In this document: positions 1 to 63,812 of the stretch, in pieces
Numbering within the stretch: the first letter of the stretch is position 1
How the letters are laid out: the number at the start of each line of letters is the position of its first letter
Source of the DNA: Malacoraja senta
Lineage: Eukaryota
Assembly: GCA_038087875.1 (NCBI GenBank)
Contig: CM075995.1
Coordinates: 746,001-809,812, forward strand
Length of the DNA stretch: 63,812 nucleotides
Direction: 5' to 3'
The notes under the pieces: model-generated
What the model was told of the DNA's origin: nothing
Seen by the model: only the letters and a program-made list of their open reading frames with translations
Databases searched by the model: none
Translations under genes and position numbers: made by a program

Positions 1-69
1 CAATGCGTTTTTATCCACTCACATTAAAACTCTTGGGTATGAGCTACAGAGAGAGGTTGAGTAGGCTGG

Positions 70-269
70 NNNNNNNNNNNNNNNNNNNNNNNNNNNNNNN
101 NNNNNNNNNNNNNNNNNNNNNNNNNNNNNNNNNNNNNNNNNNNNNNNNNNNNNNNNNNNNNNNNNNNNNNNNNNNNNNNNNNNNNNNNNNNNNNNNNNNN
201 NNNNNNNNNNNNNNNNNNNNNNNNNNNNNNNNNNNNNNNNNNNNNNNNNNNNNNNNNNNNNNNNNNNNN
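70..269. other. Assembly gap (200 N)
   Basis: Run of 200 N; ORFs spanning it are artefacts. Confidence 0.99.
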
Positions 270-690
270 GCCTTCTCCCCATATCCCTTGATTCCACTAG
301 CCCCTAGAGTTCTATTTAACTCTCTCTTAAATCCATCCAGTGACTTGGCCTCCACTGCCCTCTGTGGCAGGGAATTCCATAAATTCACAACTCTCTGGGT
401 GAAAAAGTTTTTTCTCACCTCAGTCTTAAATGACCTCCCCTTTATTCTAAGACTGTGGCCCCTGGTTCTGGATTCGCCCAACATTGGGAACAAGTTTCCT
501 GCATCTAGCTTGTCCAGTCCTTTTATAATTTTATATGTTTCTATAAGATACCCCCTCATCCTTCTGAACTCCAGTAAATACAAGCTTAGTCTTTTCAATC
601 TTTCCTCATATGACAGTCCCGCCATCCCAGGGATCAATCTCGTGAACCTACGCTGCACTGCCTCAATCACAAGGATGTCCTTCATCAAAT
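270..690 (-). mobile_element. CR1-clade LINE (HER-like) ORF2 3' fragment
   Basis: Translates to QRRFTRLIPGM..LSYEERL..LEFRRMRG.LIETYKI..RTRGHSL..FFTQRVVNLWNSLP, the typical CR1 ORF2 C-terminus. Confidence 0.93.
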
Positions 691-1157
691 TAGGTGTCCT
701 TCCTCACATGGTGTGGAACCGGAGGAGATGCATATGGTTACGTTTATTCACAACCTCACCCGCTCCCACTGCTTAGTCACTGGAGACCAAATTTGGCCCT
801 GCATAACTTTAGATTTAACGTACCAGCAGTGGGAATTGATCAAGCTATTTAAAAAAGGCTGAAGGTAGACGCAAAACACTGCAGATGCTGGTTTACAAAA
901 AACAACAACACAGTGCTGGAGTGACACAGCGGGTCAGGCAGCATCTCTGGAAGACACGGATAGATGACGTTTTGGGTCAGAAGCCTTCTTCAGATTCCTC
1001 TGTACAAATTTTAACTCCATTGACTCTTTCCATTATAACTTGAACATTTTATATTTTTAAAGATCAAACTGAATAACTCCATTTGCAGCAGCTCTACAAG
1101 TGTCAGTAAAGGGGGTTTACACAAAGCTATTGTATAATTGTATAATTCTGATAGTGA

Positions 1158-1785
1158 TTTGGGCCCCATATCTGAGGAAGGATGTGCTGGCTCTGGAGAG
1201 GGTCCAGAGGAGGTTTACAAGAATGATTCCAGGAATGATTTAACCTGTGATGAGCATTTGTCAGCCACTGGGGCCTGTACTCAGCTGGAGTTATAGAAGA
1301 ATGAGGGGAACCTCATTGAAACATACAGAATAGTGAAAGGCTTGGATAGAGTGGATGTGGAGAGGATGTTTCCACTAGTGGGAGAGTCTAGGACTAGAGG
1401 TCACAGCCTCAGAATTAAAGGGACGTTCGTTTAGAAGGAGATGAGAGAAATTTCTTTAGTCAGAGGGTGGTGAATCTGTGAAATTCTTTGCCACAGAAGG
1501 CTGCGGAGCAAAGTCAGTGGATATTTTAAGGCAGAGATAGATAGATTCTTGATTAGTACAGGTGTTAGATTTAGTACAGAGAGTTAGATTTAGATCTTAG
1601 GGCTAAAGGAATTAAGGGATATGGGGAAAAAGCAGGAACAGGGTAATGATTTTAGATGATCAGCCATGATCATATTGAATGGCGGTGCTGGTTCGAAGGG
1701 CCAAATGCCTACTCTTTTCTATGTTTCTAGGTGTCAAAGGTTATGGGGAGCAGGCAGGAGAATGGGGTTTGGGGGAGAGATAGAT
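1158..1785 (+). mobile_element. Degenerate CR1 LINE 3' fragment with a nested second CR1 3' end
   Basis: AGGAAGGATGTGCTGG..GTCCAGAGGAGGTTTACAAGAATGAT..GGGTGGTGAATCTGTG and 3' UTR GATCAGCCATGAT..GAATGGCGG. Confidence 0.85.
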
Positions 1786-2486
1786 GGCCTAATGCTAGTC
1801 CTATCAATTATGAACATGATAATTCAGCCAGGGAATTTAAGTGTAGCAAGGTGGGCGCAGCGGGTAGAATTGCTGCCTTACAGCGCCAGAGACCCGTATT
1901 CGTGTTCGTTCCTGACTTATCTGCTGAACTAATGCCCAAATCACAAGTTTCTGAATGTTCCACAGAGAACACTCGATGGAATCCACAGATTCACCACCCA
2001 CTAATTAAAGAAATTTCTTCTCATCTCCATTCTAAAGGAATGTCCTTTTATTCTCAGGCGATGACCTCTGGTCCTAGATCTCCCAACAGTGGAAACATCC
2101 TCTCCACATCTACTCTATCCAGGCCTTTCACCATTCGGTAAGTTTCAATTCAATGATGTACCCCCTCATCCTTCTAAACTCTTGGAGCTATCTTTGATCG
2201 GACATAACTGGCTTTACTAAACGTTATTCCTTATCATGTATCTATACACTGTAAATGGCTCAATTATCTTTCCGCTGGTTGGTTATCGCGCAACACAAGT
2301 TTTTCACTGTACCTCGGTACATGTGACAATAAACTAAACTAAACTAAACTGAACTGAATCGAGTACAAGCCCAGTGCCATCAAACGCACATCATAACACC
2401 CAATAATTCCTGGGATCATTCTCATGAAACCCCTCCTTACATACTTAACTTACAATGTTATCTGGAAATATGCACATATAATTATA

Positions 2487-2792
2487 GTTTTAGAGATACA
2501 GCGCGGAAACAGGCCCTTCGGCCCACCGGGTCCGCACCGACCAGCGATCCCCCACACATTAACACTATCCTACACCCACTAGAGACTTTTTTTACATTTA
2601 GAATCCAATTAACCTACAAACCAGTACGTCTTTGGAGTGTGGGAGGAAACCAAAGACATCAGAGAAAACCCACGCAGGTCACGGGGAGAACGTACAAACT
2701 CCATACAGACAGCACCCGTAGTTGGGATCGAACCCGGGTCTGCGGTGCTGCATTCGCTGTAAGGCAGCAACTCTACCGCTGCACCACCGTGA
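2487..2792 (-). mobile_element. HE1-type tRNA-derived V-SINE
   Basis: Reverse complement shows A box GGTGGTGCAGCGG, B box GGTTCGATCC, central TTCCTCCCACACTCCAAAGAC and tail GGGCCTGTTTCCGCGCTGTATCTCTAAA shared with CR1/HER 3' ends. Confidence 0.9.
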
Positions 2793-3949
2793 CCGGTGGA
2801 CAATTTTCCCATTGATTTGTAAACCAATTGATCTAAAATTAAAAAGGCAACCGCATATAAAATATTGCATTTCGATTAGAGCAATTGGAACAGGTCAATG
2901 TCAAGGAAGGTAACTCCTGAAGATCTATCTGGGCCAGTAATTTAGTCGCAGAGAAGGTGATCTGTTTCTGCCTGAGTGTAGGCTGGTACTTTGGCACAAG
3001 CAGAATGCAGCAAGCTCATATCCGCATTCATCAATCTAAGTGACCTAAAAAAACATAAGAAGCAACGAAGGTACATTAACATGAATTGTGCGGAAAAGGG
3101 ACAGACGACATTTTGGATTGGGACCATGACTAAGATCATAAGATCATAGGAGATAGGAGTAGGCCAGTCGACCCGTCAAGTCTACTCCGCCATTCAATCA
3201 TGGCTGATCTATCTCTCCCTCCTAACCCCATTCTCCTGCCTTCTCCCCGTAACATCTGACACCCATACTAATTAAGAATCTATATATCTCTGCCTTAAAA
3301 ATATCCATTGACTTGGCCTCCACAGACTTCTGTAGCAAACAATTCCACAGATTCACCTCTCATCTCCTGCCAAAAGAAAGTCCTTTAATTCTGAGGCTAA
3401 GACCTCTAGTCCTGGACTCTCCCACTAGTGGTAACATCGTCTCCACATCCACTCTACCCAAGCCTATCCAAGACTAGAGATGCGATCACTAGGCCTCACC
3501 ATAACTGCAAGTGTAATCTATGGCATTTCATGTACAGAGACCCAACAATAAAATTTAGGCTGAGCCTAATAGGAATCGGAGGGGTAACCTTTTTCACACA
3601 AAGGGTGGTGGGTTTATGCAACGAGCTGCCGGAAGAGGTAGTTGAGGCAGGGACTATCGTAACGTTCAAGAAACAGTTAGACAGGCACATGGATAGGACA
3701 GGTTTGGTGGGATATGGGCCAAATGCAAGCAGGTGGGACGAGTGTAGATGGGACATGTTGGTCAATTAACCTACAAACCTGTAGGTCTTTGGAGTGTGGG
3801 AGGAAACCGGAGCTCTTGGGAGAAAATGCACGTAGGTCATGGGGAGAACGTACATACTCCGTACAGACAGCACCCGTAGTCAGGATGGAACCCGGGTCTC
3901 TGGTGCTGTAAGGAGGCAACTCTACCGCTGCGCCACCGTATCGCCTATT

Positions 3950-4583
3950 GAATCCACTGGGCCGCAGCTGGCCCAGTGGACGACATCTTCGGGAGCGCGA
4001 GGCTGGCCAACTTCGGGGCTGCGGTGGCGTTCCGGCGGTGGCGACCGGGGACACTGGTGGCGACCTGGGTCCGGAGGCTCGGCCGCGGGCCCAGTGGACG
4101 ACATCGTCGGGAGCGCGCAGGTCACAGGTTGGTGACCTGTTTTTCTGGGGCTCCCGCAACTACAGCTGCGTCCGCTGGACTGGAGGGCGGCAGCTTCGGC
4201 AGCTTCGACCACCCCGGGCCGCGGAGTTTGAGCCGGCCCGTCGCGGAGCACGGATTCGGGCTGCGGAGTTTGAGCCGGCCCGTCGCGGAGCACGGATTCG
4301 GCCGCGGGACTGGCTTACCGTCGCCCGGCGGGGTCACAGCATCAGAAGCCTGGATCGCCTCAGCGCAGAGGGAGAACAAAGCGGGAAGAGACAGAGACTT
4401 TAAGACTTTTGCCTCCATCACAGTGAGGAGGTGCCTGGTGAACTCACTGTGGTGGATGTTAATTTGTGTTTATTGTGTGTTTTGTCATTTATTATTATAT
4501 GTATGACTGCAGGCAACGAAATTTCGTTCAGACCGAAAGGTCTGAATGACAAATAAAGGAATCTCTAATCTCTAATCTCTAAT
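3950..4583 (+). mobile_element. GC-rich non-coding non-autonomous retroelement, family A (5'-truncated copy)
   Basis: Highly similar to 51468-52308 on the opposite strand; ends with a GNRA hairpin, AATAAA and (AATCTCT)n tail. Confidence 0.75.
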
Positions 4584-5834
4584 CCCTTGAGCTTGTTCCA
4601 CTGTTTACTTCGTTCACAGCTATCCTGTTCTTCGGTTCCTTCGATTTCTTTCTATTGCACATCTGTGTAGATGGGGCATGTTGGTTGGTGTGGGCAAGTT
4701 GGGCCGAAGGGCCTGTTTCCATGTTGTATCACTCTATGACTCAATAACAACTGCGCTGGCAGAGGTGTCTATTTTTCAGTTGAAACTTTAGACAAAGCTC
4801 AAAGGTGCCTATCTGGGCTAGTTCCATTTGCCTGCATATGGCCCGTATCTCTCTAAACCTCCATCCACCTACCTACCAAAATACCTTTTGAATGTTGTAA
4901 TTGTACCAACCTCAACAGCCATCTCTGGCAACTCGTTCTATATAACCACCACCCTCTGAAATAATTAACCCTCATGTCCCTTTTAAATCTCATTTAATTC
5001 TCCTCCCTTTAAATTTCCCCTCCCATCTTAAACCCATGTCCTCTAGTTTTAGATTTCTCTATATATGTTCAGCAACTGAGCAACAGCAAAATATGTTTCC
5101 ATATTTAAAATTCAGTGAATTACGGCCTGTGGTTTTATTTATTGGACTGAAATTCTATATTAGGGAATTGTTATTTGGGAGTCCATAGCAGTTGGTGACT
5201 GACTGTACTTTTTACCAAAATACAATAATTGATTTTAATGCATGCACTGCTTCAAGATTACACAAAACTTTGATTTGTTAAACGTTGCAAATTGTTCACC
5301 GCCACCTACCCCTAACTCAGTTTTTTCTTGTTGTCCCGCTCAGCTCTCTGTCCACAAAAAAACATTAGAGTTTGTCTATCTAAAATGGCGTGCAGTTCCT
5401 TCCCATCAATCCACATCACTCCTGTCATCGACGTCCCGTTCCTAACAACTGACATCGCAAGTAAAATCCATTGGCTGACTCTCACCGTCTATATGTCTCG
5501 TTTCCCCTTGACTCTCAGTCTGAAGAAGGGTCTCGACCAGAAACGTCAACCATTCCTTCTCTCCAGAGACGCCGCCTGTCCTGCTGAGTTACTCCAGCAT
5601 TTTGTGTCTCCCTTCGGTTTAAACCAGCATCTGCAGTGCCTTCCTACACAGTGATTACAAGTAAGTTGACTGAGGAGTTCAGGGCCACCGAATACTCACA
5701 GGGCTTGACTGGTGTTTAACCAACCCTCCCCCTCCCCACCAAAAAGCGTCTTGTTCCAGTAGAGCTGTTTGGAAAACAACTCCATCCAAGACTGCAAGAA
5801 AATGCATAGTGTATAGAAAGGAACTGCAGAAGGC

Positions 5835-6103
5835 AAGGAATAGGGGGACCCGGTCTCTGTTGCGACTAGGCGGATCTGCGGGGTACCGAGGAGACAAATG
5901 TGAGGGCCTCATCTATCGTGGAAGAAGGGAACCCCCGTTTTAGGAGGAATTAGGAGTAGGGTTTAGTCTTTGCAAGAAGCAGGGTGGGAAGAAGTGTAAT
6001 CGAGATAGTTGTGGGAGTCAGTGGGTTTGTAATAGACGTCAATCGATAGTCTATCTCCGTTGAAGGAGACGGCGAGATCAAGAAAGGGGAGGGAGGTGTC
6101 GGA
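5835..6103 (-). mobile_element. Penelope-like element RT fragment
   Basis: LPFLDLAVSFNGDRLSIDVYYKPTDSHNYLDYTSSHP and RNRDRVPL, typical of the PLE RT thumb region. Confidence 0.85.
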
Positions 6104-6104
6104 G

Positions 6105-6560
6105 ATGCATGGAGTTGTGGACATAGCTGCGACCATTACGCAAACCAACCTCCCATCCATTGACCCCCATCTACACTTCACACTGTGTTGGCAAGGCCAG
6201 CAGCATAATCAAGGACCAGTCTCACTCCCTCTTCTCCCCTCTCCAATCAACAAGAGGTACATAAGTGTGAAAATGCATACCTCCAGATTTAGGGAGTTTC
6301 TTCCCAGCTGTTATTAGGCAACTGAACCGTCCTCTCACCAGCTAGAGAGCGGTCCTGACCTCCTGTCTACCTCATTGGAGACCTTAGAACTATCTTTAAT
6401 TGGACTGTATCTTGCGTTAAAAGTTAAACTCGTTCCTCCTGTATTTGTACACAATGGACGGCTTGATTGTAATCATGCGTAGTCTTTTCGCGGACTGGAT
6501 AGCACGCAACAAAAATCTTTTCACTGTACCTTGGTACACGTGACAATAATAAACTAAACC
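6105..6560 (+). mobile_element. Rex1/Babar-type LINE 3' fragment
   Basis: AAGGCCAGCAGCATAATCAAGGAC..TTCTTCCCAGCTGTTATTAGGCAACTGAAC and tail TCACTGTACCTTGGTACACGTGACAATAA; related pieces at 7250-7800 (-), 39515-39750, 51180-51350 and 60025-60440. Confidence 0.75.
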
Positions 6561-6660
6561 AGCATGGCTAAAGGGCAGAATAGGCGTTTACTTGGGAAAC
6601 AAGCTCATTTGCATTAAAATGCAGACGGGAAATTTCCTTACGGGGAGGAAAACTTTAGAG

Positions 6661-6920
6661 CCGGGGCCGGCAGCCTACGGCCCCTGGGCCGAATGCGGCC
6701 CCAAACCCGAAATCATCCGGCCCGCAGGGGTATTTTGTTTTCAGTAATCATCTGGCCCGCAGACTCCGTTCATCTCCGGTACCTCCCAGGCCCGAGGTCG
6801 CGTCGCCCATGTGCGGTGACGCAAGGAGGCCTTCGATGGCGGCCGCAATTACAGAGCCGCCGAGTTCTGATGTACCGCATCCTGCGCAAAGCCGCCGGCA
6901 CGGCCGCGGAACATTTCTGA
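6661..6920. mobile_element. hAT/Charlie-like DNA transposon terminal fragment
   Basis: CCGGGGCCGGCAGCCTACGGCCCCTGGGCCGAATGCGGCCC resembles hAT-Charlie termini with GGCCC subterminal repeats; second end not found. Confidence 0.5.
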
Positions 6921-6944
6921 TGGCCCAGACAACTAGTTAACAAC

Positions 6945-7245
6945 GGTGGCCATGGTGGCGCAGCGGTAGAGTTGCTGCCTTACAGCGATTGCAGCGCCAG
7001 AGATCCGGGTTTGATCCCGACTACAGGTGCTGGCTATACGGAGTTTGTACGTTCTCCCCGTGGCCGCGTGGGTTTTCTCCGAGATCTTCGATTTCCTTCC
7101 ACACTCCAAAGACTTACAGGTGTGTAGGTTAATTGGCTTGGTATATGTGTAAATAGTCCCTAGTGGGTGTAGGATAGTGGTAATGTGCGGGGATCACTGG
7201 TCAGTGCTGATGCGGTGGGCCTGTTTCCGCGCTGTATCTCTAAAG
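6945..7245 (+). mobile_element. HE1-type V-SINE
   Basis: GGTGGCGCAGCGGTAGAGTTGCTGCCTTACAGC..GGGTTTGATCCC..CTGTATCTCTAAA. Confidence 0.9.
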
Positions 7246-7249
7246 TAAC

Positions 7250-7800
7250 TAGTTTAGTTTATTGCCACGTCTACCGAGTGAAAAGCATTTATTGCGTGCT
7301 AACCAGTCAGCGGAAGGACTATACACATTTATAATTGAGCCGTCCACAGTGTCCAGATACAGAATAAAGGGAATAATGTTTAGTGCAAGACAAAGTCCAG
7401 TAACGTCCGATTAAAGATAGTGCAAGGATCTACAATGAGGTAGATACTGGTTAAGGACCGCACTCTAGTTGTTGCTTATATGATTCAGTTGCCTGATATC
7501 AGCTGGGTAGAAACTGTCCCTGAATCTGGAGGAGTGCATTTTCACACTTCTGTACCTTTTGCCCGATGGGAGTGGGAAGAAGAGGGAGTGACCGGGATAA
7601 CACTCGTCCTTGATATGCTGGTAGCCTTGTCGAGGCAGCATGAGGTGTAAATGGCGTCAATGGAAGGGTTCTGGTTGTGTGACGGTCTGGACTGCGTCCA
7701 CAATTCTCTACAATTTCTTGCGGTCTTGGATGGAGCTGTTCCCAAACCAAGCTGTGATGCATCCTGATAAAATGCTTTCTAGGGCGCATCTGTAGAAGTT
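7250..7800 (-). mobile_element. Rex1/Babar-type LINE 3' fragment
   Basis: Reverse-complement homolog of 6105-6560, extending further 5'. Confidence 0.75.
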
Positions 7801-10800
7801 GATTTTCAAAATCTTCAAGAAGATAATTTTCAATGGTTGACTGTGGAAGAGAGGGTAGAAGGATTTCTTTCCCCCCAAATGTTATTTTATCTTTCCTTGA
7901 TTCTCCTCGCACTCACAATTTCTAATTACCTGTCCATTTACAGAGAGATCTTGGGGTCCAAGTCCACAACTCCCTGAAAGTGGCAACACAATTAGATAGG
8001 GTGGTAAAGGCGGCATATGGTATTCTTGCTTTCATAGCATGGGACATTGAGTATAAGAGCCAGGAAGTCATGATGCAACTTTATAGGATGCATTTGGAGT
8101 GTTGCTTGCAGTTCTGGTCACACCAACTAATAGCACTAAATTCCTTCACACCATAGATTTCCTGTGTTTGGTAAAAATACAGGCGTTCTTCACCAAACCT
8201 TCATCTCTGCCACTCCTGATACAAATCTGACCAATGGTGTTTCATTCTTTGATGGGACACTATGTTGGACAGCAAAATGGAGCTCATCACTATTAATCTA
8301 CCGACTCCCCTCATAATTGATCACATAAACTACACATCATGCTGCATTGTTCCATCGTCTGTACCTAGGATTTGGCTCTTCAAAAATTAGCATTGATACA
8401 AATAACTCAAATATTATTTGGAAACATTAGCCACTCGTATGTGCGAGTGGCAGCAACTCTACCACTGCGCCACACTTCTTGTTTGCTTCTATTTACTGAA
8501 CTCTTTGTTGTTTATTATGGTGTTTGGACTACTATGCTTACATATGTGGTACTGCTACATGTAAGAATTTCAAGCGTCAAGTGTGTTTTATTTTCCTATG
8601 TCCCAAAACAATGACATTTTTACTTGTAGCAGTACAACATATATGTAAACATATTACTCTGTAAAACCCATAATAAAGAACAAAAAAGTTCAGTGTGTGT
8701 GTGTATATATTTATATTTATATATATATATATATATTAAAAACAAACAAATAGATAGACAATGGTAGTGCAAAGTCAAAAATAATGTCCCCAAGTCTATA
8801 TCGTTCGGAGTGGGGAGAAACTGCAGATGCTGGTTTAAATCGAAGATGGAGAAAAGAAATAGGTGGCATTTCAGGTCGAGACCCTTCTTCAGACTGGTAC
8901 CTCTGAAGAAGGGTCTCGGCACAAAACTTTACCTATTCCTTTTCTAGGGAGATGCTGCCTGCTGAGTTACTCCAGCCTTTTGTGTCTGTCTTCAATATAG
9001 TTCGGAGGCTATTTAGAGGTTGTAGTGTATAATAGCCTGATGGTTATAGGGAAGAAGCTGCTCCTGAGCCTAGACATTACAGTTTTCAGGCTCCGATACC
9101 TTCGTCCCAATGGCAGGAGTGAAATGAGAGTGTGGCCATGGTGCTCATTGTTTAGGGACAAAAGACAATAAAACACTCTGAACTATTAAAATCAAAAGGG
9201 AAAAGACAAAGATTATTATTTTTCCTTTCAAGACAGGTTTGAAGTCTGAAGAAGTGTTCAGACCCAAAACATTTCCTGTCCGTTCCCTCCACAGATGCTG
9301 CCAGACCCGCTGAGTTACTGCAATGCCTTGTGTTTTACTTGAAAGCGGCAAACTATAGGAGAGTTCATAAGTGATTCGGCCCATCAATCTACTCCACCAT
9401 TCAATCATGGCTATCTATCTTTCACTCTCAACCCCATTCTCCTGCCTTTTCCCCGTAACCCTGTGACATCTGTACTAATCAAGAATCTATCCATCTCTGC
9501 CTTAATAATATCCATTGACTTGGCCTCCACAGCCTTCTGTGGCAATTTATTCCACAGATTCACTACCCTCTGACTAAAGACATTTCTCCTCATCTCCTTC
9601 CTAAAGGTACGTCCTTTTATTCTGAGGATGACCTCTGGTCCAAGACTCTCCCACTAGTGGAAACATCCTCTCCACATCCACTCTATCCAGGCCTTTCACT
9701 ATTCGGTAAGTTTCAAAGAGTTTCCCCCCCTCATCCTTCTAAACTCCAGCGAGTACAGGCCCAGTACCGTGAAAACGCTCACCATATGTTAACCCATTCA
9801 TTCCTGGGATCATTCTTGGAAATCTCCTCTGGGCCATCTCCAGCGCCAGCACATCCTTCCTCAGATATGCGGCCCAAAATTGGACACAATATTCCATCCA
9901 AATCCCAGACTGACCAGCGCCTTACAAAGCCTCAGCATTACAATAGACAATACGTGCTGGAGTAGGCCATTCGGCCCTTCAAGCCAGCACCGCCATTCAA
10001 TGTGATCATGGCTGATCATCCACAATCAGTACCCCGTTCCTGCCTTCTCCCCATATCCCCTGACTCCGCTATCATCAAGAGCCCTATCAAGCTCCCTTTC
10101 ATATTATCAGAGAACATGCCTCCACCGCCCTTTGAGGCAGAGAATTCCACAGACTCACCACTCTCTGTGTGAAAAGTGTTTCCTCGTCACCGTTCTAAAT
10201 GGCTTACCCCTTATTCTTAAACTGTGGACCCTGGTTCTGGGCTCCCCCATGTTTCCTGCCACTAGCGTGTCCAAACCCTTAATAATCTTATATGTTTCAA
10301 TAAGATACCCTCTCATCCTTCTAAATTCCAGAGTATACAAACCCAGCCACTCCATTCTCTCAGCATATGACAGTCCTGCCATCCCGGGAATTAATCTTGT
10401 GAACTCCCTCAATAGCGAGAATGTCCTTCCTCAAATTTGGAGACCAAAACTGCACACAATACATCCCTGTTTTGGTATTCTAAATGCTGGAGATTAGGCA
10501 AGAGTGCATTTTCACTTTGCAGAAATGGATCTGTTCCAACCATTTACATTTAAGTCTTAAATGGTGAAGTCACCCACTCTTCAGAAAGTGTAAGCACCCA
10601 TTATTTATTGAAGCAAACTACATCTGCACTAAGATAGATGAAAGCATACCAGCTTGTCACTTCAAGGCTAATTAGTCTCTTGAAACACAAAATGGCCTAC
10701 TTAAGTTTCCCAAGGGAATTCTGCTCTCAAATGTAATCTGCCATGACAAAAATACAGACATCCCCGGGATTCCTAAAAGCCGAAATCCACCTCTTTACAA

Positions 10801-11464
10801 GAGGCTCCAAGCTGACAATAGGATTTGAAGGGTCGCGCCTTCACGAATTTAATTCCTTCTGAAGCACATTCTCGGCTTCTGCTCGTTTGCAACGAAGGAA
10901 AGAGGAGCACAATGAGAGGAACATTTGCACAGAAATGCCAGATTTGCAACGGAAACTTTGCATTTTCTCTTCCAGGTCCTCGGCCCCCCAGCTCTTTGCA
11001 TTCTCGGCCTTCAAACCCAGAAAAGCTACCTGCAAACAATCACCGCCGCCCATGTACCAAGTGGGGAGAATGCTGCTAGTTAAAGGAAAAAGGGAATTTG
11101 ACATCTCCATCATAAAGCATTTTCGACCCCGTTGCATCAATAAAAACACCATATAACATGGCAATGACCATACCGACGGCGGCTTCCAGCTCCTAGGTTT
11201 TTATTGTGAGGGGAACAGACCTCAGCAAATGCTGCAAGGATGGAGAGGAAGAATATGCATAGCATCAACAAGCAAGCGCTGCTCCATAACCACTTCTGCT
11301 CGCAAACGTATACAAATAAATCATAATCAGACCTCAATTGGAGAGCGTTGCCGTTTGCACGAAGAGGACAAATGCAAAACATAAAATCTGGTGCATTACC
11401 TGCTTTGCGCGGAACAGCTGGCGTTTGCGTGATTATATATGTATGTATTATATCTGTAGATAGA

Positions 11465-11690
11465 TCATGCAGGTTCCCGCTGCCGTCGCCAGCTCAACCT
11501 CAGCCTCAGCCACAGCCGCAGCCCCGCTCGCGCTCCGGGCTCTGCGTGACGAAACGACCCCGGAGAACGCGCGCGCGCCCCGGCGCTCCATTCCAAATAA
11601 AGGCACGAGCACCGCTCCCCGGCCGCGGCTGCGGCGGCATCGGCATCGGAGCCGGGGGATGGGGGAGTGGGGGCGCGCACATGCACCTAC
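11465..11690. promoter_or_regulatory. CpG island, probable promoter or first exon
   Basis: Non-repetitive, very GC- and CpG-rich stretch; minus-strand splice donor CAG|GTAATG at 11400/11399. Confidence 0.6.
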
Positions 11691-12185
11691 CCACACACAC
11701 ACATATGCAAATACATATATGCACATGCATATATCCAACATGAACACCACTCCTATCACTTATGATCTCATGATATGCACACACACACATTTGCACATAA
11801 TGTGCACATTATTGCACCCACACATATGCACATGCACATACACACTTCCACATATGCACACATATATGCACATCCACATATGCTCACAAACATGCACATA
11901 CACATATGCACATGCATATATGCACACACACACATGCGCACATACATATCCACATGCATATATGCACACACATGTGCACATACATATATGCACATACATA
12001 TAAGCACATACATTATGCATACATATGCACATACATGTGCATACACACACATGCACATACACATGTGCACATGCACATAAGCGCACACACGCAGGTACAC
12101 ATATTTATGCACATACACATATATATGCACGTGCACATATATACACACACACATAGGCACACACACACATGCATCTGCATGCATG
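11680..12185. repeat. Degenerate (CA/TA/TG) alternating purine-pyrimidine microsatellite, ~500 bp
   Basis: Nearly continuous CACATATGCACACATG-type alternation; source of the His/Thr- and Cys/Val-rich spurious ORFs. Confidence 0.92.
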
Positions 12186-12570
12186 CCATGCTCCAAATAA
12201 GGACCGAGGAGACGCAAGCAAAGCTGGCAAAGAGTGCTAACTGCGTTGCTTGGTTGCAATCCAAAGCATTTCTCCTTCTGAAGTCTCAAGAAGAGTCCAG
12301 ACCCGAAACTCCACTTATCCATTTTCTCCAGGGATGCTGCCTGACCCGTTGAGTTACTCCAGCATTTTGCGTCTATCTTTGGTATAAACCATCACCAGCA
12401 GTTCTCTTTTTATTACCTTTTCGGGCCCTGCTTATTTTGAACAGCGCAAAGAAAGTCTTTTGCATCTCCTTTATTTTTGCACTGGCGTTGCAGCGGCAAG
12501 TGGAAATCACCACCTGAGCCAAAACCTTGCAAAAGGCGTTGTAATGGATATTAGGATCCATTTTACTCAC

Positions 12571-12679
12571 CAAATTGAGGTCAGATAGCTGTAAACTCCT
12601 CATGAGTCATCCCTCTACCATGACTACAATTTTGGCTCCTACTTTGCTTCGGGAGCCCAAAGGTTGAAAACTATCTCTC
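12571..12679 (-). other. Candidate non-coding or 5'UTR exon (109 bp)
   Basis: Acceptor TTTCACTGCAG| and donor TTG|GTGAGT in unique sequence; stops in all three frames. Confidence 0.4.
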
Positions 12680-13649
12680 CTGCAGTGAAATATGATATAG
12701 TCATCGTCATGAAGTCATAGAGAATCATCCCGCATAGAAGCAGGTCCGTCAGCCAACTGTTTCTGTACCGACCGTCAAGTATCCTTTGATACTAATCTCC
12801 TTTACCAGTGCCTGTTTCACCAAACACTTGTACTCGGTCCACCAAGACCTACCGGATCTCCCGGATGCTAATCATTTAAACTCCTCTCCCCATTCCCAAC
12901 ACTGACCTTTCTGTCCTGGGGCTCTTCCATTGCCAGAGTGAGTCCACGTAAACTCGAGGAACAGCACCTCATTTTCTGCTTGGGCAGCTTCCAACCCAAC
13001 ATTATGAAGATCGAGGTCTGATGAAGGGTCTCGACCCGAAACGCCACCCAGAGATGCTGCCTGTCCCGCAGAGTTACTCCAGCATTTTGTGTCTATCTTC
13101 AGTATGGACATAGAATTCTCCAATTTTACCTAAACTCTAACAACCCACTCCCCTCCCCTATGTCTGCATTCAATCATGGCTGATCTATCTCTTCCTCTGA
13201 TCCCCATTCTCCTGCCTCCTCCCCATGACCCCATGACACCGGGTTCTAATCAAGAATCTCTGAATCTCTGCCTTAAAAATACCCACTGACTTGGCCTCCA
13301 CAGCCTTCTGTGGCAAAGAATTCCACAGATTCACCACCCTCTGACTAAAGAAATTCCTCCTCATCTCCTTTTTAAAGCAACGTCCTTTTTTGTTCTGAGG
13401 CTATGAGTCCTAGTCTCTCCCACTAGTGGAAACATCCTCTCTCCACATCCACTCAAGCCAAGCCTTTCGCTATTCGGTAAGTTCACTGTGTCTAACGGTT
13501 TATTATTTTCCCCAGGTAACATTTCGTCTCGATCTCTCTCCCCCCCCCCCACCCCCCCCCCAGAGTGAGATGGGTGCACTCCACAAACCCATGTCTGATA
13601 AAATGCAGGAGATTCAGGACTTTCTGGAGAAGGACTGTGATAGCAAGCA

Positions 13650-14278
13650 AGAATATAGGAGCAAAGAGATCATTCTGCAGTTGTACAGAGCGCTAGTGAG
13701 ACCACACCGGGAGTATTGTGTGCAGTTTTGGTCCCCTAATCTGAGGAAGAACATTCTTGCTATTGAGGGAGTGCAACGTAGGTTTACAAGGTTAATTCCC
13801 GGGATGGCAGGACTGTCATATGCTGAGAGAATGGAGCAGCTGGGCTTGTACACTCTGGAGTTTAGAAGGATGAGAGGGCATCTCATTGAAACATATAAGA
13901 TTGTTAAGGGTTTGGACACACTAGAGGCAGGAAACATGTTCCCGATGTTGGGGGAGTCCAGAACCAGGGGCCACAGTTTAAGAATAAGGAGTAAGCCATT
14001 TAGAACGGAGACGAGGAAACACTTTTTCTCACAAAGAGTGGTGAGTCTGTGGAATTCTCTGCCTCAGAGGGCGGTGGAGGCGGGTTATCTGGATGCTTTC
14101 AAGAGAGAGCTAGATAGGGCTCTTAAAAATAGCGGAGTGAGGGGATATGGGGAGAAGGCAGGAACGGGGTATTGATTGGGGATGATCAGCCATGATCACA
14201 TTGAATGGCGGTGCTGGCTCGAATGGCCAACTGGCCTACTCCTGCACCTATTGTCCATTGTCTATTGTCTATTGTCTG
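13650..14278 (+). mobile_element. Young CR1 LINE 3' fragment with open ORF2 end
   Basis: EYRSKEIILQLYRALVRPH.EYCVQFWSP..GYGEKAGTGY*, then 3' UTR and (CTATTGT)n tail. Confidence 0.95.
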
Positions 14279-16062
14279 TTCAACCACCATAATTTTGGGT
14301 TGAAACGCTGCATTGCACTTGGGGAGAGACAGCTGTATGATACTGATAGCTAACTTGATAGTATGATACTTGGCTAACCACCCTCTCTCCACTCTGTCCT
14401 GATGCGGAGTGATGACCTAAAATGTCGACAGTTCCATTGCTCCCCCCCCCACAGATGCTGCTGGAGTTCCTCCAGTAAATCACTTGTCCTCCACATTCCA
14501 GCATCTGCAGCCTCTTGTGTTGCCCACTTCACCATCTGCAACCCCCCATCTCATAACCTCCCTAAACAGGTTGAAGACCCAGACACAAAATGCTGGAGTA
14601 ACTCAGCGGGTCAGGTAGCATCTATGGAGAAAAAGGAATAGGTGACGTTTTAGGTCGAAACCCTTCTTCAGAAGAAAGGTTTCTAAAGAAGGTCAGCAGA
14701 AAGGTTTTATAAACAATAGACAATAGATGCAGGAGTAGGCCATTCGGCCCTTCGAGCCAGCACCGCCATTCAATGTGACCATGGCTGATCATTCGTCTCG
14801 AAACGTCACCTTGGATGTGTGTCCTCACACCTTACCCTTCCATTTCTCAACATCTCGTTCTCCCCTGACTCTCAGTCTGAAGAAGGGGCTCGACCCAAAA
14901 CGTCACCCATTCCTTCTCTCCACTGCCTGTCCCGCTGAGTTACTCCAGCATTTTGTGTCTATCTTGGGTGTAAACCAGCAACCAGCATCCTTCCTACATT
15001 AAAAAGGTTGCTAAACACTTTAACCCCTCCCCCCACCCCCCCCCCCTCCCCACCCCCATTCCCACACTGACCTTTCTGTCCTGGGCCTCCTCCACTGCCA
15101 AAATGAGGACCAACGCAAATTGGAGGAACAGCACCCCATATTACACTTGGGCAGCTTACACCCCGACAGTATGAACATTGACTTCTCTAACTTCAAGTAC
15201 CTCTAGGTTTCCCTCCCTCTCCGTTCCTCCCCCACCCTAGTTCTCTGACTAGTTTCACTGTCCTGATTAAATTTTACGGATTGTACGCCTCGTTGTCAGC
15301 TTCCCCACAGCTAACAATGAACCTTTCTACATTTTCCTTGATCGTCGTCCCCTTTGATCTGTGTCTTCACACCTTACCCGTCCATATCTCTATGTCCCCC
15401 CTCTCCCCTCACTCTCAGTCTGAAGAAGGATCTCGACCGGAAACATCACCCATTCCTTCTCTCCAGAGATGCTGCCTGTCCTGCTGAGTTACTCCAGCTT
15501 TTTGTGTCTATCTTGGTTGTAAACCAGCATCTGCAGTTCCTTCCTACCTTAAATAGATTGCAATCTGATTGATTCAGTTAACAATAGAACTGATATTCTA
15601 CCATTGGTTTTGCCTATCTCTTTACAAATGGCCCATGTGTCTACCTTGTTGATAGGATTGTGCAATGAGTTAATTGGGAAAATTCAAATGAAATGGTTGA
15701 ATTTAATCAATCCAGAGACAGCATGCAGACATTCAAACAAGTTGCAGACTTAGCTTGAGATATAGGACACAGAAAAATACAGCATGGGAACAGGCCCTTC
15801 AGCCCATAATGTCTGTGCCAAACATCATGCCAAGATCACATGATCCATATCCCTCCATTCCATATCCCTGCGTCTATCTGAAGGCCTCTTAAATGCCACT
15901 GTCATATCTGCCTCCACCACCACCCCTGGCCGCATATTCCAGGCACCCACCACTCATGATGCCAAGAGCAACTCTTCTCTGCCTGCACATAATCCGTATC
16001 CCTCCATTCCCTGCATAACCATGTTCCTATCCCCATAAGACACACACAAAATGGCGGATTAA

Positions 16063-16306
16063 AGGGCCTGTCCCACTTTCACGACCTAATTCCCGACCTC
16101 TGCCGAGTTTGCCCTTGACTCATACTCGCAGCATGGTCGACACGAGGTCGTAGGAGGTCGTAGGAGGTCGTAGGTAGGTCGGAGCAGGCCGTGATGCTAG
16201 TCGTAAGTACTCGTGGCATCAAGTAGGTCGGGACGTTTTTCTAGCATGATGAATAATGTCCACGAGTAAAAAAGGTCGTGAATTAGATCGTGAAAGTGGG
16301 ACAGGC
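16063..16306. mobile_element. PIF/Harbinger-like MITE
   Basis: TIR AGGGCCTGTCCCACTTTCACGACCTAATTC..GAATTAGATCGTGAAAGTGGGACAGGC preceded by TAA; internal GGTCGTA repeats. Confidence 0.75.
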
Positions 16307-18064
16307 AGCATCTCTGGAGAAAAGGAATGGTTGACATTTTGGGTCGAGACCCTTCTTCAGACTGAGAGTCAGGGGAGAGGAAAACTAAAGGTATGAAAAG
16401 GTATGGAACAAATTAGAGCCGGCACCGATGGCCAAGGAGCCCACAATGGTCCATTGTTGGCTGTGAAGGAGGTGATAATGAGGGGATAGGAACAGTGAAT
16501 ATAAGTCTCTTAAATGCCACTATCGTATCCTCCTCCACCATCGCTCCCGGCAACACATTCCAGGCACTCATCACCGTCCGTGTAACAAGTCTGCCCCGCA
16601 CATCTCCTTTAAACTTTGCTCCCTCACCTTAAAACTATGCCCTCTAGTTTTTGACATTTCCACCCTGAAAAATAGGTGCGGACTGTCTAAGTGAATACCT
16701 ATTATCTCTCTATATCACTGTCTATATCTCTGGTTTGCCATTCCCCTGACTCTCTGTCTGAAGAAGGGTCTCGACCCGAAACCTCACCTATTCCTTTTCG
16801 CCAGAGATGCTGCCTGACCCGCTGAGTTACTCCAGTTCTTTGTGTCTATCTTCAGTGAATTGTGTTTTGACATGTGCTCAGAAATTCCAGATGGGACTAC
16901 ATGAGAAGGACTGATAAAGGAAAGGATAAAAGCAAACACCAAAAAGTTTAAACCACCCTGAATGTTCTGTTGATTCTTTGCCGACCGACAATGTGCAGAT
17001 TCTACGGGACAAAGTCTCTTGTCATTTAAACAATGGAGTGTATTGTTTTACGTGGAAATGTTTCTCAAGCCAAATTGTTCATTAAATGTAAGCGCTCATC
17101 ATCTTTTAGTTTAGTTTAGAGATACAGCGCGGAAACAGGCCCTTTGGCCCACCGTGTCCAGCGATCCCAGCACACTAACGTTCTCCTACACACCACTGGG
17201 GACAATTTTACATTCATAGCAAGCCAATTAATCTACAAAAACGTGTACACATCTTTGGAGACTGCTAGTTGTTATGCTTCAGCTGCTTATGGCCTTGCTC
17301 AGGCCCTATCTGGATATTTGCATTTGAGTTGGGAACTACAACTTATAAAGGATTCATTGGCGTTAAGTGGGTTCCAGTTCAGATTTACCCAAATGAGAAT
17401 TGGGCTAGAATGGTTAAACTATCTGGATGGGTTGTATAAATATCCATATCATCAAGCCGCACAGTGTGGAAACAGGCCCTTCAGCCCAGCTTGTCCACAC
17501 CGACCAACATGCCTCATCCACACTAGTCCCACCTGCCCGCACGTGGCCCATATCCCTCTAAACATGTCCAATAGTGGTACCTGTCCAAATGTGTCTTAAA
17601 CGTTAAGATAGTATCTGCCTCAACTACCTCCTCCGGTGACTCTTTCCATACATCCACCACCCTTTGTGTAAAAAAAGTTTCCCCTCTGGTACCTATTAAT
17701 CTTTCCTGGCTCACCTTAAACCTATGTCCTCTGGTTCTCGATTCCCCTACTCTGGGTCAAAAAAGACAAAAAGACCCGATCTATTCCTCTCATGATCTTG
17801 TACACCTGTATAAGTTCACCCCTCATCCTCCTGTGCTCCAAGGAATAAAGTCCTAGCCTGCTCATGACATAGAAGTTGCAACATGACCTCCCAACTTCTA
17901 TACTCAATGCTGTGACTGATGAAGGCCAATGTACCTGAAGCCTTTTTGACCACCCTGCCTACCTATGGTACCACTTTCCTTTCAAGGAACTTTCAAGAGC
18001 CCTACTATTCACTGTGTAGGTCCTGCCCTTGTTAGACTTCTAAAATGCAACATCTCACACCTCA

Positions 18065-18555
18065 CAGGAAGGATCTGGAGAGGGTCCAGAGGAGGTTAAC
18101 AAGAATGATCCCACGAATGAGTAGGTTAACCTATAATGAGCATTTGTAGGCACTGGGCCTGTACTCGCTGGAGTTTAGAAGAATGAAGGGGGGAACCTCA
18201 TTGAAACATACAGATAGTGAAAGGCTTGGATAGAGTGGATGTGGAGAGGATGTTTCCACTAGTGGGAGAGTCTAGGACTAGAGGTCACAGCCTCAGAATT
18301 AAAGGACGTTCGTTTAGGAAGGAGATGAGGAGAAATTTCTTTAGTCAGAGGGTGGTGAATCTGTGGAATTCTTTGCCACAGAAAGCTGTGGATATTTTTA
18401 AGGGAGAGATAGATTCTTGCTTAGTACAGGTGTCAGAGGTTATGGGGAGAAGGCAGGAGAATGGGGTTAGGAGGGAGAGATAGATCAGCCATGATTGAAT
18501 GGCGGAGTAGGCTTGATGGGCCAAATGGATTCATTCTACTCCTATAACTTATGAT
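18065..18555 (+). mobile_element. CR1 LINE 3' fragment
   Basis: KGLDRVDVERMFPLVGESRTRGHSLRIKG..FFSQRVVNLWNSLP. Confidence 0.9.
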
Positions 18556-18559
18556 CTCT

Positions 18560-19440
18560 TCTGTATTAAATTCCATCAACCATTCCTCAGCCCACCCGGC
18601 CAATCGATCAAGATCCTACTACAACCATCTTCACTATCTACAATACCACCCAATTTAATGTCATCAGCAAATTTGCTAATCATGCCATGTACGTTCTCAT
18701 TCAAATCATTGATGTAGATGACAAACAGTAACGGGCCCAGCACCAAACCCTGAGTCACAGGCATCCAGTCGGAAAAGCAATTTTCCACCAACACACTCTG
18801 CTTCCTTCCATGAAACCAATTTTCTATCCATTCAACGATCTCTCCTTGGATCCTGTGCAAACTAACCTTCCAGAGCAGCCTCCCATGCGTAACCTTGTCG
18901 AATATTTTGCTGAAATCTGTGTATACAACATCTACAGCTCCACCTTTATCAACCTTGTTGGTCTTCAAAAAACTCAATCAGATTCGTGAGACACAATCTC
19001 CCACGTACAAAACCATGCATGTGTATCTTACCCCTCAGAATATTCTCTGGTAACTTTCCGACCACAGATGATAGACTCACTGGCATGTAGTTCACAGGCT
19101 TTTCCCTGCAGCCCATCTTAAATAAAGGCACAACATTTGCCACCCTCCAGTCTTCCGGCACCTCTCCTGTACCTAATGATGACTCATAAATCTCAGCCAG
19201 GGCTCCTGTAATTTCCTCTCTAGTTTCCCACAATGTCCTTGGATATATCTGATCAGGCCCGGAAGATTTGTCTACCTTCAAACATGTTAGGACCTTCAGC
19301 ATCTCCTCGACTATAATACTGACTGCTCTCAAGACACTTCAATTGAATTGAATTGAATTGAATTGAATATTTTATTGACTGCCCCAAGTTCCTCCGTACT
19401 CCTGTCTTTGTCCTCGGTAAAAAAAGAGGAGAAATACTTT
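18560..19440 (-). mobile_element. CR1 LINE RT-domain fragment (frameshifted)
   Basis: KSSGPDQIYPR.L.E, EDWRVANVVPLFK, DVVY.DFSK.FDKV.H, LGPLLF.IYINDL, KFADD motifs. Confidence 0.92.
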
Positions 19441-19494
19441 TTTAAAATGGAAACATACAAGATTATTAATGGTTTGGACAACATGTTCCCGATG

Positions 19495-19945
19495 TTTAAA
19501 GAAGGAACTGCAGATGCTGGAAAATCGAAGGTACACAAAAATGCTGGAGAAACTCAGCGGTGGCAGCAGCATCTATGGAGCGAAGGAAATAGGTAACGTT
19601 TCGGGCCGAAACCCTTCTTCAGACTGATAGGGGGTGGGGAGAAGAAAGAAAGAAAAAGGAAAAAGGCGGAGGAGGAGCCCCCGAGCGGCTGGGGGGAGGG
19701 GAGGAGACAACCAGATGGCTGATGAAGGGGAGGGGACAGCAAGGGGCTAGCAGAATTGGGAGAATTCAATGTTCAAGCCCCCAGGATGTAGACTGCCCAA
19801 GTGGAATATGAGGTGCATTTCCTCCAATTTACGGTGTTGCTGCTCGCTGTGGCCATGGAGGAGACCCAGGACAGAGAGGTCAGATACGGAATGGGAGGGG
19901 GAGTTGAAGTGCTGAGCCACCGGGAGGTCAGGTTGGTTATTGCGG
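19495..19945 (-). mobile_element. Penelope-like 3' end (GIY-YIG C-terminus plus pLTR)
   Basis: DLPVAQHFNSPSHS..LSVLGL..RKLEE.HLIF.LGSL.P.GLNIEFS followed by the pLTR motif. Confidence 0.85.
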
Positions 19946-19981
19946 ACCTGACTTCTGGACCTGGTTCTGGACTCCCCCAAC

Positions 19982-20305
19982 TTCCCGATGTTGGGGGAGT
20001 CCAGAACCAGGAGCCACAGTTTAAGAATAAGGGGGTAAGCCATTTAGAATGGAAATGAGGAAAAACTTTTTCGCACAGAGAGTTGTGAGTCTGTGGAATT
20101 CTCTGCCTCAGAGGGCGGTGAGGGTGGTTCTCTGGATGCTTTCAAGAGAGAGTTAAGAGCTCTTAAAGGTAGCGGAGTCAAGGGATATGGGGAGAAGGAA
20201 GGAACAGGGGGTACTGATTGTGGATACAGCCATGATCACATTGAATGGCGGTGCTGGCTCGAAGGGCCAAATGGCCTACTCCTGCACCTATTGTCTATTG
20301 TCTAT
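19982..20305 (+). mobile_element. CR1 LINE 3' fragment
   Basis: GGGGAGTCCAGAACCAGG..3' UTR and (CTATTGT)n tail. Confidence 0.85.
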
Positions 20306-21008
20306 TCTTTGTCTGAAGAAGGGTCTCGACCCGCAACGTCACCCATTCCATCTATCCAGAGATACTGCCTGTCCCGCTGAGTTACTCCAGCATTTTGTGT
20401 CTATGTACAGATGCTTAGAGATAATAATAATAATAATAATAAATTTTATTTGTGGGCGCCTATACAGAAGTCTCAAGGACACCTTACAGAATTTAACAAA
20501 GAAACATATAATTGGAGTAAAATAAGTTATAAAGACATCACCAATACACAAATTAAAGGTCGGGAACCTTCTCAGATGCTGTTACTCCAACATTTTGTAT
20601 CTATCTCAGGTGTAAACCAGCATCTGCAGTTCCTTCTGCAGTTTCCCCGAGAAACAAGGAAATGCAGATGCCGGTTTAGGAAAAAAAAGACAAAATGCTG
20701 GAGTAAGTCAGTGGGACATGCAGCATCTCTGGAGAATGTGGATAAGTGACATCTCATTTCGGTCCGAGTCTGAAGATGGGTCATGACCCAAACCGTCACC
20801 TCTCCATGTTCTCCAGAGATGCTGCCTGACCCGCTCAGTTACTCCAGCACTCTGTGTCCTTTTTTTTTGCATAATGTATGGTAACATTGTCACCTCAAAC
20901 AGAAAAATAATTTCACTCTACTTCGCTACACGGGACAATAAAGTACCATTGTAATCAGCACCTCATTGACTGCAGTTGCAATAAGTTCATTTTGGAGTTC
21001 CTCTGGCT

Positions 21009-21436
21009 CTTCTTAGGCCCCCTTCGGTCATTGCTGACCATGGGTGTCTCTAGGGTGCTATTCCCTAGATGGAGGATGCCTATGCGTGACTTTGTTTAAC
21101 GTGGGGAGAGTGGTGCACAGACAGCCACCCTGCGGTCCTTGACAGATCCGGGTCAGGATCCCGTGGCATGGAGTCCAAGATGACCGGAGACCCTTTTCTG
21201 CTGCAGCATTCATCCGCCTTCCCAGCCGTTGTGACGCTCCACTAAAGTCAGCCATCGTCCTCCGCCTGTTCCACCGTTGTGGTCTTGGTTGGATTGTTCT
21301 TTGTCAGAGTCCTCCCCCTCGACCTTACCGCCATGGGTGGCCCTACCAGGAGCATAGCTCCAGACGGCATCGCTCTCAGGATCTCAGGTCAACACAAGCT
21401 TCTCCACCATGACAAGGTGACAATCCACGGAGAAGA
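21009..21436 (-). mobile_element. Bipartite non-autonomous RTE-type retroelement (5'UTR plus 3' tail)
   Basis: 10-bp TSD TCCTCTGGCT (20999-21008, 21437-21446); 5' part resembles RTE/BovB-type 5'UTRs (CACCTTGTC.TGGTG..GGGCCACCCA..CTCTGACAAA); short GAA tail; no ORF. Confidence 0.75.
21291..21435 (-). ncRNA. Putative HDV-like ribozyme fold with long P4, probably decayed
   Basis: P1 CTTCTCC/GGAGAAG, P2 GGATTGTC/G(A)ACAATCC, P3 ACC/GGT, L3 TTGTCAT, J4/2 C-AAA; begins 1 nt from the element's 5' end. Confidence 0.55.
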
Positions 21437-22129
21437 TCCTCTGGCTACTTTGCAGGATATTAAATTAACCGAGGCTTCGTGTCACTTCTATTGACGATGA
21501 AATTTACTCCCAGTCCTGCCGTTTAATTTATTGGTTTAAATCATTGATTAGAGGGCCAAATCACATGACGTTGCCTTTCCACTTATCGTAGCTTGGAGGA
21601 TGATTCATAATGATTCATAATGTGGCGTTGATTTAGAAGTTACACCAAAATGCTGGAGAAACTCAGCGGGTGCAGCAGCATCTATGGAGCGAAGGAAATA
21701 GGCAACGTTTCGGGCCGAAACCCTTCTTCAGACTGATAGGGGGTTGGGAGAAGAAAGGAAAAAAGGCGGAGGAGGAGCCCGAGGGCTGAGCGATGGGAGG
21801 AGACTTGATTTAGAAGTGTTGATTCTACCTTTGGTCAAAGCTTTGTTTCATCTGGCGATGTCATGGGCTGGTGATCTAAAAGCGTGACCACATGCTGACA
21901 TTAATGTGTTAAAGAAGGAACTGCAGATGCTGGAAAATCGAAGGTACACAAAAATGCTGGAGAAACTCAGCGGGTGCAGCAGCATTTATGGAGCGAAGGA
22001 AATAGGCAACGTTTCGGGCCGAAACCCTTCTTCAGACATTTAAACCCTGCTGACATTAATGATTGGCTTTAACACCCAATGCTGTGAACAATGCCATATA
22101 TCCATAAAGGCAAACGCAAGGCTGCCCGT

Positions 22130-22720
22130 TTATTTCGAGAGGGGCTGGAATACAAAATCAGGGATGTAATGCTGAGGCTCTACAAGGCGCTAGTCAGGCC
22201 GCATTCGGAGTAGTGTGAGCTGTTTTGGGCCCTAAATCTGAGGAAGGATGTGCTGGCTCTGGAGAGGGTCCAGAGGAGGTTTACAAGAATGATCCCAGGA
22301 ATGAGTGGGTTAACATATGATGGGTGTTTGAATGCACTGGGCCTGTACTCGCTGGAGTTTACAAGGTTGAGGGGGGACCTCATTGAAATTCACTGAACAG
22401 TGAAAGGCCTGGATAGAGTGGATGTTTGCACTAGTGGGAGAGGCTAGGACCAGATGCCATAGCCTCAGAATAAAAGGGCGTCCCTTTAGAAAGGAGATGG
22501 GGGGGGGAATTTCTTTTGTCAGAGGGTGGTGAATCTGTGGAATTCACCGTGGAGGCCAAGTCAATGGGTATTTTTAAGGCTGAGATTCGTGATTAGTGCG
22601 GGTGTCAGGGGTTATGGGGAGAAGGCAGGAGAATGGGGTTGAGCGGGAAAGATAGATCAGCCACGATTGAATGGCGGAGTAGACTTGCTGGGCCAAATGG
22701 CCTAATTCTGCTCCTAAAAC
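22130..22720 (+). mobile_element. CR1 LINE 3' fragment
   Basis: Degenerate CR1 ORF2 end and 3' UTR. Confidence 0.85.
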
Positions 22721-23136
22721 AAATGTAAGTTATGCACTTATGAATTTATATAAAGGCAATTCTTTCTTTCTCTACTTGGGAGCACAAAGAATATTTTGCA
22801 TTTCCCAGTCAATTTTTTTTTTTAGCATTACCATCTGTTTGCATCGTTTTATTTTTCTACTGAAGTGTTGCAGCATCCTGTGGCAAAATTATCTCAGCTT
22901 GTTTAAAATTCAAGCAGCATAAACCAGCCACCCACTCCACTCTCCACCCACTGCCTGGGCAAAGCTGTGCTAATCCAGCCGTGATGTCGGCCTTTCTCCA
23001 ACTGTGTGGAAAAGTAGCTCAGGTACAGCTCTTTTAGTTTCAGTTCAGAGATACAGCGTGGAAACAGGCCCTTCGGCCCACCGAGTCCGTGCCGACCACC
23101 AATCACCCACTCACAGTAGTTCAATGCTAATTTATC

Positions 23137-23280
23137 GGCGGCACAGTAACGCAGCGGTAGAGTTGCTGCCTTGCAGCGCCAGGGACCCCGGTTCGAGTCT
23201 GACTATGGTCGCTGTCTCTATGGAGTTTGTACGTTGGCCCCGTGACCGTGTGAGTTTTCTCCGGGTGCACCAGTTTTCTC
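23137..23280 (+). mobile_element. HE1-type SINE, 5' half (3' half resumes at 25291-25455)
   Basis: SINE sequence breaks at CCAGTTTTCTC and resumes with the same 11-mer at 25291 followed by CCACACTCCAAAGAC. Confidence 0.88.
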
Positions 23281-23282
23281 TC

Positions 23283-24052
23283 ATAGATACATAGATACAT
23301 AGAAAATAGGTGCAGGAGTAGGCCATTCGGCCCTTCGAGCCTGCACCGCCATTCAATATGATCATGGCTGATCATCCAACTCAGTATCCCGTACCTGCCT
23401 TCTCTCCATACCCCCTGATCCCTTTAGCCACAAGGGCCACATCTAACTCCCTCTTAAATATAGCCAATGAACTGGCCTCAACTACCCTCTGTGGCAGAGA
23501 GTTCCAGAGATTCACCACTCTCTGTGTAAAAAAGTTTTTCCTCATCTCGGTCTTAAAGGATTTCCCCCTTATCCTTAAGCTGTGAACCCTTGTCCTGGAC
23601 TTCCCCAACATCGGGAACAATCTTCCTGCATCTAGCCTGTCCAACCCCATAAGAATTTTGTACGTTTCTATAAGATCCCCTCTCAATCTCCTAAATTCTA
23701 GCGAGTATAAGCCAAGTCTATCCAGTCTTTCTTCATATGAAAGTCCTGACATCCTAGGAATCAGTCTGGTGAACCTTCTCTGCACTCCCTCTATGGCTAT
23801 AATGTCCTTCCTCAGATTTGGAGACCAAAACTGTACGCAATACTCCAGGTGTGGTCTCACCAAGACCATGTACAACTGCAGTAGAACCTCCCTGCTCCTA
23901 TACTCAAATCCTTTTGCTATGAAAGCTAACATACCATTCGCTTTCTTCACTGCCTGCTGCACCTGCATGCCTACTTTCAATGAGTGGTGTACCATGACAC
24001 CCAGGTCTCGCTGCATCTCCCCTTTTCCTAATCGGCCACCATTTAGATAATA
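23283..24052 (-). mobile_element. Young CR1 LINE 3' fragment, part of the composite insertion
   Basis: Open 211-aa frame QRDLGV..GYGEKAGTGY*, 3' UTR and (CTATGTAT)n tail. Confidence 0.95.
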
Positions 24053-24500
24053 TTTTTTTTATCATACGCCAGGCTTTATTCCGCATGGTTGCTATTAGCT
24101 TCTTTTTCTCTTCCACTTCTTCCAAAACCTTGGCAAGTTCCCCCTCTGACAGAGAATCTTCACTGTCTGATGAATCTGATGATGAGCTGGAGGATTTGCC
24201 TTTCTTTTTTCCATTACGTCTTTCGCCCTTCTTATCACCTTTCTTGGTTCCTTGTTTTTCCTTCTTATTATCTTCATCTTTCTGCTTCTTGTTCACATTG
24301 TTTCTATTATTACCGTGGGCTGGGGTCCTTTTTGATTTCGCATTTCTTCCCTTTGGTTCACTGTCATTGTCACTTTCTTCCTTTCTGTTATTCCTATTGT
24401 TTCTTGCTTTTACCCTTGAATTTTTAGCTCCCCCTTTTTTGCTTTCCACTTCTTCTTCATCATCGTCATCTTCTTCTTCGTCACTTTCATGGCCTCTATT
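24053..24500 (-). pseudogene. tmc2: Captured fragment of a TMC2-like (transmembrane channel-like) N-terminal coding sequence
   Basis: Open frame ..GHESDEEEDDDDEEEVESKK..KKKGKSSSSSSDSSDSEDSLSEGELAKVLEEVEEKKKLIATMRNKAWRMIKK closely matches recalled TMC2 (SLSEEELAQILEQVEEKKKLIATMRSKPWPMAKK); no splice donor, fused directly to CR1. Confidence 0.82.
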
Positions 24501-25289
24501 GAGTCACGGCACCCCTTTGCCACGCAAGCCCAAGAGCTGCTCTGCACAACACCGGCTGACGCTTCTAAGGCCGCCTGGGTCAAGACGAGATGGAGAGACC
24601 AGTGGAAGTCAGCGGAACCATCTAGGCTACACCAGTACATCGATAATAATAATAATAATAATGGATTGGATTTATATAGCGCCTTTCTAATACTCAAGGC
24701 GCTTTACATCGCATTATTCATTCACTCCTCAGTCACACTCGGTGGTGGTGAGCTACTTCTGTAGCCACAGCTGCCCTGGGGCAGACTGACGGAAGCGTGG
24801 CTGCTAATCTGCGCCCACGGCCCCTCCGACCACCACCAATCACTCATACACATTCACACACATTCACACGCAGGCAAAGGTGGGTGTAGTGTCTTGCCCA
24901 AGGACACAACGACAGTATGCACTCCAAGCGGGATTCGAACCAGCTACCTTCCGGTTGCCAGCCGAACACTTAGCCCATTGCGCCATCTGTCGTCCGCATG
25001 ACCCCATGGACGTCCCTGGCCAGGACCTGCCCCGAAAGCAGTGGACAACCCTCAACCGCTTGAGGACAGGCATCGGACGCTATGCAGTAGCGATGAAGAG
25101 GTGGGGCCTCGTGGACAGCGCCTCCTGCGAGTGTGGGAACCCAACACAGACAGTGGAGCACATCGGCACCAGTTGTCCCAAACACCGGCCACCGAATGGT
25201 GAACGAGGTCTGATTGACCCGGACGATGACACGTTGGCCTGGCTCCCCTCAACGGAGCTGCAGGTCTAAAAGACATACGACAGAAGAAG
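24501..25289 (+). mobile_element. Vingi/Ingi-related LINE 3' fragment, interrupted by a SINE
   Basis: SRHPF..W..QW..YID|DPMDVPGQDLPRKQWTTLNRLRTGIGR..WG..CECGNPTQTVEHIGTSC (CCHC finger), stop, very short 3' UTR CATACGACAGAAGAAG. Confidence 0.72.
24644..24997 (-). mobile_element. tRNA-derived CORE-like SINE with L2-type 3' tail
   Basis: Reverse complement: A box TGGCGCAATGG, B box GGTTCGAATCC, core-like TGTGTCCTTGGGCAAGACAC, tail TGTAAAGCGCCTTGAG..AAAGGCGCTATATAAAT and (ATT)n. Confidence 0.85.
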
Positions 25290-26215
25290 TCCAGTTTTCT
25301 CCCACACTCCAAAGACGTACAGGTTTGTAGGTTAATTGGCTTCGGTAAAATTGCCCCTAGTGTGTAGGATAATGTTAGTGTACGGGTTGACCGCTGGTCG
25401 GCGCGGACTCAGTGGGCCGAAGAGCCTGTTTCCGCACTGAATCTCTCAAATCTAAAATCTGAAAGTATAGTTATCCCATTTTCGCATCCACTCCCTACAC
25501 ACTCGGGGCGGTTGTGCAGTGGCCAATGAACCCACAAACCAACACGTTTTTGGCATTGGGTGGAAACCGGAGCACCTGCGGGAAATCCGCCCGGACACAG
25601 GCGGCAACTCTACCGCTGCGCCACCCTGCTGCAATAGTTGAAGCAGGTACTATATCAACATTTAAAAGACCGAGGGTGATGGTGGAAGGTGTAGGAAGGA
25701 ACAGCAGATGCTGGTTTAAACCAAAGATAGACACAAAATGCTGGAGTAACACAGTTACTGTGGGACAGGCGGCGGCTCTGGAGAAAAGGAAGGTCTTCGC
25801 CATTGTTAGAGTGAGGCTAAACACAAATTGGAGGAACAGCACCTCATATTTTGCACGGGCAGCTTACAACCCAGTGGTATGAATATTGATTTCTCTAACT
25901 TCAAGTAACCCCGGCATTCCATCTCCCTCCATTCCTCCCCCACCCAATCTGCACCAGCTTCTCGTTCTCACCCAGCAAACAACTAACAATGGCCTGTTTC
26001 CTTTATCATCGTTATTTTGTTGTTGTTCTATATCTCTCTACATCATTGTCTATACCTCGTTTCCCTTTCCTGTGACTTTCAGTCTGAAGAAAGGTCTCGA
26101 CCCGAAACGTCACCCATTCCTTCTCTCCAGAGATGCTGCCTGTCCCGCTGAGTTACTCCAGCTTTTTGTGTCTATCTTTGGGTGCTGGTGGAAGGTTGTT
26201 TTTCGGACTGGAGGC

Positions 26216-27245
26216 AATAGACAATAGACAATAGGTGCAGGAGTAGGCCATTCGGCCCTTTGAGCTAGCACCGCCATTCAATGTGATCATGGCTGATCAT
26301 CCCCAATCAGTACCCCTTTCCTGCCTTCTCCCCATATCCCCTGACTCCGCTATTTTTCAGAGCCCTATCTAGCTCTCTCTTGAAAGCATCCAGAGAACTG
26401 GCCTCCACCATCCTCTGAGACAGAGAATTCCACAGACTCACAACTCTCTGTGAGAAAAAGTGTTTCCTCGTCTCCGTTCCAACTGGCTTACCCTTTATTC
26501 TTAAACTGTGGCCCCTGGTTCTGGATTCCCCCAACATCGGGAACATGTTTCCTGCCTCTAGTGTGTCCAAACCCTTAACAATCTTATATGTTTCAATAAG
26601 ATTCCCTCTCATCCTTCTAAACTCCAGAGTGTACAAGCCCAGCTGCTCCATTCTCTCAGCATATGACAGTCCCGCCATCCCGGGAATTAACCTTGTAAAC
26701 CTACGCTGCACTCCCTCAATAGCAAGAATGTCCTTCCTCAAATTAGGGGACCAGAACTGCACACAATACTCCAGGTGTGGTCTCACTAGGGCCCTGTACA
26801 ACTGCAGAAGGACCTCTTTGCTCCTATACTCAACTCCTTGTTATGGAGGCCAACATGCCATTCGCTTTCTTCACTGCCTGCTGTACCTGCATGCTTACTT
26901 TCATAGACTGATGAACAAGGACCCCCAGATCCCCTTGTACTTCCCCTTTTACCAACTTGACGCCATTTAGATAATAATCTGCCTTCCTGTTTTTTATACC
27001 AAAGTGGATAACCTCACATTTATCCACACTAAACTTCATCTGCCATGCATCTGCCCACTCCCCCAAAATGTCCAAGTCACCCTGCATTCTCATAGCATCC
27101 TCCTCACAGTTCACACTGCCACCCAGCTTTGTGTCATCTGCAAATTTGCTAATGTTACTTTGAATCCCTTCATCCAAATCATTGATATATATTGTAAATA
27201 GCAGCGGTCCCAGCACTGAGCCTTGCTGTACCCCGCTAGACACAG
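26216..27245 (-). mobile_element. CR1 LINE 3' 1-kb fragment (RT C-terminal half)
   Basis: SGV.QGSVLGPLLF.IYINDL..KFADDTK..W.M.F..DKC through GYGEKAG; (CTATTGT)n tail. Confidence 0.95.
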
Positions 27246-27525
27246 TTTAGAGATACCGCGTGGAAACAGGCCCTTCGGCCCACCGGGTCCGCGCCGACCA
27301 GTGAGCCCCGCACATTAACATTATCCTACACCCACTAGGGACAATTTTTACATTTACCAAGCCTATTAACTTACAAACCTGTACGTCTTTGAAGTGTAGG
27401 AGGAAACCGAAGATCTCAAAGAAAACCCACGCGGTCACGGGGAGAACGTACAAACTCCGTACAGACAACCCGGTTCTCTGGTGCTGCATTCACTGTAAGG
27501 TAGCAACTCTACCGCTGCGCCTCCC
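27246..27525 (-). mobile_element. HE1-type V-SINE
   Basis: Same consensus as the other copies; further copies at about 3763-3938, 30368-30665, 31135-31450, 36460-36732, 45618-45912, 49680-49965, 50315-50620 and 50860-51165. Confidence 0.88.
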
Positions 27526-27892
27526 TGACGGCCCTAAGGTGCAGGAGTAGGCCATTCAGCACTTCGAGCCAGCACCGCCATTCAACTTGATCATGGCTGA
27601 TCAGCCAGAATCAGTACCCCGTTCCTGCTTTCTCCCCATATCCCTTGATTCCCCAAGAGTACAGGAGCATGGTTCCCTGAAAGTGGCATTGGCCTGCATC
27701 TGCCAGGGTGAGGAACGGTTTCGACCCAAAACATCACCTATTCCTTTTCTCCAGAGATGCCATCTGACCCGCTGAGTTACTCCAGTCTATAATGAGCACA
27801 GAGGTCGGGACGTTATACTACAGTTGTACAAGATATTGCGGATGCCTCATTTGAAGTATTGTGATCAGTTTTGGTTACCCTAGCGTAGGAAG

Positions 27893-28540
27893 GATCTGGA
27901 TCTGGATCTGGATGTAGTACGCTGAAAAGCTCGAGGTAGAGCATCACTCAGCACTGTGATGGTGGTGGACATGCTAGTCGAGATGGAGATGCTTTTGGAG
28001 ATGCATATTTTATGTGTGTTGATGTTTTGGAGATCTTTAATGCTGGCTGGTGGGGTATTCCAATCCTTTGCTGTCTTGAAGAAAAATGAGTTAGAAAGTG
28101 CTGATGAAGTGCCGTGCGGAATGAAATAATTTCCAGGTTGGTAGCTTCTGGTTGACTTGCCTATGGGTGCTTGGGTTAACTGGATGAGGTCCTCCATCTT
28201 TAAATCAATAGTGGTATTCTTGATCTTGTGGAACACAACTCAAACAAAACTCTGAACATTAATAGACCATTATCTGTTTTATTGCACTTTATCTGTTTAT
28301 TTATCCATGTGTGTATATATTTATATAATGGTATACGGACACACTGATCTGTTCTGTATTCATGCCTACTATATCCTGTTGTGCTGAAGCAAAGCAAGAA
28401 TGTCATTGTCCTATCTGGGACACATGACAATAAACTCTCTTGAATCTTGAATCTTGAATGTTGTCAGTCTGATGAACTTGCGACAAGTAGTAGGTGGATG
28501 AAGTTTAAGGTCTTTTATCATGCTGGAGACTGAGCTCTGA
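27893..28540 (-). mobile_element. Divergent CR1/L2-group LINE 3' fragment (Crack/Daphne-like), interrupted by a Rex-type 3' end at ~28236-28460
   Basis: SSVSSMIKDL.L..RLT|FHKIKN..TR..Y.IP..NSFFFKTAKDWN.PASIK; (TCCAGA)n tail; inserted into an older CR1. Confidence 0.6.
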
Positions 28541-29274
28541 GGATGTTGTTAAGCTGAGAAGAGTGTAGAGAAGATTTACAAAGATGCTGCCAGGACTCGA
28601 GGGGCCTACAGGGAAATGTTGGAGAGATTAGGACGTTATTTCTTAGAGCACAGGAGGTTATGGGGTGATCTTACGATGCGATGTGATGCGATATGATAGA
28701 ACTTTATTCATCCCCGGAGGGAAATAGGTCTGCCAACAGTCATAACACACAACAAGGTACACGAAAACTTGAAATTAAAATTAAATTATGGAGGTGTATA
28801 AAATCATGAGGGGAATAGGCCCTCAGGTTCCTTTTAAATCTTGCACCTCTCACCTTACATGTATGTCCACTGATTGTTGATTCCCCTCCACTGGGTAAAA
28901 GACTCTGCATTCAGATGAACCTGGGGTGAAACCATCTTTGGGTGAAACTCTTTCACTCAGAGGGTGGTAGGTGTATAGACCAAGCTGCCTGAGAAGGTAG
29001 TCGGGACATAAAGGTAAGATGTCAAACATAAGGTTTAACACTACACGCTACAAATCCCAGTTGTGGAGACACTGGTATCGTTGTCTCGTTGTAGGACATT
29101 GATCATTTATTCTGGATTTTAATTCATGAATTGTGCTTTTTTTTAAAATATATAATTTATGATGCTTTTATAAGTGATATCCTAAGATTTTATATGTATT
29201 TTATGATGTTTTTAATATGCAATGTATTTTTATGTAATGTTGTCTCTTGTCTGGACCTTGAGTCCGAAATAAAG

Positions 29275-29277
<3 letters not shown>

Positions 29278-29352
<75 letters not shown>
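29278..29352 (+). repeat. (ATT)n microsatellite, tail of a short LINE 3' fragment starting near 29030
   Basis: About 25 ATT units after AATAAAG. Confidence 0.9.
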
Positions 29353-29355
<3 letters not shown>

Positions 29356-29756
29356 ATATACTATAACAGCATTTTAAAGTTATTTGGACAGAGAAGTAAA
29401 GAAAATGTTTAGAAGGATATGGGCCAAATGTGGGTAGGTGAGACTAACTTAGATGGGGCATAATTTAATACATTCTGGGAGCAGAATTAGGCCATTCAGC
29501 CCATCAAGTCTACTCCACCATTCAATCATGGCTGATCTATCTTTTCCTCTTATCCCCATTCTCCTGCCTTCTCCCCTTAACCCCTGACACCTGTACTAAT
29601 CAAAGTATCTTTGATTGATGAATGGCTAATCAATACCATCTAGGTCAGAATGGGCAAGTTGGCTGAAGGGCACGTTTCCGTGCTGTATGACTCTATGACT
29701 AAGACTCGATGACATATTTGAGCCTGGACATTACTGGGAGGGCAGGCATTTGAGAG

Positions 29757-30665
29757 ACAGAAGTGGAATCTCCAATTGAAGGATTCTTCATTCAATAAAT
29801 GCCAAGCATGTAACGCAATAAAACATGGCTACTTTAGCTGTACGCAAAGGTGAGCTATGCTTCACTTGTGCACTGTGCGAGTCCATATCACAGGGAAATT
29901 GCAAGAGCAGCTTGCATTTACATTGCACCTTTAGACTTTAGGGATACAGCATGGAAACAGGCCAGCGATCATCCCGACAGCGATCATCCCGTACACTAAC
30001 GCTATCCTACACACAGGAGGGACAATCTTTACCGGAGTTAATTAACCTACAAACCTGCACGTCTTTGGAGTGTGGGAGAAAGCCGGACCACCCGGAGAAA
30101 ATCCATGCAGGTCACGGGGAGAACGTACAAACAGCATCTTTCTCTCTCATCCCCATTCTCCTGCCGCTAGGCAGCAACTCTAGGCTGTTAACAGACACGG
30201 AATCTCCAATTGAAGGATTCTCCATTCAATAAATGCCAAGCATGTAACACAATGAAACATGGCTACATCAACTGTATGCTGAGGTGAGTTATGCTTCACT
30301 TGTACACAGTGTGAGTCCATGTCATAGGGAAATGGCAACAGCAGCTTGCATTTACGTTACACATTTAGACTTTAGAGATACAGCGCGGAAACGGGCTCTT
30401 AGGCCCACAGAGTTCACGCTGACCAGCGATCCCCGCATACCAGCACCATCCTACACACTGGAGACAATTTACAATTTTTACCAAAGCCAATTAACCTACA
30501 AACCTGCGCGTCTTTGGAGTGTGGGAGGAAACCGGAGCACCCGGAGAAAACCCACGCAGATCATGGGGAAAACGTGCAAACTCCATACAGACAGCACCCG
30601 TAGTCATGATTGAACCCGGGTCTCTGACGCTGTGAGGCAGCAACTCTACCGCTGCGCCACCATGC
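29757..30665. repeat. Diverged tandem duplication, ~434-bp period (unique ~180 bp plus HE1 SINE)
   Basis: GGAATCTCCAATTGAAGGATTC..GCAGCTTGCATTTAC..TTTAGACTTTAG.GATACAGC present in units starting at 29757 and 30191. Confidence 0.85.
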
Positions 30666-31914
30666 TGGCCCATTCCACATTAAAGATGCAGGCAAGAAAT
30701 CATATTCCTGATAAAACTCCGGGAATGTTCAACACATGACAACTCTCGAAGAATACATAAAAATTATTAGAAGGGTTATTCCTTTCATAGAATTTCATAG
30801 CAAACTTGTTAATAGTTAAAAATAAACAGCTCGATGGTTCTGTCATTTTTTTACAGTATAATTAGATAGAAATCACACTTATGAAGGTCGTTTCCTTCAC
30901 CCTGAATTAATTTTCACTGTGAATGTGGTTAGGCCATTGCCTACACGGAGTGTGAATGAATCATTTTGTCTGTTCATTGTACAATGCGTGCATCTTAAAA
31001 TAGCTTCACATAAGCCAGCTAAAAAAGCTACACAAATACTTACATAATAATGCCCTTTCGTCAATTCTGGATGTCTCCAATACTTTGCAGCCAATGCAGA
31101 AATACAGAAAGTTGGAAGGAACTGCAGATTAGTTCAGTTTAGTTTAGAGATACAGCGCGAAAACAGGCCCTTCGGCACAACGAGTCCGCACCGAACAGCG
31201 ATCTCCGCACATTAACACTACTCTACAAACACTAGGGACAATTTACACTTATACCAAACCAATTAACCTACAACCCTGTACGTCTTTGGAGTGTGGGCGG
31301 AAACCGAAGATCTCGGAGAAAACCCACGCAGGTGACGGGGAGAACGTACAAACTCTGTACAGACAGCGCCCGTAGTCGGGATCGAACCCGGGTCTCTGGC
31401 GCTGCAAGCGCCGTACGGCAGCAACTCTACCGCTGCGCCACCGTGCCGCCCCTGTTGGTTTGTAACCAGATGTTAGTATACACCGAAGATCGACACAAAA
31501 TGCTTGAATAACTCACCGAATAATAAGAGGCTGGATAGAGTGGATGTGGAGAGGATGTTTCCACCAGTGGGAGTGTCTAGGACCAGAGATCGTAGCCTCT
31601 GAATTAAAGGACGTTCCTTTGGGAAGGAGATGGGGAGGAATTTCTTTAGTCAGAGGGTGGTGAATCTGTGGAATTCTTTGCCACAGAAGTCTGTGGAGGC
31701 CACGTCAGTAGATATTTTTAAGGCAGAGATAGATAGATTCTTGATTAGTACGGGTGTCAGGGGTTATGGGGAGAAGGCAGAAGAATGGGGTTAGGAGGGA
31801 GAGATAGATCAGCCATGATTGAATGGCGGAGTAGACTTGATGGCCTAATTTTGCATCTATCGCATGAACTTATGACCTTATGAACATTGCGTGCCCGGGC
31901 CAAAACTTGTTCAC

Positions 31915-32500
31915 AATTTGATGGCAACTTTGAGACCACATTCGGAGTATTGTGTGCAGTTTTGGTCTCCTAATTTGAGAAAGAACACCCTTGCTATTGA
32001 GGGAGTGCAGCGTAGGTTCACGAGGTTAATCCCCGGGATGGAGGGAGTGTCATATGAGGAAAGATTGGAAAGACTGGGCTTGTATTCACTGGAATTTAGA
32101 AGGATGAGAGGGCATCTTATAGAAACGTATAAAATTATAAAAGGACTGGACATTTTGGATGCAGGGAAAATGTTCCCAATATTGGGTGAGTCCAGATCCA
32201 GGGGCCACAGTCTAAGAATAAAGGGGAAGCCATTTAAAACTGAGATGAGAAAAAACGTTTTCACCCAGGGAGTTGTGAAACTGTGGAATTCTGTGCCATA
32301 GAAGACAGTAGAGGCCAATTCACTGGATGAATTTAAAAGAGAGTTAGTTCCAGCTCTGGGTTAGCGGAATCAAGGGATATGGGGAGAAGGCAGGCGCAGG
32401 TTACTGATTCTGGATGATCAGCCATGATCACAATGAATGGCGGTGCAGGCTCGAAGGGCCAAATGGCTTCCTCCTGCACCTATTGTCTATGTATCTATGA
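31915..32500 (+). mobile_element. CR1 LINE 3' fragment
   Basis: RPH.EYCVQFWSP..LEFRRMRGHLIETYKI.. and 3' UTR. Confidence 0.92.
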
Positions 32501-33017
32501 CTTATGTTAAATGTAAGAGTAAAGTATAGATTCTATGATTAATAAATCAGTCTACCTCACCTTTGTACTTCCTCAGTTGGCATCATTTTGCTGTATAAAT
32601 GTCCTGCTGTACCGACTTAACTTTGGAGATGTGATCACAGACTTTGACTGAGACACCTCCCCTTGTGCAAGTAAAACTCACTGCTGATGGTTAATCATAA
32701 AAAGTTCTTGAGTCTTATTAAAGGGTCGACCGTCAGTTGTATCTAGGGTTGCCAACTTTGTCACTCCTAAATAAGTGACAAAAGGTCATAATACAGGAAA
32801 AATTCCCAGCGGCAATTCTTTGACCGACTCAGCCGTGGCTGGGTGAATGATGAGTTGGCCCGGGTGCTGGACTGCACACAAAGCCCAGCCAGCGGGCCCA
32901 ATGAGGAGTTTCATGAACGTCCAACTCATGAACCGATGGTCGGCCATTGAGTAAAGCACTAAAGACTTCTGTTGTAAATTGAAGACTCTCAAGTCTTGTG
33001 CAGACCTTGCTTGCTTT

Positions 33018-33250
33018 TGTGTTCGTTTGTCAAGGTCTGCACAAAACTTGAGAGTCTTCAATTTACAACAGAAGTCTTTAATGCTTTACTCAATGCTGGC
33101 AGCAAGACAGCTCAAAAATGGCTGTACACACACTGTCTACAGACAGGATAAACTATATACAAAACATCTTCCTTTGTCCTGCACAGCGCCACCTGCTGCA
33201 CGGGAGGAGCAACGGGTCCTCTCACCCCACACAGTCCACCAAACATCACA
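33018..33250 (-). repeat. 3' LTR of the Gypsy element, with PPT at 33251-33260
   Basis: TG..CA termini; polypurine tract AAAGGGGGAA immediately upstream on the minus strand. Confidence 0.9.
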
Positions 33251-34975
33251 TTCCCCCTTTCCAGTTTAAATGTCCCCATTTGGCTGGACCTTGCTTCGCT
33301 CTTTTTTTTCATCCTTTTTTGCGTTTCACAACTCTTGCTAAAGGCTCAGAATCTACTCTTTTGAAGAGATATCAGTATTTGCTTTATTTGTATGCTGTTC
33401 TTTCTCCACATGGCTGTAGTTTTTCTCGGCGGTCGTCAGCCCTTTGGATGTGAACGCAATTGGTTCTTCCTTGCCGTTTGGTGCCGTTTGTGAGATTACA
33501 GCTCCAAGACCATACGGCGATGCATCGGCGGCCAGCGAGATCGGCTTCGAAAGGTCATAGTGGACCAAACGCGTGAATGCATGGTCACACTCTTTGGACC
33601 AGTGCCATTCGACGTCCTGTTTTCGCAGGTTGTTCACGCACTTGCTGACCATGTTGCAATCTGTGGTAGATGACAATGCCATAGTTGATCCATCGTAGAT
33701 CAAGGCACTCATGTCAAGCTTGAAAGCTTGGATCCAGTCAATGGCGCACAGGGATGTACCGTCTTTACCAACGACGATCAGCGGCAACATCTGTGTCATA
33801 CCATTACAGGAAACGGCGACAGTGCATTTGCCTTTTGTGGGAATGGGCTGTCGTCCGTATCCAAAAAGGCGGATGTTGGCCGGTTTCAGTTTCGGCGATC
33901 CGATCCTCTCCCAGATGTCCTGACCCACTAGCGACACAGCCGCACCAGTGCCCACCTGGAACTGTAGATCGACGTTCGAGACCCGCAGCGAAATCCTCGG
34001 CTTGTCGGTGATCGTGGACACACCGAGCACTTCAATAGAAATGGTCTCCGCGATTTGGTCGACTGTGTTTTGCGCTTTCTTGCCCTTTCTCCGCTGTCCT
34101 ACGGATTGACACACTGCCTGGAGACGACCTTTTCTGTAACAGGCATAACAAACAAACGGACTCGATATACGGGCACACGATGATGATGAGCAGTCGAGCC
34201 GCACCGGTAGCAGGGTTTCGATCCTCCCCCCACAGGGGGACGGCTCTTCTGAAACTGTCCCACCTTCTCAGGATTCGCTCTGGGTCGATCAACTCGTTTC
34301 TGGCGTTGCGGACGAGTCTGACGAACTGTATGCACCTCCTGAGGGAGCTTCGACGCTGTTTCGCCGGCCATTCTGCGCAGTTCTTTACTCAGCAGCTCGG
34401 CCATCTTCGCACACTGCAGCACATTCTTCAATGAGGCATCCGATTCCTTGAGAATCACCTGCTGGATGAATGCGTGCCTGCAGCCTATGACCAGTCTATC
34501 CCACAACGCATTGTCTTGACACTTTTCGTAGCATTGAGTTATAAAATCACACGCCTTTGCCTTGGTGCGAAGTTTGGCAAGAAATTCGGTATCGATTGCC
34601 CTTCCTGTTGCACCATCCTGTAGAAATCATAGCGAGCTGCGAGGAAATTTCCACTTTCTTCGAAATGCAGCTGCAAAGCCGTTGTGATTTCAGCACATGA
34701 GGCTTCAGTTACTTCTTCTGTAAGTACATTTTGAAGCAGTGAGACATTGATGAACACAAGAGAGCCTTCTTCCTCTGGTCAGTCGTAATTGCCATACTTT
34801 CAAAATATAACTCGGCGCGCATTAAATACGACGACCACCTTTCTCACTCGGGATCGAAACGATTGAATTGCCGAGACATGTTAGTTTGAGTACACTACAG
34901 AACTAAAAAAATATATATATATTTTTTTAATTGTAAATTAGGCTCTTATCTGGGTCTTTGGATGCAATCCGAAGT

Positions 34976-34993
34976 ATCCCACTCCTGACACCA
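34976..34993 (-). promoter_or_regulatory. Primer-binding site for tRNA-Leu(CAG)
   Basis: Plus strand ATCCCACTCCTGACACCA equals the recalled 3' 18 nt of vertebrate tRNA-Leu(CAG) including CCA; 4 nt from the 5' LTR. Confidence 0.85.
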
Positions 34994-34997
34994 CTTT

Positions 34998-35229
34998 CGT
35001 GTTCGTTTTCTAGGTCTGCACAAAACTTGAGAGTCTTCAATTTACAACAAAAGTCTTTAATGCTTTACTCAATGCTGGCAGCAAGACAACTCAAAAATGG
35101 CTGCACGCTCACTGTCTACAGACAGGATAAACTGTATACAAAACATCTCCCTTTGCCCTGCGCAGCGCCACCTGCTGCACGGGAGGAGCAACAGGTCCTC
35201 CCACCCCACACAGTCCACCAAACATCACA
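34998..35229 (-). repeat. 5' LTR of the Gypsy element
   Basis: Direct repeat of 33018-33250 with scattered substitutions. Confidence 0.9.
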
Positions 35230-36844
35230 CTTGCCTTTGTTCCTTGTTGCAAGTCGCGACTTTTGTACAATGTAAGAGTGAAGCCTTATTCCTGTAATTA
35301 ACATATCAATCTACTCACATCTGTACTTCCTCAGCTGTACTGACTTAACTTTGGAGATGTGATTACAGCCTTTGACTGAAACACTTCTCCCCTTCTGCAA
35401 GTTAAAGTCACTGCTGATGGCTCATCTTATAGTTCCTCGAGTCTTATTAAAGGGTCGACTTGGTCACCATGTACCTCTTCACTCCTATACTCAAATCCTC
35501 TCCTTATGATGGCCAACAGGCCATCAGCTTTCTTCACTGCCTGCTGTACCATCCACAATCAGTACCCCGTTTCTGCCTTCTCCCCATACCCCTTGATTCC
35601 GCTAGCCCTGAGTTCTATCTAATTCTCTTTTGAAAGCATCCAGTGAATCGGCCTGCGCTGCCTTCTAAGGCAAGAATTCCACAAATTCACAACTCCCTGT
35701 TTGAAAAAAGTTTTTCCTCATCTCAGTTGTAAACGGTGACTTTTTGGTTCCGCATGCAGCACAGTACAAAGGTAAGGATACTTAATGTTAATCATTTTGA
35801 CACTGGATTGCAACTTCTCGGTTCTGCATGAAACGGGACACAAAGATAATGACAGTGAATGTGTTACTAGAAAATGCCGCTGGTGGCTTCTGAGTGGTAA
35901 GGACACTGAATATATTGACAATTTATATTACCTGGTGGACTGAACTTCTCACGCAGTGGAGTTCAAAGGTAGTGACAACAAATGTGTTCATGGCAAGTCT
36001 GTGTGCATTGGAGGTATAATGGGAATATGTTAAAGAACAGACACTAACTCCCCGTCCCATTCCAAATCCGACCTTTCTGTCCTGGGCCTCCTCCATGGCC
36101 ACCGCATATTGGAGGAGCAGCACCTCATATTTCGCTTGGGTAGTTTACACCCCAGCGGTATGAACATTGACTTCTCCAATTTCAGGTAGTCCTTGCTTTC
36201 TCCCTCCTTCCCCTCCCCTCCCCAGCTCTCCCACAGCCCACTGTCTCCACCTCTTCCTTTCTTCTTCCCGCCTCCCCCACGTCCCACCCCCACATCAGTC
36301 TGGAGAAGGGTCTCGACCTGAAACGTCGCCTATTCCTTCGCTCCATAGATGCTGCCTCACCCGCTGAGTTTCTCCAGCATTTTTGTTTACCTTCGATACT
36401 AACTGGCAGCTTGTTTTAATGTGTTGATGAACTGTACACCTCCAACAGCTTCCACACGGCGCTGAAACAGGACCTTCGGCCCACTGAGTCCGCACCGACC
36501 AGCGATCACCACGCACTAACATACATACAGCAGGGACAATGTACAATTCTACCAAGCCAATTAACCTACAATCCTGCACACCTTTGGAGTGTGGGAGGAA
36601 ACCGGAGATCCTGGAGGTAACCCATGCAGGTCACGGGGGGATCGTACAAACTCTGTACAGACAGCACGCGTAGTCAGAATCGAACCGGGGTCCCTGGCGC
36701 AGTAAGGCAGTAACTCTACCGCTGCGCCACCGCTGTATCATCACTTCCCGACTCGTATACTCAATGCCCCGACCAATGAAGGCAAGCATATCATACGCCT
36801 TCTTTACTACTCTATCTACTTGTGTTGCCACTCTCAGGGAGTTA

Positions 36845-37427
36845 AGGGGCTGTCCCACATGGCCGACCTAATCCACGCGTTCTGGCGAGTTTGCCCTCTA
36901 CTCATACTCGCGGCATGGTCGACACGAGGTCGTAGAAGGTCTTTGTAACTCTCCTTCATGCTCGAGAGCAGTCCCCGTGTACTCGAGGCCTCAGCTAGGT
37001 CGCAGCATATTTTTCAACGTTGAAAAATGCCCGCGAGTAAAAAATGGTCGCCATGAAAAAAATCGATACTTTTTTTCACTCGTAGGTTTAGTCGTAATAG
37101 GTCGTAGTCGGTCGGCATGTTAGTCGTAGGTAATCGAGGGTAGTCGAAGGTAGTCGAAGGTAGTCGTAGATAGTCTTCATCATAATCGAAGGGAGGTCGA
37201 AGGAGATCGAAAGAGGTCGTCTTGTCTTCACTCTCCACTATTCGCTGTCCAATTTTCCCGAAGTTAGTTGTAGCTAGTCGTAGCTAGTCGAAGCTGGTCT
37301 TCAACATAGTCGAAGGAGGTCGAAGGAGGTCTACACAGTCGAAGGAGGTCTTCAACATGACATTTTTTCAAACTCTCCTAAACTCTTCTAAACTTGCCAA
37401 TTAGGTCGCCCAAGTGGGACAGCCCCT
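36845..37427. mobile_element. PIF/Harbinger-like MITE
   Basis: TIR AGGGGCTGTCCCAC..GTGGGACAGCCCCT with TTA target-site duplication; inserted in a CR1 fragment. Confidence 0.85.
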
Positions 37428-38136
37428 TTATGGACTTGGACCCCAAGAAACCGCTGTACATCAATGCTGTTAAAGATCTAGCCATTAGTTGCATATTTCC
37501 CCCTTCGCGTTCGATCTCCCAAAGTGCAACAACTCACACTTGCTCAGGTTAAACTCCATCTGCCATTTCTCCACTAATTTCCACAGTTTGTACTTCTGTA
37601 CTTGGTGGGCATGTTGGTTTGAAATCTGAGACACCTCGTCTTTTACTTTAAGCTAGTGTTTAAAACAGGAATATTGCCTCCTGGGAACGAGTTACTTTTT
37701 TCTGATATAACACAAAATGCTGGAGTAACTCAGCGGGACAGGCAGCATCTCTGGAGAGAAGGAATGGCTGACGTTTCGGGTCGAGACCCTTCTTCAGACT
37801 CTGTCCAGACTGTCTGTCTGTCTTCAGTCTGAAGAAGGGTCTCGACCCAAAACGTCACACAGTCCTTCTCTCCAGAGATGCTGCCTGTCCCGCCGAGTTA
37901 CTCCAGCACTTTGTGTCTATAGCAATTTAAACCAACATCTGCAGTTCCTTCCTACACTTAGTTACTTTTCTCCGTTGCACACCATTAAAACGATAAATTG
38001 GCAGCTAGATGTTGGTTAATTGTGTAACATATTTGCTACAAGTAACAGTGGATCTGCACCCTTTTAAGAACTGTAGCATTCGACAGACTGCACTCCAGTG
38101 TACATTGCAACAATATTTGGTAAGAAGCTTTCTTAA

Positions 38137-38692
38137 AGGGGCTGTCCCACTTGGGGGACCTAATTGGCAAGTTTAGAAGAGTTTAGGAGAGTTTGAAAAA
38201 ATGTCATGTTGAAGACCTCCTTCGACTATGTACAAGACCTCCTTCGACCTCCTTCGACTATGTTGAAGACTAGTTACGACTAGCTATGACTAGCTTTGAG
38301 AAAATTGGACACCGAATAGGGGAGAGTGAAGACGACCTCCTTCAACCTCCTTCGACCTCCCTTCGACTATGATGAAGACAATCTACAACTACCTTCAACT
38401 ACCCTCGATTACCTACAACTAACATGCCGACCTACTACGACCTACTACGACTAAACCTACGAGTAAAAAAGGTATCGATTTTTTCCATGGCGACCTTTTT
38501 TTACTCGCGGGCATTTTCCAACATGTTGAAAAATACACTGCGACCTAGCTGAGGCCTCGAGTACACGGGGACCACTCTCGAGCATGAAGGAGAGTTAAAA
38601 AGACCTCCTACGACCTCGTGTCGACCATGCTGCGAGTACGAGTTGAGGGCAAACTCGCCAGATCTCGCGGATGAGGTCGCATAGTGGACACG
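38137..38692. mobile_element. PIF/Harbinger-like MITE, inverted relative to 36845-37427
   Basis: TAA then AGGGGCTGTCCCAC; body is the reverse complement of the previous copy; right TIR degenerate. Confidence 0.8.
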
Positions 38693-39255
38693 CAGCGGAG
38701 AAATTGTGAGTGTCTCTCTATGTTTTCTAATTTAATTTTAAACGAACTTTTGTATTAAAATTAAAACATTTGAATTGAATAACTTTGTGTTTCTCCGTCC
38801 AGTTAGCGAGATGGTCCCAGAAGCGCTGGTTAATGAAACTGTAAATCGTGGACTTTGTGGCTGAAAATTAACGTAGCACCTGAATGATACACCAGCAAAC
38901 TATGCGATTCATGTGAGATAAATAAAGACACTCGAGCTGCTGGTTTTCCAAATAGGCAACCCCGAGAAAGACAAGTTTACACTGCAGATAGACACAAAGT
39001 GCTGGATGAACTCAGCGGGACAGGCAGCATCACTGGAGAGAAGGAATGGGTGACGTTTCAGGTCGAGACCCTTCTTCAGTCTGAAGTCTCCAGAGATGCT
39101 GCCTGTCCCGCTGAGTTACTCCAGCATTTTTCAGTCTATCTTCGGTGTAAACCAGCATATGCAGTTCCTCCCTACAAGTTTACCCTGCACATTGACCATG
39201 TTAAATAAACCGGATCAGATGAAGGTAAAGTTGTTGATATACCTTGTCGAAACAA

Positions 39256-39500
39256 AGAACTGCAGACGCTAGTTTACAAGAGAAGGCACAAAGTGCTGGA
39301 GTAACTCAGCCGGTTCGGGAGCATCTCTGGGGAAACAGAACTGCAGGGGCTAGTTTACAAGAGAAGGCACAAAGTGCTGGAGTAACTCAGCCGGTTCGGG
39401 AGCATCTCTGGGGAAACAGAACTGCAGAGGCTAGTTTACAAGAGAAGGCACAAAGTGCCAGAGTAACTCGGCGGGTCAGGGAGCATCTCTGGGGAACAGG
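39256..39500. repeat. 81-bp tandem repeat x3 derived from the Penelope pLTR end
   Basis: AGAACTGCAG recurs at 39256, 39337 and 39418. Confidence 0.85.
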
Positions 39501-40499
39501 AATAGATGACGTAAGGCCAGCAGCATAATCAAGGACCAGTCTCACCCCAGTCACTCCCTCTTCTCCCCTCTCCCATCAGGCAAGAGGTACAGAAGAGTGA
39601 AAACGCACACCTCCAGATTTGGGGACAGTTTCTTCCCGGCTGTTATCAGGCAACTGAACCATCCCACAAACAACTAGAGAGCAGTCCTGACCAACCATCC
39701 TCATCATTGAAGACCGTCGGACCATCTTCAATCAGACTTTACTGGAGTTGGGTTTGAGGATTTCCCATGAGTTATCTTTGATCCCGATCCAGACGCTCTC
39801 TTTTTTTGATGTTCAGAATGGCCTCCATCATGTGTGTGTCTCCAATTAGGTTTAATCTGCCCATCCAATCTAACTGTGGACGTACATCCCCAGATTCCAC
39901 CAGTGACTTGTTCACATGTGCAGTCGAGCATAAGTGGGTTTTATCAGGCACAATGCCCAGTAGACACAGAACTGACAAAGCAAACCCAACACAAAACGGG
40001 CATTTGCTTGACATGCATCTAGTTGGATTGGAAAGTTCAGCTTAACAATTAGATTTCAGAGTGAGCAGAGCCACTTTCATTTCTCACAGTGATATGAATA
40101 CACTGTGTGGGTGTCATCTGATTCATTGTGCGAAAATCTGCTCGTTCCGGCCCTCTCCCTAATTGTAATCCATCGCCTTACTTCAACTGCGATGATTGTC
40201 AGAGGGGAACAAGCTATTCTGAGTGCAGACAGGGTGGATTGAAGGGAACAAATACTGCAATGGATGTTGCTGGAGTAACTCAGCAGGACAGGCAGCATCT
40301 CTGGATAGAAGGAATGGGTGACGTTTCGGGGTCGAGACCCTTCTTCAGACACCAGCGTTTTTGTGTCTATCTTCGGAGTAAACCAGCATCTGCAGTTCCT
40401 GCCTACAAATAAATGTTGTTTACTGATGAATCAGAACTATCGCTTACAGTACAATTTTACTTATGCACTAATGCTGAGGCTCTATAGGGCAGTGGGCAG

Positions 40500-40930
40500 G
40501 TGCTATAGACTTGCACGGGAAGGTAGACGCTCCCGCCCCCACGAGTCTCGGGAAGATGGGGCTCGTCAGCCTGGGAAGGCAGTCCATCTAGGAGAGGGAA
40601 AACTGATTTAAAACCTCCACTGCCTTGTGGCCATATCCAGTCATGGAAAAGGCTCCAGGAGTAAACCTCAAGAAAATCCGGAGTCGGAGCCCCTAAGGCA
40701 GTTCGTTGTTGTCTACAACCTCGCTCTGGCAGCTCCTGCGACGGCGCTGGTGCCAAACTGTAATGGCCCTGCTGTTCCTTTGGATCGATCAGCGACGTGG
40801 AGAGGGGGGACGTGCTGCATGGGCAACAGCCTGTCCTCCATATGACATCGCCCAGGCTTGCATCTGACCGCACATCACCTGCAAACTAGGATGCATCACC
40901 CATGGCCAGTCATGACCGAGGGGGGCCTAC
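40500..40930 (+). mobile_element. Non-autonomous RTE-type element inserted in a CR1
   Basis: RTE-5'UTR-like GGCAGTCCATCTAGGAGAGGGAAAACT; 3' end shared with 21009-21436; diverged ~18-bp TSD (CTATAGGGCAGTGGGCAG / CTGTAAGGCACTGGTCAG). Confidence 0.6.
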
Positions 40931-41800
40931 TGTAAGGCACTGGTCAGACCGTATTTGGAGCGTTGAAGGCAATTTTGGGCCCCATATCTGAGGAAGGATG
41001 TGCTGGCATTGCAGAGGGTCCAGAGGAGGTTTACGAGAATGATCCCAGGAATGAGTTGGGTTAACATAAGATGAGCGTTTGACGGCACTGGGCCTGTACT
41101 CGTTGGAATATAGAAGGATGAGGGGGGACCTCATTGAAACTTACTGAATAGTTAAAGGCCTGGATAGAGTGGATGTGGAGAGGATGTTTCTACTAGTGGG
41201 AGAGTCTAGGACCAGAGGGCATAGCCTCAGAATTAAAGGGCGTATTATTAGAAAGGAGATGAGGAGGAATTTCTTGAGTCAGTGGGCGGTGAATCTGTGG
41301 AATTCATTGCCACAGACGGCTGTGAAGGCTGTCAATGGGTATTTTTAAAGCAGAGATTGATAGGTTCTTGATTAGTCAAGGCCCTGTCCCACTTTCTCGA
41401 GTTACTCACGAACTCTCCCAAGTTTTCCCCTTGATTCGAACTCGGGGAATGCCGGGTAATGTCGGTAGCGAGTCCTTAGGAGTCCGTAGATGTTTCGTAG
41501 CAGCTCGTTATGCCAGCCGTACGAACTCGGGGCATGTTGAAAAATGTCCACGAGTTTAAAAAAAAATAGCCCCGAGTACCTACGAACGGCTATCACCGTA
41601 ATTCTCCGAGTTCGAATCAAGGGGAAAACTCGGGAGAGTTCGTGAGCAACTCGGGAAAGTGGGAAAGGGCCTTAAGGGTGTCAAGGATTATGGGGAGAAG
41701 GCAGGAGAATGGGGTTAGGAGGGAGAGATAGATCAGCCATGATTGAATGGCGGAGTAGACTTGATGGGCAGAATGGCCTCATTCTGCTCCCATGGCTTAT
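40931..41800 (+). mobile_element. CR1 LINE 3' fragment interrupted by a MITE
   Basis: CR1 ORF2 end and 3' UTR resume after 41672. Confidence 0.88.
41379..41672. mobile_element. PIF/Harbinger-like MITE with long TIRs
   Basis: AGGCCCTGTCCCACTTT..AAAGTGGGAAAGGGCCT, long imperfect inverted arms, TCA/TAA flanks. Confidence 0.8.
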
Positions 41801-42134
41801 GAACTTAGAAATTTACAATTTAACAAAAGTTAATTTATCTCCAAAGACGGCAGAACTCAAGAGGCAGAGGGGTGATCTTATAGGGTGATATATAAAATTA
41901 TGATTGAGATAAGGTGACTGCACTTTTACCAGAGTAGGGGAATCAAGAACCAGAGGACATAGGTTTAAGGTGAGAGGGGAACAATTTAATAGGAACCTGA
42001 GTGGCATCGTCTTCATGCAGAGGGTGGTGGGTATATGGAACAAGCTGCCAGAGGAGGTAGTTGAGGGAGGTATTATAACAGGATAAAGACACTTTGACAG
42101 GCACATGGACAGGAAAGGTTTGAAGGGAATGTTT

Positions 42135-42355
42135 AAGAAAGAACTGCAGATGCTGGTAAAATCGTAGGCAGACCAAAAATGCTGGGGAAACTCAGCGGGT
42201 GAGGCAGCATCTATGGAGAGAAGGAATCAGCGATGTTTCGGGTCAAGACCCTTCTTCAGACTGAAGAAGGGTCTCCACCCAAAACGTCGCCAATTCCTTC
42301 TCTCCATAGATGCTGCTTCACCCGCTGAGTTTCTCCAGCATTTTTTTCCACCTAA
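42135..42355. repeat. Palindromic head-to-head pair of Penelope pLTR ends
   Basis: Arms meet at CCCTTCTTCAG-A-CTGAAGAAGGG. Confidence 0.8.
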
Positions 42356-42477
42356 TGTTTAAAGGGATATTGATCAAAGGTGGGCAAAGGAGACTAAGTT
42401 AAATGGGGCATTGTGGTCAGTGTGGACAAGTTGGGCTGAAGTGCCTGTTTCCACGCTGTATGACCCTATGACCACCA

Positions 42478-43205
42478 GGGGCGCCGCACGATTGGCAGCC
42501 CCGCCAACAGTCTGTTTGTCTTTTTGTCTTTTTTAAATTTTCAGTGCATTTTAAATCTATGTGTAAATGTTCTCCAGTTTGTTTTATGTGGGGGGAGGGG
42601 GAGGCGGTTCGGGGGAAACTTTTTTTCAGTTTCTTACCTTGCTGGAAATGAGATTTTTTTCCGGGTCTCATCTCCGGCCGCTCTGCGGCCTACCATCGAT
42701 GGAGCTGGAGGCCTCCTTGGACTGACCTTGAGCCCCACTGCGGGGAGTGGACATAACATCGGAGTCGATCCCTTGCCTGGGGTCGCTCCAACCTGCGGCC
42801 TGCGGCCTGCGGACTTTACCAGCGCGAGCTCGCAGTCTCGGGAGAGGCTAGTCGGGAGCTCCAGCGACACAGAGGCTCGACCAGCCCCGACCCAAGGTTC
42901 CATCGTCCGGCGCGGGGGAGCTGACATCCCCCCCCCCCCCCGATGCAGGAGCTGATCGCCCCAATACGGAGGGCCCGCCGCTGGCTACAGGAGTCAAGAT
43001 CATCACATCAACGGAGGTTAGAGGCCCCCGACCGCGGGGGTGCAAAGAAGGGAAGAGATTTGAACTTTTATTTCGCCTTCCATCACAGTGAGGAATGTGG
43101 AGGAGTCACTGAGGTGGATGTTTATGCTAAAATGTATTTTGTGTGTTCCGTTGCTTTTTACTTGTATGACTGACCTGGCAAATGAAATTCCTCGTATGTT
43201 GCATA
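42478..43205 (+). mobile_element. GC-rich non-coding non-autonomous retroelement, family B
   Basis: Homologous along its length to 53275-53968 (-); subterminal TCCATCACAG.GAGG block shared with family A. Confidence 0.7.
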
Positions 43206-44192
43206 ACTAGACCATAAGTCAATAAGACCATAAGACAGAGAGTAAAATTAGGCCAATTGGCCTATTGAGTCTACTCCGCCATTTGATCAATGCTGAACTA
43301 TTTTTCTCGCTTAACCCCATTCTCCTGCTTTCTCCCCATAACCTTTGATGCCCTTACTAATCAAGAAACTGTCAATCTCCGCTTTAAAAATACCCAATGA
43401 CTTGGCCTCCACAGCCATCAGTTTCTCAGTTTCCTCCACAATTCCTCAGTTTCACCACCTGAAGAAATTCCTCCTCATCTCCTTCCTGAAAAGAAGTCCT
43501 TTAATTCTGAGGGTCCTAGACTCTACCACTAGTGGAAACATCCTCTCCATATCCACTCTGTATAGGCCTTTCACTATTCCCCCCCCTCGTTCTTCAAAAC
43601 TCCAGCGAGTACAGGCCCAGTGCCGTCAAACGCTCAGCATTGGTTAACCCACTCATTCCTGGGATCATTCTTGTACTTCTCCTCTGGACCCTCTCCAGAG
43701 ACGGCACATCCTTCCTCAGATCTGGTGCCCAACGGCATTCAGTAAGCTGCCGTTTAGCTTTCTCAGTTCCACCAGCGCCACCTTTGCTTGATGCCCCCAC
43801 TCCTCCCTCCACCTCTGCCACGTTGGTCAAGCACGTGTCACCAGTCATCAATGCATGCATGTGGCATTCACATTACATGACTTTCACCCCTAGCCTGTAG
43901 CACTTACATACATTATGGTAACAATATGCTTCATTGATGCACTAATAAAGTTTAGCGCTGAATTTCAAGAGACCACTGCGGAAAATGAGAGGTGGCTGTA
44001 TTTTCAGAAACGTCCTGATTGGAAAATCAACAACTGATTGGTACACACTTAGTTTCGTTCAATTTAGAGATACAGCGCGAAAACAGGCCTTTTGGCCCAC
44101 CGTATCCGTGCCGACAAGCAATCACTAACACAATCCTACACATACAAGGGATAATTTACAATTTTTACCGAAGCCAAATTATCCTACAAACC

Positions 44193-45014
44193 ATCATCGA
44201 TGAGGCCCTCACTAAGGTCTCCTCAATATCCCGCAGCTCTGTTCTTGCTCCCCCTCCCCCCGGTTCGTAACAGGGACGGAGTTCCCCTCGTCCTCGCCTT
44301 CCACCCCATCAGCCGTTGCATGCAGCACATGATCCTCCGACATTTTCGCCACCTCCAACGGGATCCCACCATTAGTCACATCATCCCATCTCCACCCCTT
44401 TCCACTTTCCGCAGAGACTGTTCCCTCCGATACTCCCTGGTCAACTCGTCCCTTCCCACCCAAACCACCCCCTCCCCAGGTACTTTCCCCTGCAACCGGA
44501 GGAGATGCAACACCTGTCCCTTTACCTCCCCCCTTGACTCCATCCAAGGACCCTGACAGTCCTGTCAGGTGAGGCAGAGGTTCACTTACACCTCCTCCAA
44601 CCTCATCTACTGTATCCGCTGTTCCAGGTGTGGACTCCTGTACATCGGCGAGACCAAGCGCAGGCTTGGCGATCGTTTCGCTGAACACCTCTGCTCAGTC
44701 CACCTAAACCTACCTGATCTCCCTGTTGCTCAACACTTTAACTCCCCCTCCCATTCCCACACTGACCTTTCTGTCCTGGGCCTCCTCTACTGTCAGAGTG
44801 AGGCCCAGCGCAAATTGGAGGAAAAGCACCTCATATTTTGCTTGGGCAGCTTACACCCCAGCGGTATGAATATTGACTTCTCTAACCCTTGCTTTCCCTC
44901 TCTCTCCATCCCTCCCCCTTCCCAGTTCTCTGATAGTCTGACTGTCTCAGACTACACTTTATCTCTGTTTGCTTTGGTATTAACTTCTCCCAGCTAACAA
45001 TTATCTATAAAGGA

Positions 45015-45088
<74 letters not shown>

Positions 45089-45305
45089 TCCATATTTTCC
45101 TTGATCTCCATTCCCTTTGTCCTGTTTTCACACTTTCACACTTCCTTATCTATCTGTCTCCCTCCCCCCTGACATCAGTCTGAAGAAGGGTCTCGACCCG
45201 AAACGTCACCCATTTCTTCTCTCCAGAGATGCTGCCTGACCTGCTGAGTTACTCCAGCATTTTGTGTCTATCTTTGGTTTAAACCAGCATCTGCAGTCCT
45301 TTCAT
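44193..45305 (+). mobile_element. Penelope-like element (Neptune-type) 3' part: RT C-terminus, Cys linker, GIY-YIG endonuclease, pLTR
   Basis: RD.VPLVL.FHP..CNRRRCNTC; NLIYCIRCSRCGLLYIGETKRRLGDRFAEH..VAQHFN; premature stop; (TATC)n at 45016-45088. Confidence 0.92.
45176..45212 (+). ncRNA. Minimal type I hammerhead ribozyme motif in the Penelope pLTR (representative copy)
   Basis: CTGAAGA-A-GGGT(CTCG)ACCC-GAAA-CGTC; stem I only ~2 bp. Confidence 0.6.
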
Positions 45306-46865
45306 CCACATATCCTACAAACCCGTACGTCTTTGGAGTGTGGGAGGAAACCGGAGCACCCGGGGAAAGGTACAAACCCTGTACAGAGAGCATTCGTAGT
45401 AGGGATCCAACCTGAATCACTCGAGCAACTCTACCGCTGCGCCACCGTGCTGCCATTGCAATAATAAACCTTGCGCTTGACATTGTGCCATACACAGATG
45501 CTAACTGCCTTCTTAATCAAACCACAAAGCTATTTCTGATCCAGACCATTACGCTCATCTCCAGTTACAAATAGAAAGTGTGGGTGATGTGATGTCAGTT
45601 CTAGACCTTTATCTCAGCGGTGGCTCAGCGGTAGAGTTGCTGCCTCACAGCGCCAGGGACCCGGGTTTGATCCTGACTACGGGTGCTGTCCGTACGGAGT
45701 TTGTACTTTCTCCCCGTGACCTGCGTGGGTTTTCTCCGGGATCTCCGGTTTCCTCCCACACTCCAAAGACGTGCAGGTTTGTGGGTTAATTGGCTTGGTA
45801 CAATTGTAAATTTTCCCCAGTGTGTAGGATAGTGTTAGCGCGCGGGGATTACTGGTCCGTGCGAAATCGATTGGCTGAAGGACTTTTGTCCGAGCTGTAT
45901 CTCTAAACTAAAATACTTGCAGCAGCATGACAGTCCAGTAAGCACGATACACATAGATAATATGTAATAATATATATTAAATAATATATATGATAAATAA
46001 TATATATATAATAAATAATATATATTATACAAAGGTAGACAAAAATGCTGGAGAAACTCAGCGGGTGAGGCTGCATGCTCAGTTTCTCCAGCATTTGCAG
46101 TTCTTTCTTAAACAAATATATTGTACATATACACACACATGCACGCACCCATATATATATATATATGTGTGCGTGTGTATAATAAACAGTAATAAATAGT
46201 AATATAAAATAAATAATAATGTATGGCAGCATGGTGGTGCAGCGGTAGAGTTGCTGCCTTACAGCGCCAGTGACCTGGGTTCAATCCTGACTACGGGTGC
46301 TGCCTGTACGGAGTTTGTACAGTCGGTAACATAGTGCAAAGGCTTGTTCACTCCTTCGTCTGTCAATCGTCAATGCACATTTTTCTAGCTGTTTTTTAAG
46401 CTACTTACTGAATTGAACCGTGCTGCAGCTGCATGTTGCAGGAAGTATGCAGCGTGGGGAGCGGGTAACGTGGGTTGTTGCGCATTGCAACTGACCTAGT
46501 CCCTGCCACATCATGCACGCTAATGCACCGAACTAACCGCTCACAAGTAACTTGGCGACAACAGTTCACAAGTGGTAGGAGCAAAAATTAGGCCATTTGG
46601 CCCATCAAGTCTACCCCACCGTTCAATCGTGGCTGACCTATCTTTCCCTCTCAACCCCATTCTCCTGCCGTACCAAGTAGGAATCTTATCAACACCTTAA
46701 ATATATCCATGGACTTGGCCTCCACAGCCGTCTGCAGCAGGAAGAGCTTCCCCACCTCCGTTTCTCGACGGGATCTTCAATGACTGAAGATTGGATGTGG
46801 ATGTGATGAGATTGGATGGGCGGTTGGCAAAGTCAAGACTGTGCTGAGCGAGGGTGGAACTAGAA

Positions 46866-47244
46866 AATAATAATAATAATAATAATAATGGATGGGATTT
46901 ATATAGCGCCTTTCCAATACTCAAGGCGCTTTACATCGCATTATTCATTCACTCCTCAGTCACACTCGGTGGTGGTGAGCTACTTCTGTAGCCACAGCTG
47001 CCCTGGGGCAGACTGATGGAAGCGTGGCTGCTAATTTGCGCCTACGGCCCCTCCGACCACCACCAATCACTGACACACATTCACACACATTCACACACAT
47101 TCATACACATTCACACGCAGGCAAAGGTGGGTGAAGTGTCTTGCCCAAGGACACAACGACAGTATGCACTCCAAGCGGGATTCGAACCGGCTACCTTCCG
47201 GTTGCCAGCCGAACACTTAGCCCATTGCGCCATCTGTCGTCTGC
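46866..47244 (-). mobile_element. tRNA-derived CORE-like SINE with L2-type tail (second copy)
   Basis: Nearly identical to 24644-24997. Confidence 0.85.
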
Positions 47245-48329
47245 ACCTTAAATATATCCATGGACTTGGCCTCCACAGCCGGACCAAATGGACGCCTGTC
47301 CCTATCCGAGATTCAAAGGAAGATATCCTGTGATTCAGTGAGTGTTTGGGGTGCACTCTGGCGAGAGCCCCAGTTGGTCACAGAGCATGAAGCAGAGGTC
47401 CTGAAGACCAGGCCACATTGGCAAAGGAAAAAGGGCTGGACAAGGGTGAAGGAAGGAAGGAAGGAAGGAACCTGTAGATGCTGGTTTATACCGAAGATAG
47501 ACTCAAAATGCTGGAGTAACCCGGCGGGACGGGCAGCATCCCTGGAGAAAAGGAATCGGTGACATTTCGTGTCGGGACCTTTCTTCGGGACAAGGGTTCT
47601 GGCCAAGATTTCTGTTCGGCAGGGTGGCGCAACTGGGTGAGAATTAAATGACATTCCTCAAGGAAGGAGATGAGAAGAACGAGAAGAAATGGTGAATTTG
47701 TGGAATTCTTTGCCACAGAAGGCAGTGGAGGCAGTCAATGGATATTTTTGAGGCAAAGATAGATAGATTCTTGATTAGTCAGGGTGTTGGTGGTTATGGG
47801 GAGAAAGGAGATGATTGGGGTTAGGAGGGAGAGATAGATCAGCCATGATTGAATGGCAGAGTAGACATAGAGTGATACAGTGTGGAAACAGGCCCTTCGG
47901 CCCAATTCGCCCACCCTGGCCAGCTTGACGGGCCGAATGGCCTAATTCTGCTCCTATCACTTATGAACTTATAGTTGGCTCCAGAAGCGTTGACATGATG
48001 AAGCTGCTCGACTTCCACCACAGAAGGGTATACTCCGGGCTTGACAAGATGTAACTCTAATCTAAACCAAACCATCGTAAGCCCCCACAAGATGAATTTG
48101 TTTCTTCGATAAAGGAAACTTCACATCCTTACCTCGTCACATCTATATTGTTTTGAATTCCACGTTCGATTTTTAATCTGCTATGCTTACACTACAATCG
48201 CAGAGTCAAAGAGTCATACAGCGCAGAAACAGGCCCTTCAGCTCAACATTCCCACGCCGACCAACATGCCCCATCCACACATGTCCCAAATTATTGTACT
48301 CTTATGCTTATGTAACATACAAACATATA

Positions 48330-49635
48330 AAAAATAGAAAATAGTTGCAGGAGCCGGCCATTTGGCCCTTCGAGCCAGCACCGCCATTTAATATGATCGT
48401 GGTTGATCATCCACAATCAGTACCCCGTTCCTGCTTTCTCCCCATATCCCTAGATTCCGTTAGTCCTGAGCTATATATAACTTTTGCTTGAAAACATCCA
48501 GTGAATTGGCCTCCACTGCCTTCTGTGGCAGAGAATCCCTCAGATTCACAACTCTCTGGGTGAAAAGTTTTTCCTCATCTCAGTCCTAAATGGCCTACCC
48601 CTTATTCTTACACTGCGACCCCTGGTTCTGGACTCCCCCAACATCGGGAACATTTTTCCTGCATCGAGCCTGTCCAATCCCTTAAGTATCTTATATGTTT
48701 CTATAAGAGCCCCTCTCATCCTGCTAAATTCCAGTGACTACAAGTCCAGTCGATCCATTCTTTCATCATATGTCTGTCCTGCCATCCCGGGAATTAACCT
48801 GGTGAACCTACGCTGCACTCCCTCAATAGCAAGAACGTCCTTCCTCAAATTAGGAAACAAAAACTGCACGCAATACTCCAGGTGCGGTCTCAGCAGGGCC
48901 CTGTACAACTGCAGTAGGACCTCCTTCCTCCTAAACTGAAATCTTCTCGCTATGAAGGCCAGCATGCCATTTTCTTTCTTCATTGCCTGCTGTACCTGCA
49001 TGTTTACTTTCAGTGACTGATGTACAAGCACACCCAGGTCTCGTTGCTCCTCTTCTCCTAATCTGACACCATTCAGATAATAATCTTCCTTCCTGTTCTT
49101 GCCATCAAAATGGATAACCTCACATTTATCCGCATTAAACTGCATCTGCCATGCATCTGCCCACTCACCCAACCTATCCAAGTCACCCTGCAGCCTCATA
49201 GCATCCTCCTCGCAGCTTACACTGCCACCCAGCTTTGTGTCATCCGCAAACTTGGAGATGTTAAGTCTAAACCTTAGTCTAAATCGTTAATATATTTTGT
49301 AAATAACTGGGGTCCCAGCACCGAGCCTTGCGGCACCCCACTAGTCACTGCCTGCCATTCTGAAAAGGACCCGTTAATTCCTACTCTTTGCTTCCTGTCT
49401 GCCAACTAGTTCTCTATCCATGTCAATACCCTACCCCCAACATTTGCGCACTAATCTCTTGTGTGGGACCTTGTCAAAGGCTTTTTGAAAGTCCAGATAC
49501 ACCACATCCACTGGCTCTCCCTTATCCATTCTACTTGTTACATCCTCAAAAAATTCCAGAAGATTAGTCAAGCATGATGTCCCCTTCATACATCCATGCT
49601 GACTTTGACCGATCCTGTCACTGCTTTCCAAATGC
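48330..49635 (-). mobile_element. CR1 LINE 1.3-kb 3' fragment (RT domain)
   Basis: SQHG..KG.SCLTNLLEFFE..DVVYLDFQKAFDKVPH; W.MQFNADKC; QRRFTRLIPG. Confidence 0.95.
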
Positions 49636-51467
49636 ATGATTGCACTAACGTATAGTATGATTATACTAATTTTATTTTTAGTTTAGAGATACAAAGCGGA
49701 AACAGGCCCTTCGGCCCATCAAGTCCGCCCCAACCAGCGATCCCCGCACACTAACACTATTCTACACAGACTAGCGACAATTAGCAATTCTACCAAGCCA
49801 ATTAACCTACAAACTTGTACGTCTTTGGAATGTGGGAGGAAATTGGAGCACCCGGAGAAAACCCACGCAGGTCGTGGGGAAAACGTGCAAACTCCGAACA
49901 GACAGCACCCGTGGTCAGGAATGAACACGGGACTCTGGAGCTGTATGGCAGCAGCTCTACCGCTGGGCCGGCCTACCCAATTGAATGCAAAACAAAGAAC
50001 TTCACTACATCTAAATGACTGTGCCAATAAAGTATCGTTGAACTATGGATTATTGATCTTGGTGTTATAATTGAAGAAGGGTTTTGATCGGAAATGTTGT
50101 CTATTTCCTTCGCTCCATAGATGCTGCCTCACCCGCTGAGATTCTCCAGCATTTTTGTTTACCTGTTATAATTCACTCAGCTGTTTTGTAAACGCCATTT
50201 AGCAATATTAAAAGCTGGTTAATCACAACAATAGTGATGAACAATGAAATGCCCTCCTTTGTTTAGCACATGAAATGAGTTGTTAGGTTTAGATGGCATC
50301 AATATTCAATAGTTTAGTTTAGTTTAGAGATACAGTGCGGAAACACGCCCTTCGGCCCACCGGGTCCGCGCCGACCAGCACATTTACACTATCCTACACG
50401 CACCAGGGACAATTTGCACTTACACCATGTATACAAACCCAAGCCAATTAGCCTACAAACCTGGACGTCTTTGGAGTGTGGGAGGGAACCGAAGATCTCG
50501 GAGAAAACACACGCAGGTCGCGGGGAGAACGTGCAGACTCCGTACTGACAGCGCCCGTAGTCGGGATCGAACCGGCGCTGTGAGAGCTGTAAGGCACCAA
50601 CTCTACCGCTACGCCGCCCTAAATAGTTTGGTTCTCTAAAGAATTCAGAACATTTCCTCAAGGGAGGTTAATGAGGAGGAAAAGAATTTAATTCCTCAAC
50701 ATGACTGTTGCAAGATCTGCCAGTGAACAGCCATTATTGTCCAAGGAGGCCATCGCAATGGATTGGAATTGGTCTGTTCTGTTCTTTCAGCATGGATGCC
50801 CTTCAGAACACCAGGTTATGCATTGGTCAAAGAGCTTACCAATGTTATTTTGCTACTTAGTTTAGTTTAGTTTCGAGATACAGCGCGGAAACAGGCCCTT
50901 CGACCCATCGGGTCCGGGCCGACCAGCGATCCCCGTACACACTGGCTCCGTCCCACACACCAGGGACAATAGTACAACTATTTTACTGGCCAATTAACTT
51001 ACAAACCTGTCCGTCTTTGGAGTGTGGGAGGCCCCGGGAAAAACGCACGTGGTCACGGGGAGAACGTACAAACTCCGTACATGACAGCAGCTGTAGTCAA
51101 GATCGAACCAGGATCTCTGGCGTTGTGAGGCAGCAACTCTACTGCTCTGCCACCGTGCCGCCCCCACCATTAATTCCGTCCACACATCCCACCGCCTCAG
51201 AAAAGCAGCCAAATGAATCAAAGACTTGTCCCTTCCCGGCTCCCGTCCGGGAGCACAGAAGCTTGAAAGCGCGCAACACCAGACTCAGGAACAGCTTCTT
51301 CCCCTCTGCTATCAGGCTTCTGAACGGTCCTTCCATGAGCTAGGGTACTGTCTCGATTCACCTCGACCCCAATATGGGCTAGAGTGCACCACAATGCTGA
51401 CATTGGGGAGTAGGGGAATCGAGGACCAGAGGACATTGGTTCAAGGTGAAGGGGAAAAGATTTAATA

Positions 51468-52308
51468 GAGATTATAGATTCCTTTATTTGTCATTCAGAC
51501 CTTTCGGTCTGAACGAAATTTCGTTGCCTGCAGTCATACATATAATAATAAATAACAAAACACACAATAAACACAAATTAACATCCACCACAGTAAGTTC
51601 ACCAGGCACCTCCTCACTGTGATGGAGGCAAAAGTCTTAAAGTCTCTGTCTCTTCCCTCTTTGTTCTCCCTCTGCGCTGAGGCGATCCAGGCTTCTGACG
51701 CTGTGACCCCGCCAGGTGATGGTAAGTCAGTCCCGCGGCTGAATCCGCGCTCCGTCCGCGACGGGCCGGTTCAAACTCCGCGGCCCGGGGTGGTCGAAGC
51801 TGCCGAAGCTGCCGCCCTCCAGTCCAGCGGACGCAGCTGTAGTTGCGGGAGCCCCAGAAAAACAGGTCACCCATCTGTGACCTGCGCGCTCCCGACGATG
51901 TTGTCCACCGGGCCCGCGGCCGAGCCTCCGGATTCAGGTCGCCACCAGTGTCCTCGGTCGCCACCGCCGGAACGCCACCGCAGCCCCGAAGTTGGCCAGC
52001 CCCGCGCTGGTAAGTCCTGGCTCTGCCTCCGGAGCCTCGAGGTCGGTCGGTCGCAGTTGGAGTTGGAGGCCGGCAGCTCCGCCATTTTGGCCTCGGCGCA
52101 GACGGAGGCAGAGAAGGGGGATACGACAAGAAAAAGTCGCATTCCCCCGAAGGAAGAGACAAAAATCATGTTTCACCCCCCCACCCCACACATACACAAC
52201 CCAATAAACTAAAATTTAACTAAAACATGACAAAAGAAAACAACAACAAAAGTAAAAACAGACGGACTGCAGGCGAGCCGCTGCTGTACGACAGCGCCGC
52301 CACTTCCG
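51468..52308 (-). mobile_element. GC-rich non-coding non-autonomous retroelement, family A (apparently full length)
   Basis: Interrupts a CR1 (GATTTAATAG|GAATCCGAGGGG); starts with CCGGAAGTGGCGGCG, contains CAAAATGGCGG, ends with GNRA hairpin and AATAAA. Confidence 0.75.
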
Positions 52309-52860
52309 GAATCCGAGGGGTAACTTTTTCACGCAGAGGGTGGTGGGTGTATGGTACAAGCTGCCAGAGGAGGTAGTTGAGGCTGGGACTATCCCATCGT
52401 TTAACAAACAGTTGGACAGGTACATGGATAGGACAGGTTTGAAGGGTTATGGACCAAGCGCAGGCAAGTGGGACTAGGGTAGCTGGGACATTGTTGGCCG
52501 GTGTGGACGAGTTGGGCCGAAGGGCCTGTTTCCGCACTGTATTACTCTAGGACTACATGACTAACTATATTCAATTCAGTTCAGTTTAGTTTTGTTTATT
52601 GTCACGTGTACCGAGGTACAGTGAAAAGCTTTTGTTGCGTGCTAAATAGTCAGCGGAAAGACAATGCATGATTACAATCGAGCCATTTACAGTGTGTAGA
52701 TACATGATAAGGGAATAAAGTTCAGTGCACTCTGTGCTCTATCTATTGTATAGATTGTATAGATTGTGTAAATGTCTGGCGTAACTGATCTGTTTGGATG
52801 CCATGCAAAGCAAATTCTTACACCTTGGGACACGTGACAATAATCATAATCATACTTTAT

Positions 52861-53256
52861 TAGAAACATAGAAACATAGAAAATAGGTGCAGGAGGAGGC
52901 CATTCGGCCCTTCGAGCCAGCACCGCCATTCATTGTGATCATGGCTGATCGTCCCAAATCAATAACCCGTGCCTGCCTTCTCCCCATATCCCTTGATTCC
53001 ACTAGCCCCTAGAGCTCTATCTAACTCTCTCTTAAATCCATCCAGTGATTTGGCCTCCACTGCCCTCTGTGGCAGGGAATTCCACAAATTCACAACTCTC
53101 TGGGTGAAAACGTTTTTTTCTCACCACAGTCTTAAATGGCCTCCCCTTTATTCTAAGACTGTGGCCCCTGGTTCTGGACTCGCCCAACATTGGGAACATT
53201 TTTCCTGCATCTAGCTTGTCCAGTCCTTTTATAATTTTATATGTTTCTATAAGATC
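52861..53256 (-). mobile_element. CR1 LINE 3' fragment
   Basis: Close homolog of 270-690; (CTATGTTT)n tail. Confidence 0.9.
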
Positions 53257-53274
53257 CGAGTATGTTAACCTATT

Positions 53275-53968
53275 AGCAACATACGAGGAATTTGATTTGC
53301 CATACAGTCAGATGATTAAAAAGCAACAAAACACGCAAAATACATTTTCACATGAACACCCTCCACATTCCTCGCTGTGATGGAAGGCGAAAAAAAGTTC
53401 AACCTCTTCCCTTCATTGTTCTCCTTTGTTGGGGGCCTCAAGCCTTCCGTTGACGGGTCGATCTTGGCTCCCGTAGCCGACGGCGTTCGAGCCCTCCGCG
53501 TTCAGGGCAATCACGCTCCCGCATCGGGGGGACGTCAGCTCCCTGCGCCAGGCGATCGACCCCAGATCGGGGCTAGTCGAAACCTTCCGGGATTGGAGCT
53601 TCCCGAGACTGCGAGTTCCTCGATGGTGAAATCCGCAGGGTTTCCGTTGGAGCGTCGATCCCAGGCAAGGGATCAGCTCCGATGGTAAGTCCACGGCCCC
53701 GCGGTGGGGCTCAAAGTCAGTCCCGAGCAAGGCCTCCAGCTCAACGACGTTAGGCCGCAGAGCGACCAGAGATACGATCCGGAAAACAATTGCATCTCCG
53801 CAGGGTAAGAGACTGAAAAAAAGTTTCCCCCGACCCCCACCCCCATCCCTCACATAAAACAAACCAGAGAGCATTAACACAAACTTTTAAAACACACTAA
53901 AAATAACAAACAAAAGACGAAAAGGCAGACAGACAGTTGGCGAGGCTGCCATCGTGCGGCACCCCGCC
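53275..53968 (-). mobile_element. GC-rich non-autonomous retroelement, family B (second copy)
   Basis: Reverse-complement homolog of 42478-43205. Confidence 0.7.
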
Positions 53969-54006
53969 AACAATAAACCTATACCTAATTTCAAAGATGG
54001 AATTAA

Positions 54007-56044
54007 AGGGGCTGTCCCACTTGGGCAACCTAATCTGCGAGTTTAGAAGAGTGTCTTCGACCTTCAAACTTGCAGCGTGGTCCTAGGAGGTCCTATGAGG
54101 TTGTTGGATCTCTCCTTCATGCTCGAGGGAAGTTCCCGAAAACTCGTGTCCTCGCGAAAAAATTTTCAGCATGTTGAAAAAATTTCTGGGAGTAAAATTT
54201 GGTCGGCATGGTTCTTTTTGACTCGTAGTGCAGTGGAGTGGGGTTGCTATTTAGTTACAGGCAGTCGAGGGCAGCCGTAGGCAATCTCCTTCGCTGACCG
54301 GGAATTTTGATTGGCTCATTGGAGTTTTCAGGACCAGGGAAAACCGACCGTTAATGCTAAATGCCTGCTAAACTTTATTATCTATATTACTAAAAGTCTG
54401 TTCTTGACCACTTCCTGTTGTTCTGTATATTGATTTCAGAAAAAACGCTGCCACGTACGGCTGTGATTTTTGGCCATCTTACTCAGAGTCCCCATCCGCT
54501 GTGTAGGACAAGAGGATTTTTCCCATCGATGAAAAATAAAAGAGTTTTTAGTGTTTAAAAAATGTTGAGATTCTCTCTCCTGAAGGCCACGCCCCTTCCG
54601 GAGGGACTATAAAACCCGGAAGTGTTCAGTGCCTCAGTCAGTCTCTGCAAGATGGGGGAAGCGAGAAGGTCACGTCTCTCAGTCTGAGCTGTGAATAACA
54701 CTGAACACATGTCTACTAAACTGTGAGTGCTTTTACTGACCTGTCAGTGCCCTTAATGTGGTTTAAAAATATTGTTTGAAAATGCTAAAGCTGTGTTGCC
54801 TTCGTTTTGGAAATGCTAAAACTGTGTTGCCTTTGGTTTGGAAATGCTAAAGTTGCCTTGCCTAATTAAAGTTGCCTTGCCTAATTAAAGTTGCCTTGCC
54901 TAATTAAAGTTGCCTTGCCTAATTAAAGTTGCCTTGCCTTCTATATAATTAAAAGTCTAATCTTGACCACTTCCTGTTTGCGCTTTATATTGATTTTAGA
55001 AAAAACGCTACCACGTACGGCTGAGATTTTTGGCCATCTTACTCAGAGTCCCCCTCCGCTCATCAGGTGCCGAGGATTTTTCCCATCGATGAAAAATAAA
55101 AGAGTTATTAGTGTTTAAAAAATGTTGAGATTCTCTCTCCTGTCAATCATGCCATGAAGGCCACGCCCATTCTGGTGGGAGGGGGGAGGGACTATAAAAC
55201 CCAGAAGTGTGGGCGTGGCTCAGTCTCTGCAAGATGGAGGAGGGAGAGGTCATGACTTGCTGTCTTTAGTGGCCTTGCACCCTGCTTGAAATGGTATCAA
55301 ACTGCACTTGAATTTGTTGGCCTTGCACCCTGCTTGAAGTGGTAAGAAACTGCACTTGAATTTGGTGGCCTTGCACCCTGCTTGAAATGGAATTTCAAGA
55401 AATAGCCGTGTCAACTGCCAGCCCACCTGCCGTGAGTGAGTGAGCTGCCAGCACAACAGGCTTGAGTGACTGAGCCGCCAGCCCAAGAATCCATTCGGCC
55501 CACAATGTCCATACTAGCCCTCTGGAAACCAGTCCCTTCAGCCCACAACACCCATACTAGCGATCCAGAAAGCACCCCACACCCACTGGCCACCAATATT
55601 GGAATTGGTGGAGGTGTAATATTGCGTTGGGGGACCAGCCCTCCCATGTGATGCTGGGACCCAATGGGTCCCACTTAGTCTAGTACTTCTTAAAACCTTC
55701 TCCCCCCCTTCTTCCCCCCCCCTTCTCCCCCCCCCCTTCTCCCCCCCTTCTCCCCCCCCTTCTCTCCCCCCCTTCTCCCCCCCCTCCCTCCGAGCTCTCT
55801 AAAGGACTTACCGTAAAGTGTGGCAGCCGTTTACCTTCCTCTTCATCGCACAGACAGCGCTCCCCCGCTTTCCCTGGCCCTCGCCTTTGCGATGTGTTTG
55901 GGTGGGTGTGTGCGATCCAGCTCGCGGTTTCAACGCAGACGGGTCGATCGAGCTTGAGGTTTTCCAGACGAGTGCCCTCGAGCTTGAAGGTCGAAGACAC
56001 TCTTCTTAACTCGCGGATTAGGTCGCGCAAGTGGGACAGCCCCT
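54007..56044. mobile_element. PIF/Harbinger-like MITE containing a nested Helitron
   Basis: TIR AGGGGCTGTCCCACTTG..CAAGTGGGACAGCCCCT, TAA/TGA flanks. Confidence 0.78.
54381..55683 (+). mobile_element. Non-autonomous Helitron
   Basis: 5' TC (TCTATATTACTAAAAG), 3' hairpin GGGACCCA-A-TGGGTCCC then CTAG, inserted between A and T without TSD; duplicated internal 5' end at ~54940. Confidence 0.85.
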
Positions 56045-56856
56045 TGAAGTCGCAGGGTTTACCGGTAGTGAATGAGATTTTCAATTGGTGACAATAATCT
56101 TCAAATGGGATCAACGCTCCCAATCTGATTTGAGGTTGTGATAGATAGGTTTGTTGATAAGTACTGCTGCTTTACAAATGAATTACCCACAAGAAGAGAA
56201 TGTATTTCACCCCAGATTATCTCTGTAAACGAACTTTCACCCCCCCACCCCCTCCCCCAGAAAAAAACATTCTAAATTTAGAAATGATTCACGAACCTTA
56301 CTATACGATTGAACAGGAGGGAGATTGGTCGGCCAACAGTCATAAAACACAAGATACATGAAACATGGAGTTAGTGACGAGTGGGAAGTCCGGGATTGGG
56401 GATGTGCAAAGATTGGGGAGGGGGTGTGGGGGAAGGGAGGAGGTGGAAGGGGAGTCACAGTCTACCCCACGACAGAAGGGGGAGGAGTTGTACAACTTGA
56501 TAGCAACAGGGAAAAAGGGTCTAAACACAAAACTGAAATATTTTATTTCAAAGGGAAAACAATGAAAATACCAAAAAGGACAAAGAATTGCTGACACATA
56601 CGATGTACACAGTGGAGTCCTACAGCACAAAAATGGGCCCTTCAGACAACTTGCCTATGTTGACCACAATGCCCCATCTACACTTGCCACACCTGCCTGC
56701 ATTTGGCCCATGTCCCTCTAAACTACTCCCATCCATGCATCCGTCCAAATGTCTTTTAAATGTTATGGTACCTGCCTCAGCTGCCTCCTCTGGCAGCTCA
56801 TTCCATATACCCACCACCCTTAAATGTGTCAAAAAGTTGCCCCTCACGTCTATCTA

Positions 56857-58813
56857 TCTATATACTTTTAAAACTCTGTGTGTGTGGGTGTATGTCATCT
56901 ATCTATATTACTAAAAGTAAGATCTTGACCGCTTTTGACTCACTGCAATGCGATTTCCGAGAGAACGCCACTACTTATGGCCGTCATTTTTGGCCAACTC
57001 ACTCAGAGCCCCCCTCCTGCACTGGAGGATTTCTCCCATCGATGAAAAATCAGGGAGATATTAATGTTTTAAAATTGTTTGCCATTCTCTCTGCTGCCCC
57101 TGCTGGTGGGAGGGGGGAGGGACTATAAAACCCGGAAGTGGTGTGCCTCACTCAGTCTCTGCAAGATGGAGTTAGCGAGAGGGTCTCTCTGAGCTCTGAA
57201 TAACACTGAACACATGTCTACTCAACTGTGAGTGCCCTTAATGTGGTTTGAAATTAAATATATGGTTGGGTTGAAGCACTGCAAATGGTTGATTGGGCTG
57301 TTTTGGGTTGAAGTAAAAAGACACTGCAAATGGCTGTTTGGGGGTGTTTTGGATTGAAGTAAAAAGGCACTGCAAATGGCTGTTTGGGGGTGTTTTGGGT
57401 TGAAGTAAAAAGGCACTGCAAATGGTTGTTTGGGGGTGTTTTAGGTTGAAGTAAAAAGGCACTGCAAATGGTTGTTTGGGGTGTTTTGGGTTGAAGTAAA
57501 AAGGCACTGCAAATGGTTGTTTGGGGGTGTTTTGGGTCGAAGTAAAAAGGCACTGCAAATGGTTGTTTGGGGTGTTTTGGGTCGAAGTAAAAAGGCACTG
57601 CAAATGGTTGTTTGGGGGTGTTTTGGGTTGAAGTAAAAAGGCACTGCAAATGGTTGTTTGGGGTGTTTTGGGTGGAAGCAAAAAGGCACTGCAAATGGTT
57701 GTTTGGGGGATTTTTGGGTTGAAGTGAAAAGGCACTGAAAAGGGTTGTTTGGGGGGGTTTGGGTTGAAGTGATAAGGCACCGCAAAGGGTTGTTTAGTTT
57801 TTTTGGGGTTGAAGTGAAAAGGCACTGCAGATGGTTGCTTGGGGGTTTGGGTTGAAGTGAAAAGGCACCTCAGATGGTTGCTTGGGGGTTTTGGGTTGAA
57901 GTAAAAGGCACTGCAAATAGTTATTTGTCTAAACTTGACAACTTCCTGTTTGCACTGTATTGATTTTAGATAAAACGCTACCACTTACGGCTGTGATTTT
58001 TGACCATCTTACTCAGTCTCCCTCCGCTCATCAGGTGCGGAGGATTCTTCCCATCAATGAAAAATAAAAATGTTATTAATGTTTTAAAAATGTTGAGAAT
58101 CTCTCTCCTGTCAATCACGCCATGAAGGCCACTCCTTTTCGGGTGGGGGAGGGATTATAAAACCCGGAAGTGTGGGTGTGGCTCAGTCTCTGCATGATGG
58201 GGAGTGAGAGGTCATGACTCTGTCTGAGCTGTGAATCAACTGAACACAATGAATGTCTACTAAACTGTGTGTGGTGTTTTGTGTGGTTTTATGGTGGTTT
58301 CACCCTGCTTGAAATGGTATGAAACTGCATTTGATTTCTGGGTGTCGTTGCACCCTGCATGAAATGGTATGAAACTGCACTTGAATTTTGTGGCCTTGCA
58401 CCCTGCTCGAAGTGGTAAGAAACAGCACTTGAATTTGGTGGCCTTGCATCCTGCTTGAAATGGTAGGAAAATGGATTTGAATTTGGTGGCCTTGCACTCT
58501 GCTTGAAATGGAATTTCAAGGAATAACCGTGAGTCAACTGCCAGCCCACCCGCTGTGAGTGAGCTGCCAGCACATCAGGCTTGAGGGACTGAGCTGCCAC
58601 TCAAAAAATCCATTTGGCCCACAATGTCCATACTAGCCCTCTAGTGACCAGTAGTCTCTGCAGCCAACAACACCCATACCAGCGCTCCAGAAAGCCCCCC
58701 CCCCTCCCCCCCACTGGCCACCAAAATTGGAATTGGTGGAGAGATGGAATATTGCGACGAGGGACCAGCCCTCCTGTGTGAACATGGGACCCAATGGGTC
58801 CCACTTAGTCTAG
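56857..58813 (+). mobile_element. Composite non-autonomous Helitron with internal minisatellite
   Basis: Two 5' TCTATAT starts (56857 and ~56902); same 3' hairpin plus CTAG. Confidence 0.83.
57265..57920. repeat. 45-46-bp minisatellite, ~14 copies
   Basis: Unit TTTTGGGTTGAAGTAAAAAGGCACTGCAAATGGTTGTTTGGGG(G)TG. Confidence 0.93.
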
Positions 58814-58816
58814 TCT

Positions 58817-59483
58817 TCTATATACTTTTAAAACTCTGTGTGTGTGTGTGGGTGTATGTCATTTGCATTTGAAACGTATCTCCTCGAAAACCATACACAA
58901 AAACTTGGAGATTTTTACAATTTCGGTAGGGATTTAACTTATGGTGGAGGGGGGGGTGGAGGGGGGGGGTGGAGAGGGGGGTGTAGAGAGGGGGAGAGGG
59001 GGGGGGAGTAATGGGGAGAGGGAGGAGGAGAATGGGGGGCTGAGAGAGGAGGCCCTCCCTCTCTGCCCCCCTCCCTCTCTGCCCCCCCCTCTCTCTCTAG
59101 GGAGTGGTGAATATTGGGACCTATGGGTGAGTGGTGGAATATTGCGTTCGGTACCCAGCCCTCCCCTGTGACGCCGCCCCTCCTCCATCCCTCAATTTCT
59201 ACCCCTCTCCTTCTCCCTGTCTACCCCCTCCCCCTCCACCCCTCCCCTCCACCCCTCCCCCTCCACCCCTCCCCCCACCTCTCTAGCCGCGCCGGCGCAG
59301 TTGGGGGCTATGCGTGAGTGGATAGGGCTGGGGATGGGGTAAAAGGAGCGAATGAATAATATTAATATAATATCAAAGGGGGGGGGGTTAGTGTGTGTGT
59401 GACGCCGAAGGCTGCCTCCCTCCCCTCCCCCACCGCAACCGCACATTGAGGGGACGGGACCCAATGGGTCCCCCTTCGTCTAG
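58817..59483 (+). mobile_element. Non-autonomous Helitron, head-to-tail with the previous one
   Basis: 5' TCTATATACTTTTAAAAC, 3' GGGACCCAATGGGTCCC..CTAG-T; the flanking CR1 resumes after it. Confidence 0.83.
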
Positions 59484-60126
59484 TTATTTTTAAATCTTTC
59501 TCCTCTTAACTTGGACCCATGTCCTCTGGTTCACGATTCCCCTACTCTGGGTAAAACATTCTGTGCATTCACCCTACACATTTCCCCACTGATTTTGTAC
59601 ACCTCTATAAGATCACCCCTCGGCTTCCTGCACTCCAAGGAATAGAGTCCCAGCCTGCTCAACCTCTCCCTATAGCTCAGGCAACCTCTCCCTATAGCTC
59701 TGGCAACATCCTCGTAAGTTTATTGTCATGTGTACCGAGGTACAGTGAAAAGCTTTATTTGGTGAGTTATATCCAGTCAACAGTCTTGCTATTGAGGGAG
59801 TGCAGGAATGGGGTACTGATTGGGGATGATCAGCCATGATCACATTGAATGGCGGTGCTGGCTACTCCTGCACCTATTGTCTATTGTCTACATACTATAC
59901 ATGATTACAATCAAACCATCCACATTGTACGGATAGAGGGTAACGTTTAGTGCAAGATAAAGTCCAATTAAACATAGTTGGAGGGTCTCCAATGAGGTAG
60001 ATAGTAGCTCAGGACTGCTCTCCGTTTCTTCCCAGGCTGTTATCAGGCAACTGAACCATCGTACCAACAACTAGAGAGAGGTCCTGAACTATTATCTACC
60101 TCAGTGGAGGCCTTCAGACTACCTTT

Positions 60127-60180
60127 GGGGTGGGAGATTGCAACCTTCACGTGGTCCGCCCTGTTTCGACAAATGCAATC
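60127..60180 (+). ncRNA. Minimal HDV/CPEB3-like self-cleaving ribozyme (predicted)
   Basis: P1 GGGGTGG/CCGCCCT (G1-U wobble), P2 GATTGCA/TGCAATC, P3 ACC/GGT, L3 TTCACGT, GT after P1', vestigial P4, J4/2 C-AAA. Confidence 0.8.
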
Positions 60181-60265
60181 AACCCGGCGCGCACAATCAA
60201 GTAAGATCAAATAGAACACGTTGTCCGACAACTTTAGGCTGTGCACGCCATACGCAAGACGAAGA
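60127..60265 (+). mobile_element. ~139-nt ribozyme-headed non-autonomous retroelement, copy 1
   Basis: Perfect 11-bp TSD AGACTACCTTT (60116-60126, 60266-60276); GAA-type tail; second copy at 61774. Confidence 0.85.
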
Positions 60266-61773
60266 AGACTACCTTTAATCGGACTTTACCTTACAATAAA
60301 TGTTAATCCCGTTATCCTGTATCTGTACACTGTGGATGGTTCAATTGTAACCTTGAATAGTATTTCTGCTGACAGGATAGCACGCAGCAAAAGCTTTTCA
60401 CTGTACCTCGGTACAAGTGACAATAAACTAAACTGCTACTAAATTTAGTGCTTGATAAAGTCCAACAAAGTCTGATTAAAGTGACAAATCTAATAGAAAT
60501 TAAGAACATAGTTAGAGTAAGAAATGTAGCTGGGCCGAATGTACTTTGTTGGATAGAAATGCTGTTATAAAAATACACACCAAATGCTGCAGCGAGTAAG
60601 AATCGCATTGTTCTATCTGGGAAATATGACAATAAAACACTCTTGACTCTTGCGTAACTCAGCGGGACAGGCAGCATCTCTGGACAGAAGGAATGGTGAT
60701 GTTTTTTGGGTCGAGACCCTTCTTCAGTCCGAAGCTGCCTGTCCCACTGAGTTACTCCAGCATTTAGTGTCTACCTTCGTTGTAAATCAGCATCTGCACT
60801 TCCTTGCTGCACCGTATACAGGTTGTTTGTTTCTATATAAGTTGAAAGCTGCTGCTATTCGTGTGCTCAGAGAATTTATTAACTTCAATATGTTGAATCA
60901 GACAATAGACAATAGGTGCAGGAGTAGGCCATTTGGCCCTTCGAGCCAGCACCGCCATTCAATGTGATCATGGCTGATCTTCCCAATCAGTACCCCGTTC
61001 CCACCTTCTTCCCCATATCCCCTGACTCCGCTATCAGGGTTTTAAATTGTTTCAGTTGCTTCAATTGTTTCCTTGCTTCAGTTCCCGAACTTACCAAAAG
61101 GTCTGGACTGAGTAATAAGGTAAAATAGGGGAAACAAAACACCAAGTGGTGTGGAGACTCAGCGGGTCAGGTAGCATCTGGGGAGGGAGTGGACAATTCG
61201 CATCAGGAATTCGCTTTGGGTTCTTTAGTCAGAGGGTGGTGAATCTGTGGAATCCTTTGCCACAGACAGTTGTGGAGGCCAAGTCAGTGGATATTTTTAA
61301 GGCAGAGATAGATTCTTGATTAATACGGGTGTCAGAGGTTATGGGGAGAAGGCAGGAGAATGGGTTTAGGAGGGAGGGCCATGATTGAATGGCGGAGTAG
61401 ACGTGATGGGCCGAATGGCCTAATTCTGCTCCTATTCCTTATGACTTGGGACTCCTCTTCATACTGATTGGAATAAGGGGGAGGGGGGCGGAGGAATTGT
61501 AAAAGAGAGGGGGCGGGGACAGGACAAAACTTGGCAGGTGATAGGTGGATACAGGTGAGGGGAGGGTTAATTGGCAGATGGGTGAGTATGTGATGAAGGC
61601 TAGAGATTAAATTTGGGTTAGGAGGGTGTCAGATGAGGAGGAGTGGAATGTAGAGCTGGAGGAAGGGATGAGGGTGGAAGGGGAGCAAAAGAGAATTGGC
61701 AGACTCGGGTGGAAGATGAGTGTACAAACGTGGGGAGCTGATGCAGGCATCCATTATAATCTATATAATGGAC

Positions 61774-61827
61774 GGGGTGAGAGATTGCAACCTTCACGTG
61801 GTCCACCCTGTTTTGACAAATGCAATC
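61774..61827 (+). ncRNA. Minimal HDV/CPEB3-like ribozyme (predicted), copy 2
   Basis: P1 GGGGTGA/CCACCCT with one A-C mismatch; P2, P3, L3 and C-AAA identical to copy 1. Confidence 0.72.
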
Positions 61828-61906
61828 AACCTGGCGTGCACAAACAGAAGATCAAACAGAACAAGTTGTCTTACAACTTTAGGCTGTGCACGCCATACAC
61901 AAGATG
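61774..61906 (+). mobile_element. Ribozyme-headed non-autonomous retroelement, copy 2
   Basis: Homologous to copy 1 and starts at the same G; imperfect TSD ATTATAATCT(ATATAAT)GGAC / ATTATAATCTGGAC. Confidence 0.8.
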
Positions 61907-62630
61907 ATTATAATCTGGACACAAATTCAGCGGGTCGTGCAGCATCTCTGGAGAACATACGTTTCGGGTCGGGATCCTCCTTCAGGATCATGGAGAGGTG
62001 ACGTTTTTGGGCCAGCACTCTTCTTCTGACTCATTCCACTAATCTGAAGAAGGGTCCCGGGCCAAAACGTCACCCATCCACATTCTCAGGAGATGCTGCC
62101 TGACCTGCTGAGCAACTCCAGCACTTTGCCCTTTTTAAAAAAAAATAACCAGCTTCTGCAGTTTCTGGTTTCTACTCTCCATCCAGTATACGCTTCTCTC
62201 CATTAGCCCTCACCGAAACCCGCTAGAAGTGAAACACATTTTAAGCACCACTGAATCAGTTATCCACGCTACATCTCTTTTATGCCTTGAAGTTTTGAAC
62301 TTTGTCCTTCCATGCTTCATTGATTTAAAAAAATTGTACATATAGAGCAAAACAAATGAAATATGAAAATAGCGGTCGAACAAGTCGCACGGCGTCAAAT
62401 TTTAATCTTTTTTTATTTTGAACATATTTAGTAGAGGAGAATGTTGAAATATTATAAAGCAGTTTACACAGTATAGAAACATGACAGTAAAAGTTTTACG
62501 AAGATTTAAGCTTTTGAAGAATATTATAATTTAGCAACTTGGAAAAATGTCTTCAAAAAAAGTTGCTGATTTTCCCTGGTAAGAAAAAATTAGATTATTT
62601 CTCACGTGCCCCCCCCCCCCCTCTTCAAGT

Positions 62631-62634
<4 letters not shown>

Positions 62635-62682
<48 letters not shown>
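62635..62682. repeat. (AT)n microsatellite
   Basis: About 24 AT units. Confidence 0.95.
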
Positions 62683-62687
<5 letters not shown>

Positions 62688-63812
62688 GAAAAATCGGAAT
62701 TTAGAAAAGTAACTTGTTGGAAGCACGTGGAAGAATAGAAACATTTATGTCAGCAAGAAGAAGATAGACACGAAATGCTGGAGTAACTCAGCGGGACAGG
62801 CGGCATCTCTGGAGAGAAGGAATGGGTGACCTTTTGCCTCGATAACCTTTCTTCAGACTGAAAATAGCGGGATGGTGGCGAGAAAAGACCAGGACAAATC
62901 AGGGTGAGCAGCGGATGGCCACAGGCAAGGTGGTTCCCCCAGAGGCCAACTGTTGGCCAGGGAAGGCGAGATCTTAAGAGGGAATACAATGGGGTGAACT
63001 GCAGAGATAGACACACACAATGCTGGAGTAACTCAGCGGGACAGGCAGCATCCCCGGACAGAAGGAATGGTGACGCTTCGGGTCCAGACTCAGTCTGAAG
63101 AAGGGTGTCGACCCAAAGCGTCACCCATTCCTTGTCCCACTGGGTCACTCTAGCATGTTGTGTCCATCTTCGGTGTAAACCAGCATCTGCAGTTCCCTCC
63201 TCTACATGGGTAAACTTTGGGACTGGCTCAATGACTAGGGTGAAGTAAGAGGGGTGGGGGGGAAAGAGGAGGGGAGAGATTGTAGAAATGACTTAAAATT
63301 AGAGAATTCAACATTCATACCGCTGGATTGTACTTAGAAATTAGAGAATACAATGTACACTCCAGCATTTTTTGTCTATCTTTGGTTTAAACCAGCATCT
63401 GCAGTTCCTTCCTACACATTAAGTCAGCAAGCAATTGAGAATTAGAAGCAGGCAGAGGGAGTTAAATCTATCTACCAAGCTGAATAGTAGTTTGAAAAAA
63501 TTTCAACAAAAATTAAAAAGTTAAATGTTTCTATAATCAGAGGTCTGTATGTGTAGAGCTTATAACATTAGAAAGAGAAAAAAAAACCTTCAGAGTAAAT
63601 ATTAATTTAATATCCTAAAAATTGACATCTGTCAAGAATAATACCACTGAATAGTGCGTCATAGAAATATTTTAAATAAACTGGTCAACATTTTGAAGTT
63701 CGATATAGTTTAACAATATAAACCAATCCCTACTTAATAATTTATCTGCAATGAGCTGAATACATACACAGTTTCGCACTTTCTAATTTTCCCTTCGACA
63801 GTGCATAGGATT

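Follow-up and report, generated by a model that had tools for sequence, protein, structure and literature searches.

The core of a 2.0-kb composite insertion that splits an old SINE in the genome of the skate Malacoraja senta very probably arose by twin priming in trans, which placed the 3' end of a Vingi-like LINE and an antisense piece of spliced TMC2 mRNA head-to-head within one target-site duplication (TSD). This core is most likely a chimera of these two RNAs, to which a CR1 element was added later. The whole sequence of events, with core twin priming first and an inner SINE and the CR1 afterwards, is proposed with moderate confidence. The insertion itself is most likely a dead, inert single-copy fossil for which a function is unlikely. 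All positions (Table 1) refer to the window, i.e., the whole stretch of 63,812 nucleotides that was analysed.

Table 1 Components of the composite insertion and of the SINE that it splits, with positions in the window.
Feature	Position	Strand	Remarks
Host SINE 5' half, tRNA-head	23137..23269	+	BLAST vs intact window copies, 78-82%
Left 11-bp TSD copy CCAGTTTTCTC	23270..23280	+	
TCATA, opening 5 bases of TMC2 antisense; probable left CR1 TSD copy	23281..23285	+	
CR1 3' end, 5'-truncated, (TCTATGTA)n tail	23286..24052	-	98-99% to 29 genome copies
9 extra bases TTTTTTTTA (T8A on plus strand)	24053..24061	+	CR1/TMC2 junction; not CR1, not exactly TMC2
Spliced TMC2 mRNA fragment, 440 bp	24062..24501	-	Two-exon match on contig C1, intron gone
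Vingi-like LINE, truncated 5' part	24502..24644	+	Up to 100% to other copies
Young tRNA-head SINE, (TTA)n tail, nested in Vingi-like LINE	24645..24997	-	
Vingi-like LINE 3' end, CCHC-type C-terminus, (AAG)n tail	24998..25289	+	
Right 11-bp TSD copy CCAGTTTTCTC	25291..25301	+	Single T (25290) separates Vingi-like tail from TSD
Host SINE 3' half	25302..25460	+	BLAST vs intact window copies

The composite block is real, well resolved and single. An earlier reading, made from the sequence alone, had described it as a 2.0-kb block that splits a SINE between perfect 11-bp repeats, and this is confirmed by the sequence and by BLAST. Both halves of the host SINE, which we take to be an HE1/V-SINE-like element, align with a short overlap to single intact copies in the window (e.g., 45626-45758 and 45744-45914). 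The same 11-mer is common to both TSD copies and differs in three intact SINE copies caught by pattern, so the duplication is younger than the SINE. The T at 25290 matches the intact SINE copies, and an A stands on the left side instead; the duplication may thus extend to 12 bp with one later change. A Pfam search of the window's own short frames gave no match. Elsewhere in the window, frames at 33356-34626 (minus strand) are similar to gag/protease sequences of LTR retroelements.

The TMC2 piece is mRNA-derived and recent. It comprises 315 bp of one exon (24187-24501) and 125 bp of the next (24062-24186), begins and stops within exons, and precisely lacks a 2747-bp GT..AG intron that is present in the parent gene on contig C1, from which it differs at two positions (24084 and 24448) in 440 bp. 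The sequence-only reading had seen an open TMC2-like coding frame between the 5' ends of the two LINEs, and the frame is indeed open, with TMC2-B of Leucoraja erinacea as the best protein match (94%; top skate TMC2 matches 93-94%); the splicing is an addition to that reading. Beyond the parent exons, the assembly matches the fragment at three places of 34-44 bp only, and with no match above 44 bp there is no DNA donor for the piece in the assembly. The window is not the TMC2 locus itself, as the gene, intron included, lies on contig C1. TMC1 is rejected as the source as well, with a single weak PDB match to a TMC1 peptide (E=0.61) and top protein matches that are named TMC2. A TMC domain is found 29 kb downstream of the parent TMC2 exons on the same strand. 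Two TMC-domain genes lie there in tandem on one strand, ~100 kb apart (G000:C1:136127936 and C1:136231058); of these, the downstream gene is the parent of the TMC2 piece.

The other partner of the core is the LINE whose 3' tail the sequence-only reading had placed on the plus strand (24502-25289), correctly so, with ~97% identity to other copies. The family has at least 1,281 candidate genome copies and is presumably related to Vingi, a label that comes from C-terminal motifs, hence 'Vingi-like'. An APE endonuclease domain (PF14529, E=5e-8) and a reverse transcriptase (RT) domain (PF00078, E=4e-32) were detected in two different broken copies (L100 and L099, respectively), no intact full-length copy was present among those examined, and in copy L098 the C-terminal stretches of 384 and 213 aa gave no Pfam match at all, RNase H included. 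The Vingi clade is described as being without RNase H after the RT (PMC13708176), and an APE plus an RT without a Pfam RNase H fits that published description.

Of 58 loci of this family that were examined, five are without 5' flank; among the other 53 copies, 35 carry a TSD of 8-14 bp no further than 20 bp from the 5' end (at most one mismatch; two pairs are duplicates, and bases that also belong to the element ends are counted in the lengths). None of the 58 loci shows a 5' inversion or a captured RNA. Inspection of the 18 loci without a near TSD led to overlooked short TSDs (L121, L122, L108), to nested inserts (L057, L066) or to cases that are unexplained. None of the 18 was recognised as another antisense capture; second-nick priming is thus not a habit of the Vingi-like family. 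In L057 and L066, the nested inserts (~690 bp; ~85-144 bp) lie between the TSD and the apparent 5' end, and nesting is common. Long frames of LTR-retroelement type (protease/RT-like) occur near two Vingi-like copies (L098:7287-9939 and L100:3-842).

At the left end of the block, the CR1 3' tail was also rightly assigned to the minus strand from the sequence, being ~99% identical to its closest copies, and the RT of its family matches RVT_1. From its sequence, this CR1 looks like an ordinary CR1 insertion, with a 5-bp TSD that overlaps the tail and with 5' extra bases. On the CR1 sense strand the TSD reads TATGA and shares four bases with the tail, and nine extra bases stand at the 5' end, as compared to nine in copy L096 and 12 in copy L078. 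L096 has the same truncation point and combines a 5-bp repeat overlapping the tail with its nine extra bases. TSDs of CR1/L2 elements have been reported to peak at 3-5 bp, with 5' extra bases being common (PMC4245944). In the skate genome, a match of at least 8 bp next to the 5' end was found in none of the 17 CR1 copies whose 5' end lies in the locus. Under a stricter rule, 3-6 bp matches were present in all 14 copies scored (of 29, the rest being without 5' end, duplicate or uncertain), and matches of at least 5 bp in 5/14 versus 24/182 shuffled pairs, which is a modest enrichment of short TSDs over the shuffled null. Because TSDs of 8-14 bp are typical of the Vingi-like family and none of these CR1 copies has one of 8 bp or more, the 11-bp TSD is ascribed to a Vingi-like cut.

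The junction of CR1, the nine bases and the A-run occurs once in the genome, and the search for the same CR1-TMC2 junction that the sequence-only reading had suggested found this locus only. A TATTA microhomology between CR1 and TMC2, considered possible in that reading, does not hold up: the TMC2 mRNA continues with AAAGAAAACTTAC, TATTA belongs to CR1 only, and the nine extra bases intervene. The T8A spacer resembles the TMC2 antisense sequence TTTTCTTTT. Three further CR1 copies (L138, L139, L140) end at the same base (window 24052), each with a short fold-back of adjacent sequence as 5' extras, and the shared stop base together with the fold-backs suggests a hot spot of RT stalling and self-priming. 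Another CR1 copy, L082, has a 22-bp match to its 3' flank that starts with TATGA and lies 265 bp upstream of its 5' end, possibly a large target duplication.

Two features that were absent from the earlier reading connect the TSD with TMC2. The TSD contains AGTTTTCT, eight bases that are complementary to the TMC2 mRNA just 3' of the fragment end, the antisense of the mRNA immediately past the fragment being GTAAGTTTTCTTTTCATACG; in this putative primer the last base is mismatched against the TMC2 mRNA and one base is lost in the T-run. Random genomic 11-mers match the TMC2 priming site equally well in 139 of ~199,300 cases (0.07%), and this level of match is reached in 0/563 windows of the upstream exon region and in 14/30,026 windows (2 sites) over 30 kb of the TMC2 gene. 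The second feature is TCATA, which is duplicated across the CR1 (23281-85 and 24062-66): it adjoins the left TSD exactly and also opens the TMC2 homology on the far side of the CR1, a coincidence with a chance of ~0.1% by hand (4^-5). CATA within it also pairs with the CR1 tail. As the sequence stands, TMC2 adjoins the left TSD for the five bases TCATA only, and then CR1 follows; with the CR1 and one TCATA taken out, the TSD leads straight into TMC2 antisense (one mismatch, one T-run base lost). On the other side, TMC2 (minus) meets the Vingi-like LINE (plus) at 24501/24502 in a blunt junction with zero microhomology; microhomology is frequent at inversion junctions made by twin priming but not obligatory.

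The inner SINE, presumably a CORE-like element, had been considered a separate insertion, and this view is substantiated by Vingi-like copies that are continuous across its site and by a 2-bp AT repeat on both sides (24643-44 and 24998-99). As the Vingi-like copies are uninterrupted there, the inner SINE was inserted later. Two extra bases are found at 24996-97, and its tRNA-like head lies at 24919-24993. Its family (window 24645-24997 and 46870-47245) is very young, with at least 2,398 candidates of which many are identical to the column majority, and judging from these sequences the tRNA-head SINE family with a (TTA)n tail is probably still active. Changes seen in no sampled copy amount to 0/767 in CR1, 3/434 in the Vingi-like LINE, 3/335 in the inner SINE and 2/440 in TMC2 (Fisher p=0.026). 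The age contrast drops to p=0.10 under a looser rule that counts changes shared with one copy. The CR1, a young element, has 0-1 private changes in 767 bp. That CR1 came last, after the inner SINE, is only a hint, since the copies compared are the closest of thousands, picked for likeness to the query.

Based on these observations, a Vingi-like endonuclease would have opened the old SINE with an 11-nt staggered cut, of which the TSD is observed and the enzyme is suggested by the TSD lengths of the family. The bottom nick would then have primed Vingi-like cDNA at the (AAG)n tail, with a stop after ~430 nt, in line with the observed structure. The top-strand overhang would have paired by eight bases with AGAAAACU in the spliced TMC2 mRNA, its terminal base being mismatched, and an RT would have extended it for ~440 nt after slipping by one base in the A-run. 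Of this step, the complementarity and the splicing are observed, and they point to the priming. The two cDNA ends, seen to be joined blunt, would have completed the core. The tRNA-SINE would have entered the Vingi-like LINE later, as the uninterrupted copies indicate, and the CR1 would have entered 5 bp inside the TMC2 piece, where its tail would have made use of CATA/UAUG pairing. The 5-bp TSD and the nine extra bases that this insertion would have left behind are observed, and its late timing is presumed. The mismatched last base of the primer, the lost base, the blunt TMC2/Vingi-like junction and the lack of 5' inversions in the 58 Vingi-like loci speak against core twin priming. Against a stepwise origin, it can be held that a later CR1 would rarely be expected to land as near as 5 bp to the TSD end (~0.5% of composite positions) and that the T8A spacer could be copied from TMC2 mRNA.

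Alternatively, the whole block could have formed in one event, which we judge to be unlikely. In that case, the Vingi-like machinery would have cut the site and primed one nick, and the second nick would have been primed on TMC2 mRNA and extended for 5 nt (TCATA) before a CR1 RNP took over via CATA/UAUG, copied 767 nt and returned to the TMC2 A-run via a T-tail. Such an event would explain why CR1 occupies the extreme edge of the block, why TCATA is repeated and why T8A is similar to TTTTCTTTT, and it would agree with the recurrence of the CR1 stop point, at which three other copies end with fold-back extras. Double template jumps (PMC2104539) and twin priming with switching (10.1101/2024.08.27.596794) have both been described. 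However, two LINE clades and two switches would be required at one break, the 5-bp TSD, the tail microhomology and the 5' extra bases are the ordinary CR1 signature, and CR1 seems to be of more recent date than the inner SINE of the Vingi-like LINE. If true, the one-event reading would describe a cross-clade insertion of three RNAs with both LINE tails outward.

A repair patch is quite unlikely. A host polymerase or the RT of another LINE could have used TMC2 mRNA, or free cDNA, as a template to extend the open end that a Vingi-like intermediate had at its second nick or, as a variant, to patch a break that arose later in this place. The blunt junction and the lack of cis inversions in the Vingi-like loci (0/58) would agree with this, and the enzyme is not readable from the sequence; the intact 11-bp TSD without any loss and a priming register that fits the overhang end disagree with it, and a later break exactly at the TSD edge is improbable.

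The model of the sequence-only reading, in which synthesis at the second nick began on the 3' tail of a CR1 RNA and the RT then jumped to TMC2 mRNA, appears very unlikely. The jump could have landed in the A-run or in a short poly(A) below an AATAAA that lies in the exon 14 nt upstream. In favour of this model, CR1 and TMC2 have a common orientation, CR1 adjoins the TSD, AATAAA does lie upstream of the A-run, and the CR1 stop point recurs. Against this, both the 8-base TSD/mRNA match (0.07%; ~1% granting the A-run) and the TCATA repeat (~0.1%) would have to be chance, the TSD end shows no pairing with the CR1 tail, and a switch of the CR1 RT via TATTA is not supported, TATTA being absent from TMC2. 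CR1 is moreover bracketed by a separate 5-bp repeat and has 5' extra bases, as other CR1 copies do. What stands of that reading is that two nicks were primed on different RNAs, with TMC2 in the place of CR1 as the RNA of the second nick, since it is TMC2 mRNA, at the fragment end, to which the end of the TSD is complementary. Of the tri-molecular retro-chimera it had envisaged, one TSD-flanked composite with mRNA-derived TMC2 is retained, and CR1 most likely was not part of the core.

Part of the window is contained in 20 of 24 listed sequencing runs, of which four were examined, all as contigs, with repeats swamping the joints. X15, which may be the assembly's own sample, agrees with the window without any difference on the left flank. 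Its contigs break off at the splice junction (24187/24189) and also at 24085, and they show both alleles at 24084 (22.2 of 41.1 parent), with a depth of 15-20 on the insert versus 27.6 on the flank. These breaks and the two alleles are as expected from a second, spliced genomic copy of TMC2. X16, a second low-depth sample with the same organism code, yielded parent TMC2 alleles only, and contigs of X1 and X2 traverse the TMC2 exons without a branch; contigs cannot show absence in any of these three. In contigs of two related organisms, the parent gene alone was seen, and no empty site was attributable to this locus. A joint of 23270-25299 in X2 is near single-copy depth and has only 21 letters on one side, too short to place it at the locus. 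A misassembly or library chimera would be consistent with the parent alleles of X16 and with the fact that no contig listed from the four runs spans a block junction, but it is extremely improbable, given that an intronless exon join cannot arise from genomic DNA reads and given the perfect TSD, the clean nesting, the X15 contig breaks and the two alleles at 24084.

For L1 of mammals, twin priming in trans is already known, mostly with small RNAs as partners and in a few cases with mRNAs. No Vingi/mRNA chimera and no report of a spliced-mRNA twin-priming capture in a shark or ray was found among the literature matches listed, which covered few subscription papers. If core twin priming by the Vingi-like LINE is true, a LINE of a non-L1 clade would be able to reverse-transcribe, from its second nick, a host mRNA that is unrelated to it, without poly(A) or 3'-tail recognition, with the priming bases remaining readable. 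Sharks and rays would gain a route to partial retrocopies hitherto not credited to Vingi, and TMC2 mRNA would presumably have been present in the germ line or early embryo. Vingi-1 is under development for gene writing, with chimeric products being a named concern (PMC13708176). The composite would be a natural example of a chimeric Vingi-type product, of limited weight as a single, probably inert insertion.

In cartilaginous fishes, 14,081 retrocopies, mostly species-specific, have been attributed to CR1 or Tx1 (10.64898/2026.06.26.734816), in a study whose main text does not mention Vingi or twin priming. The TMC2 piece resembles these in being a spliced mRNA copy and differs from them in being internally primed and without a true poly(A) end. 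The closest precedent for the chimera of three RNAs in the sequence-only reading is found in the tripartite retrogenes of Magnaporthe (WEIRD/Mg-SINE/MGL), which also unite three RNA-derived parts within one TSD (PMC2104539). Those retrogenes are ascribed to template jumps in one reverse transcription, whereas the LINE tails face outward here and CR1 has its own short TSD. As in 5' inversions in cis, a second cDNA would have been primed in the skate at the second nick, the overhang of which is long (11 nt); second-nick priming is stated to require a long overhang, and 5' inversions in assays were nearly confined to L1, with one Nimb-2_DR case (PMC4245944). Unlike in cis inversions, the second template would be a different RNA, and none of the 58 Vingi-like loci is inverted in cis.

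Antisense tRNA/L1 and 5S/L1 chimeras and 2/17 human mRNA/L1 chimeras, for which twin priming has been proposed (PMC13174262), are similar in that an antisense partner is read as twin priming. The antisense mRNA/L1 cases are without first exon or splicing features, whereas the TMC2 piece spans an exon junction, its priming bases are visible and the LINE is not an L1. The inverted snRNA/L1 chimeras (U5, U1, U2, U6) have likewise been explained by twin priming, the insertion site being complementary to the captured RNA (Doucet et al. 2015, PMC4476161). They share with the composite a cellular RNA that is antisense to a 5'-truncated LINE in one TSD, 3'-truncated and internally primed, and they differ from it in that here the LINE is Vingi-like, the captured RNA is 440 nt of a spliced protein-coding mRNA, and the host is a skate.

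What the first reader, a model, noticed from the sequence alone, without database searches (positions are those of the whole stretch)
24053..24500. Apparently spliced fragment of the mechanotransduction channel gene TMC2 outside its locus
Seen: a stop-free ~150-codon frame with the SLSEGELAKVLEEVEEKKKLIATMRNKAW motif, no splice donor, and no further TMC exons recognisable in the window. From memory, human TMC2 has an intron between the Lys/Arg-rich block and the SSS..SLSEEEL block; here KKKGK-SSSSSS is continuous, which suggests an mRNA origin. Inference: TMC2 mRNA was present in the germline or early embryo, which is notable for a hair-cell gene. The intact frame suggests a recent event.
Basis: partly seen in the sequence, partly recalled or inferred. 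Interest (0 to 1): 0.7.

Follow-up and report, generated by a model that had tools for sequence, protein, structure and literature searches.

The report
Young spliced TMC2 scrap in skate
In a skate genome, a short piece of the messenger RNA for the hearing-channel gene TMC2 was recently copied back into DNA and sits fused to the tail of a jumping gene; it makes no protein, but it may show how such genomes copy ordinary genes.

Summary
Window 24062-24501 (minus strand) is 440 nt of skate tmc2 (92% aa identity to Leucoraja TMC2; TMC2 clade in a tree). In DNA runs of two related species it falls on two separate contigs that break at 24187/24189 and run on into unrelated sequence, so an intron is missing here. 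It differs from the species' own gene at one seen site (24084), so it is young. It is cut inside exons at both ends and has no usable start codon.

Downstream come T+A8, 13 nt after an AATAAA, and then a 5'-truncated CR1-type LINE in the same orientation. Upstream lies a second, opposite LINE. The whole 2-kb block splits a tRNA-SINE and is flanked by an 11-bp duplication.

Best reading (0.55): CR1 reverse transcriptase jumped onto a prematurely polyadenylated tmc2 RNA. Main rival (0.3): a later separate cDNA insertion at the LINE-LINE junction. Germline tmc2 RNA is implied but unsurprising, since mouse Tmc2 transcripts are reported in testis. Retrocopies are common in cartilaginous fish; the interest lies in the route.

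The parts
23128..23280 (+). Left half of a tRNA-type SINE (the target that was split)
   Evidence: Matches many window copies over 23128-23283, and those copies continue with the sequence found at 25290 onward. The family label is recalled.
23270..23280 (+). Left copy of an 11-bp target-site duplication, CCAGTTTTCTC
   Evidence: Longest word shared by the two flanks. 0 of 11 other SINE copies found in the window carry this word at that position.
23282..24052 (-). 3' 770 nt of a 5'-truncated CR1-type LINE: microsatellite tail at about 23282-23300, stop-free ORF2 C-terminus at 24052-23384
   Evidence: About 79-80% identical to window copies at 26217-26976 and 48316-49082. The former continues upstream into RVT_1, E 3e-12. 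Contigs of other copies leave the window at 24052 in all 4 runs. The clade name CR1 is recalled, not tested by a tree.
24053..24061 (-). Nine-base linker, T followed by eight A; probable poly(A) remnant
   Evidence: Sequence. It departs from the parent's K-R-K-L codons. X3's exon contig has 3 differing letters in 24054-24189, one of them 24084; the other two are inferred to lie at 24061 and 24058.
24062..24186 (-). First 125 nt of the downstream tmc2 exon (Ser run to ...NKAWRM), cut before the exon's end
   Evidence: X3 record 18, X8 record 26, X1 record 4; protein alignment.
24075..24080 (-). AATAAA hexamer, 13 nt before the T+A8 linker; candidate cryptic poly(A) signal
   Evidence: The only AATAAA/ATTAAA in the 440 nt. 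Codon shuffles place one in a comparable position in 6.6% of 20,000 trials.
24084..24084 (-). The one seen substitution against the parent gene (Ile to Met)
   Evidence: T in X2, X3 and X8; both T (22.2) and the window's C (18.9) in X1.
24187..24501 (-). Last 315 nt of the upstream Lys/Arg/Asp-rich tmc2 exon, starting mid-exon
   Evidence: X1 record 5 (0 differences), X3 record 19 and X8 record 27 (9 differences each). The parent protein continues N-terminally.
24502..24642 (+). Second LINE (Vingi/Ingi-like by recall), piece 1; its 5'-truncated end abuts the tmc2 piece head to head
   Evidence: 79% identical to residues 89-136 of P0166.
24643..24998 (-). tRNA-headed SINE nested inside the second LINE
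   Evidence: 92% identical to the window copy at 46870-47245. Weak tRNA match at 24927-24986, below the gathering score. The LINE's reading resumes on the other side.
24999..25290 (+). Second LINE, piece 2: ORF C-terminus with a CCHC-like motif, and 3' end
   Evidence: 78% identical to residues 138-226 of P0166. Atlas neighbours include 'reverse transcriptase family protein' and zf-RVT on 12% of members.
25291..25301 (+). Right copy of the 11-bp target-site duplication
25291..25460 (+). Right half of the split SINE

Best explanation
This is a dead-on-arrival, very young retro-fragment of tmc2, made as a LINE chimera. Shown: the piece is spliced tmc2 sequence, cut mid-exon at both ends, lying directly 5' of a 5'-truncated CR1-type LINE in the same orientation and joined to it by T+A8. 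Inferred steps: (1) a tmc2 transcript in the germline or early embryo was spliced and then cleaved and polyadenylated early, at the exonic AATAAA. (2) A CR1 ribonucleoprotein nicked the target and copied about 770 nt of its own RNA from the tail. (3) The reverse transcriptase jumped onto the A-tailed 3' end of the tmc2 RNA and copied 440 nt. (4) The cDNA end was joined to the truncated 5' end of the second LINE. That LINE was either already there and had made the 11-bp duplication, or was primed from the other strand in the same event. No protein is expected: a stop codon precedes the frame, the first in-frame ATG lies 8 codons before the end of the tmc2 part, and the frame is out of phase with the CR1 ORF.
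For: Exon-exon junction: separate genomic contigs in 2 of 2 laid relatives' runs, with a 3-letter CAG overlap, against a continuous annotated protein. X1's contigs end exactly at 24187 and 24189 and it carries both letters at 24084, as expected if it holds parent and spliced copy. The order cellular RNA, then truncated LINE, same strand, LINE tail intact, is the template-switch layout (PMC4476161 passages). Stringent LINEs make such copies only as chimeras (same paper), CR1 is said to need its own 3' sequence (PMC5470649), and CR1 template switching to a tRNA has been proposed (PMC5729268). The tmc2 piece has no duplication of its own. At least two mismatches to the parent in the 9-nt linker would arise by point mutation with p 0.0002-0.005. 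The 4 CR1 rows shown carry letters shared with part of the family (1.4-53% of X1 depth is not the majority letter), which fits a young copy.
Against: The 11-bp duplication encloses the second LINE too, so the CR1-tmc2 unit is not flanked by its own duplication. If that LINE is older, the CR1 nick had to fall within a few bases of its junction. The CR1's age is not pinned down: only 40 of 120 difference rows were shown, and 12 of 167 ORF columns differ from diverged window copies. The T before the A-run is unexplained by simple polyadenylation, the parent is itself A-rich there, and the AATAAA placement has a 6.6% chance level. No contig spanning the splice joint or either LINE junction was among the 32 pieces shown; 594,294 were not shown. 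No allele lacking the insert was observed.
Confidence: 0.55

Rival explanations
1. Later, separate insertion. The CR1 and the second LINE already sat head to head, and tmc2 cDNA entered at their junction afterwards, either poly(A)-primed by a relaxed LINE (L1/Tx1 type) or as an RNA-templated patch of a double-strand break, with loss of target bases and no duplication.
For: An A-run at the 3' end is what poly(A)-primed insertion leaves. The second LINE looks older than the tmc2 piece: 6 near-private letters shown in 290 nt plus a nested SINE, against 1 in 440 (Poisson p 0.001). So the block may have been built in steps. The junctions show little or no microhomology.
Against: No duplication flanks the tmc2 piece. 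It would need to land exactly between two 5'-truncated ends. Its orientation matches the CR1, whose shown differences fit a young subfamily.
Confidence: 0.3
2. Secondary copy or somatic event: the piece was copied from another tmc2 retrocopy elsewhere, or arose in a somatic lineage of the sequenced animal and says nothing about the germline.
For: No whole genome was available to count copies. The window's letter at 24084 was seen in only 1 of 4 laid runs.
Against: In X1 the copy's letter is about as deep as the parent's (18.9 against 22.2), which suits a constitutional insertion, although the tool warns that depth is not a copy number. There is only one seen difference from the parent.
Confidence: 0.08
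3. Assembly artefact or cDNA contamination.
For: X1 may be the sample from which the window was assembled, so it is not independent. Junction-spanning contigs were not displayed.
Against: An 11-bp duplication with two shared departures from other SINE copies frames the block. X1's read-derived contigs break exactly at the splice joint, where those of X3 and X8 do not, and they hold the copy's letter.
Confidence: 0.04
4. DNA-level capture of a genomic exon, or the genuine tmc2 locus disrupted by repeats.
For: The piece is nearly identical to the gene.
Against: It joins two exons that are separated by at least 0.8 kb in relatives. No other TMC exon lies in the window. X1 holds an intact parent contig continuing 591 nt upstream.
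Confidence: 0.02

Closest known systems
Template-switch chimeras of a cellular RNA and a 5'-truncated LINE (U6-L1, U6-L2, U6-RTE; Doucet et al. 2015, PMC4476161, passages read)
   Same: Cellular RNA 5' of a truncated LINE, same orientation, LINE tail intact.
   Different: The passenger is a spliced protein-coding mRNA piece, not a snRNA. The LINE is CR1-type; that paper found one unresolved U6-CR1 case, in turkey. The duplication encloses a second, opposite LINE.
Processed pseudogenes / retroCNVs (review PMC5470649; bioRxiv 10.64898/2026.06.26.734816, 14,081 retrocopies in cartilaginous fishes; passages read)
   Same: Intron loss, 5' truncation, A-run, near-identity to the parent.
   Different: Ends inside the coding region rather than at the mRNA's 3' end, has no duplication of its own, and is fused to a LINE tail.
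Twin-priming chimeras with two RNAs in opposite orientation (U5/L1, U1/L1, U2/L1; PMC4476161)
   Same: Two oppositely oriented copies, 3' ends outward, inside one target-site duplication.
   Different: Here the two outer parts are different LINE families with an mRNA piece between them, and the second LINE appears older than the tmc2 piece.
PittSINE origin by CR1 template switching to a tRNA (PMC5729268, passages read)
   Same: A CR1 tail acquires a new 5' head during reverse transcription.
   Different: The head here is promoterless mRNA, so no amplification is expected.

Membership tests
Processed retrocopy | Intron missing at an exon-exon junction | tested here: met
   separate contigs in X3 and X8 break at 24187/24189; intron letters not displayed
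Processed retrocopy | Poly(A) tail | tested here: inconclusive
   T+A8, 13 nt after AATAAA; 6.6% chance placement; the parent is A-rich there
Processed retrocopy | Own target-site duplication | tested here: not met
   No repeat flanks 24053-24501; the 11-bp duplication flanks the whole block 23281-25290
Processed retrocopy | Located away from the parent locus | tested here: inconclusive
   No other TMC exon in 63.8 kb; no genome to map against
LINE template-switch chimera | Cellular RNA directly 5' of a 5'-truncated LINE, same strand, LINE tail intact | tested here: met
LINE template-switch chimera | RNA plus LINE flanked as one unit by a duplication | tested here: not met
   The duplication also encloses a second LINE
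LINE template-switch chimera | Both parts of the same age and absent together from the empty site | tested here: inconclusive
   40 of 120 difference rows and 15 joints shown; orthologous empty site not identifiable
TMC2 orthologue (parent) | Groups with TMC2, not TMC1 | tested here: met
   18-protein tree: the chondrichthyan proteins lie in the TMC2 clade, 100/100, apart from two TMC1-named rows; a third TMC1-named row (Cyprinodon) fell among TMC2-B. No TMC3 outgroup and no skate TMC1 in the tree.
CR1 clade (downstream LINE) | 3' part of an RT-encoding LINE with a microsatellite tail | tested here: met
CR1 clade (downstream LINE) | RT phylogeny places it in CR1 | not tested
   Label recalled. 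CR1-group elements make up 22-34% of elasmobranch genomes (PMC13343379).
Vingi/Ingi clade (upstream LINE) | RT phylogeny or match to a named consensus | not testable with these tools
   Homologues found are unnamed; atlas gives only an RT-family lead; label recalled
Polymorphic retrocopy (retroCNV) | Present in some individuals, absent in others | tested here: inconclusive
   X2 is low-depth, and contigs cannot show absence

The most novel reading that the evidence does not exclude
One retrotransposition event used both strands of a staggered cut and three RNAs. On one strand, CR1 reverse transcriptase copied its own tail and then jumped onto a tmc2 RNA that had been polyadenylated early inside a coding exon. 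On the other strand, an RNA of a different LINE family was primed. The result would still segregate in the species. More broadly, CR1 template jumps onto A-tailed mRNAs would be a main route to retrocopies in sharks and rays, and the germline would make a short tmc2 isoform ending in this exon.
Probability: 0.15. Interest if true: 0.7.

Novelty: new variant of a known kind. Interest (0 to 1): 0.42.

Why it matters
The fragment itself is almost certainly inert. Its value is as a fresh footprint. CR1 is thought unable to copy ordinary mRNAs (PMC5470649), yet cartilaginous fishes hold thousands of retrocopies, and a recent preprint links them to CR1 or Tx1 by correlation with element content (passages read). 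An mRNA fused to a CR1 tail would give a concrete route, testable genome-wide by asking what fraction of young shark and ray retrocopies end in a CR1 3' tail. It also predicts an early poly(A) site in skate tmc2, and low-level tmc2 transcription in germ cells or early embryos.

Tried and rejected
No whole genome is held for this window, so the parent locus could not be read directly.

Run X2 (second sample of organism A) showed only the parent's letter at 24084, at depth 6. Its word share of 0.78 equals the parent-only expectation of 0.77. Contigs cannot show absence, so this is only a hint at polymorphism. Zygosity in X1 could not be settled: the extra depth came out at about 0.5 to 1.7 of the parent or flank, depending on the baseline. 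The 15 joints and 24 loose ends displayed came from repeat copies; neither the intron's letters nor the orthologous empty site could be read.

A metagenome scan for the parent exons found nothing among 591 pattern matches. A PDB search gave only a weak TMC1-CIB2 hit, E 0.13. Pfam on 141 frames (137 of the 165 non-repeat frames of 50 aa or more, plus 4 from the block) showed only RT/RNase H hits and three sub-threshold matches: no host gene. Rfam gave nothing above gathering score. The bacterial promoter scan is irrelevant to a vertebrate. Dating the CR1 from window copies failed because they belong to other subfamilies. The atlas gave no family name for the CR1 frame. Three look-ups of earlier findings returned nothing. 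The primary source for Tmc2 in testis (Keresztes 2003) is not held.

Rejected: the open frame as a sign of selection (a copy this young needs none), and a TMC-CR1 fusion protein (frames out of phase, no start codon).

Full report
What is there. The window is repeat-rich (62% matches itself) and comes from a skate-like genome; no host gene was found in 141 frames scanned. Its best protein matches are TMC2 of Leucoraja erinacea (92%) and Rhinoraja longicauda (91%), then sharks at 55-65%. The match covers L. erinacea residues 67-216, and nothing else in the window matches the 942-residue protein credibly. The channel region of that protein finds tetrapod TMC2 at 75-77% and TMC1-named proteins at 71-72%. 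An 18-protein tree puts it in the TMC2 clade at 100/100; that tree lacks a skate TMC1 and a TMC3 outgroup.

It is spliced. Four public runs were laid on 22750-25650. In X3 (organism B) and X8 (organism E) the fragment falls on two different contigs. One covers 24187-24501 and runs on 838 nt (X3) or 819 nt (X8) beyond 24187 in unlike sequence. The other covers 24054-24189 and runs on 469 or 492 nt beyond 24189. The two overlap by CAG, as expected when an exon and an intron both end in CAG. I read the coordinates of minus-strand records from three flank records that run off the stretch's left end. The annotated proteins are continuous across this point. A bamboo-shark gene model starts its homology at about this point (P0019), which fits an exon boundary. 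So an intron of at least 0.8 kb lies between 24187 and 24186, 8 nt into the Ser run. The intron's letters were not among the rows displayed.

It is young and is in the reads. In X1 (organism A; unique flank identical to the window), contigs match 24187-24501 and 24085-24189 with no difference and end exactly at the joint, where the relatives' contigs run on. At 24084, X1 holds both the parent's T (22.2) and the window's C (18.9); X2, X3 and X8 show T only. That is 1 seen difference in 440 nt, whereas the unique flank differs from B by 10 substitutions in 313 nt and from E by 17 in 322. X1 may be the window's own source, so it argues against misassembly but is not an independent animal. No junction-spanning contig was among the 32 pieces shown.

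The setting. Both ends are cut inside exons. On the minus strand the piece is followed by T and eight A (24061-24053), 13 nt after the only AATAAA in the fragment (6.6% by codon shuffling). Then come 770 nt of a LINE 3' end on the same strand, with an open ORF C-terminus and a microsatellite tail. A related window copy continues into an RT domain; I call the element CR1 from recall. Upstream, at 24502, begins the truncated 5' end of a different LINE on the plus strand. Its reading (78-79% identical to P0166) is interrupted by a nested SINE at 24643-24998; 'Vingi-like' is recalled. The whole block, 23281-25290, splits a tRNA-type SINE and is framed by CCAGTTTTCTC on both sides, a word that 0 of 11 other copies in the window carry there.

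How it most likely arose. RNA piece, A-run, truncated LINE with intact tail, all on one strand, is the layout of template-switch chimeras. Doucet et al. report these for L1, L2 and RTE with U6, say that stringent LINEs make U6 copies only this way, and found one unresolved U6-CR1 case (PMC4476161, passages). CR1 is said to require its own 3' sequence (PMC5470649, passages; stringent recognition in PMC3747384, passages). CR1 template switching to a tRNA has been proposed (PMC5729268, passages), and template jumping is described for R2 (PMC2912911, passages; also PMC4494074, passages). I give 0.55 to a CR1 jump onto an early-polyadenylated tmc2 RNA.

The weak point is the second LINE. Six rows in its last 290 nt show letters that 98.8-100% of X1's family depth does not share, and it carries a nested SINE; so it looks older than the tmc2 piece (p 0.001). 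The four CR1 rows shown are shared with 1.4-53% of the family depth. Only 40 of 120 rows were displayed, and a protein-level comparison with window copies (12 of 167 columns differ) could not date the CR1. Either the CR1-tmc2 unit landed at the older LINE's junction, or both strands of one cut were primed, or tmc2 cDNA arrived separately at a ready-made junction (0.3).

Function. None is expected. A stop precedes the frame, the first in-frame ATG is the copy's own substitution near the end, and the frame is out of phase with the CR1 ORF.

Germline expression. An inherited copy needs tmc2 RNA in germ cells or early embryos; this is inference, and inheritance was not shown. [quoted passage not shown] Tmc1 mRNA is reported there too (PMC7920537; PMC7554986). 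Against strong expression, only Tmc5 and Tmc7 are elevated in developing mouse testis (PMC11398861, passage). Low-level transcription is enough.

Novelty. Retrocopies are plentiful in cartilaginous fishes (14,081; 95.7% species-specific; bioRxiv 10.64898/2026.06.26.734816, passages; supplements closed). CR1-group elements fill 22-34% of elasmobranch genomes (PMC13343379, passages). Searches listed no tmc2 retrocopy (none of the 15 papers listed of 718 mentions tmc2), and the passages I read gave no mRNA-CR1 chimera; most subscription papers are outside the library. Tan et al. (PMC5131818, seen only in the search listing) frame the driver of retroposition outside mammals as open. Verdict: a real, young, spliced, inert fragment; a new variant of the LINE chimera kind if the CR1 link holds; interest 0.42.

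Noticed in passing
window 24643-24998 and 46870-47245: The nested SINE family is very deep in runs of organisms A and B but nearly absent from organism E at 90% likeness, which suggests a recent lineage-specific burst or a horizontal arrival.
   Followed up: partly
window 24502-24642 and 24999-25290: The second LINE's nearest atlas clusters are mostly arthropod where a phylum is known, and its closest protein matches are unnamed at 63-78%; it has no other copy in the window.
   Followed up: partly
window 33356-34267 (-): A 304-codon frame with RT-associated RNase H domains, a probable LTR retrotransposon remnant.
   Followed up: no
window 18579-18977 (-) and 49434-49682 (-): Reverse-transcriptase fragments of further LINE families.
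   Followed up: no
window 54774-58511: A cluster of minisatellites with periods of 19-48 nt, including 14 copies of a 46-nt unit at 57276-57927 and a 48-nt unit seen at both 55265 and 58301.
   Followed up: no
window 39256-39496: Three tandem copies of an 81-nt unit, 94% alike.
   Followed up: no
window 70-269: A run of 200 N: an assembly gap near the window's start.
   Followed up: no
proteins P0044, P0059, P0060, P0019: A Cyprinodon protein named TMC1 groups with TMC2-B, and several ray and shark TMC2 models lack the long acidic/basic N-terminal exon.
   Followed up: partly

What the first reader, a model, noticed from the sequence alone, without database searches (positions are those of the whole stretch)
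60127..60265. A ~140-nt retroelement whose head is a minimal CPEB3/HDV-like ribozyme
Seen: a 139-nt insertion flanked by a perfect 11-bp TSD (AGACTACCTTT). Its first 54 nt parse in order as the HDV nested double pseudoknot: P1 GGGGTGG, GA, P2 GATTGCA, P3 ACC, L3 TTCACGT, GGT, P1' CCGCCCT, GT, TTCGA, C, AAA, P2' TGCAATC. The first inserted base is exactly G1, the predicted cleavage site. No tRNA A/B boxes are evident. The 3' half forms a stem (GGCGCGCACA/TGTGCACGCC enclosing GTTGTC-C-GACAAC) and ends in CATACGCAAGACGAAGA. Known: L3 UUCACGU with GU after P1' is the CPEB3-ribozyme arrangement, and HDV-like ribozymes process the 5' ends of R2, RTE and Ingi/L1Tc elements. Inference: a promoter-less SINE-like element that cuts itself out of host transcripts, with P4 almost absent. 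I do not know of a description in elasmobranchs, but cannot check this.
Basis: partly seen in the sequence, partly recalled or inferred. Interest (0 to 1): 0.92.

Follow-up and report, generated by a model that had tools for sequence, protein, structure and literature searches.

The report
Ribozyme-headed short retroposon family
A 139-base piece of jumping DNA begins exactly with a miniature version of the self-cutting RNA known from the mammalian CPEB3 gene, and the same genome holds a long autonomous element that carries the full version, which hints where the mammalian ribozyme came from.

Summary
Window 60127-60265 is a 139-nt insertion between perfect 11-bp target-site duplications. It belongs to a family ("A") with about 8,400-9,800 copies in this 1.94-Gb genome. 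Copies have a sharp 5' end at G1, an (AAG)n tail and 8-14-bp duplications. The first 54 nt fit every sequence feature of an HDV/CPEB3-type ribozyme except P4, which is replaced by 5 nt. A descriptor scan found 1 locus in the window and 0 in 60 shuffles.

The strongest support came from outside the finding:
- A second (AAG)n-tailed short family ("C", at least 1,965 candidates) also starts at G1 of a ribozyme. It matches Rfam's mammalian CPEB3 model in 20 of 20 copies, 8 at or above the curated cut-off.
- A roughly 3.2-kb single-ORF endonuclease/reverse-transcriptase LINE with the same kind of tail starts with a full CPEB3-type ribozyme (52.6 bits against a cut-off of 35).

The three lineages keep L3, the GU after P1' and C-N-A-A. 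Their P1, P2, P3 and P1.1 helices differ by compensatory changes.

Self-cleavage, expression, the LINE-SINE partnership and the organism's identity were not tested. The kind is known (ribozyme-headed LINEs and their non-autonomous derivatives). The P4-less form and the sequence-level likeness to CPEB3 appear to be new.

The parts
60116..60126 (+). 5' target-site duplication AGACTACCTTT
   Evidence: identical to 60266-60276.
60127..60180 (+). 54-nt P4-less HDV/CPEB3-type ribozyme head. Segments: P1 60127-33, J1/2 60134-35, P2 60136-42, P3 60143-45, L3 60146-52, P3' 60153-55, P1' 60156-62, P1.1 GU 60163-64, 5-nt linker in place of P4 60165-69, J4/2 CAAA 60170-73 (predicted catalytic C60170), P2' 60174-80.
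   Evidence: Coordinates. All P1, P2 and P3 pairs are standard. The descriptor gave 1 hit here against 0 in 60 shuffles. The predicted cleavage site is 5' of G60127, which is the repeat's 5' boundary.
60181..60249 (+). Body. An outer 10-bp stem (60186-95 with 60240-49, one mismatch in this copy) encloses a variable middle and an inner hairpin (60218-34).
   Evidence: The stem is perfect in the family majority sequence. The middle (element positions 55-101) is the most variable part across organisms and is replaced in the ~116-nt short subfamily.
60250..60265 (+). 3' end ATACGCAAG plus a decayed (AAG)n tail, the presumed priming and recognition site for reverse transcription.
   Evidence: The motif CG[A/C]AAG(AAG)n is shared with families B and C and with the LINE.
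60266..60276 (+). 3' target-site duplication AGACTACCTTT
61774..61906 (+). Second, older copy of the same family (89% identity). P1 is damaged (GGGGTGA). It is flanked by ATTATAATCT...GGAC on both sides.
   Evidence: It does not pass the strict descriptor.

Best explanation
The insert is one copy of a high-copy, non-coding, non-autonomous non-LTR retroposon (a SINE-like element, here 'family A').

**Proposed cycle.**
1. The element is transcribed as part of a longer host or neighbouring transcript (inferred).
2. Its first 54 nt fold into a minimal, P4-less HDV/CPEB3-type double pseudoknot. This cuts the RNA immediately 5' of G1, using C60170 (position 44) of the C-N-A-A junction. The element RNA therefore starts exactly at G1 (inferred from the fold, from homology and from the genomic 5' ends).
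3. The 3' end, a stem plus ACGCAAG(AAG)n, is used by the endonuclease/reverse transcriptase of a compact single-ORF LINE in the same genome. That LINE ends in ...ACACGAAAAG(AAG)n and itself begins with a full CPEB3-type ribozyme.
4. Target-primed reverse transcription then gives full-length copies with 8-14-bp target-site duplications.

**Shown here.** Family membership, sharp ends, tails and duplications. The fold and its covariation across three lineages. The LINE's domains and its ribozyme.

**Inferred.** Catalysis, co-transcription, and which LINE mobilises the element.
For: **Family and ends.**
- 36 of the 40 matches scored span 1-139 at 96-100% identity, out of 1,718 first-look candidates.
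- Pattern counts were 8,433 heads and 9,834 tails.
- 35 of 38 independent tail-anchored copies are full length.
- In 30 similarity-chosen loci, 28 start at G1, one at position 2 and one at position 3. All have (AAG)n tails, and target-site duplications are visible.
- Diverse flanks begin at 60125-60127 and 60259-60268 in contigs of coded organisms A, B and G (1,030, 171 and 17,734 contigs laid; only 3 for organism D).

**Fold.**
- All pairs of P1, P2 and P3 are standard in the window copy, in a majority-like copy and in the short subfamily.
- The descriptor control gave 1 against 0.
- Positions 1-38 are collinear with the CPEB3 numbering: G1.U36, U20.G25, C22, A23-U26, G37 and U38.

**Source-level variation.**
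- Across four runs, variants at 10% or more within the head occur only at three positions.
- These are position 32 (U.G becomes U-A), position 42 (the linker) and position 45 (the N of C-N-A-A).
- Thirteen positions vary in the body (55-101).

**Relatives.**
- Family C starts at G1 in 33 of 40 scored matches and in all 21 aligned copies. It hits RF00622 in 20 of 20 copies, 8 of them at 35 bits or more.
- The LINE encodes Exo_endo_phos and RVT_1 domains. It starts with a ribozyme scoring 52.6 and 40.7 bits. This was seen at the 5' end in 5 of 8 fetched regions.

**Covariation among the A, C and LINE majority sequences**.
- 5 of 7 P1 pairs change on both sides, as do 4 of 6 P2 pairs, 2 of 3 P3 pairs and the second P1.1 pair (U.U becomes C-G).
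- L3 (U-Y-CACGU), G37 and C..AA stay fixed.

**Precedent.** P4-less HDV-like ribozymes are a published class, and their theta subfamily was confirmed to self-cleave in vitro (passages). Ribozyme-headed LINEs and their short derivatives are published.
Against: - Rfam's CPEB3 and HDV models do not hit the window element at all. There was no hit at the gathering threshold or at E<=10 over 401 nt.
- Nested folding is no more stable than shuffled sequence: z = +0.53 for the head and +0.91 for the whole element. Pseudoknots are not modelled by that tool.
- P4 is missing and no cleavage assay exists.
- Individual copies decay as expected without selection. Only 8 of 38 independent tail-anchored copies still pass the strict descriptor.
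- The link to the LINE rests on a shared ribozyme type and a short end motif, CG[A/C]AAG(AAG)n. No LINE shares more of A's tail.
- Family B has the same kind of tail, at least 1,383 candidates and a sharp 5' end, but no HDV fold and no Rfam hit. A ribozyme head is therefore not required for amplification by this machinery.
- A sharp 5' end could also come from a transcription start.
Confidence: 0.8

Rival explanations
1. The head is a catalytically dead relic of the LINE-type ribozyme, disabled by the loss of P4. It is kept for another reason, such as binding the LINE protein at the RNA 5' end or acting as an internal promoter (as the same 77 nt do in L1Tc). On this view the G1 end is a transcription start.
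For: - There is no P4.
- Rfam gives no hit for family A.
- There is no thermodynamic signal.
- Family B amplifies with a sharp 5' end and no ribozyme.
- The first 77 nt of L1Tc are both promoter and ribozyme (abstracts listed).
Against: - Every position needed for catalysis is kept at source level in all subfamilies and in runs of three other coded organisms: G1.U36, U20.G25, C22-G37, and C44 followed by N-A-A directly before P2'.
- High-frequency variation falls only on tolerated sites.
- P4-less HDV-like ribozymes are a published class, and their theta subfamily self-cleaves in vitro.
- No A or B boxes and no tRNA, 5S or 7SL likeness were found.
Confidence: 0.14
2. The fit to the HDV fold is a chance resemblance in an ordinary SINE of another origin.
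For: Short helices plus loose spacers can arise by chance in large genomes. Rfam does not call the element.
Against: - The descriptor gave 0 hits in 60 shuffles on both strands, and no hit outside this family in about 250 kb of flanking loci.
- The 7-nt L3 matches CPEB3 exactly.
- The fold starts on the repeat's first base.
- Two other lineages in the same genome have the same architecture with compensatory changes, and they do hit RF00622.
Confidence: 0.01
3. The element is mobilised by some other reverse transcriptase, for example the abundant CR1-like LINEs, and not by the ribozyme-bearing (AAG)n LINE.
For: - Only about 6-9 nt of tail are shared with the (AAG)n LINE.
- One locus (L073) has a CR1-like 3' end joined directly to the last ~45 nt of the short subfamily.
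- Two of 38 tail-anchored copies sit in or beside CR1-like tails (L085, L106).
Against: - The CR1-like tails are (ATTGTCT)n and similar, not (AAG)n.
- Families A, B and C and the LINE all end in CG[A/C]AAG(AAG)n.
- Families A and C and the LINE share the ribozyme type.
Confidence: 0.1

Closest known systems
Mammalian CPEB3 intronic ribozyme (Rfam RF00622)
   Same: - The order and numbering of positions 1-38 match: 7-bp P1 with G1.U36, L3 UUCACGU with U20.G25, C22-G37 plus U21.U38 as P1.1, and GU after P1'.
- The majority J4/2 is CGAA, placed directly before a 7-nt P2'.
- The genome's LINE head scores 52.6 bits on this model. It shares G[C/U]AGAAGCGUUCACGUCGCG almost letter for letter.
   Different: - The window element has no P4 (5 nt instead of an 18-nt hairpin), and its P2 and P3 sequences differ. 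It does not hit the model.
- It is a dispersed repeat with thousands of copies at a retroposon's 5' end. It is not a single conserved intronic locus.
- CPEB3 is stated not to have been found outside mammals (PMC8233481, passage read).
HDV-like ribozymes at the 5' ends of non-LTR retrotransposons (R2, RTE, Baggins/LOA, L1Tc/Ingi, R4, R1)
   Same: The ribozyme sits at the exact 5' end, so upstream cleavage releases the element RNA from a co-transcript. The LINE here has almost no 5' UTR other than the ribozyme.
   Different: - The published cases I could read about are mostly invertebrate or protist elements. The primary paper on RTE (Ruminski 2011) is not held, so I could not check which vertebrate RTEs it lists.
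- I found no mention of sequence-level likeness to CPEB3 in the searches.
- The LINE's clade (RTE-like or Vingi-like) is unresolved.
Short non-autonomous derivatives that keep a LINE's ribozyme head: R2 SIDEs, NARTc/RIME, and bipartite non-autonomous RTE or Vingi elements
   Same: Ribozyme head plus the 3' end needed for target-primed reverse transcription, no ORF, and dependence on an autonomous element (abstract; passages).
   Different: - Those are internal deletions that share 5' and 3' sequence with their LINE.
- Family A's stems and body are unrelated in sequence to the LINE found here. Only a short end motif is shared.
- Copy number is far higher than that of the LINE's own heads, about 8,400 against 15.
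Minimal (P4-less) HDV-like ribozymes: drz-Mtgn and the theta ribozymes of gut phages
   Same: They lack the P4 domain yet keep the double pseudoknot. Theta ribozymes self-cleave in vitro (passages).
   Different: - Those come from metagenomes and phages, next to tRNAs, and their origin was described as undetermined.
- This one is in a large eukaryotic genome at a retroposon's 5' end.
- Its core is of the CPEB3 type.
Schistosoma Sm-alpha SINEs with hammerhead ribozymes; twister variants in Schistosoma non-LTR elements
   Same: SINE-like or LINE elements that use a small self-cleaving ribozyme in their RNA processing (passages; listing).
   Different: The ribozyme classes differ. Sm-alpha is described as pol III-transcribed and is cut out of multimers.

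Membership tests
HDV-like self-cleaving ribozymes (structure-defined) | Nested double pseudoknot in the order P1-J1/2-P2-P3-L3-P3'-P1'-P1.1-(P4)-J4/2-P2' | tested here: met
   All P1 (7), P2 (7) and P3 (3) pairs are standard. P1.1 is C22-G37 plus U21.U38.
HDV-like self-cleaving ribozymes (structure-defined) | G at +1 forming a G.U wobble at the base of P1, with cleavage 5' of it | tested here: met
   G60127 pairs with U60162. G60127 is the first base of the repeat. The cleavage itself was not tested.
HDV-like self-cleaving ribozymes (structure-defined) | Catalytic cytosine at the start of a short J4/2 followed by adenines | tested here: met
   C60170-A-A-A in this copy. The majority of 35 copies reads C-G-A-A (23 G, 7 A, 3 T, 1 C and 1 gap at the second position). 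This shows sequence only.
HDV-like self-cleaving ribozymes (structure-defined) | P4 helix | tested here: not met
   Only UUCGA lies between P1.1 and J4/2. P4 is absent in published minimal members, so this does not exclude membership.
HDV-like self-cleaving ribozymes (structure-defined) | Helices supported by compensatory changes among relatives | tested here: met
   Majority sequences of families A and C and the LINE were compared. Both-sided changes occur in 5 of 7 P1 pairs, 4 of 6 P2 pairs, 2 of 3 P3 pairs and 1 of 2 P1.1 pairs, with no mismatch in any majority sequence. Only three lineages were compared, in a structural alignment made by hand in a script.
HDV-like self-cleaving ribozymes (structure-defined) | Site-specific Mg2+-dependent self-scission | not testable with these tools
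   No RNA run is on record and only contigs were available.
Rfam RF00622 CPEB3_ribozyme | Covariance-model score at or above the gathering cut-off (35 bits) | tested here: not met
   The window element gave no hit at the gathering threshold or at E<=10. In the same genome the feature is met by the LINE head (52.6 and 40.7 bits) and by 8 of 20 family C copies.
Rfam RF00622 CPEB3_ribozyme | Single conserved locus in the second intron of the mammalian CPEB3 gene | tested here: not met
   It is a dispersed repeat with thousands of copies. The organism and the gene context were not determined.
Classical SINE | Head derived from tRNA, 7SL or 5S RNA with an internal pol III promoter | tested here: not met
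   ARAGORN found none. Rfam gave no hit at E<=10.
Classical SINE | Short, non-coding, high copy number, target-site duplications, LINE-type 3' tail | tested here: met
Bipartite non-autonomous LINE / SIDE | 5' and 3' ends derived by internal deletion from the autonomous LINE | tested here: inconclusive
   The ribozyme type and the end motif CG[A/C]AAG(AAG)n are shared. blastn finds no other similarity between family A and the LINE.
Compact single-ORF APE-type LINE (RTE or Vingi clade) - applies to the partner LINE, not the window element | One ORF with an AP-endonuclease and a reverse transcriptase, about 3.2 kb, very short UTRs, simple-repeat tail | tested here: met
   Placement in a clade by RT phylogeny was not done because no reference sequences were on hand.

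The most novel reading that the evidence does not exclude
The mammalian CPEB3 ribozyme, said to have no known relatives outside mammals, may share descent with the 5' ribozyme of this LINE/SINE lineage. On this reading it is an exapted retroposon head that landed in the CPEB3 intron of an early mammal. These elements would then be its missing outgroup. Family A would show that the same ribozyme lineage can lose P4 and still drive the most successful retroposon of the set.
Probability: 0.5. Interest if true: 0.9.

Novelty: new variant of a known kind. Interest (0 to 1): 0.8.

Why it matters
**1. [quoted passage not shown] Here a LINE head scores 52.6 bits on the mammalian model and shares its P2-P3-L3-P3' stretch almost exactly. 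HDV-like ribozymes in general share only a handful of invariant nucleotides (PMC8256844). That makes a retroposon origin directly testable. It also supplies outgroup sequences.

**2. A natural P4 deletion series.** One genome holds a full P4 in the LINE, a short irregular P4 in family C and none in family A. The P4-less form is the most abundant. This bears on what P4 is for in vivo.

**3. Minimal HDV-like ribozymes in a eukaryotic mobile element.** These were previously described from metagenomes and phages.

**4. Annotation.** About 10,000 copies of family A, and thousands more of C and B, would be missed by SINE finders that expect pol III heads.

Tried and rejected
- **tRNA, 5S or 7SL head.** Rejected.
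- **A longer parent of family A.** The 896-nt 'long copy' in L002 is an old A copy interrupted by an unrelated repeat with 5,695 candidates. Eleven other loci holding that repeat lack A's head and tail.
- **A LINE sharing A's body or tail, sought with patterns that exclude A's own upstream bases.**
  - One search gave 55 matches, nearly all A copies with small indels.
  - One search gave 140 matches, mainly deletion variants of A and a ~116-nt short subfamily.
  - One search gave 68 matches (14 in the reversed controls). It revealed families B and C but no LINE.
  - One search gave 16 matches, mainly deletion variants of family C.
  - The LINE was found instead by scanning held loci for other (AAG)n tails.
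- **HDV fold in family B.** None was found by the strict descriptor or by Rfam.
- **RNA evidence.** No RNA holder was listed and every run was kept as contigs only. Transcript starts could not be read.
- **Thermodynamics.** Not informative.
- **Earlier notes of this scan.** Nothing on this genome or sequence. The 8 findings shown of 83 on 'HDV ribozyme' all concern other genomes and were not used.
- **Naming the organism.** No tool names it. ORFs of the window are mostly transposon-derived, and I did not pursue it.
- **Papers not held.** Ruminski 2011, Webb & Luptak 2011 and Kojima 2011 could not be read. They may already list vertebrate RTE or Vingi ribozymes.
- **Prior-art searches that found no CPEB3-like retroposon ribozyme.**
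  - none of the 20 listed papers mentions a ribozyme.
  - 3 papers.
  - 21 papers.
  - 3 papers.
- **Dfam and Repbase.** Could not be consulted.
Full report
**Observation.**

Window 60127-60265 is a 139-nt insert between two perfect copies of AGACTACCTTT, at 60116-26 and 60266-76.
- P1 GGGGTGG pairs with CCGCCCT, including the G1.U wobble.
- P2 GATTGCA pairs with TGCAATC.
- P3 ACC pairs with GGT.
- L3 is TTCACGT, followed after P1' by GT, then TTCGA, then CAAA directly before P2'.

Three details need correction:
- The outer stem of the 3' half has one mismatch in this copy.
- The end is a decayed (AAG)n tail.
- CAAA is a minority form of a family whose majority reads CGAA.

**Is it more than chance?**

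I wrote an HDV descriptor with these requirements:
- G1.U wobble and a 7-bp P1.
- A 3-bp P3.
- L3 of 6-8 nt with a C at its third position that pairs with a G after P1'.
- C-N-R-A directly before a P2' of 5-8 nt.

It hit one locus in the 63.8-kb window, this one. It hit none in 60 dinucleotide-preserving shuffles scanned on both strands. Across all 122 loci held at that point, it hit only copies of this family.

Two results point the other way. Rfam gave nothing for the window at gathering thresholds and nothing at E<=10 for 60000-60400. Nested folding is no more stable than shuffles, with z = +0.53 for the head.

**A real retroposon family ('A').**

- The window's genome (G000, 1.94 Gb) returned 40 scored matches out of 1,718 first-look candidates. 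36 of them span 1-139 at 96-100% identity.
- 33-mer patterns with up to 3 mismatches gave 8,433 head and 9,834 tail matches. The reversed controls gave 0.
- In 30 similarity-chosen loci, 28 start at G1, one at position 2 and one at position 3. All end in a variable (AAG)n tail, and duplications of 8-14 bp are visible.

For a sample not biased by the head, I fetched the first 40 exact-tail places on contig C1:
- Two are segmental duplicates, leaving 38 independent places.
- 35 of the 38 are full length. Three are truncated, near positions 50, 92 and 100.
- 29 of the 35 have G at position 1. Six have another base there, so they are one base shorter or substituted.

A ~116-nt short subfamily keeps the head and the outer stem but replaces the inner hairpin. 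A second, older copy lies at 61774-61906.

**Other organisms.**

No run on record as RNA holds the stretch, and all runs are kept as contigs. Expression and RNA ends could therefore not be read.

I laid contigs of four coded organisms at 80% likeness or more:
- The element is abundant in three of them: 1,030, 171 and 17,734 contigs. The fourth gave only 3.
- Depth rises at 60122-29 and falls after 60265.
- Loose ends of low agreement, meaning diverse flanks, sit at 60125-27 and 60259-68.
- Variants reaching 10% inside the head occur only at position 32 (G>A), position 42 (G>A) and position 45 (A>G and A>T).
- Position 32 turns U5.G32 into U5-A32. Position 42 lies in the linker that replaces P4. 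Position 45 is the N of C-N-A-A.
- The body (55-101) has 13 such positions. The last 38 nt have none.

The head and the tail are therefore the conserved parts at the level of the source sequences. Individual copies simply decay: only 8 of 38 independent tail-anchored copies still pass the strict descriptor.

**Comparison with CPEB3.**

Passages in PMC4836649 and in the preprint 10.1101/2022.09.22.508989 give these CPEB3 features:
- G1.U36 and U20.G25.
- C22 in P1.1, which has one G-C and one U-U pair.
- A23-C-G-U26 in L3.
- G37 and U38.
- A 4-nt J4/2 with C57 and two adenines.
- A total length of 67 nt.

The Rfam consensus printed and 72 reads GGGGGCC-AcA-GCAGAA-GCG-UUCACGU-CGC-GGCCCCU-GU-[P4]-CGAA-UUCUGC. 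Positions 1-38 of the window element are collinear with this. Removing the 18-nt P4 and inserting 5 nt gives 54 nt.

P4-less 'minimal' HDV-like ribozymes are a published class, and their theta subfamily was confirmed to self-cleave in vitro (preprint 10.1101/2023.06.13.544163, passages read).

**Relatives in the same genome.**

Searching for a LINE with A's tail failed. The search did uncover two more short (AAG)n-tailed families.

Family B:
- About 178 nt, with at least 1,383 candidates.
- No HDV fold and no Rfam hit.

Family C:
- About 195 nt, with at least 1,965 candidates. 33 of 40 scored matches start at query position 1.
- All 21 aligned copies begin at GGCCCC, with unrelated flanks upstream.
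- Its head hits Rfam RF00622 'Mammalian CPEB3 ribozyme' in 20 of 20 further copies at E<=0.0013. Eight are at or above the 35-bit cut-off, the best at 39.9.
- Its parse is P1 GGCCCC/GGGGCU (6 bp, with G1.U), P2 GCAGAA/UUCUGC, P3 GCG/CGC, L3 UCCACGU, GG, a short irregular P4, then CUAA.

**The autonomous element.**

Scanning the 316 kb I held for other (AAG)n tails found a 5'-truncated LINE copy beside an A copy in L019. Its ORF runs to within about 30 nt of ...GACACGAAAAG(AAG)n. Copies at 95-97% identity are common in the genome.

Two long copies (L143, L144) show:
- An element of about 3.2 kb.
- One ORF of roughly 1,000 aa with Exo_endo_phos and RVT_1 domains and a C-terminal CCHC motif.
- A 3' UTR of about 27 nt.

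Its first bases are a complete CPEB3-type ribozyme. RF00622 scores 52.6 bits (E = 3e-12) and 40.7 bits.

Five of eight fetched 5' regions show this ribozyme at the very 5' end, next to unrelated flanks. For one of the three others, one search shows that I fetched the wrong stretch.

The majority of the five copies reads GGGGAUC-AAG-GUAGAA-GCG-UUCACGU-CGC-GAUCCCU-GU-(8-bp P4 with an 8-nt loop)-CGAA-UUCUAC. The start codon follows about 10 nt later. Only 15 such heads exist genome-wide, counted with a 36-mer at up to 3 mismatches.

I could not place the LINE's clade. Compact single-ORF APE-type LINEs include RTE and Vingi (PMC13708176).

**Covariation.**

I compared the majority sequences of A, C and the LINE:
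- Pairs 1 and 2 of P1 are constant (G.U, G-C). Pairs 3-7 change on both sides, for example G-C to C-G and A-U to C-G or U-A.
- 4 of 6 P2 pairs change on both sides.
- 2 of 3 P3 pairs change on both sides.
- The second P1.1 pair goes from U.U (A, LINE, CPEB3) to C-G (C).
- L3 (U-Y-CACGU), G37 and C-N-A-A stay fixed.
- No majority sequence has a mismatch. Single LINE copies have private ones.

Only three lineages were compared, in a hand-made structural alignment. The pattern is nevertheless what a functional HDV fold predicts. In all three lineages the fold starts on the element's first base.

**Mechanism.**

The best reading, at 0.8, is this. Family A is a non-autonomous retroposon whose RNA is released from longer transcripts by its own P4-less ribozyme, which cuts 5' of G1. 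The RNA is then copied by the (AAG)n LINE's protein, starting at CG[A/C]AAG(AAG)n.

Catalysis, co-transcription and the partnership are all inferences. Points against this reading:
- There is no Rfam hit for A.
- There is no P4.
- There is no RNA or biochemical evidence.
- Only a short tail motif links A to the LINE.
- Family B does well without a ribozyme.

The main rival, at 0.14, is a catalytically dead relic head with a transcription start at G1.

**What is known and what is new.**

Already in print:
- HDV-like ribozymes at LINE 5' ends (R2, RTE, LOA/Baggins, Ingi/L1Tc, R4, R1).
- Short derivatives that keep them (R2 SIDEs, NARTc).
- Bipartite non-autonomous RTE and Vingi elements.

Sources read for this were the abstract and passages. 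The kind is therefore not new.

I did not find the following in print:
- A P4-less HDV-like ribozyme heading a eukaryotic retroposon.
- A transposon ribozyme that matches the mammalian CPEB3 model at sequence level.

Three likely sources were not held, and Dfam and Repbase could not be consulted.

Context for the CPEB3 comparison:
- A review notes that only six nucleotides are invariant among HDV-like ribozymes.
- The human genome keeps traces of RTE and Vingi LINEs.

Together these make an exaptation origin of the CPEB3 ribozyme from such an element plausible and testable.

One caveat applies. No tool names the organism.

**Verdict.**

The finding widens into a three-tier system of ribozyme-headed elements: the LINE, family C and family A. 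Novelty: new variant of a known kind. Interest: 0.8.

Noticed in passing
L117, L118, L120 (e.g. L120:488-665): Family B is a ~178-nt (AAG)n-tailed repeat with at least 1,383 candidates and a sharp 5' end at GCGGAGCAG. It has no HDV fold and no Rfam hit. One reading frame looks like the C-terminal end of a LINE ORF (...HVISGCP...*). How its 5' end is defined is unexplained.
   Followed up: partly
L143 and L144, minus strand, the first ~200 nt of the LINE: Two full-length LINE copies carry 6 and 4 tandem copies of a 26-nt partial ribozyme unit (the 3' part of P1 through P3'). Only after these comes the one unit that is followed by a complete P1'. Three other copies have a single unit. The extra units would sit in J1/2. 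They may come from slippage or template jumps at the RNA 5' end.
   Followed up: partly
L073 (G000:C1:40590090-40591300, minus strand): A CR1-like LINE 3' end with an (ATTGTCT)n tail is joined directly to the last ~45 nt of the short family A subfamily plus (AAG)n. This is either a template-switch chimera or a chance adjacency (n = 1).
   Followed up: no
L002:2010-2905: An old family A copy is split at about position 84-88 by a ~750-bp GC-rich repeat. That repeat is itself abundant (5,695 first-look candidates) and occurs elsewhere without A's ends.
   Followed up: partly
L076:741-826; similar strings in the flanks of L074, L086 and L119: A long, near-perfect hairpin repeat (...GGGTCGAGACCC...GGGTCTCGACCCGAA...) gives weak sub-threshold hits to miRNA-precursor models (26.6 bits against a cut-off of 230). 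It is probably a common palindromic repeat of this genome.
   Followed up: no
window 23904-24503 (-): An ORF rich in acidic, basic and serine runs (...EEVEEKKKLIATMRNKAWRM...) may be an exon of a host gene. The rest of the long ORFs in the window look transposon-derived (CR1-like RT fragments, and a retrovirus-like pol fragment at 33353-34267).
   Followed up: no
window 44-703: The translation shows a run of X, meaning the window holds a masked or undetermined stretch inside a CR1-like ORF.
   Followed up: no
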